This document shows, piece by piece, positions 1-64,000 of a DNA stretch of 64,000 bases. Made by a program: the position numbers and the translations under genes. The notes under the pieces were generated by a model, which saw nothing but the letters and a program-made list of their open reading frames with translations, was not told the origin of the DNA and did no database searches. The first letter of the stretch is position 1, and the number at the start of each line of letters is the position of its first letter. Origin of the DNA: an uncultured Treponemataceae bacterium (GTDB taxonomy: Bacteria; Spirochaetota; Spirochaetia; Treponematales; UBA12059); NCBI GenBank assembly GCA_964485395.1, contig CAZAJF010000015.1, forward strand, positions 16,008-80,007, read 5' to 3'.

Positions 1-119
1 GCCTTTGGAGGCGGCGGCACCAAAAAATTCTCGTCGGCGGGCACCGTTTGGGCATTAAGAAAAATAAACCCTGAAAAAATCGCGACGAGCAGTAAAGCCG
101 GGCGGAAGATCTTACGCAT
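1..119 (-). CDS. Exported protein, N-terminal fragment (runs off the window edge)
   Basis: ATG at 119-117 overlaps the TGA of the upstream gene; reads MRKIFRPALLLVAIFSGFIFLNAQTVPADENFLVPPPPK, a signal-peptide-like start. Confidence 0.7.
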   Translation of the reverse strand, partial: MRKIFRPALLLVAIFSGFIFLNAQTVPADENFLVPPPPK

Positions 120-553
120 CATTGGGTTACGCCATATTTCATGCTTACGGCGGAAACGAAATCCATCAGGTCCAGGCCGCTCATCACATCGCCGCCCGAG
201 CTTACGGAGCTGAAAATGCCATCCACCACGAAAGCGCGAAACGCGTAGCGTTCCCAAGGAATCAGCAGAAAAAAGAGAGAAGACCGAACCTTGAGGCTTT
301 TAGCGGCCACGAACGCAGCCTTCGCCTTCGTAAGCTTCTGGGCATCCTTATATTTTGCCAGGGCTTTTTCAAGCCTTAGGGCCAAATCTAAATCTTCGGG
401 GAACGCGTCGACGAACGCCTGGCTCATGGCCTTTAAATCCGCGACGGTGCAGGCAGCCTTGTCGCCGATCGCAACGACCGCCTCAAGGCTCTGCGCTGAA
501 ACGAGGGCAGAGCCCAAACTGAAAAAAAGGGCGATGAGCGGCAACTTTATCAT
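119..553 (-). CDS. Hypothetical exported protein (144 aa)
   Basis: Signal peptide MIKLPLIALFFSLGSALVSAQ; SD-like AAGGA upstream; operonic spacing. Confidence 0.75.
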   Translation of the reverse strand: MIKLPLIALFFSLGSALVSAQSLEAVVAIGDKAACTVADLKAMSQAFVDAFPEDLDLALRLEKALAKYKDAQKLTKAKAAFVAAKSLKVRSSLFFLLIPWERYAFRAFVVDGIFSSVSSGGDVMSGLDLMDFVSAVSMKYGVTQ

Positions 554-563
554 GCTGTTCCTT

Positions 564-1280
564 TCACGGAAACTCTACGGTAATATTCACGGTACCGGTG
601 GTGGGCGCGTCCAGAACCAGTGCGACTATTTCGGTGATGGCCGCGGCCACGTTTCCCGCGACGTCCGCGATTGCCGTTTCTTCGGGCGGGGCGAACGCGG
701 CAACGGCGCTCTGGGTCGCAACTTCCTGGTTGACCTGCAAGGTAACCTGCGGAGGGGTCGCGCTGACCGGCTGCTCGTAATTCCTGCCCGCCGCCACCGG
801 CCTGGCCGCGCTGTGGTTTGACCGTACCGAAACGATTCCCGAGCTTACGCTGATGCCCATGCCCCGCTCTCCGGAGTAGCTTACCGTATGAGTCGTACCG
901 CGCACGCTGGACGTACCCACGGGCGTCGTTACCGTAAAGTTGGTCTTGAGCCCCTGAATCTGCTTGACGCTGGAAACAACCGTGCCGCTTTTCAAGGCCA
1001 CCGCCGCACTGGAATTGGTATCAGTCTTGGCTATGCCGGAGAGCTTGGCCGTAGTAAGCGACTTGAAGGTAAGGCTCCCGTTATTCACGGCTATGGTAAG
1101 CTCCGAATTGGCTCCCGTTACGATGGTGGCGTCGTCTTTAAGCTTCATGCCTACCGTTACCGGTTGCAGCTTGCCTGAGACAAGTACGCCTACGACGCCT
1201 TTAACGGCGGTAGCGGTAACTTCGGCGAAGAGTAAGGAAGCAATAAAAACACATAAAATAAAAGATACAAGCTTTTTCAT
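564..1280 (-). CDS. FecR-domain exported protein
   Basis: Signal peptide; FecR-like motifs 'DATIVTGANS' and 'FTVTTPVGTSSVRGT'. Confidence 0.8.
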   Translation of the reverse strand: MKKLVSFILCVFIASLLFAEVTATAVKGVVGVLVSGKLQPVTVGMKLKDDATIVTGANSELTIAVNNGSLTFKSLTTAKLSGIAKTDTNSSAAVALKSGTVVSSVKQIQGLKTNFTVTTPVGTSSVRGTTHTVSYSGERGMGISVSSGIVSVRSNHSAARPVAAGRNYEQPVSATPPQVTLQVNQEVATQSAVAAFAPPEETAIADVAGNVAAAITEIVALVLDAPTTGTVNITVEFP

Positions 1281-1292
1281 ATGAACCTTCCT

Positions 1293-4200
1293 TTAAGGCT
1301 GCCAATTCAGTTTTGGATATTCCAGGGCCGAAATTTTCCAGACCGGCAAGGTGGCGAAATCCCAGTTTGCCGAAGTAAACGTCGTTCCGGTTTGCATTTG
1401 CGTTGTCGGATACGGAATACCCTTCCCTGCATCGCTCATTCCGCTTGTATCCATATCATACAAGGATTCGGTTACCGAAGCAGGCACTGACAATAAACCG
1501 ACAAGCCCGCCGCCGGAAGCAGCATAGGTGATCGATCCGGTAGCGTAGCAGTGAAGAACCGCGGAAGAAAAGTCCATGGCTCCTACAAGGCCGCCAACGT
1601 TTGTGTTGCCCGCAACGTTTCCTCGGGCGTAGCAATCTGTAATATTCATATCCCTGGCCATACCTACAAGCCCGCCCATCGCGTTGGGCGTGCCGCTGGA
1701 AAATACGACATTCCCTAATGCATAGCTTTGTGAGATTGAGCCGCCTTTAGTCGTACCGACCAGTCCGCCGTTAACGCCGTAATTGACAGTATTTATGCTG
1801 ACGTTAGTCCAGCAGCGCAGGATTGTTATCACGCCGGTATCGTCGTTGCAGCCGAGCAGGCCGCCAATGCCTTGAAAGCCGTTAATCGTACCCGTAACGG
1901 AACAATCGGTGATTGATGTCGCACCGAGCGATCTGCCAACAAGACCGCCTGCATAATCGATAGTGGTGCTGATGTTGATGCCCGTCAATTGTACGTTTTT
2001 TATCACCGCGCCTTCCACGAAACCGAAGAAGCCCCGGTCCATCGTACTAGAATTTATGGTCAATCCGCTCAATATCAGGTTACCCCCGTCGAAACCGCCG
2101 GTAAATTTGGTCGTTGCGTCTCCGATAGGCAGCCAGTTGGACTCGCTGGAAAGATTTATGGGTGCCGTCAGGACGAAAAACTTGTCTCTAAAGTAGTTCA
2201 TGTTTTTTAACTGGGTTATGTTGGAGACTTCATAAGGGTCAAGATTAGTTCCGCTGCCTCCGTTGAAATCAATTCCGAAATTAGCGACTAAAGTAAGCCC
2301 ACTGATCGCCGGAACGTTATAATCGGTAGTCGCCGCACTGGCCCCGCTTACAAGATAAGGGGTGGCGGTACCGGTCCAGGAGACGAACCTGTATCCGGGG
2401 ACCGGGGTGGCTATTAAATTAAGCACATCTCCCGGGTTTGCCTGGGTAGGTCCGCTCAAGTTGGTGTTTCCGTTGCCGGGCGTGGAAATAGCTACGGTTA
2501 CGCCTTTTATTATCTCAATATTATACTGCTTGGTAGCCCCGCTCTGAGCCGTCACGAGCACGTTAACGGTATTGACGCCCGAAACAAGATTCATGGGGAG
2601 AGAAACTGCCCCAGACGTCGCGGGTTGGTATGTCTCCAAATTAATGCGTGCCTGTATGGTAGCAGTTGCATCCGCGACGGTAGGCGTTACCGTAACGGAA
2701 GGATCGGAGTAATTGGCCACAGCGTTGTAGTTCAGGTTCCCCGAGGAAAAACCAACGATATCGGGTATGGGAGACAGGACAAGCGAACTCAGATCGGCAT
2801 TGGTGCTCGGCGGCGTTATGGTTACGGTTACCGTATACACCTTCGTGGATGTGTCGGCAGCCGTGACCGTATAAATGAAGGGACTGGTAAAATCCTGCGG
2901 CATGCTTGGCATCGGCGAAACGCTAGCCCCCGGACTACTAATTATGGAAGGTACCAAGTTCGTTACATTCGTGCCATAAGGAACGGTAACCGAGATGGAT
3001 GTACCGATGATCGAGCCGGCCACCGGTACGGAAGGGAATCCGAACGAGGTAATATCTTTGGCAGGATTCAAGGCGATGGTTACGGTTACGGTATATACCC
3101 TCGTCGTTGTGTCGATTGCCGTTACGGTATAATTAACCGGTGCCGTATAATTCTGCACGACGTTCGGTCCCGGGGTTAGCATAGAGCCTTTGAATATAGT
3201 GGACGGAGTCATCGCGGTGACGTCGGTACCGAAGGGAACCGTGACGGCGATATTGTTTCCCGTTATGATGCCTGCCACGCTGACGGGGCTGACGATGCTG
3301 AACGAGGAAATTTCCTTGTCCACCGTCCATTGGGCGTACAGCGTAATGTCGCCATTACCCATGGAATATAAAGCTCCGTTCGCATAGGGAGTTCCCAGGC
3401 CGCTGGGCAGCGTATTCCAACCGGCGAAGGTGTAACCGGGTTTACTATACGTATTAGAGACCAGATTGGCGCTCGTATTGCCGAGAATCTGCTGAGTTAA
3501 AAGCGGTCCCGTACCGCCGTTCGCGTCAAAGCTTATGGTTGGAAGTTTCCACAGCGCATACAGGTCTTTGTTGCCCAGGGAACCTGCCGCTATCGACGTA
3601 ACAACAGGAGGCGTAAACGCTGCGTCGGCGTACCAGCCCAAGAATATGTGCCCCGCCCAAACGCCGCTGGCTAGGATTATCGTGGAAGAAGTCGTCATAT
3701 ATGAGAGCGGATTGGCTCCGTAGCTGTCTCCGCCGTTCAAGTTATAGTTGATGAAGAAATTGACGGGGGTCCACTGGGCATACAGCATCATGCCGGAACT
3801 ACCCATGGCAAAGGGAGCTCCATCTGCGTATACGACAGGACCGCCCGCCGCGATTCCCCAGCCCGCAAACAGATAGCCGGGATGCGAATACGCGTTGGGA
3901 GCCAGGTTTACGGTAGTATTGTTGGGCACGGACTGCATGGACATCGTGCCCGATACGCCTGCCAGGTTCGGATTGAAGCTTATGTTGAACGAAGTAATGT
4001 TCCACTTGGCGTATACGTCAAGGTTGCCCGATGAGCCGCCGGGAATACTTGATATGAACGTGGTCAGCGCCGCATCGTTGCACCAGCCCAGGAACGAATT
4101 GACGCCCCAGGTTGGAGGCGCGAAGATAATCGCCGCGGAAGCGAAGGTATAGGACGTGGGGTTAGCAGGAGGCGCCGCGTTGGTTCCGCCGTTCAGGTGG

Positions 4201-5507
4201 TACGTAATCGTAAAGGTTAAAAGCGTCCATTGCGCATAGAGCGTCATACCGGAAGTGCCCATCGCGAAAGGATCTCCGTCCGCGTACACAACGGGGCCGG
4301 CGGCGGTGATTCCCCATCCGTCAAATTGGTAGCCGGGGTGGGAATATGCGTTTGGAGCCAAGTTCACCGTCGTATTGTTGGGTATCAACTGGTTGGGCAT
4401 CGTTCCCGAGATTCCGGGGAGGTTCGCGTCGAAGGTAAGGGCATAGGTGGTAATATCCCACTTGGCGTATACATCGAGGTTGCCTGTCGATCCGCTTGGG
4501 ATGCCGGTTACGAACGTGGTCAAGGCCGCATCGCTGCACCAGCCAAGGAAAGCATTGACGCCCCAAGTCGGGGATGCAAAGGTGATGACGGGCGATTCCA
4601 CGGTATAGGTCGCCGGATTGTCAGGCGCGGCGGCATTGGTTCCGCCGTTCAGGTGGTAGGTAATGGTATAGGAGACAGGAATCCACTTGGCATAGAGCGT
4701 GGTATCGGCGCCGACGGTGTCAGCGGTAAAATTCCAGGCGTTGGCGAGGGCCGCTTCCTTGTACCAGGCATCGAAGGTATACGCGGTACGAGTAGAAGCG
4801 GGGGTCGGTGCCGTGATCAGACTGTTTTCCTCTACGATCAGCTCCGCGATCGCGCTTCCGCCGTTGGCGTTGAAGGTTACTTTATAGGTTATGACTTGTT
4901 TCCATTGCGCGTACAGGCTCAGGTCAAGTGCCGGCATCACGATCGACTCTGCGGCCTTGTACGCCGTACCGGTGCCGTCCGCGGCGGTATTCCAACCGGC
5001 GAAAACGTATCCGGGGCGGATAAGGCTTCCCGAGTTTCCCGCAATGACAAGCGCTGCGCCGGTGCCGTAATCGGCGGCATCCACCGGTACGGTACCGCTT
5101 ACGTCGCTGCCTTCGGAATAATAGGTAACGGTCCACAAGGCGGCCATGGAAACCGAGAGATCGTGTATGGCTCCCGCTTTTATTTCGGCGGTCTGGCTGC
5201 CCCGGAATTTCACCTTACCGGCGGCGTTCTTGGCCGCGATATCGAAGGTGCGCGCGCGACCGGCCGGAACCTCCAGTGAGGCACTCAGTTTTGGCTGCGA
5301 AAGCGTCAGGCTGATCGTTTCCATGTCGGCTGCTTTTACGGTAATTTCTATCGTGGCCACGGAAGCCGGCAGGCCCGGACCTCGGCTGCCCGAACTGAAG
5401 TCGAAGGATACGTAGCCGGGAGTATTGGGGACCAGGGGGCTTTTACAGGCAAATGCTACGAGGCCCAGTGCCGCTATCAATAATATTCTGTTGCATTTGC
5501 TGTACAT
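1293..5507 (-). CDS. Large surface lipoprotein with InlB-B/Flg_new (Listeria-Bacteroides) repeats, DUF5018-like domains, a cadherin-like beta-sandwich and a C-terminal GLUG-motif region
   Basis: Lipobox LVAFA-C; about 8 repeats of type 'F.ANGG...GY.F.GW...LYA[QK]W'; two 'I.VTVP.GT.VT...YTVTA.D...YTVTV' units; 'STNADLSSLVLS'; repeated 'GGLVG'; GGAGG SD. Confidence 0.88.
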   Translation of the reverse strand: MYSKCNRILLIAALGLVAFACKSPLVPNTPGYVSFDFSSGSRGPGLPASVATIEITVKAADMETISLTLSQPKLSASLEVPAGRARTFDIAAKNAAGKVKFRGSQTAEIKAGAIHDLSVSMAALWTVTYYSEGSDVSGTVPVDAADYGTGAALVIAGNSGSLIRPGYVFAGWNTAADGTGTAYKAAESIVMPALDLSLYAQWKQVITYKVTFNANGGSAIAELIVEENSLITAPTPASTRTAYTFDAWYKEAALANAWNFTADTVGADTTLYAKWIPVSYTITYHLNGGTNAAAPDNPATYTVESPVITFASPTWGVNAFLGWCSDAALTTFVTGIPSGSTGNLDVYAKWDITTYALTFDANLPGISGTMPNQLIPNNTTVNLAPNAYSHPGYQFDGWGITAAGPVVYADGDPFAMGTSGMTLYAQWTLLTFTITYHLNGGTNAAPPANPTSYTFASAAIIFAPPTWGVNSFLGWCNDAALTTFISSIPGGSSGNLDVYAKWNITSFNISFNPNLAGVSGTMSMQSVPNNTTVNLAPNAYSHPGYLFAGWGIAAGGPVVYADGAPFAMGSSGMMLYAQWTPVNFFINYNLNGGDSYGANPLSYMTTSSTIILASGVWAGHIFLGWYADAAFTPPVVTSIAAGSLGNKDLYALWKLPTISFDANGGTGPLLTQQILGNTSANLVSNTYSKPGYTFAGWNTLPSGLGTPYANGALYSMGNGDITLYAQWTVDKEISSFSIVSPVSVAGIITGNNIAVTVPFGTDVTAMTPSTIFKGSMLTPGPNVVQNYTAPVNYTVTAIDTTTRVYTVTVTIALNPAKDITSFGFPSVPVAGSIIGTSISVTVPYGTNVTNLVPSIISSPGASVSPMPSMPQDFTSPFIYTVTAADTSTKVYTVTVTITPPSTNADLSSLVLSPIPDIVGFSSGNLNYNAVANYSDPSVTVTPTVADATATIQARINLETYQPATSGAVSLPMNLVSGVNTVNVLVTAQSGATKQYNIEIIKGVTVAISTPGNGNTNLSGPTQANPGDVLNLIATPVPGYRFVSWTGTATPYLVSGASAATTDYNVPAISGLTLVANFGIDFNGGSGTNLDPYEVSNITQLKNMNYFRDKFFVLTAPINLSSESNWLPIGDATTKFTGGFDGGNLILSGLTINSSTMDRGFFGFVEGAVIKNVQLTGINISTTIDYAGGLVGRSLGATSITDCSVTGTINGFQGIGGLLGCNDDTGVITILRCWTNVSINTVNYGVNGGLVGTTKGGSISQSYALGNVVFSSGTPNAMGGLVGMARDMNITDCYARGNVAGNTNVGGLVGAMDFSSAVLHCYATGSITYAASGGGLVGLLSVPASVTESLYDMDTSGMSDAGKGIPYPTTQMQTGTTFTSANWDFATLPVWKISALEYPKLNWQP
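3771..4682 (-). repeat. Intragenic tandem duplication, two 456-bp (152-aa) units
   Basis: TTGGTTCCGCCGTTCAGGTGGTA at 4180 and 4636 (456 bp apart); both units share ITYHLNGGTNAA...PNNTTVNLAPNAYSHPGY...LYAQW. Confidence 0.85.
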
Positions 5508-5674
5508 AATCCCTCCCGGACGGTATCCAAAAACAAGCAGCTGTTTTTCGGTATAGCCGATACAAGCGTCAAGTCATCGCAAAAGATGGGGCGCTTGCGA
5601 CATTATAATAGAATAATAGCGTATTGTTATTGGATTTTAAAGGTAAAAATGAGTAAATTGGAGGTTTTATTCAA

Positions 5675-7591
5675 TTAAACGATGAATCTTCCAACCTGGT
5701 CGGAAACATCCTTGAAAATATTGCTGTTGTTCTCCTTAAGCGAGGAAACTTCGGTAAAGGTGGCTGTCATGCCAGCGGTGTTCTTGATTATTTCGTCCAT
5801 CTCTTTCTGTACTTCCTTTGAACACTCGAGCAGACGCTTTATTGCGTTGTCCAAACCCACGGATTCCGAAGAGAGCACGCTTCCCACGGTTTTTACCACA
5901 CCGGTAGTTTTTTGCATCTGGGCCAAAGTCTCCGCGACCTGGTCGGAACCGATTCGCTGTTCCTTCATGGCCAAGGCGTTTTCCTGCTCCATGGCGCTTA
6001 CCGTCGTGATGAGCGACAGCACTTCGTCGAATCCAACGGAGGCGGCGTCGGAGGAGAGCACCGCTTTATCTATCGAGGCGCGAACTTCCTTGAGCTGCGC
6101 ATTTACGAGCGTGGACTGTTTTGCGCTGGCGTCGGCAAGCGAGCGGATTTCGTCGGCTACCACCGCGAAGCCGGCTCCCGCCTCGCCCGCGTGAGCCGCC
6201 TCGATGGCCGCGTTCATGGCCAGCAGATTGGTCTTGGAGGCGATGGAGGCGATCATCTTGTTGGCGTCGAAAAGCCCCGCCGAGGTTTTTACGACGTTGC
6301 CGATCAGGATATTCGAATCCGCGATCTTGGTTTTTCCGAGCTTGGCCGCGGCCAGTAAATTCTCGCAGGTTTCGTTGATCCGGACCACGTTGGTCGTGAC
6401 CGCGCCGATATTGGCTATCATTTCGTCGATACCGGCGCTGGAATTGCTGACGCTGGAAGTCTGCTGCGTGACCGCCGCGTGCAATTCCTGCACCCGCTGG
6501 GAAATCTGCCGCACCGCGCCCGACGAGTCGGAAATGGCCTGCCCCTGCTTCACGATCTCGGTATTGGCTTTCTGTACCGATCCGTTGATGTCGGTAAGCT
6601 TCTCCTCGGCCTCGAACATGCTGGCGGAGAGCCCTGAATCGTTTTCCTTCAGGGAGTCGTAGCCGGAGCGTATGCCGCTGATCATCCTGTGCAGCACTCC
6701 CAGGTAATTGTTGAGGCTTTCGGTGATCTTTCCTGTCTGGTCGAAATTCAGGATGGCGACTTTTTTCTTGAGATCGGCGTGCTCGCTGGAAGCCAGCTGG
6801 TTTATCTGTTCGTTCAGGAGTTCGTACTGGATGTTGTCCTGGTTCTTGGACAGCCAGGAAATGTAGAAAACGACGCACAGGATGAGGAATCCGACGATGA
6901 GGATCGAACTGACGGGAGAATCGGGACCGGCGAGTCCGTCGGGCTTGACGAGGTAATACCAGCTGATATACGCCACGAAGCTTATGATGATGATACCCGC
7001 GACAAGCGGGATGATTATCGATTTCAGTTCGATGAAATGGTCGGTTTCCTTTTTATGCAGCACGGAGATATTCAAAAGCTGCTTGGGAACCTTCAGGAAG
7101 GTATCGATGACGAACGCGTTGACGAGCGAGCCGGCGAGCGAAACGGAGAGCTTGTTCAGGAGCGCCCATGAAAAAGGAAGCCCGGAAGGCATTTTCATGC
7201 CGTACAGGACGAAAAACAGGGAAACGGCGAAGGTCCAGATGATGCTGTTGTAGATAATCAAGGTCCAGGGAAGCTTAACCGCCACCATACGGGCTTTGGC
7301 CAGCTGTTTTTCGGTGCGTTGCTCTGCCGGCAAGGCAAGCGCCACCCAAAGGGGCTTCAAGTATGCTTTGAGCAGGAAACCGGTTAAAATCGTAAATAAT
7401 GCGGCGAAAAGGTATATCTTATAATTCAAGGCCAAAAGGATACGCCCGGGAAGGTCCAAGTCTTTTGTGGGATTGTACATTTGGGAGGCGATTTCACTGA
7501 TCAGGGTAGCGCTCATCTGAACGCAGAAATAGGAAATTATCGTATACCAAGTGATTTTGCGCGAAAGTTCGGAAGATTTCATCATCGACAT
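5675..7591 (-). CDS. Methyl-accepting chemotaxis protein with a multi-TM N-terminus
   Basis: Signalling hairpin '[37 protein letters not shown]'; about 6 N-terminal hydrophobic segments. Confidence 0.95.
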
Positions 7592-7750
7592 CCTCGTGGT
7601 AGAGCTTTATGCGTTCCGCTAAAAATCCAATTCTAAACGAAAAATTCCACGGGCGCAAGTAAAAGCCTGACAATGGCTGCCATAATGAGTTTTGAGTCTT
7701 TTACAATAAAGCCTTCTTTGCTACTATCGGGGCATGAAGACGGTCCACGC

Positions 7751-8620
7751 ATGAAAAAGCTCGATTTCATCTATCTGGAAATTACCAACGAGTGCAATCT
7801 GTCCTGTCCGTTCTGCCCTGCGGGAGGCAGAAAAAAAGGATTCTTGACGGTTGCGCAATTCGCTCTAGTCCTTGATAAGATTTCGGGGTTTGCGGATACA
7901 CTGTATTTCCATGTGAAGGGAGAGCCGCTCCTTCACCCGGACCTGGGTACCTTCCTGGAAATGGCGGGTTCCGCCGGCTTTGCCGTTTTCCTCACGACCA
8001 ATGGTACGCTTTTGCGCGGAAGCCTTGCTTCCCTCAAGGAAAAAAGCGCTCTGAAACGCGTTAATATTTCGTTGCAGAGCCTTGAAGGGTTCCCCTCGGC
8101 AAGGCAGGAAGCGGCACTGGTGGAAATCCTTTTAGGCGTGCGGGAATTGCATGAAACGCAGCGCACGCAAGGCTTAAGGCCGCAAATTCAGCTGCGGCTC
8201 TGGAACCCCCGGGATTACCCGTACGAGGATTGGTTTTTCCGGGCGCTGCACGAGTTTTTCGGTACCGACAGAATCGCGGTGGAAGGCTGCATCGGAAGGC
8301 AGAAAGGAATTATCCTGAAAGAATCCGTAAGCCTCGTACCGGCCGACCGCTTCGTATGGCCCGATATCAACGGGGATCAGGCGCACACGGACGGATTCTG
8401 CCGCGCGCTCAGGCACCAGGCCGCCATACTCCTGGACGGCACGGTGGTACCTTGCTGCCTGGACGGCGAAGGCGCCGTTCCGTTAGGGAACATTTACCTG
8501 CAGTCGTGGGAGGAAATTCTGGGGAGCAGGAGAGCCCAAGCCGTGTACGACGGTTTTTCGCGGCGGAAGCTCGTGGAACCCCTGTGCCGCACCTGCGGTT
8601 TTGCCCGCCGTTTTTCTTGA
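7751..8620 (+). CDS. Radical SAM/SPASM-domain protein
   Basis: CNLSCPFC; 'KGEPLLHP'; 'TTNG'; C-terminal 'FCRAL...DGTVVPCCLD...LGNI...CRTC'. Start moved to ATG 7751. Confidence 0.9.
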   Translation: MKKLDFIYLEITNECNLSCPFCPAGGRKKGFLTVAQFALVLDKISGFADTLYFHVKGEPLLHPDLGTFLEMAGSAGFAVFLTTNGTLLRGSLASLKEKSALKRVNISLQSLEGFPSARQEAALVEILLGVRELHETQRTQGLRPQIQLRLWNPRDYPYEDWFFRALHEFFGTDRIAVEGCIGRQKGIILKESVSLVPADRFVWPDINGDQAHTDGFCRALRHQAAILLDGTVVPCCLDGEGAVPLGNIYLQSWEEILGSRRAQAVYDGFSRRKLVEPLCRTCGFARRFS

Positions 8621-8653
8621 GGGAAACGGGGAAAATTGCCGATAACTCCGGAT

Positions 8654-9061
8654 ATGACGCCTATCTTCGAAATCATAATAATCGCCGCGCTGCTGTTCAT
8701 CGCGGCGGAATGTTATATCATCACGCGCGAGCTTTCGCGCCTGGTCACGCTCATGCTCAAGGAACGCGAAACGCCCGAAGCGGCGCCGTCCGGCCAGACC
8801 ATCAACGTAAACCTCGGCCCTACTCAGCCGGGTGCGGCAGGTGGACAGGCGCAAAACAGCCCGGGGCAAAACCCGGAGGCTGCCGCGGCGGAACCGCAAA
8901 TGCTGATAGAAAGCGCACCCCGCATGCCGGAACCCGTCCCTGAACCCTACATTGAGCGCAGGCCGACCCAGAGCGGCCTGCTTGCGGTAAAATGCCCGAA
9001 ATGCCAAGCCGAAAACTCGAGCTACCGCGCCGAATGCTTCAACTGCGGCGCAAAGCTCTGA
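8654..9061 (+). CDS. Membrane-anchored protein with a C-terminal zinc ribbon
   Basis: N-terminal TM helix, Pro/Ala/Gln linker, CPKC-x10-CFNC. Confidence 0.75.
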   Translation: MTPIFEIIIIAALLFIAAECYIITRELSRLVTLMLKERETPEAAPSGQTINVNLGPTQPGAAGGQAQNSPGQNPEAAAAEPQMLIESAPRMPEPVPEPYIERRPTQSGLLAVKCPKCQAENSSYRAECFNCGAKL

Positions 9062-9067
9062 GTCGGA

Positions 9068-9142
9068 GAATTCAATCCGCAGCGCGGATTGAATTCCTAA
9101 CTACTCTCAATACAAATTCAATCCGCCGCGCGGATTGAATTT
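9068..9142. repeat. Two tandem 29-bp palindromes (REP-like; may also terminate the convergent genes)
   Basis: GAATTCAATCCGC-AGC-GCGGATTGAATTC (9068-9096) and AAATTCAATCCGC-CGC-GCGGATTGAATTT (9114-9142). Confidence 0.85.
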
Positions 9143-9906
9143 TCCTCAAAAAGGTATTGTTCCATTAAAGCCAGGCCGTTCAGCGTCAGGTCGGGTTCGA
9201 TAAGGTCGAACACCGTGGTAAGTCCCGTTATGACGCGGCACAACCCGCCCGTAGCCACGACCTTGGCGCCGCCCAATTCTCCCGTGATCCGCTTTACCAT
9301 ATATTCCACCAAACCCGTATAACCCAGCACCACGCCCGCCTGAATGGCCTGCACGGTGTTTTTCCCCATCGCAGAAGCGGGAGCTTCGAGCGGAACGGTA
9401 GGCAGTTGAGCCGTATTCGAGGCGAGCGAACCGGCGGCGGTGCCCAGACCGGGTGCTATGGAAACGCCGCAGATCGTGGCGTTTTTATCGACGGCCGTAA
9501 AGGTGAGCGCCGTGCCGAAATCCACCACCAGGCAGGAGCCGCGAAACAGGTTCCAGGCGGCCAGGGCATCGGCCACGAGGTCCGACCCTATCTCGTCGGC
9601 CGCTATGACGTGCACGGGCAGGCGTTTATACACCGCCGCGCCGAGGATCACGGGCTCAAGGGCGAACAGGTGCCTGGCCATTTTATCCATGGCCGCCGTA
9701 AGTTGCGGCACCACGGAGCTGATGATGACCCTGGTAATGTCGGCCAGGTTCCTGCCGCGGTCCAGGAGGATGGCGCGCACGATTACGCCGTATTCGTCCT
9801 CGGTCTTGCCCGCCACGGTACGGATGCGCAAGGTATCCAGGAGTTTTCCGTCCCGGTACACGCCGCCCACGATATTGGTATTTCCTGCATCGATTACTAA
9901 CAACAT
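9118..9906 (-). CDS. coaX: Type III pantothenate kinase
   Basis: 'LLVIDAGNTNIV', 'IGSD', 'VVDFGTALTF', 'VATGG'. Confidence 0.95.
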   Translation of the reverse strand: MLLVIDAGNTNIVGGVYRDGKLLDTLRIRTVAGKTEDEYGVIVRAILLDRGRNLADITRVIISSVVPQLTAAMDKMARHLFALEPVILGAAVYKRLPVHVIAADEIGSDLVADALAAWNLFRGSCLVVDFGTALTFTAVDKNATICGVSIAPGLGTAAGSLASNTAQLPTVPLEAPASAMGKNTVQAIQAGVVLGYTGLVEYMVKRITGELGGAKVVATGGLCRVITGLTTVFDLIEPDLTLNGLALMEQYLFEENSIRAAD

Positions 9907-10041
9907 GTGGGCTACTATCGACCCAAGGCAGCGGCTTTGTCAAGCTTGAGCATTCAGGGAAAGAACCGGCACCCGTCGATCGGCGCCCTCTTCACACGAT
10001 AAGCCGCGCGCGATTATCATGGGTCAACGGGGAAAAAAATC

Positions 10042-10773
10042 ATGAAAGACCTGAAACCGATCATCATCCTTTCGGCGACGCTCGTCGCCGTCACGCTGTT
10101 CGCAGGATGGGTATGGACGAACCGCAATAAAGGCAACGACACGATTTCCGTAAACGGCTACGGGCAGATCGATTTTGAAAGCGACCTGATCTCCTGGAAA
10201 GGCTCGACCGTCCAGTATGACGCAAACCTGGAAACCGCCTATAAAAAACTCAAGGCCAACCAGGAATCCATTCGGGATTTCTTCGCGAAGGCCGGCATCA
10301 AAGAGTCCGAAATCACTTTTTCGGCGGTTCAGATCGACAAGATCGAAAAGGAACTCTACAACGCGGCCGGGGATATCACGGGACGCACATTCGACCGCTA
10401 CGCGCTGCAGCAGGAAGTCAAGATCGTTTCCGCCGAAGTGGACAAACTGGAAGCGCTTTCCCGCAATGTAACCGAACTCATCAAACTGGGCATGGAATTC
10501 TATTCCGAACGACCTGATTATTTTTATACGAAGCTCGTCGACCTGAAACTCGAATTGATAGCGCAGGCCACGAAGGACGCGCGCAACCGTGCGCTCAAGA
10601 TCACGGAAAACGCCGGTGCGCGCCTGGGGCGTCTCAGGAATTCCGACATGGGCGTCTTCCAGATCACGGAGAAAAACTCCGCCGACGAACCCAGTTGGGA
10701 CGGCGCGTACAACACCAAGGCCCGCTACAAGACCGCGACCGTTACGGTTCGGGTAATTTACCAGCTGAACTAG
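10042..10773 (+). CDS. SIMPL (DUF541) domain protein
   Basis: N-terminal TM; 'TISVNGYG'; 'LKLELIAQATKDARNRA'; 'MGVFQIT'. Confidence 0.85.
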   Translation: MKDLKPIIILSATLVAVTLFAGWVWTNRNKGNDTISVNGYGQIDFESDLISWKGSTVQYDANLETAYKKLKANQESIRDFFAKAGIKESEITFSAVQIDKIEKELYNAAGDITGRTFDRYALQQEVKIVSAEVDKLEALSRNVTELIKLGMEFYSERPDYFYTKLVDLKLELIAQATKDARNRALKITENAGARLGRLRNSDMGVFQITEKNSADEPSWDGAYNTKARYKTATVTVRVIYQLN

Positions 10774-10868
10774 GCGAAGCGCCGCGCGCCGTTCGCAGGG
10801 TATCCTCGAAAGACCTTGCCCTAATAGGCTTGCCCAGGCAATACTGAATCGAAAATCGAGGAGAGTTT

Positions 10869-12182
10869 ATGAGCGACATCATTCAACCGCGCGTCCTGAA
10901 AGGTTTCAGGGATTTTTTGCCCCAGATGGAAATGCAGCGGGCCTGCCTTACCGAAATCCTGACGCATTCCTTTAAAAGCTACGGTTTCGTTCCTATAGAC
11001 ACGCCGGTTCTCGAGTATGCCGAAATACTCCTCGGCAAGGCCGCCGGCGAGACCGAGAAACAGGTCTACCGCTTCAAGGACTCAGGCGATCGCGACGTGG
11101 CCATGCGTTTCGACCTTACCGTCCCGTTCGCCCGCTTCATGGCCGAGCATTCGGGAGAACTGTACCTGCCGTTCAAGCGCTACCACATAGCCAAAGCCTG
11201 GCGGGGCGAGAATACCCAGCGCGGCCGATACCGCGAGTTCGTGCAGGCGGACTTCGATATCGTGGGCGCGGACACAGCAGCGGCCGACTTCGAGATAATC
11301 TCCGTCATCCGCAACGCGATGGTTGCCCTGGGCGTACCCGACACAAAAATCCACATCAATAACCGCGGGGTTTTCAACCGTTTCCTGGAACGCCTGGGCT
11401 TGGCCGAAAAATCCGTGGAGATATTGCGCATCGTGGACAAGCTCGCCAAAATCGGTGCGGACGAAGTTCGCAGGCAGATTACGGCCATCGCCGGCGACGG
11501 CAACACGGGGGAGATTCTCGAGTACATAGCCGAAGGTGACGATTTCGACGCCACGCTGGCGCGCATCACGCGGCTGTCGGGAGGCGAGAATCCCGATTCG
11601 GAGCGCCTTTCCACCATACACGCCATGGCCAAGGCGTGCGGCATCGAAGGCTCCATAATTCTTGCGCCGTATATTACGCGCGGCCTGGACTACTACACCG
11701 GCGTGGTATTCGAGACTTTCCTGGACGACCTGCCCGAAATCGGCTCCATATGCTCGGGAGGCCGCTACAACGACCTGGCCTCGCTGTACACCACGCAAAA
11801 GCTGCCCGGCGTCGGAGCATCCATAGGGCTGGACAGATTGCTGGCCGCCCTCGAGGCCATACATCGGCCGGTAGCGGTAACGGGTTACTGCACCGCGATT
11901 ATCATCCAGGTGGAGGAAAGCCTTTCCGTGGATTACCAGGTTGACGCAGCTGCCCTCCGCGCCAAAGGAATCGCCTGCGAGGTATTCGCGGACAAGCGCA
12001 AGATGGGCCAGCAGTTTTCCTACGCGGAAAAAAAAGGATTTGACTGGGCCATCGTGCGCGGCGGGGACGAGAAAGCGCGCGGCATTTGGGTCTTAAAGAA
12101 CCTCAAGACCCGCGAGAGCGCGGAGCATGCGTCGCTCGACAGCGTCGCCGAAAAAATAAACGCCGCCTCCGGCGATGTTTGA
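10869..12182 (+). CDS. hisS: Histidine--tRNA ligase
   Basis: 'KGFRDFLP', 'RFDLTVPFAR', 'GRYREFVQADFD', 'RGLDYYTG', 'GGRYNDL'. Confidence 0.98.
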   Translation: MSDIIQPRVLKGFRDFLPQMEMQRACLTEILTHSFKSYGFVPIDTPVLEYAEILLGKAAGETEKQVYRFKDSGDRDVAMRFDLTVPFARFMAEHSGELYLPFKRYHIAKAWRGENTQRGRYREFVQADFDIVGADTAAADFEIISVIRNAMVALGVPDTKIHINNRGVFNRFLERLGLAEKSVEILRIVDKLAKIGADEVRRQITAIAGDGNTGEILEYIAEGDDFDATLARITRLSGGENPDSERLSTIHAMAKACGIEGSIILAPYITRGLDYYTGVVFETFLDDLPEIGSICSGGRYNDLASLYTTQKLPGVGASIGLDRLLAALEAIHRPVAVTGYCTAIIIQVEESLSVDYQVDAAALRAKGIACEVFADKRKMGQQFSYAEKKGFDWAIVRGGDEKARGIWVLKNLKTRESAEHASLDSVAEKINAASGDV

Positions 12183-12882
12183 CGCGATGGGCCCCATGAG
12201 GAAACCCGGCTTAAAGACCGCGTTTCTCGCCGCCGCGCTCGTCGCATCCGTGACCTCCTTCTTGGGGTGCACGGCAAACGTACCGAAGGTCTTGGCGCTG
12301 GACAGCCGCCTCATCGTCTATGCCGGCGACTCGAGCGGCGGCCGATCCGAGCGCCTGACCGTCTTCGCATCCATCAAGGACAGCGACGGCAAGGAAGACA
12401 TCTCGGAAATGTATATCATCCATGACGATTCCGAGCTGTACTGGCACCTGAACGGCGAAAACTGGATAAGCAAGGATGAAAGCGGCGGTTTTTGGGTAGG
12501 CGGAAACGGGCTTGCAGGTCCTGCGCCGGATTTGCCGCGAGGTATCTACCGCGTACTCGTCGTAGACCGGGCGGGAGAGCGCGTCGAGCGAACTTTCTCC
12601 CTCAACGCGCCGGACACCTCAGCGTACGAACTCCCTTCCGTTACGGCGCAGGGTACCGAATCCATGGTCTTCACCAGCAAGTACGCGACGAACACGGTAT
12701 TCTTTTTCGACGCGGGCAGCAACGTGGTCAAGACCGTCTCCGCCACTCCGGGCAGCCGCAGGCTGGACGAGCTGTGGGGCAACTCGGACTGGAAAAACCA
12801 GGCGTATTTCATTGCGCTGTACTCGTTCGACATTCCTTCCGAAACAGGATTTTTTTCATGGAAAACCAGATTACCCAATTAG
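12175..12882 (+). CDS. Hypothetical lipoprotein
   Basis: Lipobox-like SFLG-C; lies between hisS and trmB. Confidence 0.7.
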   Translation: MFDAMGPMRKPGLKTAFLAAALVASVTSFLGCTANVPKVLALDSRLIVYAGDSSGGRSERLTVFASIKDSDGKEDISEMYIIHDDSELYWHLNGENWISKDESGGFWVGGNGLAGPAPDLPRGIYRVLVVDRAGERVERTFSLNAPDTSAYELPSVTAQGTESMVFTSKYATNTVFFFDAGSNVVKTVSATPGSRRLDELWGNSDWKNQAYFIALYSFDIPSETGFFSWKTRLPN

Positions 12883-12893
12883 GGACGGCGCAG

Positions 12894-13589
12894 ATGGACC
12901 CCATGGAAACGGTGCTCACGACCCGCGATTCCATACGGAGCTATGCCATCCGCTCAGGCAGGCTTACCGACCTCCACAAAGACGCCATCAAGTCGCTGTA
13001 TCCACGGTACGGCCTGGACTGGACCCCGGAAGTAAAGGTAAATTCGCTTTCCCTGTTCGGAAAGGCCGCCCCGCTGGTCGTTGAGGTGGGCTTCGGCATG
13101 GGCATAGCCACCGCCCTCATCGCGGAGCGGCTTCCCGACACCTGTTTCCTGGGCCTTGAGGTGCATGCCCCCGGAATCGGCAAGCTGCTGTCGCTGGTTT
13201 CCGAACAGGGCCTACCCAACGTCAAGGTGTGCCGCCACGATGCCATCGAGGTGATAGACAGCATGTTGGCGCCCGGCAGCGTCCACGGCTTCCATATATT
13301 CTTTCCCGATCCGTGGCCCAAGAAAAAACACCACAAGCGCCGTATCATGAACCCTGCCTTCGCAAGGCTCCTCGCCTCGCGGCTGGAAACCGGGGGTTAT
13401 ATTTATTTCGTCAGCGACTGGGAGGAATACGCCCGGGAAACGCTGGAGCTCCTGGGCGCGCAGGCGTCGCTCCGAAATCGGTACGAAGAGTGGGCTCCCA
13501 GGGAATCTTGGCGCCCGGTTACCAAATTCGAGCAGCGGGCCATCGAAGAAGGCAGGATCATCCGCGAGATGGAATTCCTGAAGCTATAG
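12894..13589 (+). CDS. trmB: tRNA (guanine-N7)-methyltransferase
   Basis: 'VEVGFGMG', 'FLGLEV', 'FFPDPWPKKKHHKRR', 'TKFE'. Start reassigned to ATG 12894. Confidence 0.96.
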   Translation: MDPMETVLTTRDSIRSYAIRSGRLTDLHKDAIKSLYPRYGLDWTPEVKVNSLSLFGKAAPLVVEVGFGMGIATALIAERLPDTCFLGLEVHAPGIGKLLSLVSEQGLPNVKVCRHDAIEVIDSMLAPGSVHGFHIFFPDPWPKKKHHKRRIMNPAFARLLASRLETGGYIYFVSDWEEYARETLELLGAQASLRNRYEEWAPRESWRPVTKFEQRAIEEGRIIREMEFLKL

Positions 13590-13607
13590 GCATCAGGAAC
13601 CGCCGGT

Positions 13608-14960
13608 TCACGAATCGCCGTACGTGCCCATGATCTTTTTCGCTATCTCAAGGAGGCGTTCCCTGGTATTCAAATCGGGGTCCTCCAGCACACTCTCCAG
13701 AAGCTCGGCCAAAATCCGCCCCATCAGCGGCCCCTTTTTTATTCCTGCACCGGCCAAATCGTTGCCGTTTACCGCCAGGTCTTTTATGGAAAAAGCGTTA
13801 TCGCGCGCCACGAGCGCCTCGACCCGCTCCAAAAGCGGCAGCACCGATCGCGGGTCGGCGGGCACGCCTTTCATGCCGCCCGAGTCGGCCAGGCGCAGGC
13901 GCACCAGCGGGGCCAGGTAGTCGAGCCCCACCTTGGAGGCAAAACGGCGCACGGCCGAATCCGTCCAGGCGTCGCTATAGTCGAACATGTGGTGGCGTAT
14001 GAGATGCGTCACGAAATCCACGGTGGCGTTGGGGAATTTAAGACGCCGTAAAATGCTCCCGGCCACCTCCGCGGAAGCGGTATCGTGGCCGTAAAAGTGG
14101 ATTAGGCCGCCGGGCTCTTCCGTCCTGCAGCCGGGCTTCGCGATATCGTGGAGCAGCGCCGCCAGACGCAAGCCGAGCTCAGGCACGGCGGCGTCGCAGG
14201 AAAAGAGGCAGTGGTCCAGCACGTCGAAGCGATGCAGCTCCCCCTGCCCCACGCCGCGGCATGCCAGCAGCTCGGGAAGAATCTCCGCGAGCAGACCGGA
14301 TTTCTCCAGCATGAAAAAACCGGCGCTCGGCTTGGCGCACGCAAGCATCTTGGATAGTTCGTCGCGCACGCGCTCGGGGGACACCAGGCGGAATTTATCG
14401 ATGCGGAGCGGAATCGCGGCGAAGGTGGATTCCTCGATCGAGAAGCCGAACCGCAAGGCAAAGCGAACCGCGCGGAGCGGCCGCAAGCCGTCCTCGCCGA
14501 AGCGGCACAGGGGATCGCCGATGGCCCGCACGATTCCCGCCTTGAGATCGGCCTTTCCGCCGAACGGATCCACTACGAGCCCGTCCGAGGGATCGGCGGC
14601 CATGCCGTTTATGGTAAAATCCCGCCGGGATAGATCGGCGGCAAGGTCGGAGGTAAACTGCACGGTATCGGGCCGGCGGCCGTCGCCGTAGTGTCCGTCC
14701 AGCCGGAACGTGGTAGTCTCCAGCGATTTTCCGCGCCAGCGAACCGTAACGGTGCCGTGCTGCAGCCCCGTGGGAATGACGCCGCGAAACAGCTTCATGA
14801 CGTCTTGCGGCAGCGCGTCCGTGGCGATGTCCCAATCGGCGACAGGCAGCCCTAGAAGGCTGTCGCGGACGGCTCCTCCCACGACATAGCAGGCAAAGCC
14901 CGCTTTCTTGAAGACCGAGGCGAATTCCTTGAGTTCTGCGGGCATGCGGATGGTGCTCAT
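13608..14960 (-). CDS. cca: CCA tRNA nucleotidyltransferase with HD domain
   Basis: 'VGGAVRD', 'DWDIAT', 'DLSRRDFTIN', 'EDGLRPLRAVRF', 'LLHDIAKP'. Start at ATG 14960. Confidence 0.92.
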   Translation of the reverse strand: MSTIRMPAELKEFASVFKKAGFACYVVGGAVRDSLLGLPVADWDIATDALPQDVMKLFRGVIPTGLQHGTVTVRWRGKSLETTTFRLDGHYGDGRRPDTVQFTSDLAADLSRRDFTINGMAADPSDGLVVDPFGGKADLKAGIVRAIGDPLCRFGEDGLRPLRAVRFALRFGFSIEESTFAAIPLRIDKFRLVSPERVRDELSKMLACAKPSAGFFMLEKSGLLAEILPELLACRGVGQGELHRFDVLDHCLFSCDAAVPELGLRLAALLHDIAKPGCRTEEPGGLIHFYGHDTASAEVAGSILRRLKFPNATVDFVTHLIRHHMFDYSDAWTDSAVRRFASKVGLDYLAPLVRLRLADSGGMKGVPADPRSVLPLLERVEALVARDNAFSIKDLAVNGNDLAGAGIKKGPLMGRILAELLESVLEDPDLNTRERLLEIAKKIMGTYGDS

Positions 14961-14967
14961 GGGCAAA

Positions 14968-14996
14968 AGTATAGGATAAGGCTCTGTACTTGCCAA
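14968..14996 (-). promoter_or_regulatory. Sigma70-type promoter of cca (probably leaderless)
   Basis: TTGGCA-17 nt-TATACT, 7 nt before the ATG; no SD. Confidence 0.6.
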
Positions 14997-15044
14997 GCAC
15001 CGTCCTTGACCAAGCTTCTGTCTTTCGCATAACCTAGACCCGTC

Positions 15045-17576
15045 ATGGCAAACCACAATAAATTGCGCATCGCGCTTCTGATACTGGCTGGGGTTACGCT
15101 TTTTCTTGCGCTTACCATAGGTATCGTCTTCGGAATCGCTATCGCCACAACCAAAAACACGATCGCAACGGAGAATTTCTCGGAATTCGATCCTTCGATC
15201 CCTTCGAAAATATTGGACATAGAAGGTCGCCTGATAACAGAATTCGCGTCCAACGAAAAACGCGAGATAGTTTCCATCAAAGACCTGCCCCAGCATCTCA
15301 TCGACGCCCTTATCACCCGCGAGGATAAAACCTTCTGGACTCACCCGGGCTTCACCCTCAAGGGATATTTCCGCGCGGCCAAGGGCGTGCTCACGCGCCA
15401 ATCGCTGGGAGGCGGCTCGGGCATCACGCTGCAGCTGGCCGGCGACATCTACGCGGACCGCAGCGAGATAAGCATCCGCCGCAAACTCGTGGAACTGTGG
15501 TGGGCGTTGCAGATGGAACGCCGCTTCTCCAAGCAGGAAATCCTCGAAAAATACATGAACCGCATGAATATGGGTCCGGGCATCTATGGATTCGAGGCCG
15601 CAAGCAAGTATTATTTCAATCACTCGGCCAAGGAAGCCACACTCGCGGAATCCGCGATCCTGGTAATATTGCTGGCCAGCCCCACGCGCTATAACCCCAT
15701 CAGAAACCCCAATTCATCCAGAAAAATGTCGCGGGAAGTCCTCGACCAGATGGTCAAGGAAGGCTATACCACCAAAGAGGCGGCGGACGAGTCGTTTTCG
15801 GCGTATTGGGACAACTACGACTACACTCGTGTGGCCACGGCCGCATTCTACAACCGCGACGACAAAGCGCCCTGGTTCAGCCAATACGTGCTCCGCGAGC
15901 TTGAAAGCATGCTGTACGGCTCCATCGACCTGTACAAGGACGGGCTGACCGTTCACACCACGCTGAACCTGGACTACCAGAAAGTAGCGGATCGCTACAT
16001 GACGCGGTACCTGGACCAGGCCAATAAAAGCTACCTGGAATCCAGTTCCATCCGCCTGGGCGAAGCCGCGGGAACCTATATTCCGTTGGCGGAACTCATG
16101 GGCTTGGCCTTCAACCTTGAACCCATCTTCATGAATCAATCCAAGATCCAGAACAAGGCGATGGAGCAGTACCGCACCAACATCAACCAGACTGCCGACG
16201 CGCTCGCGCTGATGTTCGGCCTCGAATCGCTGAAGATAGCCACCAACGCCAGCTACGGCGCCACGAAAACCGAGCTGGCCAAGAATACCGTGGAGTGCGC
16301 CCTCATCACCCTGGATAACGACAAAGGCTACGTCCTGGCGCTTGTGGGCGGCTCCAAGTTCGGAGGGTCCAACCAGCTTATCAGGGCGACGCAGTCCATG
16401 CTGCAGCCCGGCTCCTGCTTCAAGCCGCTCTATTATTCCGCAGCCATAGATTCGCGGCTTTTTACGGAAGGCACCCTGATCTACGACGCTCCGGTAGTTT
16501 TCTATAACGACGACGGCACGCCGTTCATCCCCCTCAATTTCAGGGGCGAATGGAAGGGACAGGTGCTGACCTGGTACGCCCTCGCAAAATCCATGAACGT
16601 CCCCTCCATAAAAGTGTTGGACGGCATCGGGTTCGACGCGGCCATCAACCGCGCGGCGGCTTTGCTTGGAATTACCGACCAGGAGGAAATCCGCTCGACA
16701 TTCCCGAGGCTCTACCCGCTGGGGCTCGGCATCAGCTCGGTTTCCCCCTTGAAAATGGCCCGCGCGTTCTCGATTTTCGCCAACCAGGGCAAGGAAACCA
16801 CGGCCATCTCGATACGGTCCATAGAAGACAGAAACGGTAAAATAATACTCGAGCCGGAAAAAGTGCTCAGAACGCAACAAAAGAAAAAAGGCTCCGCCAT
16901 CCAGGTCATCTCGCCGCAAAACGCCTATGTCATGACGGATATGCTGAAGCGCGTCATAACCGACGGAACCCTGGCCGGTCCTTCCTATAATGGCGCCATC
17001 TTTACCTACAAGACGGCCGAGGGCAAAAAGTTCGTCATCCCGGCCGCGGGAAAAACAGGAACCACCAACAACTGGGGCGATGCGTGGACGGTAGGATTCA
17101 CCCCCTACATGACCACGGCCATCTGGTTCGGATTCGACCTTCCCGGCAATTCGCTCGGCGTTGCCCAATCCGGCGCGGTCGTCGCGGGAGCCGCCTGGTC
17201 CAATTACATGAGCGAAATCCATCGCGGCCTGCCCTACAGGGATTTCGTACGTCCGCAATCGGGCCTCGTCGACGTAAAAGTATGCTCCGTCTCAGGTCTT
17301 CTCCCTACCGAATACTGCGACGAAGGGACTGTCAACCTTCTTTTTTACGACGACAAGGGAGTTCCCAACCGATATTGCGACCTGCATCAGCAAAAGTCGG
17401 AACAGGCGGTCGATGCAATTCGAATGCTGACGCAGCAAGGCAGCGCCTTGGGATCGACATCCATCGACTCGACGCTCAATTTCGACATCCCCGACCTGGA
17501 TTCGCTTATCAACTCCCTCAAGGTACCGGAACCCGAAACGACCGAAAAAAAGGATCCCGCGTCTCTTCTTGATTAA
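15045..17576 (+). CDS. mrcA: Class A penicillin-binding protein (PBP1A family)
   Basis: Transglycosylase 'EDKTFWTHPG', 'GGSGITLQLA', 'RKLVE'; transpeptidase SCFK, SMN, KTG. Confidence 0.95.
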   Translation: MANHNKLRIALLILAGVTLFLALTIGIVFGIAIATTKNTIATENFSEFDPSIPSKILDIEGRLITEFASNEKREIVSIKDLPQHLIDALITREDKTFWTHPGFTLKGYFRAAKGVLTRQSLGGGSGITLQLAGDIYADRSEISIRRKLVELWWALQMERRFSKQEILEKYMNRMNMGPGIYGFEAASKYYFNHSAKEATLAESAILVILLASPTRYNPIRNPNSSRKMSREVLDQMVKEGYTTKEAADESFSAYWDNYDYTRVATAAFYNRDDKAPWFSQYVLRELESMLYGSIDLYKDGLTVHTTLNLDYQKVADRYMTRYLDQANKSYLESSSIRLGEAAGTYIPLAELMGLAFNLEPIFMNQSKIQNKAMEQYRTNINQTADALALMFGLESLKIATNASYGATKTELAKNTVECALITLDNDKGYVLALVGGSKFGGSNQLIRATQSMLQPGSCFKPLYYSAAIDSRLFTEGTLIYDAPVVFYNDDGTPFIPLNFRGEWKGQVLTWYALAKSMNVPSIKVLDGIGFDAAINRAAALLGITDQEEIRSTFPRLYPLGLGISSVSPLKMARAFSIFANQGKETTAISIRSIEDRNGKIILEPEKVLRTQQKKKGSAIQVISPQNAYVMTDMLKRVITDGTLAGPSYNGAIFTYKTAEGKKFVIPAAGKTGTTNNWGDAWTVGFTPYMTTAIWFGFDLPGNSLGVAQSGAVVAGAAWSNYMSEIHRGLPYRDFVRPQSGLVDVKVCSVSGLLPTEYCDEGTVNLLFYDDKGVPNRYCDLHQQKSEQAVDAIRMLTQQGSALGSTSIDSTLNFDIPDLDSLINSLKVPEPETTEKKDPASLLD

Positions 17577-17613
17577 GTGATTCCGACGCATTAGACTCGA
17601 GGTGGAGGGTTTG

Positions 17614-18006
17614 GTGCAAATTTCCATAAAAAGCATCCGCATAAAGCGCCGCGTCCGAAAAAACATAGGCGATATCAGTGGCCTTGCGGAAAGTCTCAAT
17701 CGCTTCGGACAGCTGCACCCTATCGTAATCACGAGAAAAAAGGTATTGGTTTCGGGCAGGCGCAGGCTTGCCGCCGCGAAAAGCCTGGGCTGGCCCACCA
17801 TAGACGCTATCGTCCTAGTCGGCAAGGACGCGGCGGATCTCCTGGAGCTTGAACTGGATGAGAACATCCAGCGGGACCCGCTGACGAGGGATGAAGTGGA
17901 CGAAGGCTTGATTCGTCTGGAACGACTCCGGAACCCGGGATTTTTTGCCAGAATCTGGCGAGTTATGATAAAGTTCTTTAAAAGGCTGTTCGGATACGTA
18001 GACTAA
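17614..18006 (+). CDS. Small ParB N-terminal (ParBc/Srx) domain protein
   Basis: 'LAESLNRFGQLHPIVI...SGRRRLAA...ENIQR'; GGAGG SD before GTG 17614. Confidence 0.88.
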   Translation: MQISIKSIRIKRRVRKNIGDISGLAESLNRFGQLHPIVITRKKVLVSGRRRLAAAKSLGWPTIDAIVLVGKDAADLLELELDENIQRDPLTRDEVDEGLIRLERLRNPGFFARIWRVMIKFFKRLFGYVD

Positions 18007-18016
18007 GGGGGACTCG

Positions 18017-18952
18017 ATGAAACTTCGTAACATACTGTCTATCCTGCTTATTATGATCGCAAGCGCGGTCGTCATAGAGGGTCAGTCTTCCAAAATGCCG
18101 GTCGTCAGGGTTTCCGCCTTTTCCGGAAACGCATTGACCCCCAGCGAGCTTTCCACGCTGGAACGACTCGTAAGCTCATTTATCGTAGAACTTAAGATAT
18201 TTCGCGTAATCGACAATACGGGGAAAGAGCTCGTTCTGGCGGAAACGGAAAACGCCCTGGCCATGGGTTCCTCGGTCAACGCTGGAAGCGCTCTCGTCGC
18301 GGATTACATCGTTTCGGGAAGCGTCGGAAAAGTCGGCGACCTGTATATTTTCACGCTGGATAACACGAAAGTATCCACCAGCGAGAAGATTTCCGTATCC
18401 GACACCGCGAACACCATCAACGACGTCGTGCTCAAGACAAAACCCTTGACCAGGAGCCTCTTCGGCAAAACCGATCAAACGCTTGCCACTGCTCCAGCTC
18501 CGGCTCCGGGCACGCAGGCAGGTACCTCCACCGCAGCGGCGCCAAATTCCGAGCAGTTCAGGCTTTCGGTTAAATTGACGGACTTGGTTGGAACATGGCA
18601 GGGTGATAAAGGCCTGGAATCCATACGGATTTTTGCGGACGGAACCGGCGTTGCGGTCTTAAGCGGCGGCGGCACCATGAAACTCAAGCTGGAAATCTCG
18701 GGCCCTACCATTACCGTCCAGCAAAATCAGCCCAATGATCCGCGCATGTATAAGAACGAAAAAATCAACCATTCAATGGCCGTCAAGATAGCCGCGAGCG
18801 CGCGCCCCATGCGCTGGATTTTTCAAATGTCACAGGACGCGGTCATGCTTACCGGGACCAAAGAAACCGTAGCGGCATCCGGAAGCGGAGAATCCATGCA
18901 GATAGACAATTCCTATACGCGGCAGGCGCAGTGGAAGCGAATAGCCCGATAA
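18017..18952 (+). CDS. Exported hypothetical protein (CsgG/TolB-N-like N-terminal domain; resembles treponemal TP0183-like proteins)
   Basis: Signal peptide; 'ADYIVSGSVGKVGDLYIFTL'; linker; 'LVGTWQGDKG'. Confidence 0.65.
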   Translation: MKLRNILSILLIMIASAVVIEGQSSKMPVVRVSAFSGNALTPSELSTLERLVSSFIVELKIFRVIDNTGKELVLAETENALAMGSSVNAGSALVADYIVSGSVGKVGDLYIFTLDNTKVSTSEKISVSDTANTINDVVLKTKPLTRSLFGKTDQTLATAPAPAPGTQAGTSTAAAPNSEQFRLSVKLTDLVGTWQGDKGLESIRIFADGTGVAVLSGGGTMKLKLEISGPTITVQQNQPNDPRMYKNEKINHSMAVKIAASARPMRWIFQMSQDAVMLTGTKETVAASGSGESMQIDNSYTRQAQWKRIAR

Positions 18953-18970
18953 ACTCAAACTCGTGGCGCT

Positions 18971-19417
18971 TTATTGAGTTTTTTTGCGGGAAAGTTTTTT
19001 TGACACACGAAAAAGCAGATAGCCTACGAGCACCGAGGCTCCGCACAGCAGCGCGTACAAACGCGCTTGCTTATCCTGGCATACCGCAGGCGGCGTGTAG
19101 ATAAGCAGATAACCGGGATTCGCCACGCTTACGTTCGTCTTTTTTTTGTTTTTTATCGTCAGTGCAACTTCATTGGAGCTCAAATAGCCCAAGGAGCGGC
19201 CTTCGCGAGCAATCATTTCGGGAGAATCTATCAAACGATTCCACGCGGCCTTGTATTCGGTATTTTTAACCTGCAAGCTTCGAATATTCGCTTCCATCGC
19301 ACGGGATACCTCCGCGGCATAATGGTGAGCAGTGAGTCCGGAACTGCCGAAGAGTGCCGTTATACAGAGGTAGCTGGCCACTGTGAGCCATAGACTTGCA
19401 AATATTACCCGTTTCAT
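18971..19417 (-). CDS. Septum formation initiator family protein (FtsB/DivIC-like)
   Basis: TM + 'FGSSGL' + coiled coil + 'IAREGRSLGYLSSNE'. Confidence 0.75.
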   Translation of the reverse strand: MKRVIFASLWLTVASYLCITALFGSSGLTAHHYAAEVSRAMEANIRSLQVKNTEYKAAWNRLIDSPEMIAREGRSLGYLSSNEVALTIKNKKKTNVSVANPGYLLIYTPPAVCQDKQARLYALLCGASVLVGYLLFRVSKKLSRKKTQ

Positions 19418-19783
19418 CGTTGTAATTCTCGGTACTCAATCAGCATTACTTGACCATAGAACGGCAATAATCGATGCAAGGTTTTTCTGTACGCTTTATC
19501 ATGCAAGCTTGCTGTTTTTCGCAAATAAACACGTATGTATATGAATTGGCACATTCGTCGCATTTGATAAAGCATTTATGCATATTGTCGAGAATTGAGG
19601 CCAATGCTAAATTCCAAACAGCGCCATGTTCGAGTTGACAATATGCCAAAGGCTTATTAGAGTTGATATTACAAGGTTCTTGTAACATATTTTATGTAAT
19701 GTGCCGATACTTTACAAGAATCATTCCGATGACGGAGCGCGCACACTATGCAGAACAAGACCCCGGAAGGGAAAGAGAAATCA

Positions 19784-22054
19784 ATGCCCACAACGGAACA
19801 AGAGTTGGAAAAGTATGGCGTCTGGGTAAAAGCAGAACCTCAAGATATCATTGAGGAACCCGAGACTGAGCATGAACTCCTTGATGATCTGGACTCCATG
19901 GAGCTTACCATCGAAGAACCGGAACCCGCGAAAGAAGAAACCTTCTTCTCCGAAGCGGAAGAAAACGCCTTGGACTCGTTGGATGAACTGCCAAAATTAG
20001 AAGAAGACTCGATTATTGACATACCGCTCGACGACCTGGATTACGAAAACGCTTCCGGCTCTGCGCCGGCAGTGTCGGCAAAACCGGTTTCAAAGCCGGA
20101 GGCTCCTTCCGCGGACGACATGACGCTTACCGAAATGTCGCTCGACGATTTTGATATGGGAGAGTTTGATACATCCCCTCCTCCGATGGCCGAAGAAAAA
20201 AAGCAGCCGAACGAAACCGAATCCCTGGATCTTTCTGAATTCGGCCTTGAAGACGAGGACAGCTCATCCGACAGTGCCGCATCTGCGACGGATGATTTTG
20301 AAACGATCGATATAGACCTGCAATTCGACGACACGATTCCATCGGTCGCGGACACGGCCAGCGAAACCGATGTTGAATTCAATCTTGACGACGTCGAGGA
20401 CATGAATTCCGCCGGTGGGGACATTTTCGTGGAATCCGGATCTTTTGATTCCAGCCAGGCGCCTGGCGTCAGTGCCGATTCCGATTCCGATTCCGTGCAC
20501 GAAGACGTAACGCTTGATTTTTCAGGTTCCGATAAATCCGTACGCAAGCCCTTGGCGGCCGCTGCGGCAAGGCTCCACGAAACGTCCATAAAGACCGGCG
20601 TCGACTCCTTTATCGATGCGGATCAAAACGAAGAATCCTTCATGCCCACCATCGACATATCGGCGGCCGAAAGCAAAGGAGCCGCGAAAAAAGGCTTCGA
20701 TGACCTTCAGGCCGTGGAAAAAGACTTGGCGGGGGAATCCCCGGAAATGCCGTCCGTGGATATTTCATCGTCCATGCTGGAGCAGATTGCCCGTGAATTA
20801 TCTTCCATAAAGCAGGAACTTGTCAGCTTAAGAAGCCAACTCAAGGAAATAAAAGAAGAGCCGAGAGCTCCCGCGATGGCGCCCGAAGCTGCGGAAACTT
20901 CCTCGCCGATCGCCGAGGAAGCTCCCGCCGGCGGCTTTTTCGACGAAGAAGATGACGAAACGATCGCGCTTACCGGCGCCGAATTGGATAATATCTTCAA
21001 TACCGCGGATTTCATCGAGGAAAGCGCAGACGACATCCAGGCAGAGGTAGCACCCGAGGAAACCGTCTCCCTGGACACGGAACTCCTTCCCGAAGATGGA
21101 GACTATCTTAAAAGCAGCCCGGGTATCGAGACGATAAACCTCCCCGAAGAACAGCTTCACGAAGAATCGCTCGAAGTCGAAGACAAACTCGAGTCCTTCG
21201 ATATCGAAGATGACCTGAGCCCGATCAGCCCCGCCCCGGAAGACACGAGTTACCTGGAAGCCGGCAACGAGGAAGAATTTCCGCACGACGAGCTGGTTAT
21301 GGAAGACGTCTCCCTCGAAGACGTGCCTCTCATGGAGCCCGATCTTTCGCAAATAGACCTGGATGAAGAATTGCCGCTCATCGAGTTGAGTTCGGACAAC
21401 GAAACCGAAGAACCTTCCAGCGACGATATTATCGAGGAAATCGTAATCGACGAGCATGAGGACGATCTCGTCCTGTCCATCGACGGTGAAGAACCGGTAC
21501 TCGATTCTTCCGCCGAAGCCGATTTCAGCTCCATCCCCGAAATCGAGGAACCCGAAGAAATCCAATTCGAGGATGAGGACGTAAACAGCGATCTTCACAC
21601 GGAAGATTTTGACGGTATGCCTTCGGAAGCATCCACGATCAAGCCGGCCGTACCCGTGCAGATACATCCAGACCAACTTTCCATGTCGCTCGACGACTCC
21701 CTTTTCGTGGAACAAGGATCTTCCAAGAAAGTGGAAAACGAAGCTGCCTTTGAGGCAGGAGATTCCTTCGATTTCCCGGAAATCGTAGAAATGGATTCTG
21801 GAATGGCCTCCTTGGACGAACCTGTAGAAGAAATCGTTGAGGAAATTCCCGCAGCCGTCGCAGAGACTTCCGAACCCGTTGCCCTGCCCAATCCGGATGA
21901 AGTTCCGGACAAATTGAAGCACGACATTAAATCCGTTTTGCTGTATCTGGACCAACTGCTGTCCGCTTTGCCCGAAGAAAAAATCGAGGAATTCGCGGCA
22001 TCCGAATATTACGATACGTATAAAAATCTATTTGAGGAACTGGGGATTTTATAA
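19784..22054 (+). CDS. Highly acidic, largely low-complexity cytoplasmic protein (757 aa)
   Basis: D/E-rich throughout; ordered islands 'ELEKYGVWVK', a central coiled coil, 'GGFFDEEDDETIALTGAELDNI' and a C-terminal helical region. Confidence 0.85.
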   Translation: MPTTEQELEKYGVWVKAEPQDIIEEPETEHELLDDLDSMELTIEEPEPAKEETFFSEAEENALDSLDELPKLEEDSIIDIPLDDLDYENASGSAPAVSAKPVSKPEAPSADDMTLTEMSLDDFDMGEFDTSPPPMAEEKKQPNETESLDLSEFGLEDEDSSSDSAASATDDFETIDIDLQFDDTIPSVADTASETDVEFNLDDVEDMNSAGGDIFVESGSFDSSQAPGVSADSDSDSVHEDVTLDFSGSDKSVRKPLAAAAARLHETSIKTGVDSFIDADQNEESFMPTIDISAAESKGAAKKGFDDLQAVEKDLAGESPEMPSVDISSSMLEQIARELSSIKQELVSLRSQLKEIKEEPRAPAMAPEAAETSSPIAEEAPAGGFFDEEDDETIALTGAELDNIFNTADFIEESADDIQAEVAPEETVSLDTELLPEDGDYLKSSPGIETINLPEEQLHEESLEVEDKLESFDIEDDLSPISPAPEDTSYLEAGNEEEFPHDELVMEDVSLEDVPLMEPDLSQIDLDEELPLIELSSDNETEEPSSDDIIEEIVIDEHEDDLVLSIDGEEPVLDSSAEADFSSIPEIEEPEEIQFEDEDVNSDLHTEDFDGMPSEASTIKPAVPVQIHPDQLSMSLDDSLFVEQGSSKKVENEAAFEAGDSFDFPEIVEMDSGMASLDEPVEEIVEEIPAAVAETSEPVALPNPDEVPDKLKHDIKSVLLYLDQLLSALPEEKIEEFAASEYYDTYKNLFEELGIL

Positions 22055-23042
22055 TGGGACTCTTGGAAAAAGCGGCCAAGGGACGCAACTTGGCCGTTGA
22101 CGCGCTGCAAGCAGATAAAAAAACCAACAGTCTGCTGGCAAGCCTGGAAAAAAAAAAGTCTCCGGGCCAAGCCCGAGCTTAAAGGATATTAAAGGATTAC
22201 TCGACTCGCTTGATGGATTCGACGTAAAGGCTTTCGAAGCCCCATGGGAACTTTGCAAAAGGCTGGACGGAACCGCAGGTATCGAGTCGATAATTCTGTA
22301 CCAGTTGTCGGAAATGCAATATACGCCAACCTTGGCGTACGGAAAGACGAAAAGCCTCGGAAATTTCTCAAGCTCCATCCTGCCTCTCGAGATCAGCCAA
22401 GGCGATTGCTCCGAAATTCCCCACGAAACCCAAGAATTGCTTTTTTCAAGCGTAAAAAGCGAAAATACCATAATCACGTTCTCTTTTTGCCTGGGCGAGA
22501 AACTGCTCTTCGTGATTCTGGAAAAGGATTTTTCTATCGACGACGCCGCTCTAGGTCGCATATCCTCGTTGATCGGATCCATCAGCGACTATCGAGCCTC
22601 AAGATTTTCCGCATGGCCGGAAAACGGGCAGCAAAACGCCGCCATCTTGAATAAAATAATAACGGGGTCCGATACGAATCGAGCCAAGCACGCGGCGCTC
22701 TTCGGAATAGACATAAAACCATTTATAAAATATTACACCGATGCCTTCGAAGGCCGTTCCGCCGCCGGTCTTGCGCGGGACGCTTTCTCGGTTATCTGCA
22801 CCAGCGTCAAGGCAAACGGCATCGTATTCGCGATCGACGGCAGCACAGCGCTTGCCGCGATCTTCAGCAAGACGCCCCATGATGCCCAGATGCTCGCGGG
22901 GCAAGTTTGCGCCGTTTTCGGCAGAATCGCTCCCCTTCAAGAACAAAACAAGCCGGTCTTCGGGCCTTTCGCCAATTTTGACATCGATGACCCGGCGGCC
23001 AAGCAGGAAATTTCCGATTTTCTCGCAACCGTCCAAGATTAG
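22054..23042 (+). CDS. Hypothetical protein split by a -1 frameshift at the A10 run (about 329 aa if joined); programmed shift, pseudogene or sequencing error
   Basis: ATG 22054 overlaps the upstream TAA; this frame stops at 22180-22182; the -1 frame is open 22119-23042 with no ATG/GTG/TTG until 22305. Confidence 0.7.
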
Positions 23043-23046
23043 AACC

Positions 23047-24591
23047 ATGCACAATGAATTTGACGCCAAACTCAAGACGGCGGACTCGAGATTCCACTCG
23101 CGCTATAATCCGGCCAGGGAAGCAGAACGCTTCGTGCAGGCTTGCATCGGGTCCAAGAGGCCGGGAATCGTCATCGTCTTGGGTCCCGGGGAAAACTATA
23201 TCCATGAGGCTATAAAAAATATACTGCCGCAGACGAGCATTTACAGCGTTCAGCCAAGCTCGGTCTTTTTGACCGACGGCGCAGGAGACGGCTCCGTTTG
23301 GACGCCCGATTCCCCGGGAACGCTGCGGCAATTCCTCAGAACGGCGCTGATAAACGAACGGGCAGCGGCCGGAGTCGCCGTGCTTGAATGGGAGCCGGTG
23401 ATGGCGGCGTTTCCCGAGGAATCGTCGCGGATCAGGAACGAGCTGACCAGATGCCTGGCCACTTCCGCCGCGGACAGGGCCACCGTATCCTACTGGGCAA
23501 GAAAATGGCTGCGGAATTCCCTGAACTTCTCTCTGAATATCAAGACGAGCGCGCTCTTGGGCCGGCAGGAATCGGCGATACTTCTGGCTGCCGCCGGCCC
23601 CGGGCTCACCGAGTCCATCGCCTCGATAAAGAAATTAAAAAGCCGCGCCTCGACTTGGGCCCTCGCCTCCGCGGTTCCCGCGCTGAGGCATGCGGGAATC
23701 GAGCCGGACCTTATTCTGGCCACCGATCCGGGTTTCTGGAACGGCGTGCATCTGCGCTACGCACTCGACCTCGACATTCCGTACGCGATTCCTCCAAGCG
23801 TCTGCGCTCCGTGGTCGTCGTTCAGGCCCGGTACGCAGATCGTACCCCTCAATACGGGGCTTCTCTTCGAGGAGATGGTTCTGCGGAAGACGGGCTCGCA
23901 CTGGACTTCCGCCCACGCTTTCGGAACCGCAGCAGGCACGGCCCTGTCGCTCGCGCTGGGCACGACGACCGGACCCGTCCTGTTGTTCGGGCTGGACTTT
24001 GCCGCAGAAGGCATCGTCTCGCACGCAAAACCCTACGCCTTCGACATCCTGCCCGCACTGAGGGAAACCCGCCTCGCCTCCAGGCATTCCGTCAATTACG
24101 GCGAGGTTATAGAAAGATATCCCGAGAGAAACGGGGACTGGCGTTTTTCAAGGGCATTTTCCGCATACGCGCAGGAAATCAGCATCCAGGAGAAAGACCG
24201 TCCGCGCGTCGTCCGCATAACCCGCTCGCCCATAGAGACGGGCGGCCTCCCGGGGCAGGACATTTCCATCCTCGACGATTTGCCGCTGCCGGGGCGAAAA
24301 CCGCTTGCGACGATCGGAACGCGGAAGAGCGTCGGCGCGGAGGCTGAAGGCTGCCCGGAACAAACGCTGCGGGACCTTCTCGCAATGGCGAGCCATGATA
24401 TAGAAAATTCACTGAGCCGAAAAAAATGCACATCCTTCGACACGACACTCGCTCTGAAGGCCCTGTGCCCCAAGGAATCAGCCACGCTGCTGGCCAAGCT
24501 TGCCCGCGGCGAAGCGGAGCCGAACGACGCGCAGACAACCATGGAAGCCCTGGAGAGGAACGTCGCGGCATGGATCAGGGATTTTTCATGA
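23047..24591 (+). CDS. Maf/DUF115 (MptE-like) motility-associated-factor family protein
   Basis: 'FHSRYNPAREAERF', 'LAAAGPGL', 'GTAAGTAL', 'LLFGLDF'. Start at ATG 23047. Confidence 0.8.
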   Translation: MHNEFDAKLKTADSRFHSRYNPAREAERFVQACIGSKRPGIVIVLGPGENYIHEAIKNILPQTSIYSVQPSSVFLTDGAGDGSVWTPDSPGTLRQFLRTALINERAAAGVAVLEWEPVMAAFPEESSRIRNELTRCLATSAADRATVSYWARKWLRNSLNFSLNIKTSALLGRQESAILLAAAGPGLTESIASIKKLKSRASTWALASAVPALRHAGIEPDLILATDPGFWNGVHLRYALDLDIPYAIPPSVCAPWSSFRPGTQIVPLNTGLLFEEMVLRKTGSHWTSAHAFGTAAGTALSLALGTTTGPVLLFGLDFAAEGIVSHAKPYAFDILPALRETRLASRHSVNYGEVIERYPERNGDWRFSRAFSAYAQEISIQEKDRPRVVRITRSPIETGGLPGQDISILDDLPLPGRKPLATIGTRKSVGAEAEGCPEQTLRDLLAMASHDIENSLSRKKCTSFDTTLALKALCPKESATLLAKLARGEAEPNDAQTTMEALERNVAAWIRDFS

Positions 24592-26267
24592 GCGCTTCGC
24601 TTGTCTTTGACAGGAATATCCTGGCCATCAGCACGACCCACGGCATAGCAGCCACCGAAAAAATCATTAACGCGCAAAGCAGCCCGGACGTCTCGTTCGA
24701 GATTTCGCGCTCCGGCATCATGGTACCGTTCCTGCGCTGCGGGCAACGGACTATTTCGATGCATTCCCGCTTCGATCCCAGGGGAGAGGCCGAAAAAATA
24801 GCCGGGAACAACCAGCACAAGGGCTTTTTCGTATTTCTTGGAATGGGAGGCGCGTATAACATCGTGCCGTTCCTCGAGGGGGTCCGCCTCTCACGCGGAA
24901 TAATAATAGAATACGACGCCGGCATCGTGAGGGCCATCCTCGAGAACATAGACCTTACGCACGTGCTTTCCGACAAGCGACTTACCCTGATCATCGATCC
25001 CGACGAGGACGAGCTGAAGGAATTGTTCATCTCAAAATACGTTCCGTCCATAACCGGCGACATGGCCGTGATTCCCCTGCATGGCAGGATCGACGCCGAG
25101 CCGCAGAAGTTCCAGGCAGCCGCGGGCTTCATCAAGAACTTCATGAACTACGTGTCTGACGATTACTCCGTGCAGGCCTTTTTCGGGAAGCGCTGGTTCT
25201 CCAACATCATCAAGAACCTCCCCCTAGCGAGCGCCTCCAGACCGTCCATCCCGCCTATAAAAAACGCTGCCGTGAGCGCTGCCGGCCCTTCGCTCGAGCT
25301 TCAGCTCGAAACCCTGCGCACCCGGGCAAAAGACATTTTCCTGATTGCCACGGACACGAGCCTTTCCGCCCTGAACGGTTTCGGGCTCAAGCCGGACGCC
25401 GTCATCAGCATCGACTGCCAGCATATAAGTTATTATCACTTCATGTCCGGAATTCCCGCCGGCGTCCCGGTCTTCCTGGACCTCGCCTCGCCCCCGACTG
25501 TCGCGCGGGTTTCCGGCGGCGCGTATTTCTTTACGTCGGGCCACCCTCTGGCACGGTACATCGCCGCCAAATTCAGGGCCTTCCCGGTAATAGACACATC
25601 CGGGGGCAACGTTACCCAGGCGGCCGTATCCCTCGCCGAATTCCTGGGAGCCCACAGGATATTCGTGTACGGAGCCGATTTCTCCTACCCGTTCGGAAAA
25701 AGTTACGCCAGGGGAACCTACGTCTACCCGTATTTCTACGCTCGCCAAAGCAGGCTGAAGCCGAGCGAATCGCTCTTCGGCGATTTTCTTTTCAGGAATC
25801 AGGTACTGGAAAGGCAGAACGACGAGAACGGCGTCTTCAGGTATGTAACCAAGCCCTTGGTGGCATACAAAGAACGGCTCGAGAGATTCGCGGCCTACTC
25901 CCGGGCGCTGGTGCTTCCGCAGCGGGAGCTTGGAGTGCAGGTAACGGGTTCGCCGGACGACAAGGCACGGAGAAAAGATACAGGAAGCATGTTCGCCTCG
26001 GGCAAGACCTTCAAGACGACGAAAGACTTCCTTTCGGATTATCACCGCGCAATCAGCAGACTTTCCATCCCCGAATTATCGGCGGGCAGGTACATGGACT
26101 CGCTGACCGCTGCCGAGCGCGATATCTGGACCACCATGCTTCCGTCCGCTGCCGCGATCAAGCGCGAATCGGAGGACGGATCGATTCCATCCCACGAGCT
26201 CCTGGAGACGACGAGGCTGTGGTGCCAGCGCGAGGTGGAAGAGGCCCTGGACTCCCAGCTTACTTGA
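24588..26267 (+). CDS. Maf/DUF115 (MptE-like) family protein, second paralogue
   Basis: 'MHSRFDPRGEAEK', 'SAAGPSL', 'IATDTS', 'SGGNVT', 'VYGADFSY'; ATGA overlap with the previous gene. Confidence 0.85.
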   Translation: MSASLVFDRNILAISTTHGIAATEKIINAQSSPDVSFEISRSGIMVPFLRCGQRTISMHSRFDPRGEAEKIAGNNQHKGFFVFLGMGGAYNIVPFLEGVRLSRGIIIEYDAGIVRAILENIDLTHVLSDKRLTLIIDPDEDELKELFISKYVPSITGDMAVIPLHGRIDAEPQKFQAAAGFIKNFMNYVSDDYSVQAFFGKRWFSNIIKNLPLASASRPSIPPIKNAAVSAAGPSLELQLETLRTRAKDIFLIATDTSLSALNGFGLKPDAVISIDCQHISYYHFMSGIPAGVPVFLDLASPPTVARVSGGAYFFTSGHPLARYIAAKFRAFPVIDTSGGNVTQAAVSLAEFLGAHRIFVYGADFSYPFGKSYARGTYVYPYFYARQSRLKPSESLFGDFLFRNQVLERQNDENGVFRYVTKPLVAYKERLERFAAYSRALVLPQRELGVQVTGSPDDKARRKDTGSMFASGKTFKTTKDFLSDYHRAISRLSIPELSAGRYMDSLTAAERDIWTTMLPSAAAIKRESEDGSIPSHELLETTRLWCQREVEEALDSQLT

Positions 26268-27843
26268 TCCGGACGGCCCTGCCGAAGGCTCCGGCCCGAA
26301 GCCCCCACGTGCGCGCCAGATAGTCATCGAGTTTCTTGGCCAGCGCGAGGGCGTTGACGCAGATCAAGTCGGTATTGCCGGTAAGCCATTCCGCGCGCGC
26401 GGGATACACGCCCGCAAGACGGGGAATTACGTTGTCGCGGTAATAGGAATCCACCCTGCCGGTGGATTGCTGCACGAGATAGGCCTGGAGCTCGTTTACC
26501 ATGAGGTAGCGGTTTGAGGGATCATAGCGCCGATACTCAAAATGAATCTTCCAGAAGGTCCGGGCTTCGGTGCTCAGGGAATCCCATAATTCCGACGAAA
26601 GCTTTCTGTAAGCCTCGTCGTAAAAGAACAGGGCATGGGACGATTCGTGGTCGATGAATACTCGGCGGAGATTTTTGTCGGATTCCCGGCAAATGGAAAT
26701 CATGGCGCCGTGGCCGGCAGAAAGAACGCCGCCTTCACCTTCCAACAGTATGGAATGCTTGACCAGAAGCGCATATAACGCCAGTTCCTGCTCGTTCAGG
26801 GGAAAATCCGTTTCTTTGGCCAGAGAATAAAAGGCGAACAGGGTGGATGCCGGATAATCGTGAGCATTCCAGCCATGTAGCGCCTTTATTTCCGAGTCCT
26901 TGGCCAGGCGGCCTACGAAGCCGGGTTTTTCAGCGAAAAAGGCCAGCCGCTTCAAAAAAAGATCTTGGACCGCGTAGTCCTTGAAGTCGAAGACCAAGGT
27001 CTCCGGAAGTAAATCCCATGACCACAGGGAAAAGTCGCCTTCAGGCGCCGGACACGACAGCAAGGCCTGCAAATCGGCCGGCGGCGCCCCGTTTCCAAAA
27101 TCAAGATACGCCTGCGCAAAGCCGCCTGCCGCGCTGAGCTGCAAAACCGGCGCTGCCTGCGGTGAAAAGACAGCGAGCGGAACGGTTGCCCTTAAGTGCG
27201 GCAGCGTGGAAATTTCCCACACGGTTGATCCGGAGGCGAACGTGACCGCGCCGCCGTTTACGCATTGCGCGACGGCCGAAGGGCCTCGTGCGCCGGAAAG
27301 GCCGGCCGGGCGGGGAAGCGAAACCTGCGTTATTAAATTATTCGAATCGTAGCGTATCGAGCAATCCGCCGAAACGGTCATCGTAGCCGAAGGCTCCGTA
27401 GTACGCCTGAGCCCGGTAAGGGTGGAGCCGAGGGAAATGCCGCGAAGGGAGAGATTCCCGGCTCCTCCCAAGGTAAGCTCCAATGCGGCGACCGTACCGT
27501 GGGCGGGTACGCGCAGCACGCATGAAGACCGGATATCTACGGAGTATGCGGCGAGCGGCAGCTTGGCCGCCGCCGTTTCGCGGAGACTCACGGAAAAGGG
27601 ACCGTCTGCGGTGATATCCAGCAGGAGATCGAGGGGTTCATCGATTCGGAGGGATGGAGAAAACGTCAATACCACGCTCGTTCTTCCCTGTTTCGACAAT
27701 GCCGTGGCGGTCTCCGGATCTTCGGCGGAAACCTGCGTGGGAATTCCGAGACTTACGATTAAACCGGGAACCGGATCGGCGGCGCTGCACGAAACCGAAA
27801 ACAAAGCGAGGAGAACGGTAAAAAACCTGCGGGCATTCTTCAT
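26260..27843 (-). CDS. Hypothetical lipoprotein with a zincin-like HExxH motif
   Basis: Lipobox-like SVS-C; 'FIDHESSHALFF'; downstream 'NELQAY'. Confidence 0.7.
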   Translation of the reverse strand: MKNARRFFTVLLALFSVSCSAADPVPGLIVSLGIPTQVSAEDPETATALSKQGRTSVVLTFSPSLRIDEPLDLLLDITADGPFSVSLRETAAAKLPLAAYSVDIRSSCVLRVPAHGTVAALELTLGGAGNLSLRGISLGSTLTGLRRTTEPSATMTVSADCSIRYDSNNLITQVSLPRPAGLSGARGPSAVAQCVNGGAVTFASGSTVWEISTLPHLRATVPLAVFSPQAAPVLQLSAAGGFAQAYLDFGNGAPPADLQALLSCPAPEGDFSLWSWDLLPETLVFDFKDYAVQDLFLKRLAFFAEKPGFVGRLAKDSEIKALHGWNAHDYPASTLFAFYSLAKETDFPLNEQELALYALLVKHSILLEGEGGVLSAGHGAMISICRESDKNLRRVFIDHESSHALFFYDEAYRKLSSELWDSLSTEARTFWKIHFEYRRYDPSNRYLMVNELQAYLVQQSTGRVDSYYRDNVIPRLAGVYPARAEWLTGNTDLICVNALALAKKLDDYLARTWGLRAGAFGRAVRIK

Positions 27844-27844
27844 G

Positions 27845-28612
27845 CTAGAGTAAAAAAATACTTTTTGCCGTATGCTGCGCGAGCTGGAAAATCCTTTCGG
27901 GGCTGAGGCGGCTGTCGGTCCGCGTAAGGCCGCCCCACTGCCCGGAAAAATCGTCGGGGAGAAGGGGCAGTTTGAGCAAAGCTTCGGTAAGGTTCCTGTC
28001 GGAAGGCTCCCAGGCCTTGTTTATGGCGAACAGTATGGATGCGCAGGCTTTCATGAAGCCGGCCAACGAAATATAGTAGAAGTACCTGTCGTTCTTAAGC
28101 GCCGCGCCCCCCAGATCGCTGAGGTGGTGCTCCATCTTGAACTGCCAGGTTTCCCGCAGCGTCGTCCAGAAATAGGCGGGAGTCGCCTCGAGTCCGGCTC
28201 TGACACGGTCGATCCAATCGTTCTTGCGATATAAAACGGATCCATGGACGATGCGATACAAAAAGTAAGTACCCGTGACGCTATGTATCCAGGCGAGGTC
28301 CTTTTCGTCCATAAGCACGAAGTTGAGCAACGCCGTCTTTTTATACTCGAGATGGATGGGCAGGCCATCCAGGAAAAACCTGTCTTTATTGCCCCCGGGA
28401 GTGCCTTCGAAGGCTCCGGGATTATCGAACAGGACGATGCGTTGTTCCATGGAAGGAATCGCTTCGTCGCAGTAAACGTCGAGTACGAGCGCGAAATAAG
28501 GATCCAGAATATCAGTTTCGGAAGCATCGCAGGAAAGCACGCAACTGACTCCCGGCCATGAGGCGAGAATCGCCGTCAGACGTTCCGCCATCAATTCTAC
28601 TCTGTGTTTCAT
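27845..28612 (-). CDS. DUF4037-like (degenerate nucleotidyltransferase-fold) protein
   Basis: 'DPYFALVLDVY', 'KDRF', 'LFAINKAWEPSDR'. Confidence 0.65.
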   Translation of the reverse strand: MKHRVELMAERLTAILASWPGVSCVLSCDASETDILDPYFALVLDVYCDEAIPSMEQRIVLFDNPGAFEGTPGGNKDRFFLDGLPIHLEYKKTALLNFVLMDEKDLAWIHSVTGTYFLYRIVHGSVLYRKNDWIDRVRAGLEATPAYFWTTLRETWQFKMEHHLSDLGGAALKNDRYFYYISLAGFMKACASILFAINKAWEPSDRNLTEALLKLPLLPDDFSGQWGGLTRTDSRLSPERIFQLAQHTAKSIFLL

Positions 28613-28699
28613 GCTAGCACCTCACGACGAGGATTATACAATGCAAGCCGCGATTAGGGAACACAATAAACATTAAATTCTTCATTCTCAACTGTAACG

Positions 28700-28719
28700 A
28701 AAGGCGTTCGAACGCCTTT
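28700..28719. promoter_or_regulatory. Perfect 20-bp palindrome in a divergent promoter region
   Basis: AAAGGCGTTC|GAACGCCTTT; extended -10 TGCTATAGT at 28737-28745. Confidence 0.5.
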
Positions 28720-28805
28720 TCACAAGGAATACCGTATGCTATAGTTGGTTAAAGTTTGAAAAACAAACCCGACTTTTCGCAGTATGACATATTTTTGGGG
28801 GAAAA

Positions 28806-29426
28806 ATGCGTTTGAGATTATTGATGCTGCTCGCGGCATTTACTGTCGTTCAAGTTGGGATTGCCGCCCAGGATGTTCCGCCGCAGGCCACCGGCATCGC
28901 CACTGCCGCAGACGCGACTGCCTTTGAAATGTTCGAACCGAAGGATACGCTTTTAAGCCTATCCGCAGGAACCTGCTTCGGTTTGGGAATCTACAACCCG
29001 ATAACATCGGAATTCCAGAAGGCGAATTTGAAGCCCGGAATGCTCATCGGCCTTTCCTACTTAAACTTCCTCAGCAATACGTGGGCGGTGGGTGGCGAAA
29101 TATCGGGCATTTTCCTCGCTTCGTCCACGGACAGGAATTTCTTCATGATGCCTATCGCGGCCAAAGTGGTCTACGCAATCGACTATAAGTCTTTTTTCTT
29201 TACGCCGTCCGTATCCCTGGGCATCGCGATTACGTCTCTAAGCGAGCTCCGCCACGTAGATCCCTACGTGAACATCGGTTCGGGCTTCGCATGGAGACCC
29301 AACACCGGAGTCAGCTACGCCATCAAGCTCGGCGTCGGCGTCATCCCCCAATTATACCAGGATACCGCGCGCAATCGACTGGGATTCTTCATGGACGCCG
29401 CGATTTCCGCTACGTACCACCTCTAA
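28806..29426 (+). CDS. Small outer-membrane beta-barrel (TP0733/OmpW-like)
   Basis: Signal peptide; alternating amphipathic strands; ends 'AISATYHL'. Confidence 0.75.
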   Translation: MRLRLLMLLAAFTVVQVGIAAQDVPPQATGIATAADATAFEMFEPKDTLLSLSAGTCFGLGIYNPITSEFQKANLKPGMLIGLSYLNFLSNTWAVGGEISGIFLASSTDRNFFMMPIAAKVVYAIDYKSFFFTPSVSLGIAITSLSELRHVDPYVNIGSGFAWRPNTGVSYAIKLGVGVIPQLYQDTARNRLGFFMDAAISATYHL

Positions 29427-29437
29427 CAGGAGCCAGA

Positions 29438-30601
29438 ATGAAAAACATGAAAAAGCCGGTCTTTCCCGCCATTTTGGCGATCATCGCGATCACCGCCTTC
29501 GTCGGCTGCAAATACGGCACGGTTGGCATTTTCGAGAGCCTTGCCGGCGAAACCGCGATAAACAACGATATCTCCACCGGATTCAAGACTGCAACCCCGT
29601 CCTTCATGGCTTCCTTCAACGGCAGCTATTACGCGGGACTCGGTAAACTGTGGTCCAGAACCAAAGCCGCAGGATCGAAATGGGTCGAGGCGACGCCTCC
29701 GGGCACGGGCATTTACGCCGATTCGGGCGAGGCGGCAGGCAGCCTGCTCTACGTCTCCTTCCGGAACTTGGAAGGTGACCCCATCGGCGTATGGTCGTTG
29801 GATTCGACCTCGATTTGGGCGCGGGTCGACGAGAACTTCCCGGCATCCGGCTCGACGATCCAGAGAATCATGAAAGCAAATGATATTTTATTTACCACCT
29901 GCGCCAAGACCGACCCTATCACGCTGACTACTGCCTATTCGGTGTATCGCCTGAACGGATCCGCGTTCGATCCCATCGCGAGCCTTGCGAATCTCGCCAC
30001 CCGCCCGACCGATATGGTCTGGGACGGCCTTGAATTCCTGCTCGCGGCGGAAACAAAACTTTACGGCAGCGCGGACGGCGTAACCTTCACCGATAGATCG
30101 GTCCCCGCCTCCACGACGCTGACGAGCATCACGTACGACGCGGACCTTAAGCTCGTGGCTACGAGCAGCAACGGAATGCTCCATCAGTCCCTGGATTCCG
30201 GCGCCACCTGGGCCTCTTCCGCCGCCTTTACGAAAACCAGCGTCGCCTATTATCTGACGCAAGCCCTGATAGTTCCGTTCGGCACCTCAAAAAGGCTGCT
30301 GGTAGGTACGGACAGCAAATATCTGCCCGCGCTTACGGCAAGCGGAGGATACCTCGATTTCGATGCGAGCTCCGCAGCGATAGCCACGTGGGCAACCACC
30401 GAATCCGCCGCAAAAACGCCCATCTCAGACGCCATAAACTTCGATACATCCGTGGGCAACAACCCGGTCCCCAAGCTTTTCGTCTTTCAGGAAGCGGACG
30501 GGGTAATCAACCTCTTCGCTTGTACTGGCGGTCTGGGGCTATGGCTGAATACGTATTCCGGTTCTGCTTGGTCAAAATGGCAGCGTGAAAGCGACCAGTA
30601 A
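29438..30601 (+). CDS. Hypothetical lipoprotein, probably a beta-propeller
   Basis: AGGAG SD; lipobox FVG-C; BNR/Asp-box-like 'SADGVTF' and 'SLDSGATW'. Confidence 0.75.
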   Translation: MKNMKKPVFPAILAIIAITAFVGCKYGTVGIFESLAGETAINNDISTGFKTATPSFMASFNGSYYAGLGKLWSRTKAAGSKWVEATPPGTGIYADSGEAAGSLLYVSFRNLEGDPIGVWSLDSTSIWARVDENFPASGSTIQRIMKANDILFTTCAKTDPITLTTAYSVYRLNGSAFDPIASLANLATRPTDMVWDGLEFLLAAETKLYGSADGVTFTDRSVPASTTLTSITYDADLKLVATSSNGMLHQSLDSGATWASSAAFTKTSVAYYLTQALIVPFGTSKRLLVGTDSKYLPALTASGGYLDFDASSAAIATWATTESAAKTPISDAINFDTSVGNNPVPKLFVFQEADGVINLFACTGGLGLWLNTYSGSAWSKWQRESDQ

Positions 30602-32813
30602 TCAAGGGTCGCAAAACGCGTCCCTATTCTCCGCCGCCCAGGGCCTGACAGCAGACTCCTCTCCGCTCGCCGACCGCATGCGCCCGAAAACCCTCGACGA
30701 GTTCGTAGGCCAGGAGCACATCGTCGGCGAGGGATGCCTTTTACGCCGCGCCATCATGCGAGACAGGCTTTCGAGCATAATCCTGTCGGGCCCCCCGGGA
30801 ACCGGCAAGACGACCCTCGCGCGCGTAATCGCCAATACTACCCAGGCGCGCTTCGTCGCGCTCAACGCCGTGCTGGCGGGAGTGCAGGCCATTCGCGACG
30901 CCATCGAGTCGGCCCAGCGAGACAAGGAATTATACAGCAGAAAGACCATCCTCTTCGTGGACGAGGTACACCGCTGGAACAAGGCTCAACAGGACGCCCT
31001 GCTCCCTTGGGTGGAAAACGGAACGATCATCCTCATCGGCGCTACGACGGAAAATCCTTTCTTCGAAGTCAACAAGGCGCTCGTCTCGCGCTCGCGGGTG
31101 TTTCAGCTCAACTCACTGAACCAGGGCGACCTTTTGAAGGCGGCACGGTTCGCGCTGGCGGACAAGGAGCGCGGCTACGGAAAATGGACCGTGGCATTCG
31201 AGGAAGGCGCGCTGGAGCATTTGATCCACACCGCGAACGGGGACGCGCGCACCCTGCTCAACTCCCTTGAACTTGCGGTGGAGACGAGCTGCGAGCCTTG
31301 GCCTCCGGAAGCCGACTCCGTCATTTCCGTTTCGTTGAACGCGGCGGAACAAAGCATCCAGCGGCGCGCCGTGCTCTACGACAGGGACGGCGATTACCAC
31401 TACGACGCCGCGAGCGCGCTGATAAAAAGCATTCGGGGCTCCGACCCGGACGCCGCCCTGTACTGGCTCGCCAAGATGGTCTATTCGGGAGAGGATCCGC
31501 GCTTTCTTTTCCGGCGGCTGCTCATCAGCGCGGGGGAGGACATCGGGCTGGCCGACCCCGGCGCGATCGGCGTGACGCTGGCCTGCGCCCAGGCCTTCGA
31601 GCGCGTGGGAATGCCCGAGGGGCAGTATCACATAGCGGAGGCGGTTATATATTTATCCACCGCGCCGAAATCCAATTCCTGCGCCGCGTTCTACGAGGCT
31701 TTGGCGGCCGTGGAACGGGATCAGACCGAAGTGCCCAACCACCTCAAGGACGCCAACCGCGACGCGAAAGACCTGGGCCACGGCAAGGGGTACCAATACC
31801 CGCATGACTCCAAGGATCATTGGGTCGCGCAGCAATACCTGCCCGACCCGCTGCGGCTGACGTTTTTTTACAGACCCGGGTCACTGGGCTATGAGGCAAA
31901 AATCAAGGACTCCGTCGACCGCAGGCGCGACGCCCAAATAGCGGCATTCCATTCCGGATCCGAGGATCCGGGTACGGCTCCGCCGGAGCCGAAAACGAGC
32001 GCCGACGAAACCTCGAAATGGAAGCAGCGCACCGATGCGCTCGATACCGACGCCTACCAGGCTTTGGAGGAGGCGATCCTCGCATTCGCCGGTATCGCGC
32101 CCATGGACACCGTGCTCCTGCCCGCGGCGGACAGCGGGCTCCTCATACGCGGAAGCACGCTCGCGGCGAGCGACGGAGCAACGGCGGCCGTGCTGAAAAA
32201 CCCGCCGGACCTGGAACGGATGACGCTGCGGTTTTCGGGCACGGAATCATGCCGCGCTCCCAAGCTTATCCTTTCAAAAAGCCCTTCCTCGGATCTTGCC
32301 GCCGTCAAGGCCGCTCTCGACGGGCAGCCGCCCACCAAGATAATCTCGGTAGACAGCCTGAAGAAAAACCCGGAAGGCCTTAAATCCTTTCTCGCGGCCT
32401 TTCCGGACGCGCAGGCCATACTCGCGCAGCGGGTTCCGGCGGGAAAGGGACAGCTGCCCGCCTTTCTTTCCGCAGCCGTTTTGCCCGAAGCCGTTACTGC
32501 CTTTACCGTGGCCGACGCCGAGTTTTTCGATCTGGAGATAGCCGCGATAACGCAAGCCCTGTCTTCATCCCTGGGCGAGTCGGGAAGGACAAATATAGAA
32601 ACATTATATTTCAGTCACAAATCGGACCGGGTTCCGTCCAGCACGGAAACCGGCGCGTGGCTTTCGCCCGAATCCCGCTACGGGTCGTTCCTGGACGGAC
32701 GCCTGGGCCCTAAGCTGATGGGCCAAATCAGGGAAGGGCTTTTGCCGCCAGACGGCGAGAGGAGCGTTTCCTGGCCGCTCGGATGGATTCTAATGCGCGG
32801 GACGCGCGCGTAA
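30585..32813 (+). CDS. rarA: Replication-associated recombination protein RarA/MgsA with a long C-terminal extension
   Basis: 'PLADRMRP', GPPGTGKT, 'FVDEVHR', 'GATTENP', '[10 protein letters not shown]', 'VPNHLKD', 'QQYLP'. Confidence 0.93.
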
Positions 32814-32814
32814 C

Positions 32815-33687
32815 GTGGGTATCCGTCTCCTTTACGGCCTTAAGACCACCGATCAAGGCTATTTGGACGTTTTCTACCCGTCAAGGAGGCTGAAGGAAGA
32901 AGCACGGAAAGCCAACCTCGACTATCAGGCGCTCATCGTTCCCGCCAAGATGGAAACCGGGGGCATAACGGAATTTTGCCGTGGACACGTCGTAGTGCTA
33001 CGCGGGGAAATGGATACCGATTATTACGCCACCCTTCTGGAAATGGGCTGCAGGATAATAAACCCGCTTCAAGCGGTACTGCTGGCGCGGGATAAACTCG
33101 AGTCGGCCCATTTTTTCCGTAAAGAAGGATTCTCCCACCCGAAAACCGTCGCCATGATCAGGGGTGGCGAGCCGCCAATGGAGTTCCCCTTCATCGTAAA
33201 GCCTCGCTTCGGAAAAATGGGCATCGGGGTGGCGCTCATCAAGGATGCGGAAGAATACCGCGCCTATGGGCATCCCGGGGACATTTTAGCCCAGGAATAC
33301 GTGCGCGAAAGCACCGGGAGGGACGTACGCTTCTTTTTCGCGTCGTTTTCAGAACGTGATAAAAAATTTATAAATCGGCATCCCCGGATGCCGGGAACCG
33401 CCTCGGCATGCGTCCGGCGCGAAAGCGGAGGCTTGCTGTCCAACGTGCACTCCGGCGCGATCACTTACCCGTTCGAGCCGTGCGAAAAACTGCTCAGCGC
33501 TGCGGAGGCTATCTTCGAGAGATCCGGCCTCGTCTACGGCACCGTTGATTTTCTTTTCGGCAAGGACGATACTTTCCCGGTATGCGAGATAAACAGCTGC
33601 CCGGGCTTCGAGGGGCTGGAAACCGCGACGGGAATCAACGCGGCGGCCGCGATACTGGAAACCGCCGACAGAATGGAGCGATACTGA
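32815..33687 (+). CDS. RimK-family ATP-grasp ligase
   Basis: 'ARDK', 'PFIVKPRFGKMGIGV', 'AQEYV...GRDVR', 'SNVHSG', 'VDFL', 'CEINSCPGF'. Confidence 0.85.
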   Translation: MGIRLLYGLKTTDQGYLDVFYPSRRLKEEARKANLDYQALIVPAKMETGGITEFCRGHVVVLRGEMDTDYYATLLEMGCRIINPLQAVLLARDKLESAHFFRKEGFSHPKTVAMIRGGEPPMEFPFIVKPRFGKMGIGVALIKDAEEYRAYGHPGDILAQEYVRESTGRDVRFFFASFSERDKKFINRHPRMPGTASACVRRESGGLLSNVHSGAITYPFEPCEKLLSAAEAIFERSGLVYGTVDFLFGKDDTFPVCEINSCPGFEGLETATGINAAAAILETADRMERY

Positions 33688-33688
33688 G

Positions 33689-35008
33689 ATGTTGACTTTC
33701 AACTCGGCCGACGAAGTGTATGCCTTCTTGAACCAGTTCCTGAACTTCGAGCGGAAAATAGACCCCGTGGAGTACAGGCTGGATCGCATGCACGCCTTGA
33801 AAAAACTGTACGGAGCGCCCGACGAAGCTTTCGCCATCATCCACGTCGCCGGCAGCAAGGGCAAAGGCTCCACCTCGACGATGCTGGCCCGGATAGCGCA
33901 GGAGAAAAAAAACGGAGTAGGGCTCTATACGTCGCCGCACCTGCTCCATTTTACCGAGCGAATCGTCATCGACGGCAAACCGGTTTGCGACGAGGTGCTC
34001 CTGGCAAGCGCGGCCGAACTCGCGGGCGGCATGGTTTCCAAAAAGCCCGAAGATTTCCCCGGCGGCGAAACGCCTACGTACTTCGAGCTGCTAACGATGC
34101 TCGCGTTCCTCTGCTTCAGGCGCGCCGGCTGCTGGATAGCCGTAATCGAGGTGGGGCTCGGAGGCCGGCTCGACTCCACGAATATAATCACGCCCATCGC
34201 TTCGGTTATAACCCCCATAGAGCTCGAGCACACGGAAATCCTCGGCGACACGATTGAGAAGATAGCCTCGGAAAAGGCCGGCATCATCAAGCCCGGCATT
34301 CCGGTATTCGTGAATTCGGTAAAGGAAGACGCCACCGCCGTCTTCAGGAAGAAGGCGCAGGAACTGGGCGCGCCTTTGTTCCTCGCATCCGAGGAAATGG
34401 AAATATCCGACATCTCGGTCTCAGCCGAAGGCACGAAGTTCACGGGTATATGGAAAAAAAACACTCAAAGCGGGCGTAAAAAAACATTCGCAATTCCGAT
34501 GATCGGAAAGGTCCAGGCCCAAAACGCTGCCCTGGCGGCGATCGCCGCGGGGGCTCTCGGCTATTCGGAGGCGCAGATAGACGCGGGCCTGGCCAAGGCG
34601 CGCCTGCGAGCCCGCTTCGAGATAATGCCGCTCTCGCCGGCCATGGTCCTGGACGGCGCGCATACGCCGGATTCCGCGCGGGCGTGCGCCCAGGATTTCG
34701 CGGCTATCTTCCCCGGAGGCGGCATCCTCCTGTTCGGCTGCGCCAAAGATAAGAATCCCGAGGCGATGGCCCTGGAGCTTGGCGCGCAATTTACTGAAGT
34801 TTTCGTAACAAAACCGGGGACCTTCAAGGAAAGCGAGCCTGCGGCGATCGAGGCCGCCTTTCTGCAAAGAGGCTTTTCCGTGGAAAGAATCGACGATACG
34901 AAGGACGCGATACGCAAGGCGCGGGCCCGCTCGATCGAGAAAAACCTGCCGCTGCTCGTGTGCGGATCGTTTTACCTATGCGCCGAGGCGGCGGCCCTTT
35001 TTCCGTAA
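33689..35008 (+). CDS. folC: Folylpolyglutamate/dihydrofolate synthase
   Basis: 'IHVAGSKGKGST', 'YTSPHL', 'EVGLGGRLDSTN', 'EKAGIIK', 'LDGAHT', 'CGSFYL'. Confidence 0.95.
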   Translation: MLTFNSADEVYAFLNQFLNFERKIDPVEYRLDRMHALKKLYGAPDEAFAIIHVAGSKGKGSTSTMLARIAQEKKNGVGLYTSPHLLHFTERIVIDGKPVCDEVLLASAAELAGGMVSKKPEDFPGGETPTYFELLTMLAFLCFRRAGCWIAVIEVGLGGRLDSTNIITPIASVITPIELEHTEILGDTIEKIASEKAGIIKPGIPVFVNSVKEDATAVFRKKAQELGAPLFLASEEMEISDISVSAEGTKFTGIWKKNTQSGRKKTFAIPMIGKVQAQNAALAAIAAGALGYSEAQIDAGLAKARLRARFEIMPLSPAMVLDGAHTPDSARACAQDFAAIFPGGGILLFGCAKDKNPEAMALELGAQFTEVFVTKPGTFKESEPAAIEAAFLQRGFSVERIDDTKDAIRKARARSIEKNLPLLVCGSFYLCAEAAALFP

Positions 35009-35012
35009 GGCC

Positions 35013-36572
35013 TCAGAAACGGAACAAGGCGATTATGCTCTGACCGAGCCCCATGAGGCCTCCCAGCAGCGCGCCGAACCAGGTAACGGCCTTCAATTCC
35101 TTGTCCATCACCCTCAAGATAATATCCTCGATTGCATACATGTCCAGTTCGTTGATGCGGTCGCGGACGAGATTCCTCACATCCACGGACTTGAGTATTC
35201 GCGCGCTCTGGTCTGCCGCGATATCGGAAAGCGCCGTAGCCAGCACCGCTGAAAGCTCCTCTATCCGCTCCTCGGTTATGCCCATTATGGAGCCGATGGA
35301 GGACTTGGTGGCATATTCGGAAAAAGTCTTGAGGAACAGGCCGAGTATCCTGCCGGCGGCCTTGGAGGAGTCGGCCTTCGGCTGGCACAGGCCGGAAATA
35401 AAGCCGACGGCGCTGGAGACGAGCGTATCCGATAGCCCGGGGAAAACGGCCAGGACGTCGCCGGCCTTGTTGTCGGCCATGGCGTTCCTGACGGAAAAGC
35501 GCAGACCTTCCGAGGAAAGCCCGGCAAGGACCGCGTTGACCGACGAGCGCCCCTGCAGCCTCAGTTTCTCCATCGCGGCTTCCGAGGAAAAAGAGGAATA
35601 CTCCCGCAGCGGCTTGTCCATGGCGGCCAGGACGGAATCGCGCAGATACTGCCGCAGGACGGAGGCCGTCTCGGGGTTAAGAAAATATTTATGCAGGGCA
35701 TCGACGGAATCGGCGATGGTGGCCGGCATGTTTTCGATAATGTTTTTTTCGTATCCGCCGATGCCGATGAAAAACCTCTGGACCGAGTTCATGCGTTCCA
35801 TCGTCTTGCGGATCACGACGGCGCCCGCTTTTTCCAGGCTGGACCTGATTTTCTTCTGATTGAGGATCGCGGTCGTCTGGCTGACGAAAAAAGGCCAGAC
35901 CATGTCGAAGACGCCGTCGACGAATCGCGCGATGTCGGCAGGCTTGAAGAAATCCGAGGGGCTCTTGCCGTCCTCAACGGCCTTGACGAGCTGCCCGATG
36001 AAAAATCCCGTAAGGGATGCCGAGAACGCGTCCCGCTCGGTTTCGTCCTCGAATTTCCCGGAGACGGAAGCCCAGAACGAATCACCGAAAACGTCGGCCA
36101 GGCGGATATTGTAGAGCTCCTGCAAAGCCGCGGAAAGCGAAGCCTGGGCGGCGAAATTAAACGCCTCGGATTTTGCCAGGGATTCGAGGGATTGAGAAAA
36201 AACGCGGGAGACCAGGAGCGTCAACTCGGGACGGATGGAAGTGCCTATCTCCCCGAGGGTGGAAGCGGAAAGGGTCGTGCCCGCCTCGAAGAGAGCCTGC
36301 TTCAAGCCTTGGCGGAATTCATCGGATTTTATCCTGCTTACCAAAACTTCCTCGGTCAGCAAATCTCCGGCAACGGTGTCGCCGATGGACTCAGCCATCC
36401 GGAAACGTTCCCGGGGGAGGATTCCTGGGGTGAACGGCACACGGATGCCCAGGATTCGAACTTCTTTCATAGGCCTGAAAAGCATTTTAATGGCCAGCCA
36501 GTTGGTAAACAATCCGATGACCGCACCGAATACGGGCGGTAAAATATAGACGAACAGAATTTCCTTGTTCAC
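35013..36572 (-). CDS. DUF445-family membrane protein
   Basis: 'GAVIGLFTNWLAIKMLFRP', 'FTPGILP', C-terminal 'ELKAVTWFGALLGGLMG'. Confidence 0.88.
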   Translation of the reverse strand: MNKEILFVYILPPVFGAVIGLFTNWLAIKMLFRPMKEVRILGIRVPFTPGILPRERFRMAESIGDTVAGDLLTEEVLVSRIKSDEFRQGLKQALFEAGTTLSASTLGEIGTSIRPELTLLVSRVFSQSLESLAKSEAFNFAAQASLSAALQELYNIRLADVFGDSFWASVSGKFEDETERDAFSASLTGFFIGQLVKAVEDGKSPSDFFKPADIARFVDGVFDMVWPFFVSQTTAILNQKKIRSSLEKAGAVVIRKTMERMNSVQRFFIGIGGYEKNIIENMPATIADSVDALHKYFLNPETASVLRQYLRDSVLAAMDKPLREYSSFSSEAAMEKLRLQGRSSVNAVLAGLSSEGLRFSVRNAMADNKAGDVLAVFPGLSDTLVSSAVGFISGLCQPKADSSKAAGRILGLFLKTFSEYATKSSIGSIMGITEERIEELSAVLATALSDIAADQSARILKSVDVRNLVRDRINELDMYAIEDIILRVMDKELKAVTWFGALLGGLMGLGQSIIALFRF

Positions 36573-36928
36573 TCCAGAACCTCTTGCGCCTTCAAAGCCC
36601 GTACTTTTGAATCATACAACTGCACAGACGACTCATGGATCCAGCCGAGGCCTTCCGGCGTTTTTATTCGATACCAGACACCGGTATCGGGCGATTTATA
36701 TTTTCGAGCCCTGCCGATCACCTCTACGATGTCCTTTCTGCGGGCGAATCCGAAATCTTCGCTGCCGTAGGAGGCCTCCGTCTTGAGTCGGACCCACGAA
36801 ACGGTAACGAGAATCCAACCGATTCCCTTTGAGATAACCGGCGTGGGATCGAGCCGCACATCCTTATAATTGACTTGGCCGCAGGATACGAGGAGCACAA
36901 CGAGAGCCAAGAAGAAAGACCTTTTCAT
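36569..36928 (-). CDS. SH3-domain lipoprotein
   Basis: Lipobox LVS-C; 'WYRIKTPEGLGWI'. Confidence 0.75.
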   Translation of the reverse strand: MKRSFFLALVVLLVSCGQVNYKDVRLDPTPVISKGIGWILVTVSWVRLKTEASYGSEDFGFARRKDIVEVIGRARKYKSPDTGVWYRIKTPEGLGWIHESSVQLYDSKVRALKAQEVLE

Positions 36929-36998
36929 ACATCCTCTTTCCAAAAAAGATTCAAACGCTTGAATTTATACTAAATTTGAGGCATCTTCAAGTAAGACC

Positions 36999-37661
36999 AT
37001 GAATAAACACGGACTACTCGCAGCAGCTTTCTTCCTCCTGGGATTCGGTTACTCGGCCTTGGCGCAGACATCCGGTTCGGAAACGCCAGATACAAAAGTA
37101 ACGCTTACAAAAGAGTATCGGCAACTGCCTTTGCACTACAATTCTGGATATTTACCGGAACTGAGCGCGATCAACGCACTTTTTCTAACCAAAGAACCAG
37201 GATACGACGGAAACGTGCAATTATTTTCCGGCATATCGATAAAAAACACCTTTGGTCGATCCTTTGGAATCTATATGGAAGCCAGCCTCGGAAAAATGCT
37301 CCCGTCGGCGTTCTCAAATTCCTATTTCAGGTACCGGGGCTTTGACGCCGTATCGATCGGAGCCGGTCCGTTCGTCGATCTGTCCGCGTATTCGGGGGTT
37401 CCGTGGAATCTCCAGGTTGGAATCTCGGGCGGGATGGCGTTCGGCTACTACCGCGAGACGAGTGCCCTGTTCTTTTTTCCGCTCGTGGAGCCTTCGTGCA
37501 CGATCCACAAAAGCAGCCCAAAAATGCGGCTGATTTTTTCCGGTAGCGCCTCGATTCCGTTCTACCTCAAGCCTCAGGCGCTCTCAATAGGCTTGGGATT
37601 GCGCTTCGGCATCGGTTTCATGCCTTTCGTGCGAACGACGGCTTCGGGAGATTTGCCATGA
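36999..37661 (+). CDS. Exported, putative outer-membrane beta-barrel protein
   Basis: Signal peptide; Gly/aromatic alternating strands; 'SIGLGLRFGIGF' near the C-terminus. Confidence 0.6.
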   Translation: MNKHGLLAAAFFLLGFGYSALAQTSGSETPDTKVTLTKEYRQLPLHYNSGYLPELSAINALFLTKEPGYDGNVQLFSGISIKNTFGRSFGIYMEASLGKMLPSAFSNSYFRYRGFDAVSIGAGPFVDLSAYSGVPWNLQVGISGGMAFGYYRETSALFFFPLVEPSCTIHKSSPKMRLIFSGSASIPFYLKPQALSIGLGLRFGIGFMPFVRTTASGDLP

Positions 37662-38572
37662 AAAAAACATCGATACCGCTGGCACTGTTCGCGTTGGCGT
37701 TTATTTCCTGCGCGCCCATCACCGGTCCAAAGGGAACAGCCATAATTTTCGGGGTGGCGCGGTATGTTCCCTCGCTGCCCGCAACCACCTTCCCCAATCT
37801 TTCGCTTACCGACGACGACGCGCGCTCCATGGCCGCAATCCTCGAAAGCCAAGGCTGGACCGTGCAGCTTTTCCTGGATGCAGAGGCAACCAAGGCGAAT
37901 CTGGAAACGGCCTTGGGCTCCTTGGCCAATACGGAAGCGCCGGTGCTGTTCTATTATTCCGGGCACGGCACCTACATGGAGAATCTCGCGAACATATTAA
38001 CATTTTATATCTGTACCTACGGAAGCGTGACGAGCCCCGAAACCCTGGACGTCACCATGATGACCAGCCCGGCCGAAATAAACGCCATGTTTAAGGACAA
38101 TAACATCAGGGGAGGAATCGCCATCCTGGACAGCTGCAATTCAGGCGGCTTCGTAGCCGCCGACGGCACGGCAAGCGGGCTGCCCGACGATTACACACCC
38201 GGAAGCGCGGATCTGAACGGCGACGGAATCGGCGACAACGACATCCTGTCGGTCAAGGGCCTGCTCAGCCCGGCCATCAAGGCTTACGCGGACTATTCGC
38301 AGGTAGACGGAGCGCTTTTCATCTCCGCCGCCGGCGCTCAGGAAGAATCCTGGGAAAGCTCCTCGCTGGGGCATGGAATATTCACGTACTTCCTCCTGGA
38401 ATCGGCGAAAAGCGGCGACGTCGACGGCGATGGATTCGTCTCAACCCTCGAGGCGTTCAACTACGCTACGAGAAAAATCGATGAAACCTGGAACGCCTCG
38501 TCCGCGGAACCCTACCTGCCCCACTATTCAGGCGAGCCCCGCGATTATATCCTGTTTAAAACCGTCAAATAA
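37658..38572 (+). CDS. Caspase-family (peptidase C14) lipoprotein
   Basis: Lipobox FIS-C; catalytic 'YYSGHG' and 'ILDSCNSGG'; 'HGIFTYFLL'. Confidence 0.9.
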   Translation: MKKTSIPLALFALAFISCAPITGPKGTAIIFGVARYVPSLPATTFPNLSLTDDDARSMAAILESQGWTVQLFLDAEATKANLETALGSLANTEAPVLFYYSGHGTYMENLANILTFYICTYGSVTSPETLDVTMMTSPAEINAMFKDNNIRGGIAILDSCNSGGFVAADGTASGLPDDYTPGSADLNGDGIGDNDILSVKGLLSPAIKAYADYSQVDGALFISAAGAQEESWESSSLGHGIFTYFLLESAKSGDVDGDGFVSTLEAFNYATRKIDETWNASSAEPYLPHYSGEPRDYILFKTVK

Positions 38573-38679
38573 TCACAGGGCAAGCAAGAGTGCTTCGCCC
38601 GCTCCCTTTGACCAGCAAGCCCTAAAAATGGTATTAATGAACAGTCGAACATGACCGGCGGGCTACGCGAGGAGTTTTC

Positions 38680-40068
38680 ATGAAAGATATCAAGACCATT
38701 TTGCGGGAAAAAGCCGTAGGCGCCTCCATAACCGTTAAAGGCTGGGTACGCACCAAGCGCGATACCAAAAACGCAATTTTCGTCGAGTTGAACGACGGTT
38801 CCTGCTTCTCCAATATTCAGTGCGTGTTCGACAACAATACTTTTACGGATACCGTCAAAGCCGCCTTGATCAAGCTGAGTACCGGTTGCTCGGCGGCGAT
38901 TACGGGTGAAGTCGTGGCCTCTCCCGCCGCCGGCCAGCCCATCGAGATAAAAGCTTCCGATATCCGCATCATCGGCGAGGCACCGGTGGAAAGCTACCCG
39001 CTGCAAAAAAAAGCGCACTCGCTGGAATTCCTCCGCGAGATAGCGCACCTCCGCCCGCGTACCAACACCTTCGGCGCCGTGGCCCGCATGCGCAACCAGA
39101 TGGCCTTCGCGGTGCACAGCTTCTTCCAGGAGCGCGGCTTCAACTACGTGCATACCCCCATCATCACCGCCAGCGACTGCGAAGGCGCAGGAGAAATGTT
39201 CCAGGTGACCACCCTGGACATGGCCGCGATAGCCAAGAACGGCGGCCCGGTGGATTACTCCAAGGACTTTTTCGGCAAACCGTCGTTCCTCTCCGTCTCT
39301 GGCCAGCTGAACGTGGAAACCTACTGCATGGCCTTGAGCAAGGTGTACACCTTCGGACCCACGTTCCGCGCGGAAAATTCCAACACGACCAGGCACCTCG
39401 CCGAGTTCTGGATGATAGAGCCGGAAATAGCGTTCGCAGAGCTGGAAGACAACATGGCCCTGGCCGAGGATTTCATTAAATACCTGCTTTCGTGGGCTTT
39501 GGATAAATGCGGAGAGGACCTCGAGTTCTTCGACAAGCGCATACAGCCCGGCCTCATCGGCATGCTGGACGGCGTCCGTTCCTCCAAGTTTACGCACATG
39601 ACCTACACCGACGCGGTAAAGGAACTGGAGTCGCACAAGGACGCGTTCGAGTTCAAGCCCTACTGGGGCTGCGACCTTCAGACCGAGCATGAGCGCTACC
39701 TGTCCGAGACCATCGTGAAGGGCCCGGTAATAGTCACTGACTACCCCAAGGAAATAAAGGCGTTTTACATGCGCCTCAATGAGGACGAGAAAACCGTGCG
39801 CGCCATGGACGTGCTCGTTCCGCGCATCGGCGAGATAATCGGCGGTTCGGAACGCGAGTTCCGCCACGACGTGCTTCTCTCGAGGATACGCGCGCTGGGC
39901 TTGGACGAGGCCGCCTACTGGTGGTACCTGGACCTGCGCCGCTTCGGCACCGCGCCGCACGCGGGATTCGGGCTTGGTTTCGAGCGATTATTGCGCTATG
40001 TTACCGGTATGGAGAACATCCGCGACGTCATCCCCTTCCCGAGGGCCGTCAAGCAAGCGGAGTTTTAA
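38680..40068 (+). CDS. asnS: Asparagine--tRNA ligase
   Basis: 'GWVRTKR', 'LNDGS', 'HLRPRTN', '[17 protein letters not shown]', 'GFGLGFER'. Confidence 0.98.
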
Positions 40069-40073
40069 TCACC

Positions 40074-41297
40074 GTGAAGAAAAAGAAACCGCTGCTGCCC
40101 GCAATCATGCTTCTCCTGCTTTTGCAGCCGCTCTTTGCCGGTACCGAAGCCTTGGGGCGCGAGCTTTCGTCGCCGGCTCCGGCGGTTGACGCGGTGGCGA
40201 TAGCGATTATCGACTATGCCAACGGCGATGTGCTCTACGAAAGCAATTCCGACCTGATAATTCCCCCGGCGAGCCTCACGAAGCTCATGACGCTCCATGT
40301 CGCGTACGAGGCCATCGCCCGGGGCGAGGTGCAGAAAAGCACCGTCATTGACATATTGCCCCAGGAGACGTCCCCGCAGATTCCCTACGGCTCGTCGCTT
40401 ATGTACCTGCAGCCCGGCATGAGGGTTCCATTCCTGGACTTGATGCGCGGCATGGCCGTGGTCTCCGGCAACGACGCGGCCTTTACGGTCGCGAGGGTGC
40501 TGGCCGGTTCCAGCGAGAAGTTTTCCTTGCTCATGAACAAGGAAGCGGAAAAGCTCGGATTGGTAAAAACCCGTTTCGTGGAACCCTCGGGCCTTTCCGA
40601 ATTCAATGCGACGACGGCCCGCGAGATGGCCGCCTTTTCACGGTTCTATCTCATGCTCCACCCCGAATCCCTGGCGGAACTGCATTCGCTGTACAGCATG
40701 GAATTCCCCCGAGCCGACGTGATGCCCGCGGGGGCCGTCGTGCCCGCTCACAAGATCATGCTCAGGAACCGCAACGACCTCATCTTCGACTATCCTGGCT
40801 GCGACGGCCTCAAGACGGGCTTCATCTATGAATCCGGATATAATCTCGTGGCGACCGCGGAACGCGACGGTACCCGCTTGATACTCGTGACGCTCGGAGG
40901 CGTCAAGGGGACTTACGCGCGGACAAAAGGCGCGGAAGAGCTCATGGACTGGACCTTCGACAACTGGAAGACCGTCAGCCCCGAACTGCCCGCGATGGAC
41001 TCGCTCCGGGTATGGGGCAGCAAAGCCAGGTTCGCGCTGCCCGTTCCGCGGGAATCCCCGTCCTTCACCGTGAATAAAAAATCCGCTGGGAACATCCGGG
41101 TGAGGGCGGAACTGGCAGGCGACCTGCGCGCGCCCATAGCCGCGGGAACCAAGGTGGGGCAGCTGATATTCAGCTCCGAGGACCAGGTCCTGCGCCGCAT
41201 CGACCTCGTCATGCCGGCGGACCTTCCCAAAGGTAATATTTTTTTACAATTCGGCGACATGATCCACCGATTTTTCCTGAAGCTCTTCAGTCGCTAA
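40074..41297 (+). CDS. dacA: D-alanyl-D-alanine carboxypeptidase (peptidase S11)
   Basis: PASLTK, SGN and KTG motifs; start at GTG 40074. Confidence 0.92.
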   Translation: MKKKKPLLPAIMLLLLLQPLFAGTEALGRELSSPAPAVDAVAIAIIDYANGDVLYESNSDLIIPPASLTKLMTLHVAYEAIARGEVQKSTVIDILPQETSPQIPYGSSLMYLQPGMRVPFLDLMRGMAVVSGNDAAFTVARVLAGSSEKFSLLMNKEAEKLGLVKTRFVEPSGLSEFNATTAREMAAFSRFYLMLHPESLAELHSLYSMEFPRADVMPAGAVVPAHKIMLRNRNDLIFDYPGCDGLKTGFIYESGYNLVATAERDGTRLILVTLGGVKGTYARTKGAEELMDWTFDNWKTVSPELPAMDSLRVWGSKARFALPVPRESPSFTVNKKSAGNIRVRAELAGDLRAPIAAGTKVGQLIFSSEDQVLRRIDLVMPADLPKGNIFLQFGDMIHRFFLKLFSR

Positions 41298-42141
41298 AGC
41301 TGTATAGACCGTTCTCTCGGCGTACGAGCCCTTCCGCTACCAGCGCATCCGCCGCTTTTTCCAGCCTCGCGTAATCGAAGCCCGTGGCGGCCGCCAACTG
41401 CTCGGCGCTCTGGCCGGTTTTCTGCGACAGCGCCGCGAGGAGTCCCCCCCTCGCCTGCCGCAGGGAGCCCTCGAACCTCGACTGCCTGGCATAGCCCGAG
41501 CTCTTGCGCGACGGATTGGGCTCGCGCTTCTTTATGAAGGCGCCGTAATCCATGAACGCGTAATACCAGCGACGGGGATTTTCAGAATCCAGTACCAGAG
41601 CCGCTACTTTTTCAAGGATTCGATCCGATACTTTTTCCTCTTCGGGAAAAAACTGGAAGATCAAGGCGCTGCGGATATTGGTTTCAAGGAATACGGAAGG
41701 AATATCGAAGGCGAAAGCCATGACGGCGCGCGCCGTGTAGGCGCCCACCCCGGGAAGGGCCAGTAGCGAAGCCTCGTCGCAGGGTAGTATTCCACCATGC
41801 ATCTCGACGATGCGCCGGGCCGCTTCTCGGAGCCTCAGGGCGCGGTTATTGTACCCAAGACCCTTCCACGACGAATAGACTTGATCGAGCGGGGCTTCCG
41901 CAAGATTCCGAACGGTAGGAAAATCGATGAACCACTGCTCGTATTTTGGAGCCACCCGAACGGTCTGCGTCTGCTGCAGCATTATTTCGGAGACGAATAT
42001 CTTCCAAGGATCCCTGGTCTCGCGCCAAGCGAAACGCCGGCCTTCGACGGCATAGTTGGACAATACCGCGTCCCTGAAGCCGCTCAGGGCTTCGGGAGGC
42101 GGCATAGGCGGATCACTCCGCGAAGATGTGGACGTACTCAT
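41287..42141 (-). CDS. mutY: A/G-specific adenine glycosylase (MutY-like, short, no Fe-S motif)
   Basis: 'SEIMLQQTQ', 'WKGLGY', HhH 'LPGVGAYTA', 'ETNIR'. Confidence 0.85.
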   Translation of the reverse strand: MSTSTSSRSDPPMPPPEALSGFRDAVLSNYAVEGRRFAWRETRDPWKIFVSEIMLQQTQTVRVAPKYEQWFIDFPTVRNLAEAPLDQVYSSWKGLGYNNRALRLREAARRIVEMHGGILPCDEASLLALPGVGAYTARAVMAFAFDIPSVFLETNIRSALIFQFFPEEEKVSDRILEKVAALVLDSENPRRWYYAFMDYGAFIKKREPNPSRKSSGYARQSRFEGSLRQARGGLLAALSQKTGQSAEQLAAATGFDYARLEKAADALVAEGLVRRENGLYSFSD

Positions 42142-42715
42142 GCAGCAGTTCTTCCGCCTGGGTCTTGCAGCCGCCGCAGACGGTGCCGATCTTGGTGCGC
42201 TCCTGCAGGCCTTCCCAATCGCGCGCGCCCGCCTTTACGGCGTCCTCTATATCCCGGTCGGAGATGTTGAGGCAGGTGCATATTATCCTGGCGCCCTCGT
42301 TTCGGAACAGGCCTTCGCGCCCGGTCTTGGTCAGGTAATCGTCGATCGCGTCGCGCATGGCCTTGCAGCCGAGCACGGAGCAATGTATCTTGTTGTCCGG
42401 AAGCCCGCCGAGCCTGGCCGCGATTTCCTCGGGCTTAATGTTATACGCCTGCAACAGGGTGAGTCCCTTGACCACCTCTGACAGTATGGACGTGCTGGCG
42501 ATTGCGCTGGCGCACCCGTAGGTCTTCCAGCGAACGTCCATGATAACGTCGTCCTTTATCTTGAGCATGTACAGCATCTGGTCGCCGCACTTCACGTTGC
42601 CCGTGATCCCCTGGGCGTCGGCCACGAAATTCTCCGCGGGATTGAACACGTTCTTAGGATTGGTAAAATGCTCCTTTACCACGTCCGAATAAAGCCAGTT
42701 GAAAGCATCGCTCAT
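42113..42715 (-). CDS. nifU: Fe-S scaffold (IscU/NifU-N) fused to a BFD-like [2Fe-2S] domain
   Basis: 'EHFTNPKN', 'CGD', 'GCASAIAS', 'KIHCS', then 'CTC...GTVCGGC'. Confidence 0.9.
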   Translation of the reverse strand: MSDAFNWLYSDVVKEHFTNPKNVFNPAENFVADAQGITGNVKCGDQMLYMLKIKDDVIMDVRWKTYGCASAIASTSILSEVVKGLTLLQAYNIKPEEIAARLGGLPDNKIHCSVLGCKAMRDAIDDYLTKTGREGLFRNEGARIICTCLNISDRDIEDAVKAGARDWEGLQERTKIGTVCGGCKTQAEELLHEYVHIFAE

Positions 42716-42775
42716 AAAAACCTCCGTATAGACGCGATCCTGCCGGCTTCGCGCGAATTGATCATAATAAAAATA

Positions 42776-43945
42776 TTACCAGGATACCGTGGACATGGAT
42801 CTGAGCCGCTCGATTATCGGGGGCATGCGCTCCAGGACGTACCGGACATCCTCCTCCGAGGTATCCATGCCGAGACTGAAGCGGATGGAGCCGTGCGCGA
42901 GCTCGGGGCCCACGCCGGTGGCCATGAGCACGTGGCTGGGGTCGAGGCTTCCGGAAGCGCAGGCAGATCCCGTGGACACGGCGATTCCCGCGATATCCAG
43001 GTACAGGAGTATGGCCTCGCCTTCGGCGCCGGGGAAGGAAACATTGACGGTATTGGGAAGCACATGCTCCGGATGGCCGTTTATCCTGATCTTGGGAATG
43101 GCCTTCTCGAAGCCTTCCTTGAGCATTTTCCGCAGCGCGCCGGTATGCGCGGCGTAGGCGGCGAGGTTTGCGAAGGCGAGTTCCGCGGCCTTGCCGAATC
43201 CGTATATACCGAGGTTATTATAAGTTCCGGCTCGATGGCCATGCTCCTGGTGGCCTCCGCGGATAAGCGGCTCAAGCGGCGCGCCTTTGCGGATATACAG
43301 AGCGCCGACGCCCTTGGGGCCGTAGATCTTGTGGCTGGACAGCGTCAGGTAGTCCACGCCCAGTTCGTCCACCCGAACGGGAATTTTGCCCGCCGCCTGC
43401 GTGGCGTCGGTGTGCATGAAGGCACCCGCGGCCTTGGCGATGCCCGCTATGGTAGAGATATCCTGGATGGTGCCAATCTCGTTGTTCGCCGCCATGACGG
43501 AGACGAGCAGCGTGGTATCGTTTACCGCTGACTTGAGACGCTCCATGTCCACGCGTCCGTCGGGGTCCACGCCTACGAACGTAACGGGAAAACCCTCGGC
43601 CTCAAGCCATTTCGCGGCGTTGAGCACGCAGGGATGCTCTATCGCCGTGGTTACTATTCCATTACGTTTTTTACCGCGCCCCAGATGGAACATCGTGGCG
43701 AAAACAGTATTGTTGGACTCGGATCCGCCGCTCGTGAACACTACCCGCTCGGGATCTTTTTCAGCGCCGATCAGCCTGGCCACCGCCACCCGGGCAGCCT
43801 CTATTCCCGACCGGGCCTTTCTTCCGGCTTCGTGCATGCTCGAGGCGTTGGCGTACAGGTCCATGTCCGCGACCATCAGCGACTTCACCTCGGGATGCAG
43901 CGGCGTAGACGCGTTATAATCCATATACACGAAACGGTTACTCAT
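42776..43945 (-). CDS. iscS: Cysteine desulfurase (NifS/IscS)
   Basis: 'YMDYNASTP', 'FTSGGSESNN', 'SSHKIYGPKG', 'STGSACAS'. Confidence 0.95.
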   Translation of the reverse strand: MSNRFVYMDYNASTPLHPEVKSLMVADMDLYANASSMHEAGRKARSGIEAARVAVARLIGAEKDPERVVFTSGGSESNNTVFATMFHLGRGKKRNGIVTTAIEHPCVLNAAKWLEAEGFPVTFVGVDPDGRVDMERLKSAVNDTTLLVSVMAANNEIGTIQDISTIAGIAKAAGAFMHTDATQAAGKIPVRVDELGVDYLTLSSHKIYGPKGVGALYIRKGAPLEPLIRGGHQEHGHRAGTYNNLGIYGFGKAAELAFANLAAYAAHTGALRKMLKEGFEKAIPKIRINGHPEHVLPNTVNVSFPGAEGEAILLYLDIAGIAVSTGSACASGSLDPSHVLMATGVGPELAHGSIRFSLGMDTSEEDVRYVLERMPPIIERLRSMSTVSW

Positions 43946-44351
43946 GATTTGCTCCTTCGCTGATGTCGCGCAGCGTCCTGCCGCCGAGGTAATGGTCTAT
44001 CGCGTCCTTGAGGCCTATCCAAAACTGCCGCGGCAGGCAGGAATTTCCCTGCGCGCAAGCTCCGGGAAGCTTGACGCAATTTACGGGCATGACGCTGCCG
44101 TCCATGGCCTCCACGATGGAAAGCATGGAGATATCGTCCGGGCTGGCCTGGAGTTTATAGCCGCCGTGCTTTCCGCGCTCGACCATGACAAGGCCCGAGT
44201 CTTTGAGGTGCGTCATTATTCCTTCGAGGTATTTTGAGGGGATATGTTCCGATGCCGCGATTTCCGCGGTTGTGCACACTTCATCCTGATGCCTTGCCAA
44301 GTGGGACATCGCGCGGATGGCGTACTGCGTTTTAGCCGAAACGGAAAACAT
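43938..44351 (-). CDS. Rrf2-family regulator (IscR-like, three Cys)
   Basis: 'YAIRAM', 'YLEGIM', 'RGKHGGY', C-x6-C-x5-C. Confidence 0.92.
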   Translation of the reverse strand: MFSVSAKTQYAIRAMSHLARHQDEVCTTAEIAASEHIPSKYLEGIMTHLKDSGLVMVERGKHGGYKLQASPDDISMLSIVEAMDGSVMPVNCVKLPGACAQGNSCLPRQFWIGLKDAIDHYLGGRTLRDISEGANHE

Positions 44352-44366
44352 GGCTGCATCAACTCC

Positions 44367-44418
44367 TATATCCCTACCGGGATACTAGGAATATACAAAA
44401 ACGGCATTACGCTGTCAA
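44367..44418 (-). promoter_or_regulatory. Promoter and Rrf2-type operator of the rrf2-iscS-nifU operon
   Basis: TTGACA(44418-44413)-17 nt-TATATT, overlapped by the imperfect palindrome TATATTCCTAG-TATCCCG-GTAGGGATATA (44395-44367); AGGAG SD follows. Confidence 0.75.
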
Positions 44419-44457
44419 GAGCGCTCCAGGCAAATCTGCCGGATTATCCGACCCGCT

Positions 44458-45348
44458 CTATCTGAACTTTTTTTGTTTCCGTAAAAACGCGCCGACTATC
44501 ACGACAAGCGCGGTTATGACGTACGGAATAGCCATGATTATCTCGGACGACAGAGAATGGATGCTCTGCGCCCTGTTGGCCAGCCCGAGAAGCACGGCGA
44601 ACAATAATACAGCCAGCAGCGTACCGCCCAACTTCTTGCCGCCGAGGTAGACGGCCACAAGCGCTATCCAGCCACGCCCCGAGCTCAGGTTGGGAACCCA
44701 TGCCCCTACCGAAGAAGCAAGCGCCGCACCCGAGATTCCGCAGGCTATGCCGGAAAACAGATAGGCAGCCCTACGTATGGAAGATGGATCGATGCCGGCC
44801 ATGCGCAAGGATTCCGCGTTGATGCCCGTTGCCCTGGCACGCAGCCCGAAAGGCGTGGCGCCGAGCATGAGGGACAATCCCAAAACGGACGCGAGGGCAA
44901 GATAATCGGAGAGCCGGTTACCGAGGAATATTTCCGCGAAGGCAGGGAGCGAGAGGGCCAAATCGGCGAATGGGCGTCCAGACATCAAAGCGGGAACCGA
45001 GACGACGCCTTTGGTGCTGAATATCCAGAAGGAGATCACCGAAGCGAGCCCCGGCACGAGAAGGTTTACGCCAAGCCCGATTACGAAGGAATCGGCGCGC
45101 GCCTTACAGGCGAAAAAATCGGACAGCCAGGCGATGAGGGCGGGAACGAGCATGGCCGCGAGCACACCGGCGAAAGGACCCAAGACGGAGCCGACGGCGA
45201 TATAGGAAAATCCGCCGGCCAGTATCAGTCCCTCGAGCGAGATATTGAGGAATCCGACATACTCGGTTACGAGGCCTCCGAGGGCGGCCGGCGCCAGCGG
45301 GGCGAAGGCCGAGATGAGATCCGCCACGAACTGCCACGCGCCCTTCAC
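44458..45348 (-). CDS. ABC transporter permease (nucleoside/sugar type)
   Basis: 'LNISLEG', 'TPFGLRARATG', 'GRGWIALVAV'. Confidence 0.9.
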   Translation of the reverse strand: MKGAWQFVADLISAFAPLAPAALGGLVTEYVGFLNISLEGLILAGGFSYIAVGSVLGPFAGVLAAMLVPALIAWLSDFFACKARADSFVIGLGVNLLVPGLASVISFWIFSTKGVVSVPALMSGRPFADLALSLPAFAEIFLGNRLSDYLALASVLGLSLMLGATPFGLRARATGINAESLRMAGIDPSSIRRAAYLFSGIACGISGAALASSVGAWVPNLSSGRGWIALVAVYLGGKKLGGTLLAVLLFAVLLGLANRAQSIHSLSSEIIMAIPYVITALVVIVGAFLRKQKKFR

Positions 45349-46400
45349 GGCTGGCTCCTTCGCGGAGATTTAAGCATGCCGAATATTTTCTTTACGCCGA
45401 GCAGGGCCGGTCTCGCGCTGATTACGATTATCACGAGGGCCTTGATTACCACGCTGATGTCGTAGGGAATGTCGGAAAGCACGGAGGACTGCCTGGCGCC
45501 GGCGTCCAGCCAAACAAACACGAGGGCGGCGAACGGGGCCGCGGCGGGTTTGCCCGCGGCGATGAGCGCCACTCCGATGGCGCCCCAGCCTACCCCGCCG
45601 CTCATGCCGCGCACCGCCGTTCCGTTCAGCCCAAGGACCATGCAGGCGCCGGCGAGCCCGTGCATCGCACCGGAAACGATCATGGGATAGAGTGAAAATT
45701 TATTTACCGGGAAGCCCTGTATCTCGGCGAACAGCGGATTCTTGCCGTACAGGGAAAGCATCCTGCCGGATCTGGTGCGGTCCAGGGCGATCGCGAAAAC
45801 CAGGGTAAAGGCCAGGGCGATGATCGGGGCGACGGTCAGGGAGGAAGGACGGGCGAGCCGGGGCAGGAGACTTCCCGGATACACGGGAGCCATGGCCACG
45901 AGGTTGTTCGAGGAATCCCGCAGGGAGCCTCCAATCAGGCCGTCAACGACGAGCATGGCCGCTTGGGAGAGCAGAAAGCTCGTAAGGAGAACGTCGGCGT
46001 CGGCGAAACGCTTGCCAAGGGCGGACGGCAGGGCCACCAGGATTCCCCCGAAGGCTCCCGCCGCCAGGACAAGCGCGGAAGCTCCCGCCGGCCACGGCAT
46101 GGCCCCGACGATCGGGGAGGCGCCGACGAGCGCCGCGAGGCAGGCTCCGGCGTACAGTTGGCCTTCGCCGCCCAGAGAAAACTGCCCGGCCCTGAAGGCG
46201 ACGATGGTTCCGAGCGCGCACAGCACGAGCGGGGCGGCCAGCTCGATCATGCCGAGAAACACGTTGCGAGCGGAAAACGGCATCAGGAAAAACACGCGCA
46301 GGGCGCGCTCGGGCTCTGCCGATACGATGAATATGGCGGCTGCCGCGAGGATCACGGAACCGAATACAGCGATGGCAAGCCGTCTGGCTATCTTGTTCAC
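45345..46400 (-). CDS. ABC transporter permease (nucleoside/sugar type)
   Basis: 'FRAGQFSLGGEGQ', 'GWGAIGVAL'. Confidence 0.9.
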   Translation of the reverse strand: MNKIARRLAIAVFGSVILAAAAIFIVSAEPERALRVFFLMPFSARNVFLGMIELAAPLVLCALGTIVAFRAGQFSLGGEGQLYAGACLAALVGASPIVGAMPWPAGASALVLAAGAFGGILVALPSALGKRFADADVLLTSFLLSQAAMLVVDGLIGGSLRDSSNNLVAMAPVYPGSLLPRLARPSSLTVAPIIALAFTLVFAIALDRTRSGRMLSLYGKNPLFAEIQGFPVNKFSLYPMIVSGAMHGLAGACMVLGLNGTAVRGMSGGVGWGAIGVALIAAGKPAAAPFAALVFVWLDAGARQSSVLSDIPYDISVVIKALVIIVISARPALLGVKKIFGMLKSPRRSQP

Positions 46401-47905
46401 GAGCGGCCGCCCGTCAGGAGCGACGCAAAGGGCGCCTGCCGATCCGGGCCGGCGCCCGACGCCGTCTCCACAGGGAGCAGGGCTCCCCGGTAGAGCACGA
46501 ACGACCTTGAGGCGAGCGCGGAAAAATCTTCCGCGTCCGTGCAGAGCATGAGGATGGCGGCTCCCTGGCCGCGCAGCTCCAGGAGCCTGGAAAGAATCGT
46601 GAGCCTGGCGGCCGCGTCCAGCCCCTGTACGGGATTGGCGGCGAGCACGAACGGAAAATAATCGGCGAGCTCGCGCGCGGCGACGAGGCGCTGCCGGTTG
46701 CCGCCGGAGAGGGATTGCGCCTCGCTGGCGGGCAGAGCCTTGATGGAAAAACCGTCCATCAAGGCTCGTGCGGCGTTACCCGGCTCGCGGCCCCGAAGCA
46801 AATCCGGCCGGGGAATATTCGGCAGCTTGCCGGCGCTTATGTTGTCCCCGATAGCCGCGTGAAGGCACAGGCCGGCGGCTTCGCGATCCGAGGGAATATA
46901 CGCCATCTTTTTTCTGGGGCTTCCGTGTTTTTTTGCGATCGGGGGTTCCCCGAAAATCTCAACGCTGCCGCGCTGCGGCGCGACAAGCTTGGCGCAGACA
47001 GCCTCGAGAGTCTCCAAGCCGTTTCCGCTCAAGGCGGCGACGCCAACGATCTCGCCCGAACATACGGTTAATGAAACATCACTCAAGGAATCGGCTCCGA
47101 GGCCATGCACGCAGACCGAGTCGAGCCTGAAAACCGCGCTGCCCGCTGGCGCGTGAACCGCGGCGCCTCGGGGCTCCGAAACTCCGGGCACGATCAGATT
47201 GGAGAGCGCGGGCTCATCGAGGCCGGAAACGCTTTCGGTCCGCTCCACCCTGCCGCCCCGCATTACCGTAACCCTGTCCGCTATTGCGAGGATTTCCTTG
47301 GCGCGGTGGGAGATGTACACGATTCCCGTGCCGGACGCCTTGAGCCGCGCGATCAGGTCGAACAGATGGCCGCACTCGTGTTCGTTGAGAACGGTCGTAG
47401 GCTCGTCCAGCACAAGTACGCGCACGCCGCGGGCCAAGGCCCGGAGTATCTCGGCCTCGCGCCGGGCGGAGGCGGACAGGAGCCGCACGGGACTCGTAAG
47501 GTCAAGGGAAAAACCGAAGCGCTCGGCTACGGCCATGGCGTCCAGCTCGGCCTTGCGGGCATTGTAAAAAAAGCCGAAAAGGAGCGGCTCGTGTCCCAAA
47601 GCCATATTTTCCGCCACGGTAAGGTTGGCCGCGAGCATCGAGTGCTGGGGGACGAAACCGATGCCCGCGCGCTCGGCGTCCTTATGGGAGGCAAAGCGCG
47701 TGAGTTTTCCGAACACCTCGACGGAGCCTGAATCCGGAATCTCGAATCCGGCGAGAATTTTGGCCAAGGTGGACTTGCCAGCGCCGTTCTCGCCCACAAG
47801 GGCATGGACTTCTCCGGGAATCAGCGAAAAATCGGCGTTATCTACGGCGAGGACGCCGGTAGAACTGTACAGCTTGCTGACTCCGCGAAGGACGATTCCA
47901 TTCAT
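46397..47905 (-). CDS. ABC transporter ATP-binding protein with two NBDs
   Basis: GENGAGKS, 'LVLDEPT', 'LSGGNRQ'. Confidence 0.92.
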   Translation of the reverse strand: MNGIVLRGVSKLYSSTGVLAVDNADFSLIPGEVHALVGENGAGKSTLAKILAGFEIPDSGSVEVFGKLTRFASHKDAERAGIGFVPQHSMLAANLTVAENMALGHEPLLFGFFYNARKAELDAMAVAERFGFSLDLTSPVRLLSASARREAEILRALARGVRVLVLDEPTTVLNEHECGHLFDLIARLKASGTGIVYISHRAKEILAIADRVTVMRGGRVERTESVSGLDEPALSNLIVPGVSEPRGAAVHAPAGSAVFRLDSVCVHGLGADSLSDVSLTVCSGEIVGVAALSGNGLETLEAVCAKLVAPQRGSVEIFGEPPIAKKHGSPRKKMAYIPSDREAAGLCLHAAIGDNISAGKLPNIPRPDLLRGREPGNAARALMDGFSIKALPASEAQSLSGGNRQRLVAARELADYFPFVLAANPVQGLDAAARLTILSRLLELRGQGAAILMLCTDAEDFSALASRSFVLYRGALLPVETASGAGPDRQAPFASLLTGGRS

Positions 47906-47922
47906 AGACTCTCAAGATACAA

Positions 47923-48951
47923 TCAGAACGAACTCAAGGTAAAGTCCGGATTTCCTTTTTTAAGCTCTGCGACCGCTTTTTGCATCGAAGAACGCACGGA
48001 TTCGGACAAAGCCCGGTAACCGTCGCCGTTGGCGCTGAAGTCCACGTAGCCGTCGTGCACGCCCACGATATCCGCCCGACCGTACAGCTTTCCGTTTCCT
48101 CCGAGGATCGCCTTGACCCTCTCGTACACGAGTATGTCTTGCGCGAGCACCGCGCAGCCGATTACGGTGGAGGAAGAAACGGCGTAGCCGGAACCGTCGA
48201 ACCAGACGATCTTCTTTCCCTTGTCCTGCGCCTGGGCGATGACGCCCTGACCCGCGCCGCCGGCTATCGGCAGAATCACCATGGCGCCGGAATCATATAA
48301 GGCTCCCGCGAGCTCGGCTGCCTTGTTGGCATCGTACCAGTTGCCGATTTCCCGGTATTCCAGCTTGAACGAAGGATCGACGGCCTTCAGGCCCGCTTCG
48401 AAACCGGGCTGTATCAACTTGTCCATGGTCGGATAGCGCTGGGCGGAAATCAGGCCTGCGACCAAAGGTCCGTTGGGATTTGCCTCTTTGGTTACGAGGC
48501 CGGCGAGATAGCCGACGATGTAGCCTTGTTCCTTCTGATTATAGAGCACCGTGTGGATGGAAGCGTTGTCCTTGAGATAGGCGTCGGCTATAAAAAACTT
48601 CTGGGCGGGATAATCCGCGGCGACCTTGGCGCACAGCTCGGGCAAGGCGGGATTTGAAGTTACGATCAATTCGAACTCGCCGGACGACGCCACGGCGACG
48701 AGCCTGTCCAGCCACTCGGACTGGTTGTATCCGGCCTCGATTATCTTGATCGTGGCATTGGGGGTCTCCGTCACGGCCTTTTGGGCGCCCGCTACGAGCA
48801 TTTCATAAATAGGACTGCCGGAAGCCACGCCGGGAATAAATACGGCTACATCCAGCTGGCCGGCGGCTTTAGCGGCGCGGGAGCAGGAAAAAAAGACGGC
48901 AGCCATGGCCAGCAGGGCTGCGGCTAAAAACACTTTGTTCGATGAACGCAT
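47923..48951 (-). CDS. BMP-family ABC substrate-binding lipoprotein
   Basis: Lipobox FFS-C; 'GYIVGYLAG', 'GNWYDANKA', 'AGGAGQG'. Confidence 0.88.
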   Translation of the reverse strand: MRSSNKVFLAAALLAMAAVFFSCSRAAKAAGQLDVAVFIPGVASGSPIYEMLVAGAQKAVTETPNATIKIIEAGYNQSEWLDRLVAVASSGEFELIVTSNPALPELCAKVAADYPAQKFFIADAYLKDNASIHTVLYNQKEQGYIVGYLAGLVTKEANPNGPLVAGLISAQRYPTMDKLIQPGFEAGLKAVDPSFKLEYREIGNWYDANKAAELAGALYDSGAMVILPIAGGAGQGVIAQAQDKGKKIVWFDGSGYAVSSSTVIGCAVLAQDILVYERVKAILGGNGKLYGRADIVGVHDGYVDFSANGDGYRALSESVRSSMQKAVAELKKGNPDFTLSSF

Positions 48952-48980
48952 GGATTCTCCTTACTTACTACGAAATACTT

Positions 48981-49009
48981 AAATTCAATTCGCGAGGCGA
49001 ATTGAATTT
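48981..49009. repeat. Third copy of the 29-bp palindrome family
   Basis: AAATTCAATTCGC-GAG-GCGAATTGAATTT. Confidence 0.8.
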
Positions 49010-49122
49010 TCTGAACAACCGCAAAGTCCGGCACTGCCCGTGGCTGTTCCAATTCTTGCAGGCGCAGGGTATACTATTTTCGCGATTGGCGGGGAGGGCC
49101 TTGAAACTGCCCCTGCCGCAAG

Positions 49123-49140
49123 CTTACGTTAAAGGTAAAG
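49123..49140 (+). promoter_or_regulatory. Putative MerR-family operator
   Basis: Imperfect palindrome TTACGT-TAA-AGGTAA just upstream of the merR start. Confidence 0.4.
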
Positions 49141-49143
49141 TTG

Positions 49144-49608
49144 ATGAATCCTGAAACCACCTACAAGATCGGCGAACTCGCGCGCATGTTCGGCATAACC
49201 GCGCGCACGATCCGCTATTACGAAGAGCTGGGCCTGCTTGAAGCCTGCGACCGAAACGAAACCGCGCACCGGCACTACGGCGAAAAAAACGCGGTGCGCC
49301 TCAAGAGAATCCAGCAGCTCAAGGACTACGGGCTCACCCTCGCGGAGATCCACGAACTGTTCGAGCTGTCGAGAAAAGACAGGAGCGGAACCAGCGTACG
49401 GAAGCGACTGGCGGACCAGTATCAACAGAAAATCGACGAAGCCCATAAAAAAAGGGCCCTGCTGGATGATTATATAGAAGATTTGTCGTGGCACCTGGAG
49501 CAGTTGGATAAAGTGGCCAATTTCTACGAGTGCCCGGGCGCCGCCTGCGACACCTGCGCGTGGCACGAACGCTGCGACATGCGGCTGCTCGTCACGAAAG
49601 GCGCCTGA
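49144..49608 (+). CDS. MerR-family regulator with a Cys-rich C-terminus
   Basis: 'YKIGELARMFGITARTIRYYEELGLL'; tail CPGAACDTCAWHERC. Confidence 0.92.
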   Translation: MNPETTYKIGELARMFGITARTIRYYEELGLLEACDRNETAHRHYGEKNAVRLKRIQQLKDYGLTLAEIHELFELSRKDRSGTSVRKRLADQYQQKIDEAHKKRALLDDYIEDLSWHLEQLDKVANFYECPGAACDTCAWHERCDMRLLVTKGA

Positions 49609-51020
49609 TGTATTGCGGCATCGACCTCGGAACCTCGTCGCTGAAATGCCTCATCGTGGACAACCACGGCAAAGAGCTGGGTTTCTCGCAAGTAGGCCTC
49701 TCGCTGACGCAGGAGTCAGGCCGATACCTCTCGGATCCGGCGCAGTGGCTCACGGCCCTCGCTGACGCCTTGGGTAAGGCGCTCGCTGGCGTTCCCGGCG
49801 GCGCTCGCGCGATCAGGGCGGTCGCCATAAGCGGCAACGGTCCCACGCTGGTTTCCATGGATGCGTCCGGTGACACCGTCGGGCAGGCGGTCTCCTGGAT
49901 GGACAGAAGCGCCGTAAGCGAAGCTGCGCAAGTATCCCTCCTTGCCGGCAAAACCTTGGATGCTTCGTTTTATCTGCCCAAGGCTATCCGCGCGCTGGGC
50001 GAAAAAAACGGCGACCGCATCGCCCGCTTTTTCTCGGCCCCCGAATACCTGGCGTTCATGTTAGGCGCAGAGCCCGTTTCCTACATGGCCGACGAATTTT
50101 ACGAGCCGTATCTGTGGTGCCTGCCAGCGGCGCGCGCGATGGGTCTTCCAGCCTCTCTTTTTCCCCGTTACGTAAAGCCCGCGACGGTTATCGGCGCGGT
50201 AAGCGCAGCCGCCGAAACGCGATTCGGCCTGAAAAAAAACACGCCCATCGTTTCGGCCTTTCCAGATTTTCTTTCTGCGCTGCTTGGCTCGGGAACCGTG
50301 CTTCCCGGCATGGCCTGCGACAGGAGCGGCTCGAGCGAGGCGCTCAACCTCTGCGTTTCGGCGGAGGCGCCGCTTTCCCTGCTTTTCGGCCTGCCCCACG
50401 CCATACCTGGCCTCTGGAATCTCTCGGGCGGCGTAAGCACGAGCGGCAAGGCCATCGAGTGGTTTGGCTCCATAGCGGGTTACGAAAAGGGAAACTCCGC
50501 CCTGGTCATAGAAGAAGCAGGCCGCTCGGTTCCGGGCGCGAACGGCCTCTGCTTTTTACCTTATTTGAACGGAGAACGCGCTCCCCTGTGGGATTCCTCG
50601 CTCCGGGCGGCATTCGTGAATCTAAGCGCGCGGCATACCCGGCAGGACATGGCCCGGGCTGTGCTGGAAGGCATCTGCTTCGGGTTGCGGCTGGTATGCG
50701 ACGAGATGGCCCTGCTTGGCATGCGGCCTTCCGCCATCCGCTGCTCGGGGGGCCTCGCGCGGAGCGAGACGGTATGCCGCATCAAGGCGGACATCCTGGA
50801 GGCGGAACTGCAGGTGCCTTTCATAAGCGACGCCGAGACGGTGGGAAACGCGGCGGCCTGCGCCGTGGCCCTGGGCGATTACGAAAACCTCCAGGCGGCG
50901 GCCCGGAACATGGTACGCATTGAAAAAAGCTACGCTCCCGACGCTTCCGCGAAAGCGGTCTACGACGGGCGCTACGCGGAATTCCGCGCTCACCTCGGCC
51001 GAGCGAGGGAAAGGACCTGA
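49608..51020 (+). CDS. FGGY-family carbohydrate kinase (xylulokinase-like)
   Basis: 'GIDLGTSSLK', 'FLPYLNGERAPLWD', 'RAVLEGI', 'SGGLARS'. Confidence 0.9.
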   Translation: MYCGIDLGTSSLKCLIVDNHGKELGFSQVGLSLTQESGRYLSDPAQWLTALADALGKALAGVPGGARAIRAVAISGNGPTLVSMDASGDTVGQAVSWMDRSAVSEAAQVSLLAGKTLDASFYLPKAIRALGEKNGDRIARFFSAPEYLAFMLGAEPVSYMADEFYEPYLWCLPAARAMGLPASLFPRYVKPATVIGAVSAAAETRFGLKKNTPIVSAFPDFLSALLGSGTVLPGMACDRSGSSEALNLCVSAEAPLSLLFGLPHAIPGLWNLSGGVSTSGKAIEWFGSIAGYEKGNSALVIEEAGRSVPGANGLCFLPYLNGERAPLWDSSLRAAFVNLSARHTRQDMARAVLEGICFGLRLVCDEMALLGMRPSAIRCSGGLARSETVCRIKADILEAELQVPFISDAETVGNAAACAVALGDYENLQAAARNMVRIEKSYAPDASAKAVYDGRYAEFRAHLGRARERT

Positions 51021-51022
51021 CC

Positions 51023-51997
51023 GTGCCCGCATCCATCTCCCAGAGCGTTATACTTTTTATACTCATGGCCGTAGGATTCGCCGCCTTCAAGATGGGCGTC
51101 TTCAAGGGCGAGGCTACGAAAAGCCTGTCCAGGCTGCTCGTGGATTTTACCCTGCCCGCCTTGATAATCGTATCCATGCAGAAACCCTTTACTCCCGACC
51201 TGCGCGACCAGGCCTTGCGCGTGCTTGGGCTTTCCACCCTTGTGTACGCCTTGGCTTTTCCGCTCGCTTTCCTCCTCACGATCCCGTATAGAAACTCAGG
51301 CTCGAAAGCGCTGGGCGTGCATCGCTTCGCCCTGTGCTTCTCCAACGTCGGCTTCATGGGCTTTCCCATCGCGGCCGCGATCCTGGGCAAGGAAAGCCTG
51401 TTCATGGTATCGGTTTACAATATTCCCTTCCAGGTACTGGCATTTTCCGCCGGCATACTTCTCATACGCGGCAGGCGCGGCGCCGCGCATGCCGGGAGAA
51501 AACAGCCGGGCGCACCGCGGACCGGCAATAAAAATCGGCTCGGATCCGCCGCGAAGCTCATGAACCCCGCCATAATCTCCGCACTGCTTGGATTCGCGCT
51601 GTTCATATTCTCCATAAAGATTCCTTCACTTCTTTTCACCGCGATGGAACTCTTGGGCGAGACGACCACGCCGCTGGCCATGGTGCTCATCGGCGCCAAC
51701 CTGGCGGCTACGCGACTGGGCTCGCTGTTCGGAAACTGGAGGCTGTGGGCCACCAGCGCGTTCAGGCTGGCCCTGCTTCCAGCGCTCGTGTTCCTGCTGG
51801 CTCGGGCGTTCGGGCTTCGCGGCCTGGAGCTCTCGGTACCCGTGCTCATAGCCGCCATGCCCGTCGCCGCGAACGCGAGCATCCTGGCCACCGTATACGA
51901 CGGCGATTCCGACACGGCCAGCGCGCTTGTTTTTTTATCAACGGTTATATCGCTCGTAAGCATACCCGTGGTGGGAATCCTGCTGGGCAAACTCTGA
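51023..51997 (+). CDS. AEC (auxin efflux carrier/malate permease) family transporter
   Basis: 'FTLPALI', 'FSNVGFMGFP', 'TTPLAMVLIG', 'AAMPVA'. Confidence 0.92.
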   Translation: MPASISQSVILFILMAVGFAAFKMGVFKGEATKSLSRLLVDFTLPALIIVSMQKPFTPDLRDQALRVLGLSTLVYALAFPLAFLLTIPYRNSGSKALGVHRFALCFSNVGFMGFPIAAAILGKESLFMVSVYNIPFQVLAFSAGILLIRGRRGAAHAGRKQPGAPRTGNKNRLGSAAKLMNPAIISALLGFALFIFSIKIPSLLFTAMELLGETTTPLAMVLIGANLAATRLGSLFGNWRLWATSAFRLALLPALVFLLARAFGLRGLELSVPVLIAAMPVAANASILATVYDGDSDTASALVFLSTVISLVSIPVVGILLGKL

Positions 51998-52071
51998 GCT
52001 AGCTATATTTTTCGGCCATGCGATGTTCCAATCGAACCCCGGAATAGGTCATGGCAAGCCAAGGCCATCCT

Positions 52072-52824
52072 TCATTTCTTTTGGGCGATAACCAAAAACC
52101 GATGGTTGACGAAGTCTTTATGCCGATATTTTTTCATATACTCGCCGAGGAGCCATAATTTATCAAAATATAACTCCACTGAAAAATCGCCTATTTGCCA
52201 GGGGATGCATTTCAAATAGTAAACGATACTTCCGATATCGTAGAATCTCGTGTAGCCCATCGACTCGGCGCAGTCGAGGATCTCGAACCCGGCATTCCGG
52301 AGCTCGCCCAGCGTCTTGAACAGGCACCAGTCGTAAAATTCCGGAACCGGGGCGCCGAGAGCCGAATTGAGATCGATGTCGTTCATCCCGCCGACCTGCT
52401 GCGTCACAAAATAACCGTCAGGCTTTAGCGCACGATGCAGCTCGCTTGCGACGTATTCTTCGTGGCGGTTGACGATCAAGTCGAAAAAACCGTCTTCGAA
52501 GGGCAGGATATTATCCTCGCCGATGCGCCGGACTTCTATGCCTCTTTTTTGCAGCCTCGTTTTCGCGATATCGACGTTTGGCCCATAGCCTTCGGTCGCA
52601 AACATGGCAGACGGTAAATCCTTGAAGGAATCGAGAAATTCGCCTCCTCCGGTTCCCATGTCCAGACAATGCGAGGACGCCTTGAAATAATCTTCCAAGA
52701 TCAGGGCATAGTTCCAGGGAAGAGGAGAATCCTCCATTTTTCCATTCAGGTGAGAAAAATCCCAACCGGTAAATTTTTGTTCGAATTCGCCTTGCAAATA
52801 TTTCTTCAGCTCCGCCGCGTCCAT
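52072..52824 (-). CDS. Class I SAM-dependent methyltransferase
   Basis: 'FTGWDFS', 'LDMGTGGGE', 'LPFEDGFFDLIVNRH', 'TQQVG'. Start at ATG 52824. Confidence 0.9.
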   Translation of the reverse strand: MDAAELKKYLQGEFEQKFTGWDFSHLNGKMEDSPLPWNYALILEDYFKASSHCLDMGTGGGEFLDSFKDLPSAMFATEGYGPNVDIAKTRLQKRGIEVRRIGEDNILPFEDGFFDLIVNRHEEYVASELHRALKPDGYFVTQQVGGMNDIDLNSALGAPVPEFYDWCLFKTLGELRNAGFEILDCAESMGYTRFYDIGSIVYYLKCIPWQIGDFSVELYFDKLWLLGEYMKKYRHKDFVNHRFLVIAQKK

Positions 52825-52888
52825 GGCGATCCACCTTTCCAGCACGTTTCTATCGATATCCGCCGCGCGACAGCGGATGGCCTGCGGC

Positions 52889-52918
52889 AAAAGCGGAGCC
52901 TGCGAGCGCAAGCTCCGC
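52889..52918 (-). terminator. Rho-independent terminator after the M16 peptidase gene
   Basis: Minus strand GCGGAGCTTGCG-CT-CGCAGGCTCCGC-TTTT. Confidence 0.7.
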
Positions 52919-52947
52919 CTGAACGGGATATCGTTCCCGAGGTCCGA

Positions 52948-55900
52948 TCAGCCTTCCAGGCTGACGATGGTGAACGGCGCCTCGGTCCTGCCGCCATGCG
53001 GCCCGCCCGCGAAAGCGGCGTTGGCCTTCTCGATGGCCTCGCGCGAGCCTATGACGCCCTTGGGCGCGTCGGCGAAGGCGAGCTCGACCAAAGGCAGCGC
53101 CTTCTCCTTGATATCCGCGAGCGTAACGGAGAACAAGCCGTCGCGGAAGGCCTTCCGCCGCGCCTCGTCGATCCCGAGGTAATAATCCTGTAACGCCATG
53201 TTTCCCGCTGTCTTGGGCGAGAGGATATAATCGATCTCGCCTATGAGCCCTATGCGCGCCTTATCGAGCGCAGCCTGGTCGAATTCGGCCGATCGCACGA
53301 ATTCACAGAAGCCGTTGAAATCGGCGACGGTATCCTGGAGGCGAGGGTCGCGATAGCTCGTGAGCCGCAGCACGCCCCCCTGGCTCGCGTCGTAGCGGGA
53401 GCTTCCGCCGTACGCGCCGCCCTGCACGCGGAGCTTCTTATACATATACTCGGTGGACGCCACGAAGCAGAGCGTCTTGATAGCAGGCGAGGCCTGGTGT
53501 TCGATACCGACCGTCTTGAGTACTCTCGCCACGAAGTTAACCTCAGACTGCACGGCCATGCCCACCGCGCGCACGGGTGACGGCCGTACCGCGCCGGCCT
53601 TCCCCATCGTGCCTGCGGGCAGGCTTGAAGCGTAAGCGCGCGCGCACTTCTCGGCGTCGGCCATCATCGCCGGATCGCCGGTCAGGTTTACCGTGAGGCG
53701 AGCGCGGGCGAGCAGTTTATCCGCGAGCTTTCGCAGGCGGCTGGCGAGCGCCGAGGAGTCGTCGTCGCACTGCTTGACGATATCGCGGAGCGTCATTACC
53801 TGGGAGAATCCGTTAAGCTGCTCGTTTCGCAGGCAGGCCGGGCTCAAGGCAGCGGCAGCGCCGAGGTACGCGTAGTAGCTGCCCATCCAGGTCAGGTTGC
53901 TTTTGGAATCGTTGAAGCACTCGTGCGCAAGGTCTTTTACGCGCTTGCCGTCGGAGTAGTCGGCGGACAGGCAGAGGTCGCGGAATATATAAAAAAGCTC
54001 GGGCACGTTGCGCGCCAGGGAGCTGCCCCGCAATACCAGTACCGTCTTGGGGGCGGAAGCGGCCAAAGTGCCCAGGGGCTCATAGCCGTTCGCGGAGAAA
54101 TCCAAGCCGCCGCTCGCGCGGCTGATGCGCGTGGCCATGGCCGAGTAGTCGAGCCCTGCGGCGCCGAGGCCGAGCGTCGCCTTGGCGAAGAACGGGATGA
54201 GCAAAACCTCCTCGTCGCTCAGGTCGCTCGCGTCGAAGGCGAGGTCCACCGCCAGGATGCCGTTGGAGAACGCAGGATGCGTCATGACGGTAGGTTCGCC
54301 TTTGGAGAGCACCGTGGGGAAAACAGGCACGGTTCGCGGAACGTCCGAGAGTGCTATGCGGGGCAGGCTGGCCATGGCCTCGGAAGATTCGGGCTTTTCC
54401 TGCGCGGCCTTGAGGGCGGCCGCATCGTCCCGGATCTTCTCCAGCTGCACCTTGCTCATAGTGGCTTTGAGCGCGGCCATCCTGGTTTTGAACGCCGCCT
54501 CTTTTTCAGAAGCCATAGTTGCACTGGGCTTTACGACGCACAGGAGGCGATGCGGATTATCCAGCAGCCAGCGGCGGATCAGTTTCGGGAACAGGTCTTT
54601 TTCGCGCAGCCAGCGTTCGCGCGCCGCGCCGATGAGGGAACCGTAGAGGAGGCCGTTCTTAGGGTCGATGCCGTAGTTGGAAAGCTCCGCCATGCGGTCG
54701 AGCAGCTGGTCGGGAGCGAAGCTGTTCTGGATCTCGCGTCCCGAGAACTCGAGCTTGTGGAAGGCCGCCTCAACCAGGTCCGCTTCGAGCCCGCGGTCTG
54801 CCAGAGCACGCAGCGTATCGAGCACCAGTGTTTCGACCTTTTCCGCGCGATCTGCTTCGGAGCCGCGCAGCGACAGGTCGAAGCTCGCCTGCTGCTGATG
54901 CCCCGAGTATCCGCCGGAGAGCAGGTCCTGGCCAAGCCCTGAATCGATCACGGCTTTGCGCAACGGGCCGGCGGCATTGCCGAGCAGGGCTTCGCCAAGA
55001 ACTTTGAGCAGCAAGGTTTCCTCGACATCCCGCTGGTGGGCTACCATCCAGGCTACCGTTACGTAAGTTTTTCCCGTCAGGCTCTCGTCGGCTGCCACGG
55101 GATACTCAGAGTCGCTGCGCCGGGGCTTGGTCCAGACGGCCTGCTCGCCTACGGAGGTATCGACAGCGACTTTTTTGAAACCCTGGAGTCGCGCCGCCAC
55201 GAAGGCGAGGTGCTCGGCCAGGGGGATGTCGCCATACAGGAACCAGGTACCGTTCGTGGGGTTGTAGTGTTTGCGATGAAAATCGACGAGCCCTTCGTAG
55301 GTGAGCTCGGGGATGCGCTCGGGATCCCCGCCGGAGTTATACGCGTAGATGGTATCCGGCAAAAGCGCCGAAAGCGAGCTCTGGTAGACGACGCGCTCGG
55401 GGGCGGACATGGCGCCTTTCATCTCGTTATAGACGACGCCCGTAATCGTGAGCGGCGAGTCGATGTCCCCCTCGGTCTCAAAGTCGAAGTGATGGCCTTC
55501 CTGCATGAAGGTGTTCCGGGTGACGAGCGGCTTGAGGGTAACGTCGGTGTAGACGTCGGCGAGGTTCCAGAAATCCGCGTGCACGGCGGAACTGACGGGA
55601 TAAACCGTCTTGTCCGGATATGTGCCGGCGTTCAGGTACGTGGCCATCGAGGTTTTGCCGAGCTCGGCGAACACATCGCGCAGAGGGTATTTCTCGGAAC
55701 CGGCCAGCACGGAATGTTCAAGTATGTGCGCCTCGCCGGCGGAGTCCGTCGGTGGCGTGCGGAAGCAGATGGAGTACATGTTGTCGCGGTCGTTGCAGTG
55801 CAGGTGAACGAGGCGCGCACCCGTAACGAGGTGCGTGCATTCGTAACAGAGCACCTTTACGTCGTCTATGGGGGTTATGGCGTCGATGCTGAATCCTGAA

Positions 55901-55950
55901 ACCGTATCGCCTGTTTTGTGCGCCGGTGCCGGTATGATGTGTCGTTCCAT
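52948..55950 (-). CDS. Insulinase-family M16C metallopeptidase (presequence-protease-like)
   Basis: Inverted zincin 'HILEHSVLAGSEKYP', 'LNAGTYPDKTVYP', 'GVVYNEMKG', 'RVQGGAYG', 'SYRDP'. Confidence 0.95.
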   Translation of the reverse strand: MERHIIPAPAHKTGDTVSGFSIDAITPIDDVKVLCYECTHLVTGARLVHLHCNDRDNMYSICFRTPPTDSAGEAHILEHSVLAGSEKYPLRDVFAELGKTSMATYLNAGTYPDKTVYPVSSAVHADFWNLADVYTDVTLKPLVTRNTFMQEGHHFDFETEGDIDSPLTITGVVYNEMKGAMSAPERVVYQSSLSALLPDTIYAYNSGGDPERIPELTYEGLVDFHRKHYNPTNGTWFLYGDIPLAEHLAFVAARLQGFKKVAVDTSVGEQAVWTKPRRSDSEYPVAADESLTGKTYVTVAWMVAHQRDVEETLLLKVLGEALLGNAAGPLRKAVIDSGLGQDLLSGGYSGHQQQASFDLSLRGSEADRAEKVETLVLDTLRALADRGLEADLVEAAFHKLEFSGREIQNSFAPDQLLDRMAELSNYGIDPKNGLLYGSLIGAARERWLREKDLFPKLIRRWLLDNPHRLLCVVKPSATMASEKEAAFKTRMAALKATMSKVQLEKIRDDAAALKAAQEKPESSEAMASLPRIALSDVPRTVPVFPTVLSKGEPTVMTHPAFSNGILAVDLAFDASDLSDEEVLLIPFFAKATLGLGAAGLDYSAMATRISRASGGLDFSANGYEPLGTLAASAPKTVLVLRGSSLARNVPELFYIFRDLCLSADYSDGKRVKDLAHECFNDSKSNLTWMGSYYAYLGAAAALSPACLRNEQLNGFSQVMTLRDIVKQCDDDSSALASRLRKLADKLLARARLTVNLTGDPAMMADAEKCARAYASSLPAGTMGKAGAVRPSPVRAVGMAVQSEVNFVARVLKTVGIEHQASPAIKTLCFVASTEYMYKKLRVQGGAYGGSSRYDASQGGVLRLTSYRDPRLQDTVADFNGFCEFVRSAEFDQAALDKARIGLIGEIDYILSPKTAGNMALQDYYLGIDEARRKAFRDGLFSVTLADIKEKALPLVELAFADAPKGVIGSREAIEKANAAFAGGPHGGRTEAPFTIVSLEG

Positions 55951-56125
55951 GGTTATACCTTTCACGTTGAATATCCGGCCAGTATATCCTGTTCAGGCGC
56001 CGCGTCAAGAATACAGTTTTATTTTACGCATTTTGGATCGCCACGTCATACAAGGGCTTGTCGAGCCTTGCATTTTCTGCCGTTTTAATGCATTATTCGC
56101 AGATACAGACAAACGAGGGCACCAG

Positions 56126-57760
56126 ATGATTACTGTTTCGGATCTCAAGCTCGGCTTCGGCGAGCGCATTCTTTTCAAGGACGTAAACCTTAAATTCACG
56201 CCGGGCAACTGCTACGGCATTATCGGAGCCAACGGCTCGGGCAAATCGACGTTCCTTAAAGTCCTCTCGGGCGAGCTCGAGCAGGATTCCGGCGAAATCA
56301 ACTACCCGCCCAAGCTGCGCATGGCCACCCTCAAGCAGGACCACTTCGAGTTTGAGGAAGAATCCCTCGTTAACGTAGTAATCCGTGGTTACCCGAAACT
56401 CCATAAAACCATGATCGAGCGCGAGACGATCTATGCAAAGGAAGATTTCAGCGAGGCTGACGGCATTCGCGCCAGCGAGCTGGAAGGCGAATTCGCCGAG
56501 ATCGGCGGCTGGGAGGCGGAAGCGCAGGCCTCCATACTTCTATCCGGACTCGGAGTGCCGGAAACCGAACACGCCAAGCTCATGAAGGAAGTCCCGGAGA
56601 CCGTCAAGGTCCGCTCGCTCATCGCGCAGGCGCTTTTCGGAAATCCCGACATCCTGCTCCTCGACGAGCCCACGAACGGCCTGGACCTGGACAGCATCAC
56701 CTGGCTGGAGGAATTCCTCATGGACTTCCCCAACATCGTCATCGTGGTATCGCACGACAGGCACTTCCTCAACACCGTCTGCACCCATATCTGCGACATC
56801 GACTACGGCAACATCCGCCAATATCCGGGCAACTACGATTTCTGGTACCGCATCTCCCGCATGCTCCAGCAGCAGGCCAAGGACCAGAAAAAGCGCAACG
56901 ATGAAAAAGCCAAGGATCTCAAGGAATTCATCCAGCGCTTCTCGTCCAACGCATCCAAGAGCAAGCAGGCCACCAGCCGCAAGAAGGTGCTGGAGAAACT
57001 CGAGCTCGGCGACATCCAGGGCTCCAGCCGCCGCTTTCCCTGGGTCGGTTTCAAGCCCGAGCGCGACCCAGGCAACAACGTCCTCCGCATCCAGAACCTC
57101 TCCAAGACCCTGGACGGTAAAAAACTTATAACCGGCCTGGACCTGCTCATCAACAAAGACGACAAGATCGCCTTCGTGGGCAGGGAGCACCTGGCCAAGA
57201 CGGCGTTCTTCCGCGTAATCGTGGGCGAGGACAAAGACTACGAAGGCGAATTCTACTGGGGCCAGACCATGAGCAACGCGTACTTCCCCAAGGAGAACGC
57301 CGAGCTTTTCGATTCCGACGCGTCCATCGTGGAATGGCTGGCCCAATATACGAGCAGCGAGGACGAGCAGTACATCCGCTCCTTCCTCGGGCGAATGCTC
57401 TTTTCCGGCGACGAGGCACTGAAGCCCGTGCGCGTGCTCTCGGGCGGCGAGAAAGTCCGCTGCCTCCTGGCCAGGATGATGCTTTCCGCGGCCAATTGCC
57501 TAGTGGCCGACGAGCCGACGAACCACCTGGACCTCGAATCCATCTCCGCGCTCAACAACGGCCTCATCGAGTTTCCCGGCGTGGTGCTGTTTACCAGCCA
57601 CGACCACGAGTTCGTAAACTCCATCGCCAACCGCATCATCGAGTTCTGCCCCGGCGGCGTAATAGACCGCATGATGAAGTTCGACGAGTACCTGCGGGAC
57701 GAGCAGGTCAAGGCGCTTCGCGACGAGTATTACCACGGCCACGTAATCGCGGAAATCTAG
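56126..57760 (+). CDS. ABC-F family ATPase (YbiT/YkpA-like)
   Basis: 'FTPGNCYGIIGANGSGKST'; two NBDs with 'DEPTN'; 'SHDRHFLN'; no TM segments. Confidence 0.93.
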   Translation: MITVSDLKLGFGERILFKDVNLKFTPGNCYGIIGANGSGKSTFLKVLSGELEQDSGEINYPPKLRMATLKQDHFEFEEESLVNVVIRGYPKLHKTMIERETIYAKEDFSEADGIRASELEGEFAEIGGWEAEAQASILLSGLGVPETEHAKLMKEVPETVKVRSLIAQALFGNPDILLLDEPTNGLDLDSITWLEEFLMDFPNIVIVVSHDRHFLNTVCTHICDIDYGNIRQYPGNYDFWYRISRMLQQQAKDQKKRNDEKAKDLKEFIQRFSSNASKSKQATSRKKVLEKLELGDIQGSSRRFPWVGFKPERDPGNNVLRIQNLSKTLDGKKLITGLDLLINKDDKIAFVGREHLAKTAFFRVIVGEDKDYEGEFYWGQTMSNAYFPKENAELFDSDASIVEWLAQYTSSEDEQYIRSFLGRMLFSGDEALKPVRVLSGGEKVRCLLARMMLSAANCLVADEPTNHLDLESISALNNGLIEFPGVVLFTSHDHEFVNSIANRIIEFCPGGVIDRMMKFDEYLRDEQVKALRDEYYHGHVIAEI

Positions 57761-57857
57761 GCAGGCCTTTCCCTCGACGCTGAAATTTAAAGACGAAAAA
57801 ACTTGCGCAACGCGCACAAGTCCGCGATACTTTAAATGAACCTTTGGGGGGTATCGC

Positions 57858-59153
57858 ATGTCCAGATTCGACCGGCGGGCAAGAATACTTAGAACCGCGA
57901 TCTTTTCGCTTTTCATTATATCGGGCGCTTCCGCGCTTCTGGCGCAGGAGCTGCCCGCGAGCGCCTGGAAAACAGGCTTTACCGCCGTTCAAAAAACGGT
58001 AAGGCCGTTCACCGCCGCGACTCTTTCGGGAAACCCCGTCAGTGACTCCTGGCTACGGGAAAGCTTGGCACTCGTTTACTGCTGGTCGCCTCAAAAAGAC
58101 CCCAAAGCAACGGGAATACTCAACCTAAGCAAAATCGTAAAAAGCCATCCCGCGATCAAGGTGCTCATACTTGCCTCTGAACCGGATGACATTATTCGCC
58201 CCATCGTACCCGATTCTTCCATGAACCGCTTCATCATCGCCGGGGCCCGGCAGACCCTGATGGCGTTGGGCTCACCGGGAACACCGTGCTGGCTTTTCAT
58301 AAAATCCGACGGCACGATTATCGCCGTCCGCAACGGTAATTTCGACCCTTCCAGCCCCAACGGCATCCAGGTATTGGATGCGATGCTCGCCACGTTCAAT
58401 AATGCATCCGCTTCGGCCAACGTCGCGGATGCACCCACTCCCGTAGCTTCCACTCCCGTGGTTTCAACTCCGGTGCTTCCCACACCGGCTGCTTCCACTC
58501 CGGAAATCGCTACGCCGGAAAAACCGGCCACGCAAACGGGTTCAGCGAGTATACAGCCCGCAATTACCCTCAACACGGGGCTGTCCGACGCCTCGTTCGC
58601 GAAGAGCATAGAAATCGAAGTAGTCGCCGAGCTCAATCTGGCGCGCACCACGCCCAAAGCCTATGCCCAACTGCTCCGCGAATACCGCAAGCTAATCCGA
58701 GGAAATTACCTGGAACGGCCGGGAGAAATAACCATCGTGCTGAACGAAGGCGCCAAAGCGGTGGACGAGGCGATAGCCTTCCTTGAGCGACAAGCTGCCG
58801 TACCGGCCCTGTCTCTTTCCAGGGGACTTACGCGCGCGGCCGGAGACCACGCCAAGGACCAGGGGCAAAGCGGAGCTACGGGCCATACGGGGCGCGACGG
58901 AAGCACGATGAGCCAAAGGATTGAGCGCTACGGAACCTGGCAAAGGACATGCGGGGAAAACATCGCCTATGGCCCCACGACCGCGAGGGATATCGTAATT
59001 CAGCTTATCGTGGACGACGGCGTCGCCAGCAGGGGCCACAGAACGAATATTTTCAAGGCGGAATTCCTTACCGTGGGCATCTCGTACGGACCCCATAAGC
59101 AATATGGCAGCGTATGCGTCCAGGATTTCGCCGGCGGATTTACCGAAAAATAA
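57858..59153 (+). CDS. Exported protein with a thioredoxin-like N-domain, Pro/Thr linker and CAP domain
   Basis: Signal peptide; 'LNLART.P', 'AAGDHAKD', 'GHTG.DGS', 'GENIAYG', 'GHRTNI'. Confidence 0.85.
   Translation: MSRFDRRARILRTAIFSLFIISGASALLAQELPASAWKTGFTAVQKTVRPFTAATLSGNPVSDSWLRESLALVYCWSPQKDPKATGILNLSKIVKSHPAIKVLILASEPDDIIRPIVPDSSMNRFIIAGARQTLMALGSPGTPCWLFIKSDGTIIAVRNGNFDPSSPNGIQVLDAMLATFNNASASANVADAPTPVASTPVVSTPVLPTPAASTPEIATPEKPATQTGSASIQPAITLNTGLSDASFAKSIEIEVVAELNLARTTPKAYAQLLREYRKLIRGNYLERPGEITIVLNEGAKAVDEAIAFLERQAAVPALSLSRGLTRAAGDHAKDQGQSGATGHTGRDGSTMSQRIERYGTWQRTCGENIAYGPTTARDIVIQLIVDDGVASRGHRTNIFKAEFLTVGISYGPHKQYGSVCVQDFAGGFTEK
58434..58517 (+). repeat. Degenerate 15-bp tandem repeat encoding a (S/P)TPxx linker
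   Basis: CCCACTCCCGTAGCT / TCCACTCCCGTGGTT / TCAACTCCGGTGCTT / CCCACACCGGCTGCT / TCCACTCCGGAAATC. Confidence 0.7.
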
Positions 59154-59239
59154 CCCGATGGCTTCAGTCAGGCGACAGGAAATCTTTCAAACTGAAATTA
59201 GTGCTTGCTCATTCTCCAAACACTGAATATAGTCATTGT

Positions 59240-59920
59240 ATGAGCACCAACGGAATATTTCACGAAGAGCCTCTTTCGTTGAGAAGAAAAGTGTACGATT
59301 ATCTCAAGACGAGCCTGAACGAAGGTAAGATGAAGCCGGGAGTGTTCCTGGACCTGAAAGGCATCGGGGATAAGCTTAAACTGTCCAGAACGCCGCTCCG
59401 CGACGCCCTGATACAGCTGGAAGTCGAAGGCTTTGTTACCATACATGCCAGACGCGGCGTCGTGCTCAACCCCATCGACCTTACCGGCATCCGCAACGCC
59501 TATCAGATAATCGGCGCCCTCGAAGCCAGCGCGCTCTTGGAGGCAAAAAGCAGCCTCACGCCCGCAGCCATAGACTCCATGGAACTGTATACGAAAAAAA
59601 TGCTCTCCAGCCTCGCCGAGGATAATTTCAACCTGTACTACCAGCAGAACATCGCGTTTCACGACACCTACCTGGAATTAAGCGCCAACTCCTATCTCAA
59701 GGAGACCGTGCGCAGGTTCAAGGAAAAACTCTACGATTTTCCCAGGCGCTCATCCTATCTTAAAACCTGGGAAGAATCCTCCGCCAGGGAACACGAAGAG
59801 CTGATCGCCTGTCTTCGCGCCGGAAAGTGGAACGACGCGGTTACCTTGCTCCGCGACGTCCACTGGTCATTCGCGGCTCAGGAAAAGTTCATTCACGAAT
59901 ACTATTTTGCCGGGATGTAA
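59240..59920 (+). CDS. GntR-family (FCD) regulator
   Basis: 'LSRTPLRDALIQLEVEGFV', 'NIAFH', 'EHEELI'; TTGCTC-17 nt-TATAGT ends 6 nt before ATG 59240. Confidence 0.92.
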   Translation: MSTNGIFHEEPLSLRRKVYDYLKTSLNEGKMKPGVFLDLKGIGDKLKLSRTPLRDALIQLEVEGFVTIHARRGVVLNPIDLTGIRNAYQIIGALEASALLEAKSSLTPAAIDSMELYTKKMLSSLAEDNFNLYYQQNIAFHDTYLELSANSYLKETVRRFKEKLYDFPRRSSYLKTWEESSAREHEELIACLRAGKWNDAVTLLRDVHWSFAAQEKFIHEYYFAGM

Positions 59921-59921
59921 C

Positions 59922-59980
59922 GCCAAACATGCGCTTAACCCGCGGGACATGGCATAGTCCGGTTTAAACAGTTGTTATGA
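59922..59980 (-). mobile_element. attC-like integron recombination site (59 bp, degenerate)
   Basis: TCATAAC-AAC-TGTTTAAACC...GGTTAAGCG-CAT-GTTTGGC, an R''/L''...L'/R' layout. Confidence 0.7.
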
Positions 59981-60140
59981 AATATATGCTTCAAGATTTA
60001 TGCATAACTTCTTTTGTTTTATGCACTGTTCCTGATATAACGCTTTCCGCTCTTTTCTTGATTGATTTCAATTAATTTTTTATTTGCGTTTCGTCAAGAC
60101 TAAATGCGAAGATTATGGGCATATCAAATCCGACAAGCAT
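59975..60140 (-). pseudogene. AT-rich remnant, possibly a decayed cassette ORF
   Basis: Abrupt AT-rich stretch abutting the R'' end of the attC-like site; only short broken frames. Confidence 0.35.
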
Positions 60141-60222
60141 TTATCATGGGGTATACGCCAGTCCAGTCCCCAAAAACCCAGTAAATACCAAAGATGGACC
60201 TGGATATGATCCTCTGATTCTT

Positions 60223-60588
60223 TCAGCGGCCAGAGCGGGATTCCTGTTCGCGGCGGCTTAACAATACCTGAACTCCCATGCCCAGCTCTGAATGCAGATA
60301 TTCCAGCTCGGCCATCGTTCCTACGAGTTCGAGCTCCAACTCGTCACGGCGGCGGCCGGCAAGGGTTCCGTAATAGCTGGCGATTTCCGGCTGTACGGGA
60401 CCGGCAAAAATATTCTTGAGGTATTCGATATCTTCGGGCAGCAACAACAAATCCTTCGCGGTAATGGCGCAATAGGAGCGCTCCTTGCCGATATCGTAGT
60501 TGGTGCTGACGCTAGTAGCCCCTTTTGCTATGAAATACTTAAGGAATTCCTCGGCTGCCCTCATCAGTTGGACGGAATCAAACCTCAT
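60223..60588 (-). CDS. Hypothetical protein, partner of DUF1576
   Basis: Overlaps the DUF1576 stop; GGAGG SD; 'YYGTLAG...ELELVGTM'. Confidence 0.75.
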   Translation of the reverse strand: MRFDSVQLMRAAEEFLKYFIAKGATSVSTNYDIGKERSYCAITAKDLLLLPEDIEYLKNIFAGPVQPEIASYYGTLAGRRRDELELELVGTMAELEYLHSELGMGVQVLLSRREQESRSGR

Positions 60589-61870
60589 GAGCCCTCCATT
60601 CGCGCAGCCATTCCAGGATGGGTATCATGAGGCCAGCCACTATTCCGCCGGAGAAGCCGTTGTTGTAGAGGTTGATGCCGCCATGTAAAACACCCACGGT
60701 CTGTACAAGCACAAAGTGTAAATTCCCCGCTATAAAACCGGCAAACATGCCGTAGGTACCGCTTATGGGAGCCAAGGTTGCGGCAAACAGCATTGCCAGC
60801 AGACTGGTTGGACTGTTGATGTCGTAGCCGGAAACCAGAGCCATGGCAACCGCCCCGAGCATCGGAGGAAGGGCGTTTCTAGGATGCTTGCCAAAGGCCG
60901 CAAAGCCGGTAATCGTAAGGACTCCGCCGAGTATAGGTCCGTTCCAGGGAGCCCCGACAAGCGTAATCAAGCCGAAACTGAGCCCTGCCATCATGGACAT
61001 GTTTATGAGCGTCAAACCCAAGCCGTGTAAGCGCACGAAGTCGCTGACTAGACGGCCGGAGGAGGCGAGCAGTTTGCCGTAGCTTTTATACCAATGCCTG
61101 TCCAGAACGCAGCCGGCGGTGAACAAGCCGGCGACGAGCATTCCAACCAAGACCAGCACGATACTCGGCCGTGCCGTTGACCAGGCGAATCCGCCGGAGA
61201 GCGAAATGCCGAAAGCCTTGAACAATGCCAGTGATATAGTGCCTACGAAGCCTGCGGTAAAACCGACGTTGTACAGATTGTAACCCCGATGAAAATCCAG
61301 GACATGGCGAGCCAGGGGTGACAGCACAAAACCGGCCAGTATCCCGCCAGGCACGGCCAGAATAAAATTCCAGGGGATTGGCAGTCCCATGCCAAAGGCT
61401 ATTTCGCTTACCAACGGAGCAAGGGCTGTTCCAAATAGGGCTACGAGAATGTGTTCGGAAAAAGGCCTGCGGTTGATTTTCGCGAAACAAAAAACTCCCA
61501 GCATCACCGGCAGTATGTTCATGGGGTTTTTGCCAAAGAGCGCAAAGCCGGATATCGTAAAAATGGCGGCGATAGCCGGGCCGGAAACCAGTACCCGTGT
61601 CAGGGACAGCAGCGAAAAACCGATGCCAGCGCAGAGAGCGGCATTGATCAGGGCGTGCCCGGGACTGGCCCGCTCGAAATAATCGTTGATGAGTATGTCC
61701 GGCTGGCGGATGATGTCCAGGAGTCCACTCAGCAAGGGGCGGCGGTCCACCAGCAGCACAATGAAGCCTGTCCCGGCCAAAAGTGCGAGGAACAAGTTTA
61801 TTAATAGCTTTGCTCTGCGGGAATCGATGACGATATCGGGCTTTTTAATTTTGATGCTTGAATCTATCAC
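60578..61870 (-). CDS. DUF1576-domain membrane protein
   Basis: Internal duplication 'GFALFGKN'/'GFAAFGKH' and 'HRGYNLYNVGF'/'HGGINLYNNGF'. Confidence 0.88.
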   Translation of the reverse strand: MIDSSIKIKKPDIVIDSRRAKLLINLFLALLAGTGFIVLLVDRRPLLSGLLDIIRQPDILINDYFERASPGHALINAALCAGIGFSLLSLTRVLVSGPAIAAIFTISGFALFGKNPMNILPVMLGVFCFAKINRRPFSEHILVALFGTALAPLVSEIAFGMGLPIPWNFILAVPGGILAGFVLSPLARHVLDFHRGYNLYNVGFTAGFVGTISLALFKAFGISLSGGFAWSTARPSIVLVLVGMLVAGLFTAGCVLDRHWYKSYGKLLASSGRLVSDFVRLHGLGLTLINMSMMAGLSFGLITLVGAPWNGPILGGVLTITGFAAFGKHPRNALPPMLGAVAMALVSGYDINSPTSLLAMLFAATLAPISGTYGMFAGFIAGNLHFVLVQTVGVLHGGINLYNNGFSGGIVAGLMIPILEWLREWRAHEV

Positions 61871-61876
61871 AGCAGT

Positions 61877-61905
61877 ATTTTAGGTTACTATGCCCGCCTT
61901 GTCAA
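61877..61905 (-). promoter_or_regulatory. Sigma70 promoter of the DUF1576 operon (leaderless)
   Basis: TTGACA-17 nt-TAAAAT, 6 nt before the GTG. Confidence 0.7.
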
Positions 61906-62101
61906 TTTTAAGCCTAGGGCTTATTCCATCTGGACGCACTCGCGACCTGTGCTCCACCGCTGGAATCGACTTGAGCCAACTGCCTCAACCGAATTAGGCT
62001 TGGCAAGAAGCTGAATTCGATCAGGTATTATCCGTGACAACAGGAATTGTCAGTTAAATGCATTTACCGGGCAAGCTTCCATACTTTAATTGCATAGTGC
62101 C

Positions 62102-62623
62102 TCATGAACTTTTCCAGACAAGACATTTATCATCGTTGTTAAGTTTTTTTATTTTTTTCCGAATGCCGACTGTTTCCTGCAAAACGATATTTATTTCTTC
62201 GTCTCCTGGAATATATTCTTTATAACCGTGTTTATGATAAAACATTCCTGACCATGGAGCCCACTTCTGATAATTCGTGGTAAATAAAGAAAAACCATTT
62301 TCGCGTCCATAGTTCTCAAATACATTCAATAATAATTCACCTATTCCTTTTCTTTGAATACTCCCCGAGACAAATAGAAGCTTTAAATGATATGATTTTG
62401 GAGTAAAAATAATTCCTGCCGCCACGCCAACTATATGATGGGCCTGTATCGCCAACCATACCATGCTGTCGGAGTCTGTAATTATTGCGTTAAGTTCTTC
62501 CGAAGTAATAGTGAAGCTATAATCATTAGGTGTCGTATCATGAAATATACTATAAGACTGTTTTATTAAATCCAATATACCGGAGGCGTCCAGTTGGGTT
62601 GCTAATCTCATTGATATTTCCAT
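62102..62623 (-). CDS. GNAT-family N-acetyltransferase (AT-rich, cassette-like)
   Basis: 'MRLAT..D', 'LFVSGSIQRKGIGELLL', 'FYHKHGY'. Confidence 0.88.
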   Translation of the reverse strand: MEISMRLATQLDASGILDLIKQSYSIFHDTTPNDYSFTITSEELNAIITDSDSMVWLAIQAHHIVGVAAGIIFTPKSYHLKLLFVSGSIQRKGIGELLLNVFENYGRENGFSLFTTNYQKWAPWSGMFYHKHGYKEYIPGDEEINIVLQETVGIRKKIKKLNNDDKCLVWKSS

Positions 62624-62650
62624 TTTTTATTCCTTGTGCGCGCAGCATCT

Positions 62651-62695
62651 CCCTAACATACGCTTAACTGTACAGTTGAAGCGATTGTCAGGTTT
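62651..62695 (-). mobile_element. attC-like site (Treponema-type arms, shortened)
   Basis: AAACCTGAC-AAT-CGCTTCAAC-TGTACA-GTTAAGCG-TAT-GTTAGGG, with one unpaired C in L''. Confidence 0.75.
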
Positions 62696-62733
62696 CCCGC
62701 AGGTACGTACCGGCCACATCGATTACAGTATTG

Positions 62734-63522
62734 TCATTTATCAATATATATCGTTCCTTTTTTATAAAGAACTGCATTTCCTGAAACGACAACATCATTA
62801 TCCCTATTTTCACAGAATAGATCCCCTTTTCGATGGGACAATTGCTTTGCTATTAATTTATCTTTTTTTAAAATGTTTGCCCAATACGGTATAAGAGAAC
62901 AATGGGCTGATCCTGTAACCGGATCTTCAAGTATTGTTGCTTGAGGCGTAAAAAATCTTGATACAAAATCAACGTCTTTACCAACTGAAGTAACGCACAA
63001 TCCACCTGGATCAAGATTTATCTGATTAAACTTCGTTGGATTAATTTCTATATTTTTTATTTGGTCCTCACTTTCATAAATGAACAGGTAATCTCTTGAT
63101 TTCAATACTGCGCCAGGCTTTATATTCACCGATTCAATAAGTATTTCAGGTGCATCGCAAAGCAAAGGATTTCTTTTGGGAAGAACCATATAGATTCGTT
63201 TATTATCGATATTAATATCAATTGTATCTGTTTCTGAAATGAAGCGGACATGATCAGAATGATCAATGAATTCTGCAACAACAAATGCCGCGGCTAGCGT
63301 GGCATGACCGCATAAATCCATTTCGATATCGGGCGTAAACCATCTTATCCTATATTCGCCTTTTGCTCCGATAATAAAAGCAGTTTCGGCAAGTCCATTT
63401 TCTCTGGCAATATTTAATAAGGTTTGCTTATCCAACCATTTATCAAGAACACAAACGCCAGCTGGATTTCCGCAAAAAAGCTTTTGTGTGAATGAATCAA
63501 TATGGTAGTAAGCAATATCCAT
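62734..63522 (-). CDS. PhzF-family isomerase/epimerase (AT-rich gene cassette)
   Basis: 'DSFT...GNPAGV', 'AETAF', 'RWFTP..EMDLCGHATLA', 'EDPVTGSAHC'. Confidence 0.95.
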   Translation of the reverse strand: MDIAYYHIDSFTQKLFCGNPAGVCVLDKWLDKQTLLNIARENGLAETAFIIGAKGEYRIRWFTPDIEMDLCGHATLAAAFVVAEFIDHSDHVRFISETDTIDINIDNKRIYMVLPKRNPLLCDAPEILIESVNIKPGAVLKSRDYLFIYESEDQIKNIEINPTKFNQINLDPGGLCVTSVGKDVDFVSRFFTPQATILEDPVTGSAHCSLIPYWANILKKDKLIAKQLSHRKGDLFCENRDNDVVVSGNAVLYKKGTIYIDK

Positions 63523-63547
63523 ATTTACTCCTATCGACCAGAAAACC

Positions 63548-63609
63548 TGACAACATTTATATTGAACCGGGTTTCGCGGCTTCGCGCGGCGAAACCCGGC
63601 TGTAATCTA
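63548..63609 (-). mobile_element. Truncated attC-like site / hairpin fused to the tyrS stop
   Basis: TAGATTACAG-CCGGGTTTCGC...GCGAAACCCGG-TTCAATATA-AAT-GTTGTCA; no R'' AAC box. Confidence 0.55.
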
Positions 63610-64000
63610 TTCCAGCACTACGCGCACGAAACGCTTTTTGCCTGCCCTTAGAATTACGCTGTCCGAGCCGCAAGAATCCAGCCCGACCGCCAATTTTTCG
63701 TCCTTCCAGCCGGTTTCGCCCACAACGGCCCCACCCTGCTGCACGAGTCGCCTCGCATCGCTCTTGCTCGGGCACAAGCCGGCATCCACGAATAGATCCA
63801 TGACTGGATAACCGGATGCAAACTTGGCCCGCGGGAGGGAAACGGTGGGCATAGCGGACAAGTCGCCCATTCCCCCGAAAGCGGCCTTTGCGCCTGCCAG
63901 GGCCTTGTCGGCTTCTTCCTTGCCGTGAATCAGCGCGGTAACTTCCCAGGCCAGGCGTTCTTTCGCATCGTTGATATTGAGGCCGGGCGCTACCAAAGCC
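63607..64000 (-). CDS. tyrS: Tyrosine--tRNA ligase, C-terminal part
   Basis: 'INDAKERLAWEVTALIHG'; S4 domain 'SKSDARRLVQQGG'; 'LRAGKKRF'. Confidence 0.93.
   Translation of the reverse strand, partial: ALVAPGLNINDAKERLAWEVTALIHGKEEADKALAGAKAAFGGMGDLSAMPTVSLPRAKFASGYPVMDLFVDAGLCPSKSDARRLVQQGGAVVGETGWKDEKLAVGLDSCGSDSVILRAGKKRFVRVVLE

What the first reader, a model, noticed from the sequence alone, without database searches (positions are those of the whole stretch)
59922..63609. Decayed, integrase-less integron cassette array directly behind tyrS
Seen: three attC-like inverted repeats, all on the minus strand and co-oriented with the ORFs (59922-59980, 62651-62695, 63548-63609). Two share the right arm GTTAAGCG-NAT-GTT. 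The PhzF and GNAT genes are sharply AT-rich (16/60 GC at 63001-63060) and start only 31 and 33 nt after a G|TT crossover, with an SD but no room for a promoter. No tyrosine recombinase lies in the window. Known: this matches integron cassette architecture, and attC clusters without an integrase are called CALINs. Inference: relic cassettes are parked at a housekeeping locus and may be expressed by tyrS read-through.
Basis: partly seen in the sequence, partly recalled or inferred. Interest (0 to 1): 0.72.

Follow-up and report, generated by a model that had tools for sequence, protein, structure and literature searches.

The report
Stray integron cassettes behind tyrS
A 3.7-kb cluster of integron gene cassettes with two genuine attC recombination sites sits between two housekeeping genes of an environmental spirochaete whose real integron lies elsewhere in the genome; this is a known kind of element, unusually cleanly documented.

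Summary
A covariance model built from 15 attCs of this genome's own integron and of relatives hits 62651-62693(-) at 36.9 bits (E 1.2e-6) and 59922-59980(-) at 28.3 bits (E 1.7e-4). Nothing else in the window is significant. In the whole genome they are the only non-training hits at E<=1.

The third site (63548-63609) is not an attC. It is the GC-rich hairpin of the native tyrS/gntR spacer.

The same-genus relative has gntR and tyrS 44 nt apart. So all of 59921-63550 is an insertion: PhzF, GNAT, a DUF1576 two-gene operon and AT-rich spacers.

The window has no tyrosine recombinase. The genome does have an intact integron integrase, an attI-like site and an array on other contigs.

Best reading: a CALIN made by integrase-mediated insertion of cassettes at a non-canonical G|TT site, not an integron that decayed in place. 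Read-through expression from tyrS is plausible but untested.

This is a new member of a known kind. Oddities are a 43-nt mini-attC and a host-like, promoter-bearing operon inside the cluster.

The parts
63607..64000 (-). 3' end of tyrS (C-terminal 130 aa). This is the native flank, and the cassettes are co-oriented with it.
   Evidence: Pfam SYY_C-terminal/TyrRSs_C. It is 86% identical at protein level to the same-genus relative.
63567..63599 (.). Native GC-rich hairpin of the tyrS/gntR spacer.
   Evidence: Inverted repeat I14, 14-nt arms, 93% complementary. DNA fold -17.3 kcal/mol, z -4.6. No attC-model hit. Not scored as an intrinsic terminator because it lacks a T-run. G001, G004 and G015 have other GC hairpins at the same place.
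63545..63554 (-). Left junction, GTT-GTCAGGT. The cassette starts at TCAGGT (63550). The G at 63551 or 63554 belongs to the target.
   Evidence: GTCAGGT is the exact reverse complement of the R'' box ACCTGAC of this cassette's attC. Each occurs once in the island. The complementarity is 11 nt and 100% (I25). Homology to a 68%-identical PhzF gene in locus L089 begins exactly at 63550.
62734..63522 (-). Cassette 1 ORF: PhzF-family isomerase, 262 aa, intact.
   Evidence: PF02567 at 3e-43 over 1-281 of 281 profile positions. TIGR00654 at 110 bits against a cut-off of 76. The best relative in 41 family genomes is 37% identical. A 64%-identical homologue in L091 is itself a cassette with an attC.
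62651..62693 (-). attC of cassette 1, a 43-nt 'mini-attC': R'' ACCTGAC, spacer AATCG, L'' CTTCAAC, TGTACA, L' GTTAAG, spacer CGTAT, R' GTTAGGG.
   Evidence: Model R1 scores 36.9 bits, E 1.2e-6 in the window and 7.9e-5 genome-wide. The arms match the family consensus. The bottom strand folds into R stem, 2x2 unpaired spacer and L stem with an extrahelical G; z -3.2, 1 of 200 shuffles as good.
62102..62623 (-). Cassette 2 ORF: GNAT acetyltransferase, 173 aa, intact.
   Evidence: Pfam Acetyltransf_10/7/1. No specific NCBIfam family over its cut-off. No homologue at E<=1e-8 in 41 other family genomes.
61975..62085 (-). Possible relic of the GNAT cassette's attC. Not significant.
   Evidence: Weak partial nhmmer matches of 4.4 and 3.3 bits, including TTGTCACGG. 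Alignment z is 2.6, with 3 of 200 shuffles as good. No covariance-model hit at E<=10. It does not fold as a hairpin.
61877..61905 (-). Sigma-70-like promoter TTGACA-17-TAAAAT directly before the DUF1576 start codon.
   Evidence: 11 of 12 matches, the best in the region. The total number of promoter-like sites in the region equals chance (7 against 6.8).
60578..61870 (-). DUF1576 membrane protein gene, 430 aa, with host-like GC of about 0.55.
   Evidence: PF07613 at 3e-102. GC. Absent from the same-genus relative. In G003, G014 and G006 it sits at another, conserved locus.
60223..60588 (-). 121-aa gene of no known family. It overlaps the DUF1576 stop, and the pair is conserved.
   Evidence: No Pfam or NCBIfam hit. 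Homologues follow DUF1576 in G003, G014 and G006 at 63-65% identity.
59981..60222 (.). AT-rich non-coding spacer (GC about 0.37). It may be the remnant of a lost cassette.
   Evidence: Composition. No ORF of 50 aa or more. No homology to relatives' DUF1576 loci.
59922..59980 (-). Terminal attC, 59 nt: R'' TCATAAC, spacer AACTG, L'' TTTAAAC, 22-nt centre, L' GTTAAG, spacer CGCAT, R' GTTTGGC. It is degenerate, and its R' abuts the gntR stop codon.
   Evidence: Model R1 scores 28.3 bits, E 1.7e-4 in the window and 0.011 genome-wide. The top strand folds canonically. The bottom strand does not; z +0.5.
59240..59920 (+). GntR/FCD regulator gene. This is the native flank, convergent with tyrS.
   Evidence: PF00392 plus PF07729. 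It is 87% identical to the same-genus relative, where it lies 44 nt from tyrS.

Best explanation
The stretch 59921-63550 is a small cluster of integron gene cassettes lying away from the integron, that is, a CALIN. It was inserted into the short spacer between the convergent genes tyrS and gntR.

Its order, read on the minus strand, is:
- the native tyrS hairpin;
- the junction G|TCAGGT;
- the PhzF cassette with a 43-nt attC;
- the GNAT cassette, whose own attC is lost or decayed;
- a host-like DUF1576/121-aa operon with its own promoter-like site;
- an AT-rich remnant;
- a degenerate 59-nt attC whose R' box (G|TTTGGC) joins the gntR stop codon.

Shown: the two attCs belong to the same sequence and structure family as those of the genome's own integron, whose intI is intact on another contig. 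The PhzF cassette obeys the cassette rule that R'' is complementary to the cassette's first bases. The whole block is absent from the same-genus relative.

Inferred: the resident integrase IntI put the cassettes there by attC x secondary-site ('attG'-type, G|TT) recombination. Further cassettes were added at the attC already present, or a multi-cassette circle went in at once.

Inferred and untested: the promoterless PhzF and GNAT genes are transcribed by read-through from tyrS, because the hairpin lacks a U-tract. DUF1576 would use its own promoter.
For: attC identity:
- Model R1 was built from 15 attCs (5 from G000, 10 from four relatives). With filters off it hits only these two sites significantly in 64 kb.
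- Genome-wide, 7 distinct sites reach E<=1: the 5 training sites plus these 2 (150 of 1059 first-look candidates were scored).
- TTAAGCNNATGTT has 5 matches in the genome: 2 here, 2 in the array on C50 and 1 at the array's continuation on C17.
- The arms AATCGCTTCAAC and GTTAAGCGTATGTT of site 62651-62693 equal the family consensus.

Cassette rule:
- In the G006 array, the R'' of each attC is the reverse complement of the R' at its cassette's start in 5 of 5 successive cassettes.
- Here ACCTGAC (62693-62687) pairs with GTCAGGT (63551-63545), and each occurs once in the island.
- Homology to the L089 PhzF gene starts exactly at 63550.
- A 64%-identical PhzF gene in L091 is followed by a 63-nt attC (28.3 bits, E 3.8e-5). 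It is preceded by GTTAGAT, the complement of that attC's R'' ATCTAAC.

Insertion:
- G001 (same genus) has gntR and tyrS separated by 44 nt.
- G004 and G015 have them about 40 and 80 nt apart.

Integrase:
- IntI scores 459 bits over TIGR02249 positions 1-315 with no stops.
- An attI-like GTTAGGT and co-oriented cassettes follow it.
- IntI is over the cut-off in 25 of 42 family genomes.

Foreignness:
- GC is 0.33-0.41.
- GNAT is found in 1 of 42 family genomes, which is G000 itself. PhzF relatives reach at most 37% identity.

Assembly: per-run contigs bridge every junction. These are X1 59700-62509 and 62651-63889, X2 60286-62996 and 63063-64000, and X4 59779-60103.

Precedent: secondary-site (attG, GWT core) insertion and small CALINs or SALINs are described in passages of 10.1101/2022.09.11.507474. 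Origin (ii) for CALINs is given in PMC4889954.
Against: - The model is family-specific and built by me. IntegronFinder's own attC model was not run.
- The terminal attC (59922-59980) is weak genome-wide (E 0.011). Its bottom strand does not fold into the canonical shape (z +0.5), and its R'' TCATAAC has no exact complementary cassette start in the island.
- No attC is detectable between GNAT and DUF1576. The third 'cassette' is therefore 2.7 kb long and compositionally mixed.
- DUF1576 has host-like GC and a promoter-like site, which is atypical for a cassette. None of 30 DUF1576 loci in other genomes has an attC hit.
- The cassette's first bases read G|TC, not the conserved G|TT.
- The four runs that bridge the junctions come from one study and may be the source of the assembly, so they are not independent.
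- No empty-site or excised form was seen.
- Expression is untested.
Confidence: 0.8

Rival explanations
1. A piece of the genome's main cassette array was moved here by an ordinary rearrangement rather than by IntI acting on a secondary site. Candidate routes are homologous or illegitimate recombination, or uptake of foreign DNA carrying several cassettes.
For: PMC4889954 lists rearrangement as one origin of CALINs. The cluster holds non-cassette-like DNA, namely the DUF1576 operon and the AT-rich spacers. The left junction is not a canonical G|TT.
Against: The right end of the block coincides to the base with the R' box of an attC, and the left end with the first base of a cassette. That is what site-specific recombination predicts. 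No flanking direct repeats or transposase were seen.
Confidence: 0.1
2. This is a complete integron that decayed in place. The integrase and attI once lay here and were deleted.
For: One attC is degenerate and one is probably lost. Loss of intI is a recognised origin of CALINs.
Against: gntR and tyrS are adjacent in G001, G004 and G015, so the ancestral state had no platform. No IntI-like or PF00589-like remnant lies on the contig. An intact intI with an attI-like site and an array exists elsewhere.
Confidence: 0.04
3. Assembly or binning artefact: cassette DNA from another organism of the community was joined to this contig through repeated attC arms.
For: The genome is a 78-contig assembly with 3.6% contamination. 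Another contig in the same runs carries a long attC with the same arms as 62651-62693 (records 6, 12 and 24).
Against: Separate per-run contigs cross each junction with 0 other letters, including one 2711-nt contig across the mini-attC. The mini-attC differs from the long one by its missing centre, so it is not a collapsed repeat. These runs are from one study and may be the source.
Confidence: 0.03
4. An ordinary AT-rich genomic island with chance palindromes and no link to integrons.
For: AT-rich islands with small hairpins are common. This rests on general knowledge.
Against: Covariance-model E-values of 1.2e-6 and 1.7e-4. A 13-nt arm motif is shared only with the integron array. There is an exact R''/cassette-start complement. 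A PhzF homologue is a cassette elsewhere.
Confidence: 0.02

Closest known systems
[quoted passage not shown] 2016, PMC4889954, passages read)
   Same: There are two attC sites 2.67 kb apart on one strand. ORFs are co-oriented and mostly promoterless. No intI lies nearby, and IntI is encoded elsewhere in the genome, as the paper reports for half of CALINs.
   Different: One attC is only 43 nt long, with a terminal structure far below the 20-100 nt the paper quotes. One expected attC is missing. The cluster also holds a host-like operon with its own promoter-like site.
Cassette insertion at genomic attG sites, and SALINs (preprint 10.1101/2022.09.11.507474, passages read)
   Same: Cassettes lie outside attI/attC at a site whose core fits G-W-T. 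They are next to a resident transcription unit that could express them. The result is a small cluster with no transposon or intI remnant.
   Different: That work used IntI1 and Vibrio integrases in E. coli and V. cholerae. Here the integrase is a spirochaete enzyme, the event is natural and only inferred, and the junction reads G|TC on the cassette side.
Chromosomal integrons of Treponema and other spirochaetes with the integrase co-oriented with the cassettes. Sources: PMC4889954 passage; PMC3607928, search listing and start of abstract only; Spirochaetes attC model in PMC8352920, passages.
   Same: The resident integron on C50/C17 has intI followed on the same strand by an attI-like site and cassettes. 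The G006 array has the same layout. The attCs are strongly conserved within the family.
   Different: The locus studied here is not that integron but an outlying cluster. The hosts are environmental spirochaete assemblies, going by the record titles of related loci.
aadB cassette inserted at secondary sites in plasmids RSF1010 and pRAY, downstream of a promoter (cited in the discussion passage of 10.1101/2022.09.11.507474; original papers not read)
   Same: A complete cassette sits outside an integron, behind a resident promoter that can express it.
   Different: Those are single resistance cassettes on plasmids. This is a chromosomal multi-gene cluster with no recognised resistance gene.

Membership tests
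attC recombination site | R''/R' inverse core sites (RYYYAAC ... GTTRRRY) that pair | tested here: met
   Site 62651-62693 has ACCTGAC ... GTTAGGG, one departure in each box, and forms a 7-bp stem with one G:T pair. Site 59922-59980 has TCATAAC ... GTTTGGC, which is more degenerate, but AAC and GTT are kept.
attC recombination site | L''/L' boxes, unpaired central spacers and an extrahelical base on the bottom strand | tested here: inconclusive
   Met for 62651-62693: a 2x2 unpaired spacer, and an L stem with an extrahelical G, as in the resident attC folded alongside it. Not met for 59922-59980: its bottom strand does not adopt the fold (z +0.5), although the top strand does.
attC recombination site | Match to an attC covariance model | tested here: met
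   The family-specific model R1 gives 36.9 and 28.3 bits. IntegronFinder's general model attc_4 was not available, so that form of the test was not run.
Integron gene cassette | One co-oriented, promoterless ORF followed by an attC, with R'' complementary to the cassette's first bases | tested here: met
   Met for the PhzF cassette: ACCTGAC pairs with GTCAGGT exactly, and the ATG is 28 nt from the boundary. The GNAT cassette has the start (TTAGGGA after R') but no detectable attC. The DUF1576 block does not fit: it has two genes, a promoter-like site and lies 240 nt from the attC.
CALIN | At least two attC sites clustered within 4 kb on the same strand | tested here: met
   The two sites are 2.67 kb apart and both on the minus strand. 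The threshold comes from PMC4889954.
CALIN | No integron integrase nearby | tested here: met
   TIGR02249 and PF00589 searches of the whole genome give no match on contig C15, which is 84 kb.
Complete integron | intI and attI adjacent to the cassettes | tested here: not met
   intI and the attI-like site are on contig C50. The same-genus relative shows no room for a platform at this locus.
attG-type secondary-site insertion | IntI-dependent recombination between a folded attC and a double-stranded genomic site with a G-W-T core | not testable with these tools
   The reconstructed target ...AAATGTTG|TTTGGCG contains GTT. Dependence on IntI needs an experiment.

The most novel reading that the evidence does not exclude
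The DUF1576/121-aa operon is a native chromosomal operon caught in the act of becoming, or travelling as, an integron cassette.
- It has host-like GC and its own promoter-like site.
- In three relatives from two genera it sits at a conserved locus between genes X and Y.
- That locus lacks it in G000 and in G001.
- Only in G000 is it bounded by an attC, inside a cassette cluster.

A plausible route is an attC landing next to the operon, followed by IntI excision between that attC and an upstream non-canonical site. The attG preprint reports such excision 'outside the insertion point' as causing chromosomal modifications. The excised circle would then have been re-inserted here. If so, this would be a natural snapshot of how integrases recruit ordinary genes into the cassette pool, an open question in the field.
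Probability: 0.15. Interest if true: 0.65.

Novelty: new member of a known kind. Interest (0 to 1): 0.35.

Why it matters
CALINs are common, but how they arise is mostly inferred. This locus offers a clean natural case: an empty site in a sister species, junctions resolved to the base, an intact integrase of the matching attC family in the same genome, and cassettes parked behind a housekeeping gene that could drive them.

It supports the recently proposed route by which integrases scatter cassettes outside integrons, and does so in a phylum far from the laboratory models. The 43-nt attC is a candidate minimal substrate for this integrase family. The host-like DUF1576 operon inside the cluster is a lead on cassette genesis. 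None of this overturns current understanding.

Tried and rejected
- RNA evidence: no RNA holder was listed for the stretch, so read-through from tyrS could not be examined.
- Population variants: no contig joins across the island and no excised form was seen in the 4 runs. Contigs drop rare variants.
- Third attC between GNAT and DUF1576: no model hit at E<=10. There are only 4.4-bit and 3.3-bit partial nhmmer matches and an alignment z of 2.6. I treat it as unproven.
- attCs next to DUF1576 elsewhere:
  - 0 hits in 30 loci with default filters;
  - none at the 5 relatives' DUF1576 loci (L008-L011, L015) with filters off;
  - that call searched 11 loci in all, and its only other hits were the training site in L018 on both strands and two at E 0.73 and 0.87 in non-DUF1576 loci.
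- attCs next to 80 PhzF relatives: 0 hits with default filters. With filters off on the 4 closest, 1 clear hit in L091. The default filters therefore miss short attCs, and the 0 of 30 and 0 of 80 counts are lower bounds.
- Exact 23-nt core of the mini-attC in metagenome contigs: 0 matches.
- A single-protein scan of genome contigs for DUF1576 found nothing. Repeating it with an alignment gave 30 loci.
- Homology of the island's non-coding parts to relatives' DUF1576 loci: only 13-nt chance matches.
- Direct repeats flanking the DUF1576 block: none convincing.
- Promoter and terminator scan: totals do not exceed shuffles (7 against 6.8, and 8 against 4.8). Only the single 11-of-12 site is noted.
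- Weak model hits at 8673-8718 and 9063-9147 (E 0.8-1.7) lie in normal-GC DNA and are not attCs.
- GNAT as a named aminoglycoside acetyltransferase: no NCBIfam family over its cut-off.
- G017 has a native high-GC glycyl-radical-enzyme gene between gntR and tyrS. That is not a cassette.

Full report
LAYOUT. Read on the minus strand, the region runs as follows:
- the 3' end of tyrS (63607-64000);
- a GC-rich hairpin (63567-63599);
- a PhzF-family gene (62734-63522);
- an inverted repeat (62651-62693);
- a GNAT acetyltransferase gene (62102-62623);
- 230 nt of non-coding DNA;
- a DUF1576 membrane-protein gene (60578-61870), overlapped by a 121-aa gene of no known family (60223-60588);
- 240 nt of AT-rich non-coding DNA;
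- a second inverted repeat (59922-59980).

That second repeat abuts the stop codon of a convergent GntR/FCD regulator gene (59240-59920, plus strand). PhzF and GNAT have GC of 0.33-0.41. The DUF1576 pair has about 0.55, like the flanks at 0.55-0.64.

THE OBSERVATION.
- GTTAAGCGNATGTT occurs at both sites, 2 matches against 0.06 expected. These are the only 2 matches in the 4.35-Mb genome.
- The GC count of 16 in 60 at 63001-63060 is right.
- The 31-nt and 33-nt distances from GTT to ATG, and the Shine-Dalgarno sequences, are as described.
- No tyrosine recombinase lies on the contig.

THE GENOME HAS A REAL INTEGRON.
- A search of the whole assembly with the integron-integrase family TIGR02249 found one full-length, stop-free match of 459 bits (cut-off 265) on contig C50.
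- Downstream on the same strand lie an attI-like ...AATGTTAGGT, an AT-rich EFR1-ferredoxin cassette and long attC sites.
- The array runs off the end of C50 and resumes at the start of C17.
- The integrase is co-oriented with the cassettes. This is the 'inverted integrase' layout described for Treponema (PMC4889954 passage). The six-attC array of relative G006 has the same layout.
- IntI is over the cut-off in 25 of 42 genomes of the family.
- Record titles of related loci place the family among spirochaetes.

ARE THE WINDOW'S REPEATS attC SITES? I collected 15 attCs: 4 from the G000 array, 1 outlying site on C3, and 10 from four relatives. They were aligned. The RNAalifold consensus has 35 pairs, 17 with compensatory changes, and single unpaired columns that interrupt the helices. 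I built covariance model R1 from this alignment.
- With filters off over the whole window, the only significant hits are 62651-62693(-) at 36.9 bits (E 1.2e-6) and 59922-59980(-) at 28.3 bits (E 1.7e-4). The next distinct site has E 0.8.
- Over the whole genome, 7 distinct sites reach E<=1: the 5 training sites and these 2.
- The 13-nt arm motif TTAAGCNNATGTT has 5 matches genome-wide: 2 here, 2 in the C50 array and 1 at the C17 array start.

Site 62651-62693 reads ACCTGAC-AATCG-CTTCAAC-TGTACA-GTTAAG-CGTAT-GTTAGGG.
- Its arms equal the family consensus, but the usual centre of about 70 nt is missing.
- Its bottom strand folds into an R stem, a 2x2 unpaired spacer and an L stem with an extrahelical G. 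The resident attC folded alongside it does the same (z -3.2).

Site 59922-59980 has canonical 7-5-7 ... 6-5-7 geometry and is 59 nt long.
- Its R'' box is degenerate and its extrahelical base differs from the consensus.
- Its bottom strand does not fold into the attC shape (z +0.5).
- It looks decayed.

THE THIRD SITE IS NOT AN attC.
- 63548-63609 gets no model hit.
- It is a GC-rich hairpin starting 7 nt after the tyrS stop.
- G001, G004 and G015 each have a different GC hairpin in the same spacer. It is therefore the native, probably bidirectional, terminator-like element.
- The simple scan does not score it as an intrinsic terminator, because no T-run follows it.

CASSETTE BOUNDARIES.
- In the G006 array, the R'' box of each attC is the exact reverse complement of the R' box at the start of its own cassette, in 5 of 5 successive cassettes. 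The G000 array behaves likewise.
- For the PhzF cassette, R'' is ACCTGAC (62693-62687). GTCAGGT stands at 63551-63545, 24 nt before the ATG at 63522-63520. Each 7-mer occurs once in the island.
- The complementarity extends to 11 nt (I25).
- Independently, DNA homology to the closest PhzF relative found (L089, 68% protein identity) begins exactly at 63550, the T of TCAGGT.
- A 64%-identical homologue (L091) is itself a cassette. It is preceded by GTTAGAT and followed by a 63-nt attC whose R'' is ATCTAAC (28.3 bits, E 3.8e-5).
- So PhzF genes of this clade do travel as cassettes. The triplet GTC departs from the conserved GTT.
- At the other end, the R' box G|TTTGGC of the terminal attC runs into the gntR stop codon.

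IT IS AN INSERTION.
- In the same-genus relative G001 (98% complete), gntR and tyrS are 44 nt apart.
- In G004 and G015, of another genus, they are about 40 and 80 nt apart.
- G017 has a native high-GC enzyme gene there instead.
- Joining the two junctions gives a plausible empty site of 63 nt whose core ...TGTTG|TTTGG contains GTT.
- GNAT has no homologue in the 41 other family genomes at E<=1e-8. PhzF has none above 37% identity.
- Per-run contigs from four runs of one study cross every junction without differences. These runs may be the assembly's own source, so they are not independent.
- The same runs hold another contig with a full-length attC whose arms match the mini-attC at 19 of 19 and 20 of 21 positions. 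That fits a deletion derivative or a close relative.

THE ODD PART.
- The DUF1576/121-aa pair has host-like composition. An 11-of-12 match to a sigma-70 promoter stands right before its start codon.
- G001 lacks the gene.
- In G003, G014 and G006 the pair lies between genes X and Y/Z.
- In G000, X and Y are on contig C18 with three other genes between them. In G001 they are about 290 nt apart.
- None of 30 DUF1576 loci from other genomes shows an attC (default filters, which can miss short sites).
- No attC is detectable between GNAT and DUF1576. There is only a non-significant resemblance at 61975-62085.
- The operon is therefore either a large atypical cassette, native-type DNA captured between cassettes, or fused to the GNAT cassette after an attC was lost. 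I cannot decide between these.

MECHANISM. Most likely (0.8), this is a CALIN produced when the resident or an incoming IntI recombined folded attC sites with a non-canonical site in the tyrS/gntR spacer.
- PMC4889954 lists this origin for CALINs.
- The preprint 10.1101/2022.09.11.507474 shows it experimentally. It also reports expression of such cassettes when they land near resident promoters.
- Shown here: attC identity, the cassette rule for PhzF, the insertion relative to relatives, and the presence of an intact integrase of the matching family.
- Inferred: that IntI did it, the order of events, and expression by tyrS read-through.

COMPARISON AND VERDICT.
- The locus meets the CALIN definition: two attCs within 4 kb and no nearby intI.
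- It does not meet the definition of a complete integron.
- It resembles attG-type insertion, but that cannot be proven without an assay.
- It is a new member of a known kind.
- Three features raise its value as an example: the empty site in a sister species, a 43-nt attC, and an embedded host-like operon.
- I did not read any supplementary files. Those of the attG preprint are closed and may hold site logos that bear on the G|TC junction.

Noticed in passing
G000:C50:22898-26027 and G000:C17:1-1200 (loci L001, L016, L017): The genome's complete integron. intI has a roughly 115-aa N-terminal extension (432-aa ORF). It is followed on the same strand by an attI-like site, an EFR1-ferredoxin cassette and at least 4 long attCs of 108-136 nt. 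The array is split across two contig ends.
   Followed up: partly
First ~15 nt after the R' box of cassettes in L016, L017, L018, L036, L037 and L039: Most cassettes of this family begin, right after R', with a short GC-rich hairpin motif, (G/T)GAC(G/C)C-loop-G(C/G)G(C), for example GGACCCTTCGGGC. By eye, 12 of 16 sites listed have it. GC is 0.46-0.77 in the first 26 nt against 0.21-0.50 in the next 100 nt. The GNAT cassette in the window has a weak version (AGATGCTGCGCGCAC) and the PhzF cassette has none. Its function is unknown.
   Followed up: partly
G000:C3:139860-140597 (L018:1860-2597): Another outlying cassette. It starts with AATGTTAGGTTGACCC, nearly the same as the integron's attI junction. 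It carries one ORF and a 114-nt attC (95 bits), within a 3-kb AT-rich stretch and far from intI. Off-integron cassettes therefore recur in this genome.
   Followed up: partly
G000:C17:1311-1789 (minus strand): Two fragments matching the tyrosine-recombinase family PF00589 (26.5 and 21.3 bits, below the cut-off) lie just beyond the last attC of the array.
   Followed up: no
L091:500-1400 and L089:1950-3300 (metagenome contigs): L091 carries a PhzF homologue (64% identity) as a textbook cassette with a 63-nt attC next to very GC-rich DNA. L089 carries a 68%-identical homologue as a 1.35-kb AT-rich island in a GC-rich contig with no detectable attC, and it shares the 5' leader TCAGGTTTTC with the window's cassette.
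   Followed up: partly
G000:C18:68500-76500 (L058), compared with G001:C1:33360-36653: The locus that holds DUF1576 in three relatives is variable. It has three other genes in G000 and about 290 nt in G001. A stretch of about 125 nt at its edge (L058:2276-2400) matches G001 on both strands and also a second G001 contig. This may be a palindromic repeat element.
   Followed up: no
window 9063-9147: Two near-identical GC hairpins in tandem (GAATTCAATCCGC...GCGGATTGAATT) directly after a gene's stop codon. They gave a weak false hit to the attC model.
   Followed up: partly
window 59987-60076 (plus strand): A 29-codon hydrophobic ORF (MLQDLCITSFVLCTVPDITLSALFLIDFN) lies in the AT-rich spacer beside the terminal attC, on the strand opposite to the cassettes. 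It may be chance.
   Followed up: no
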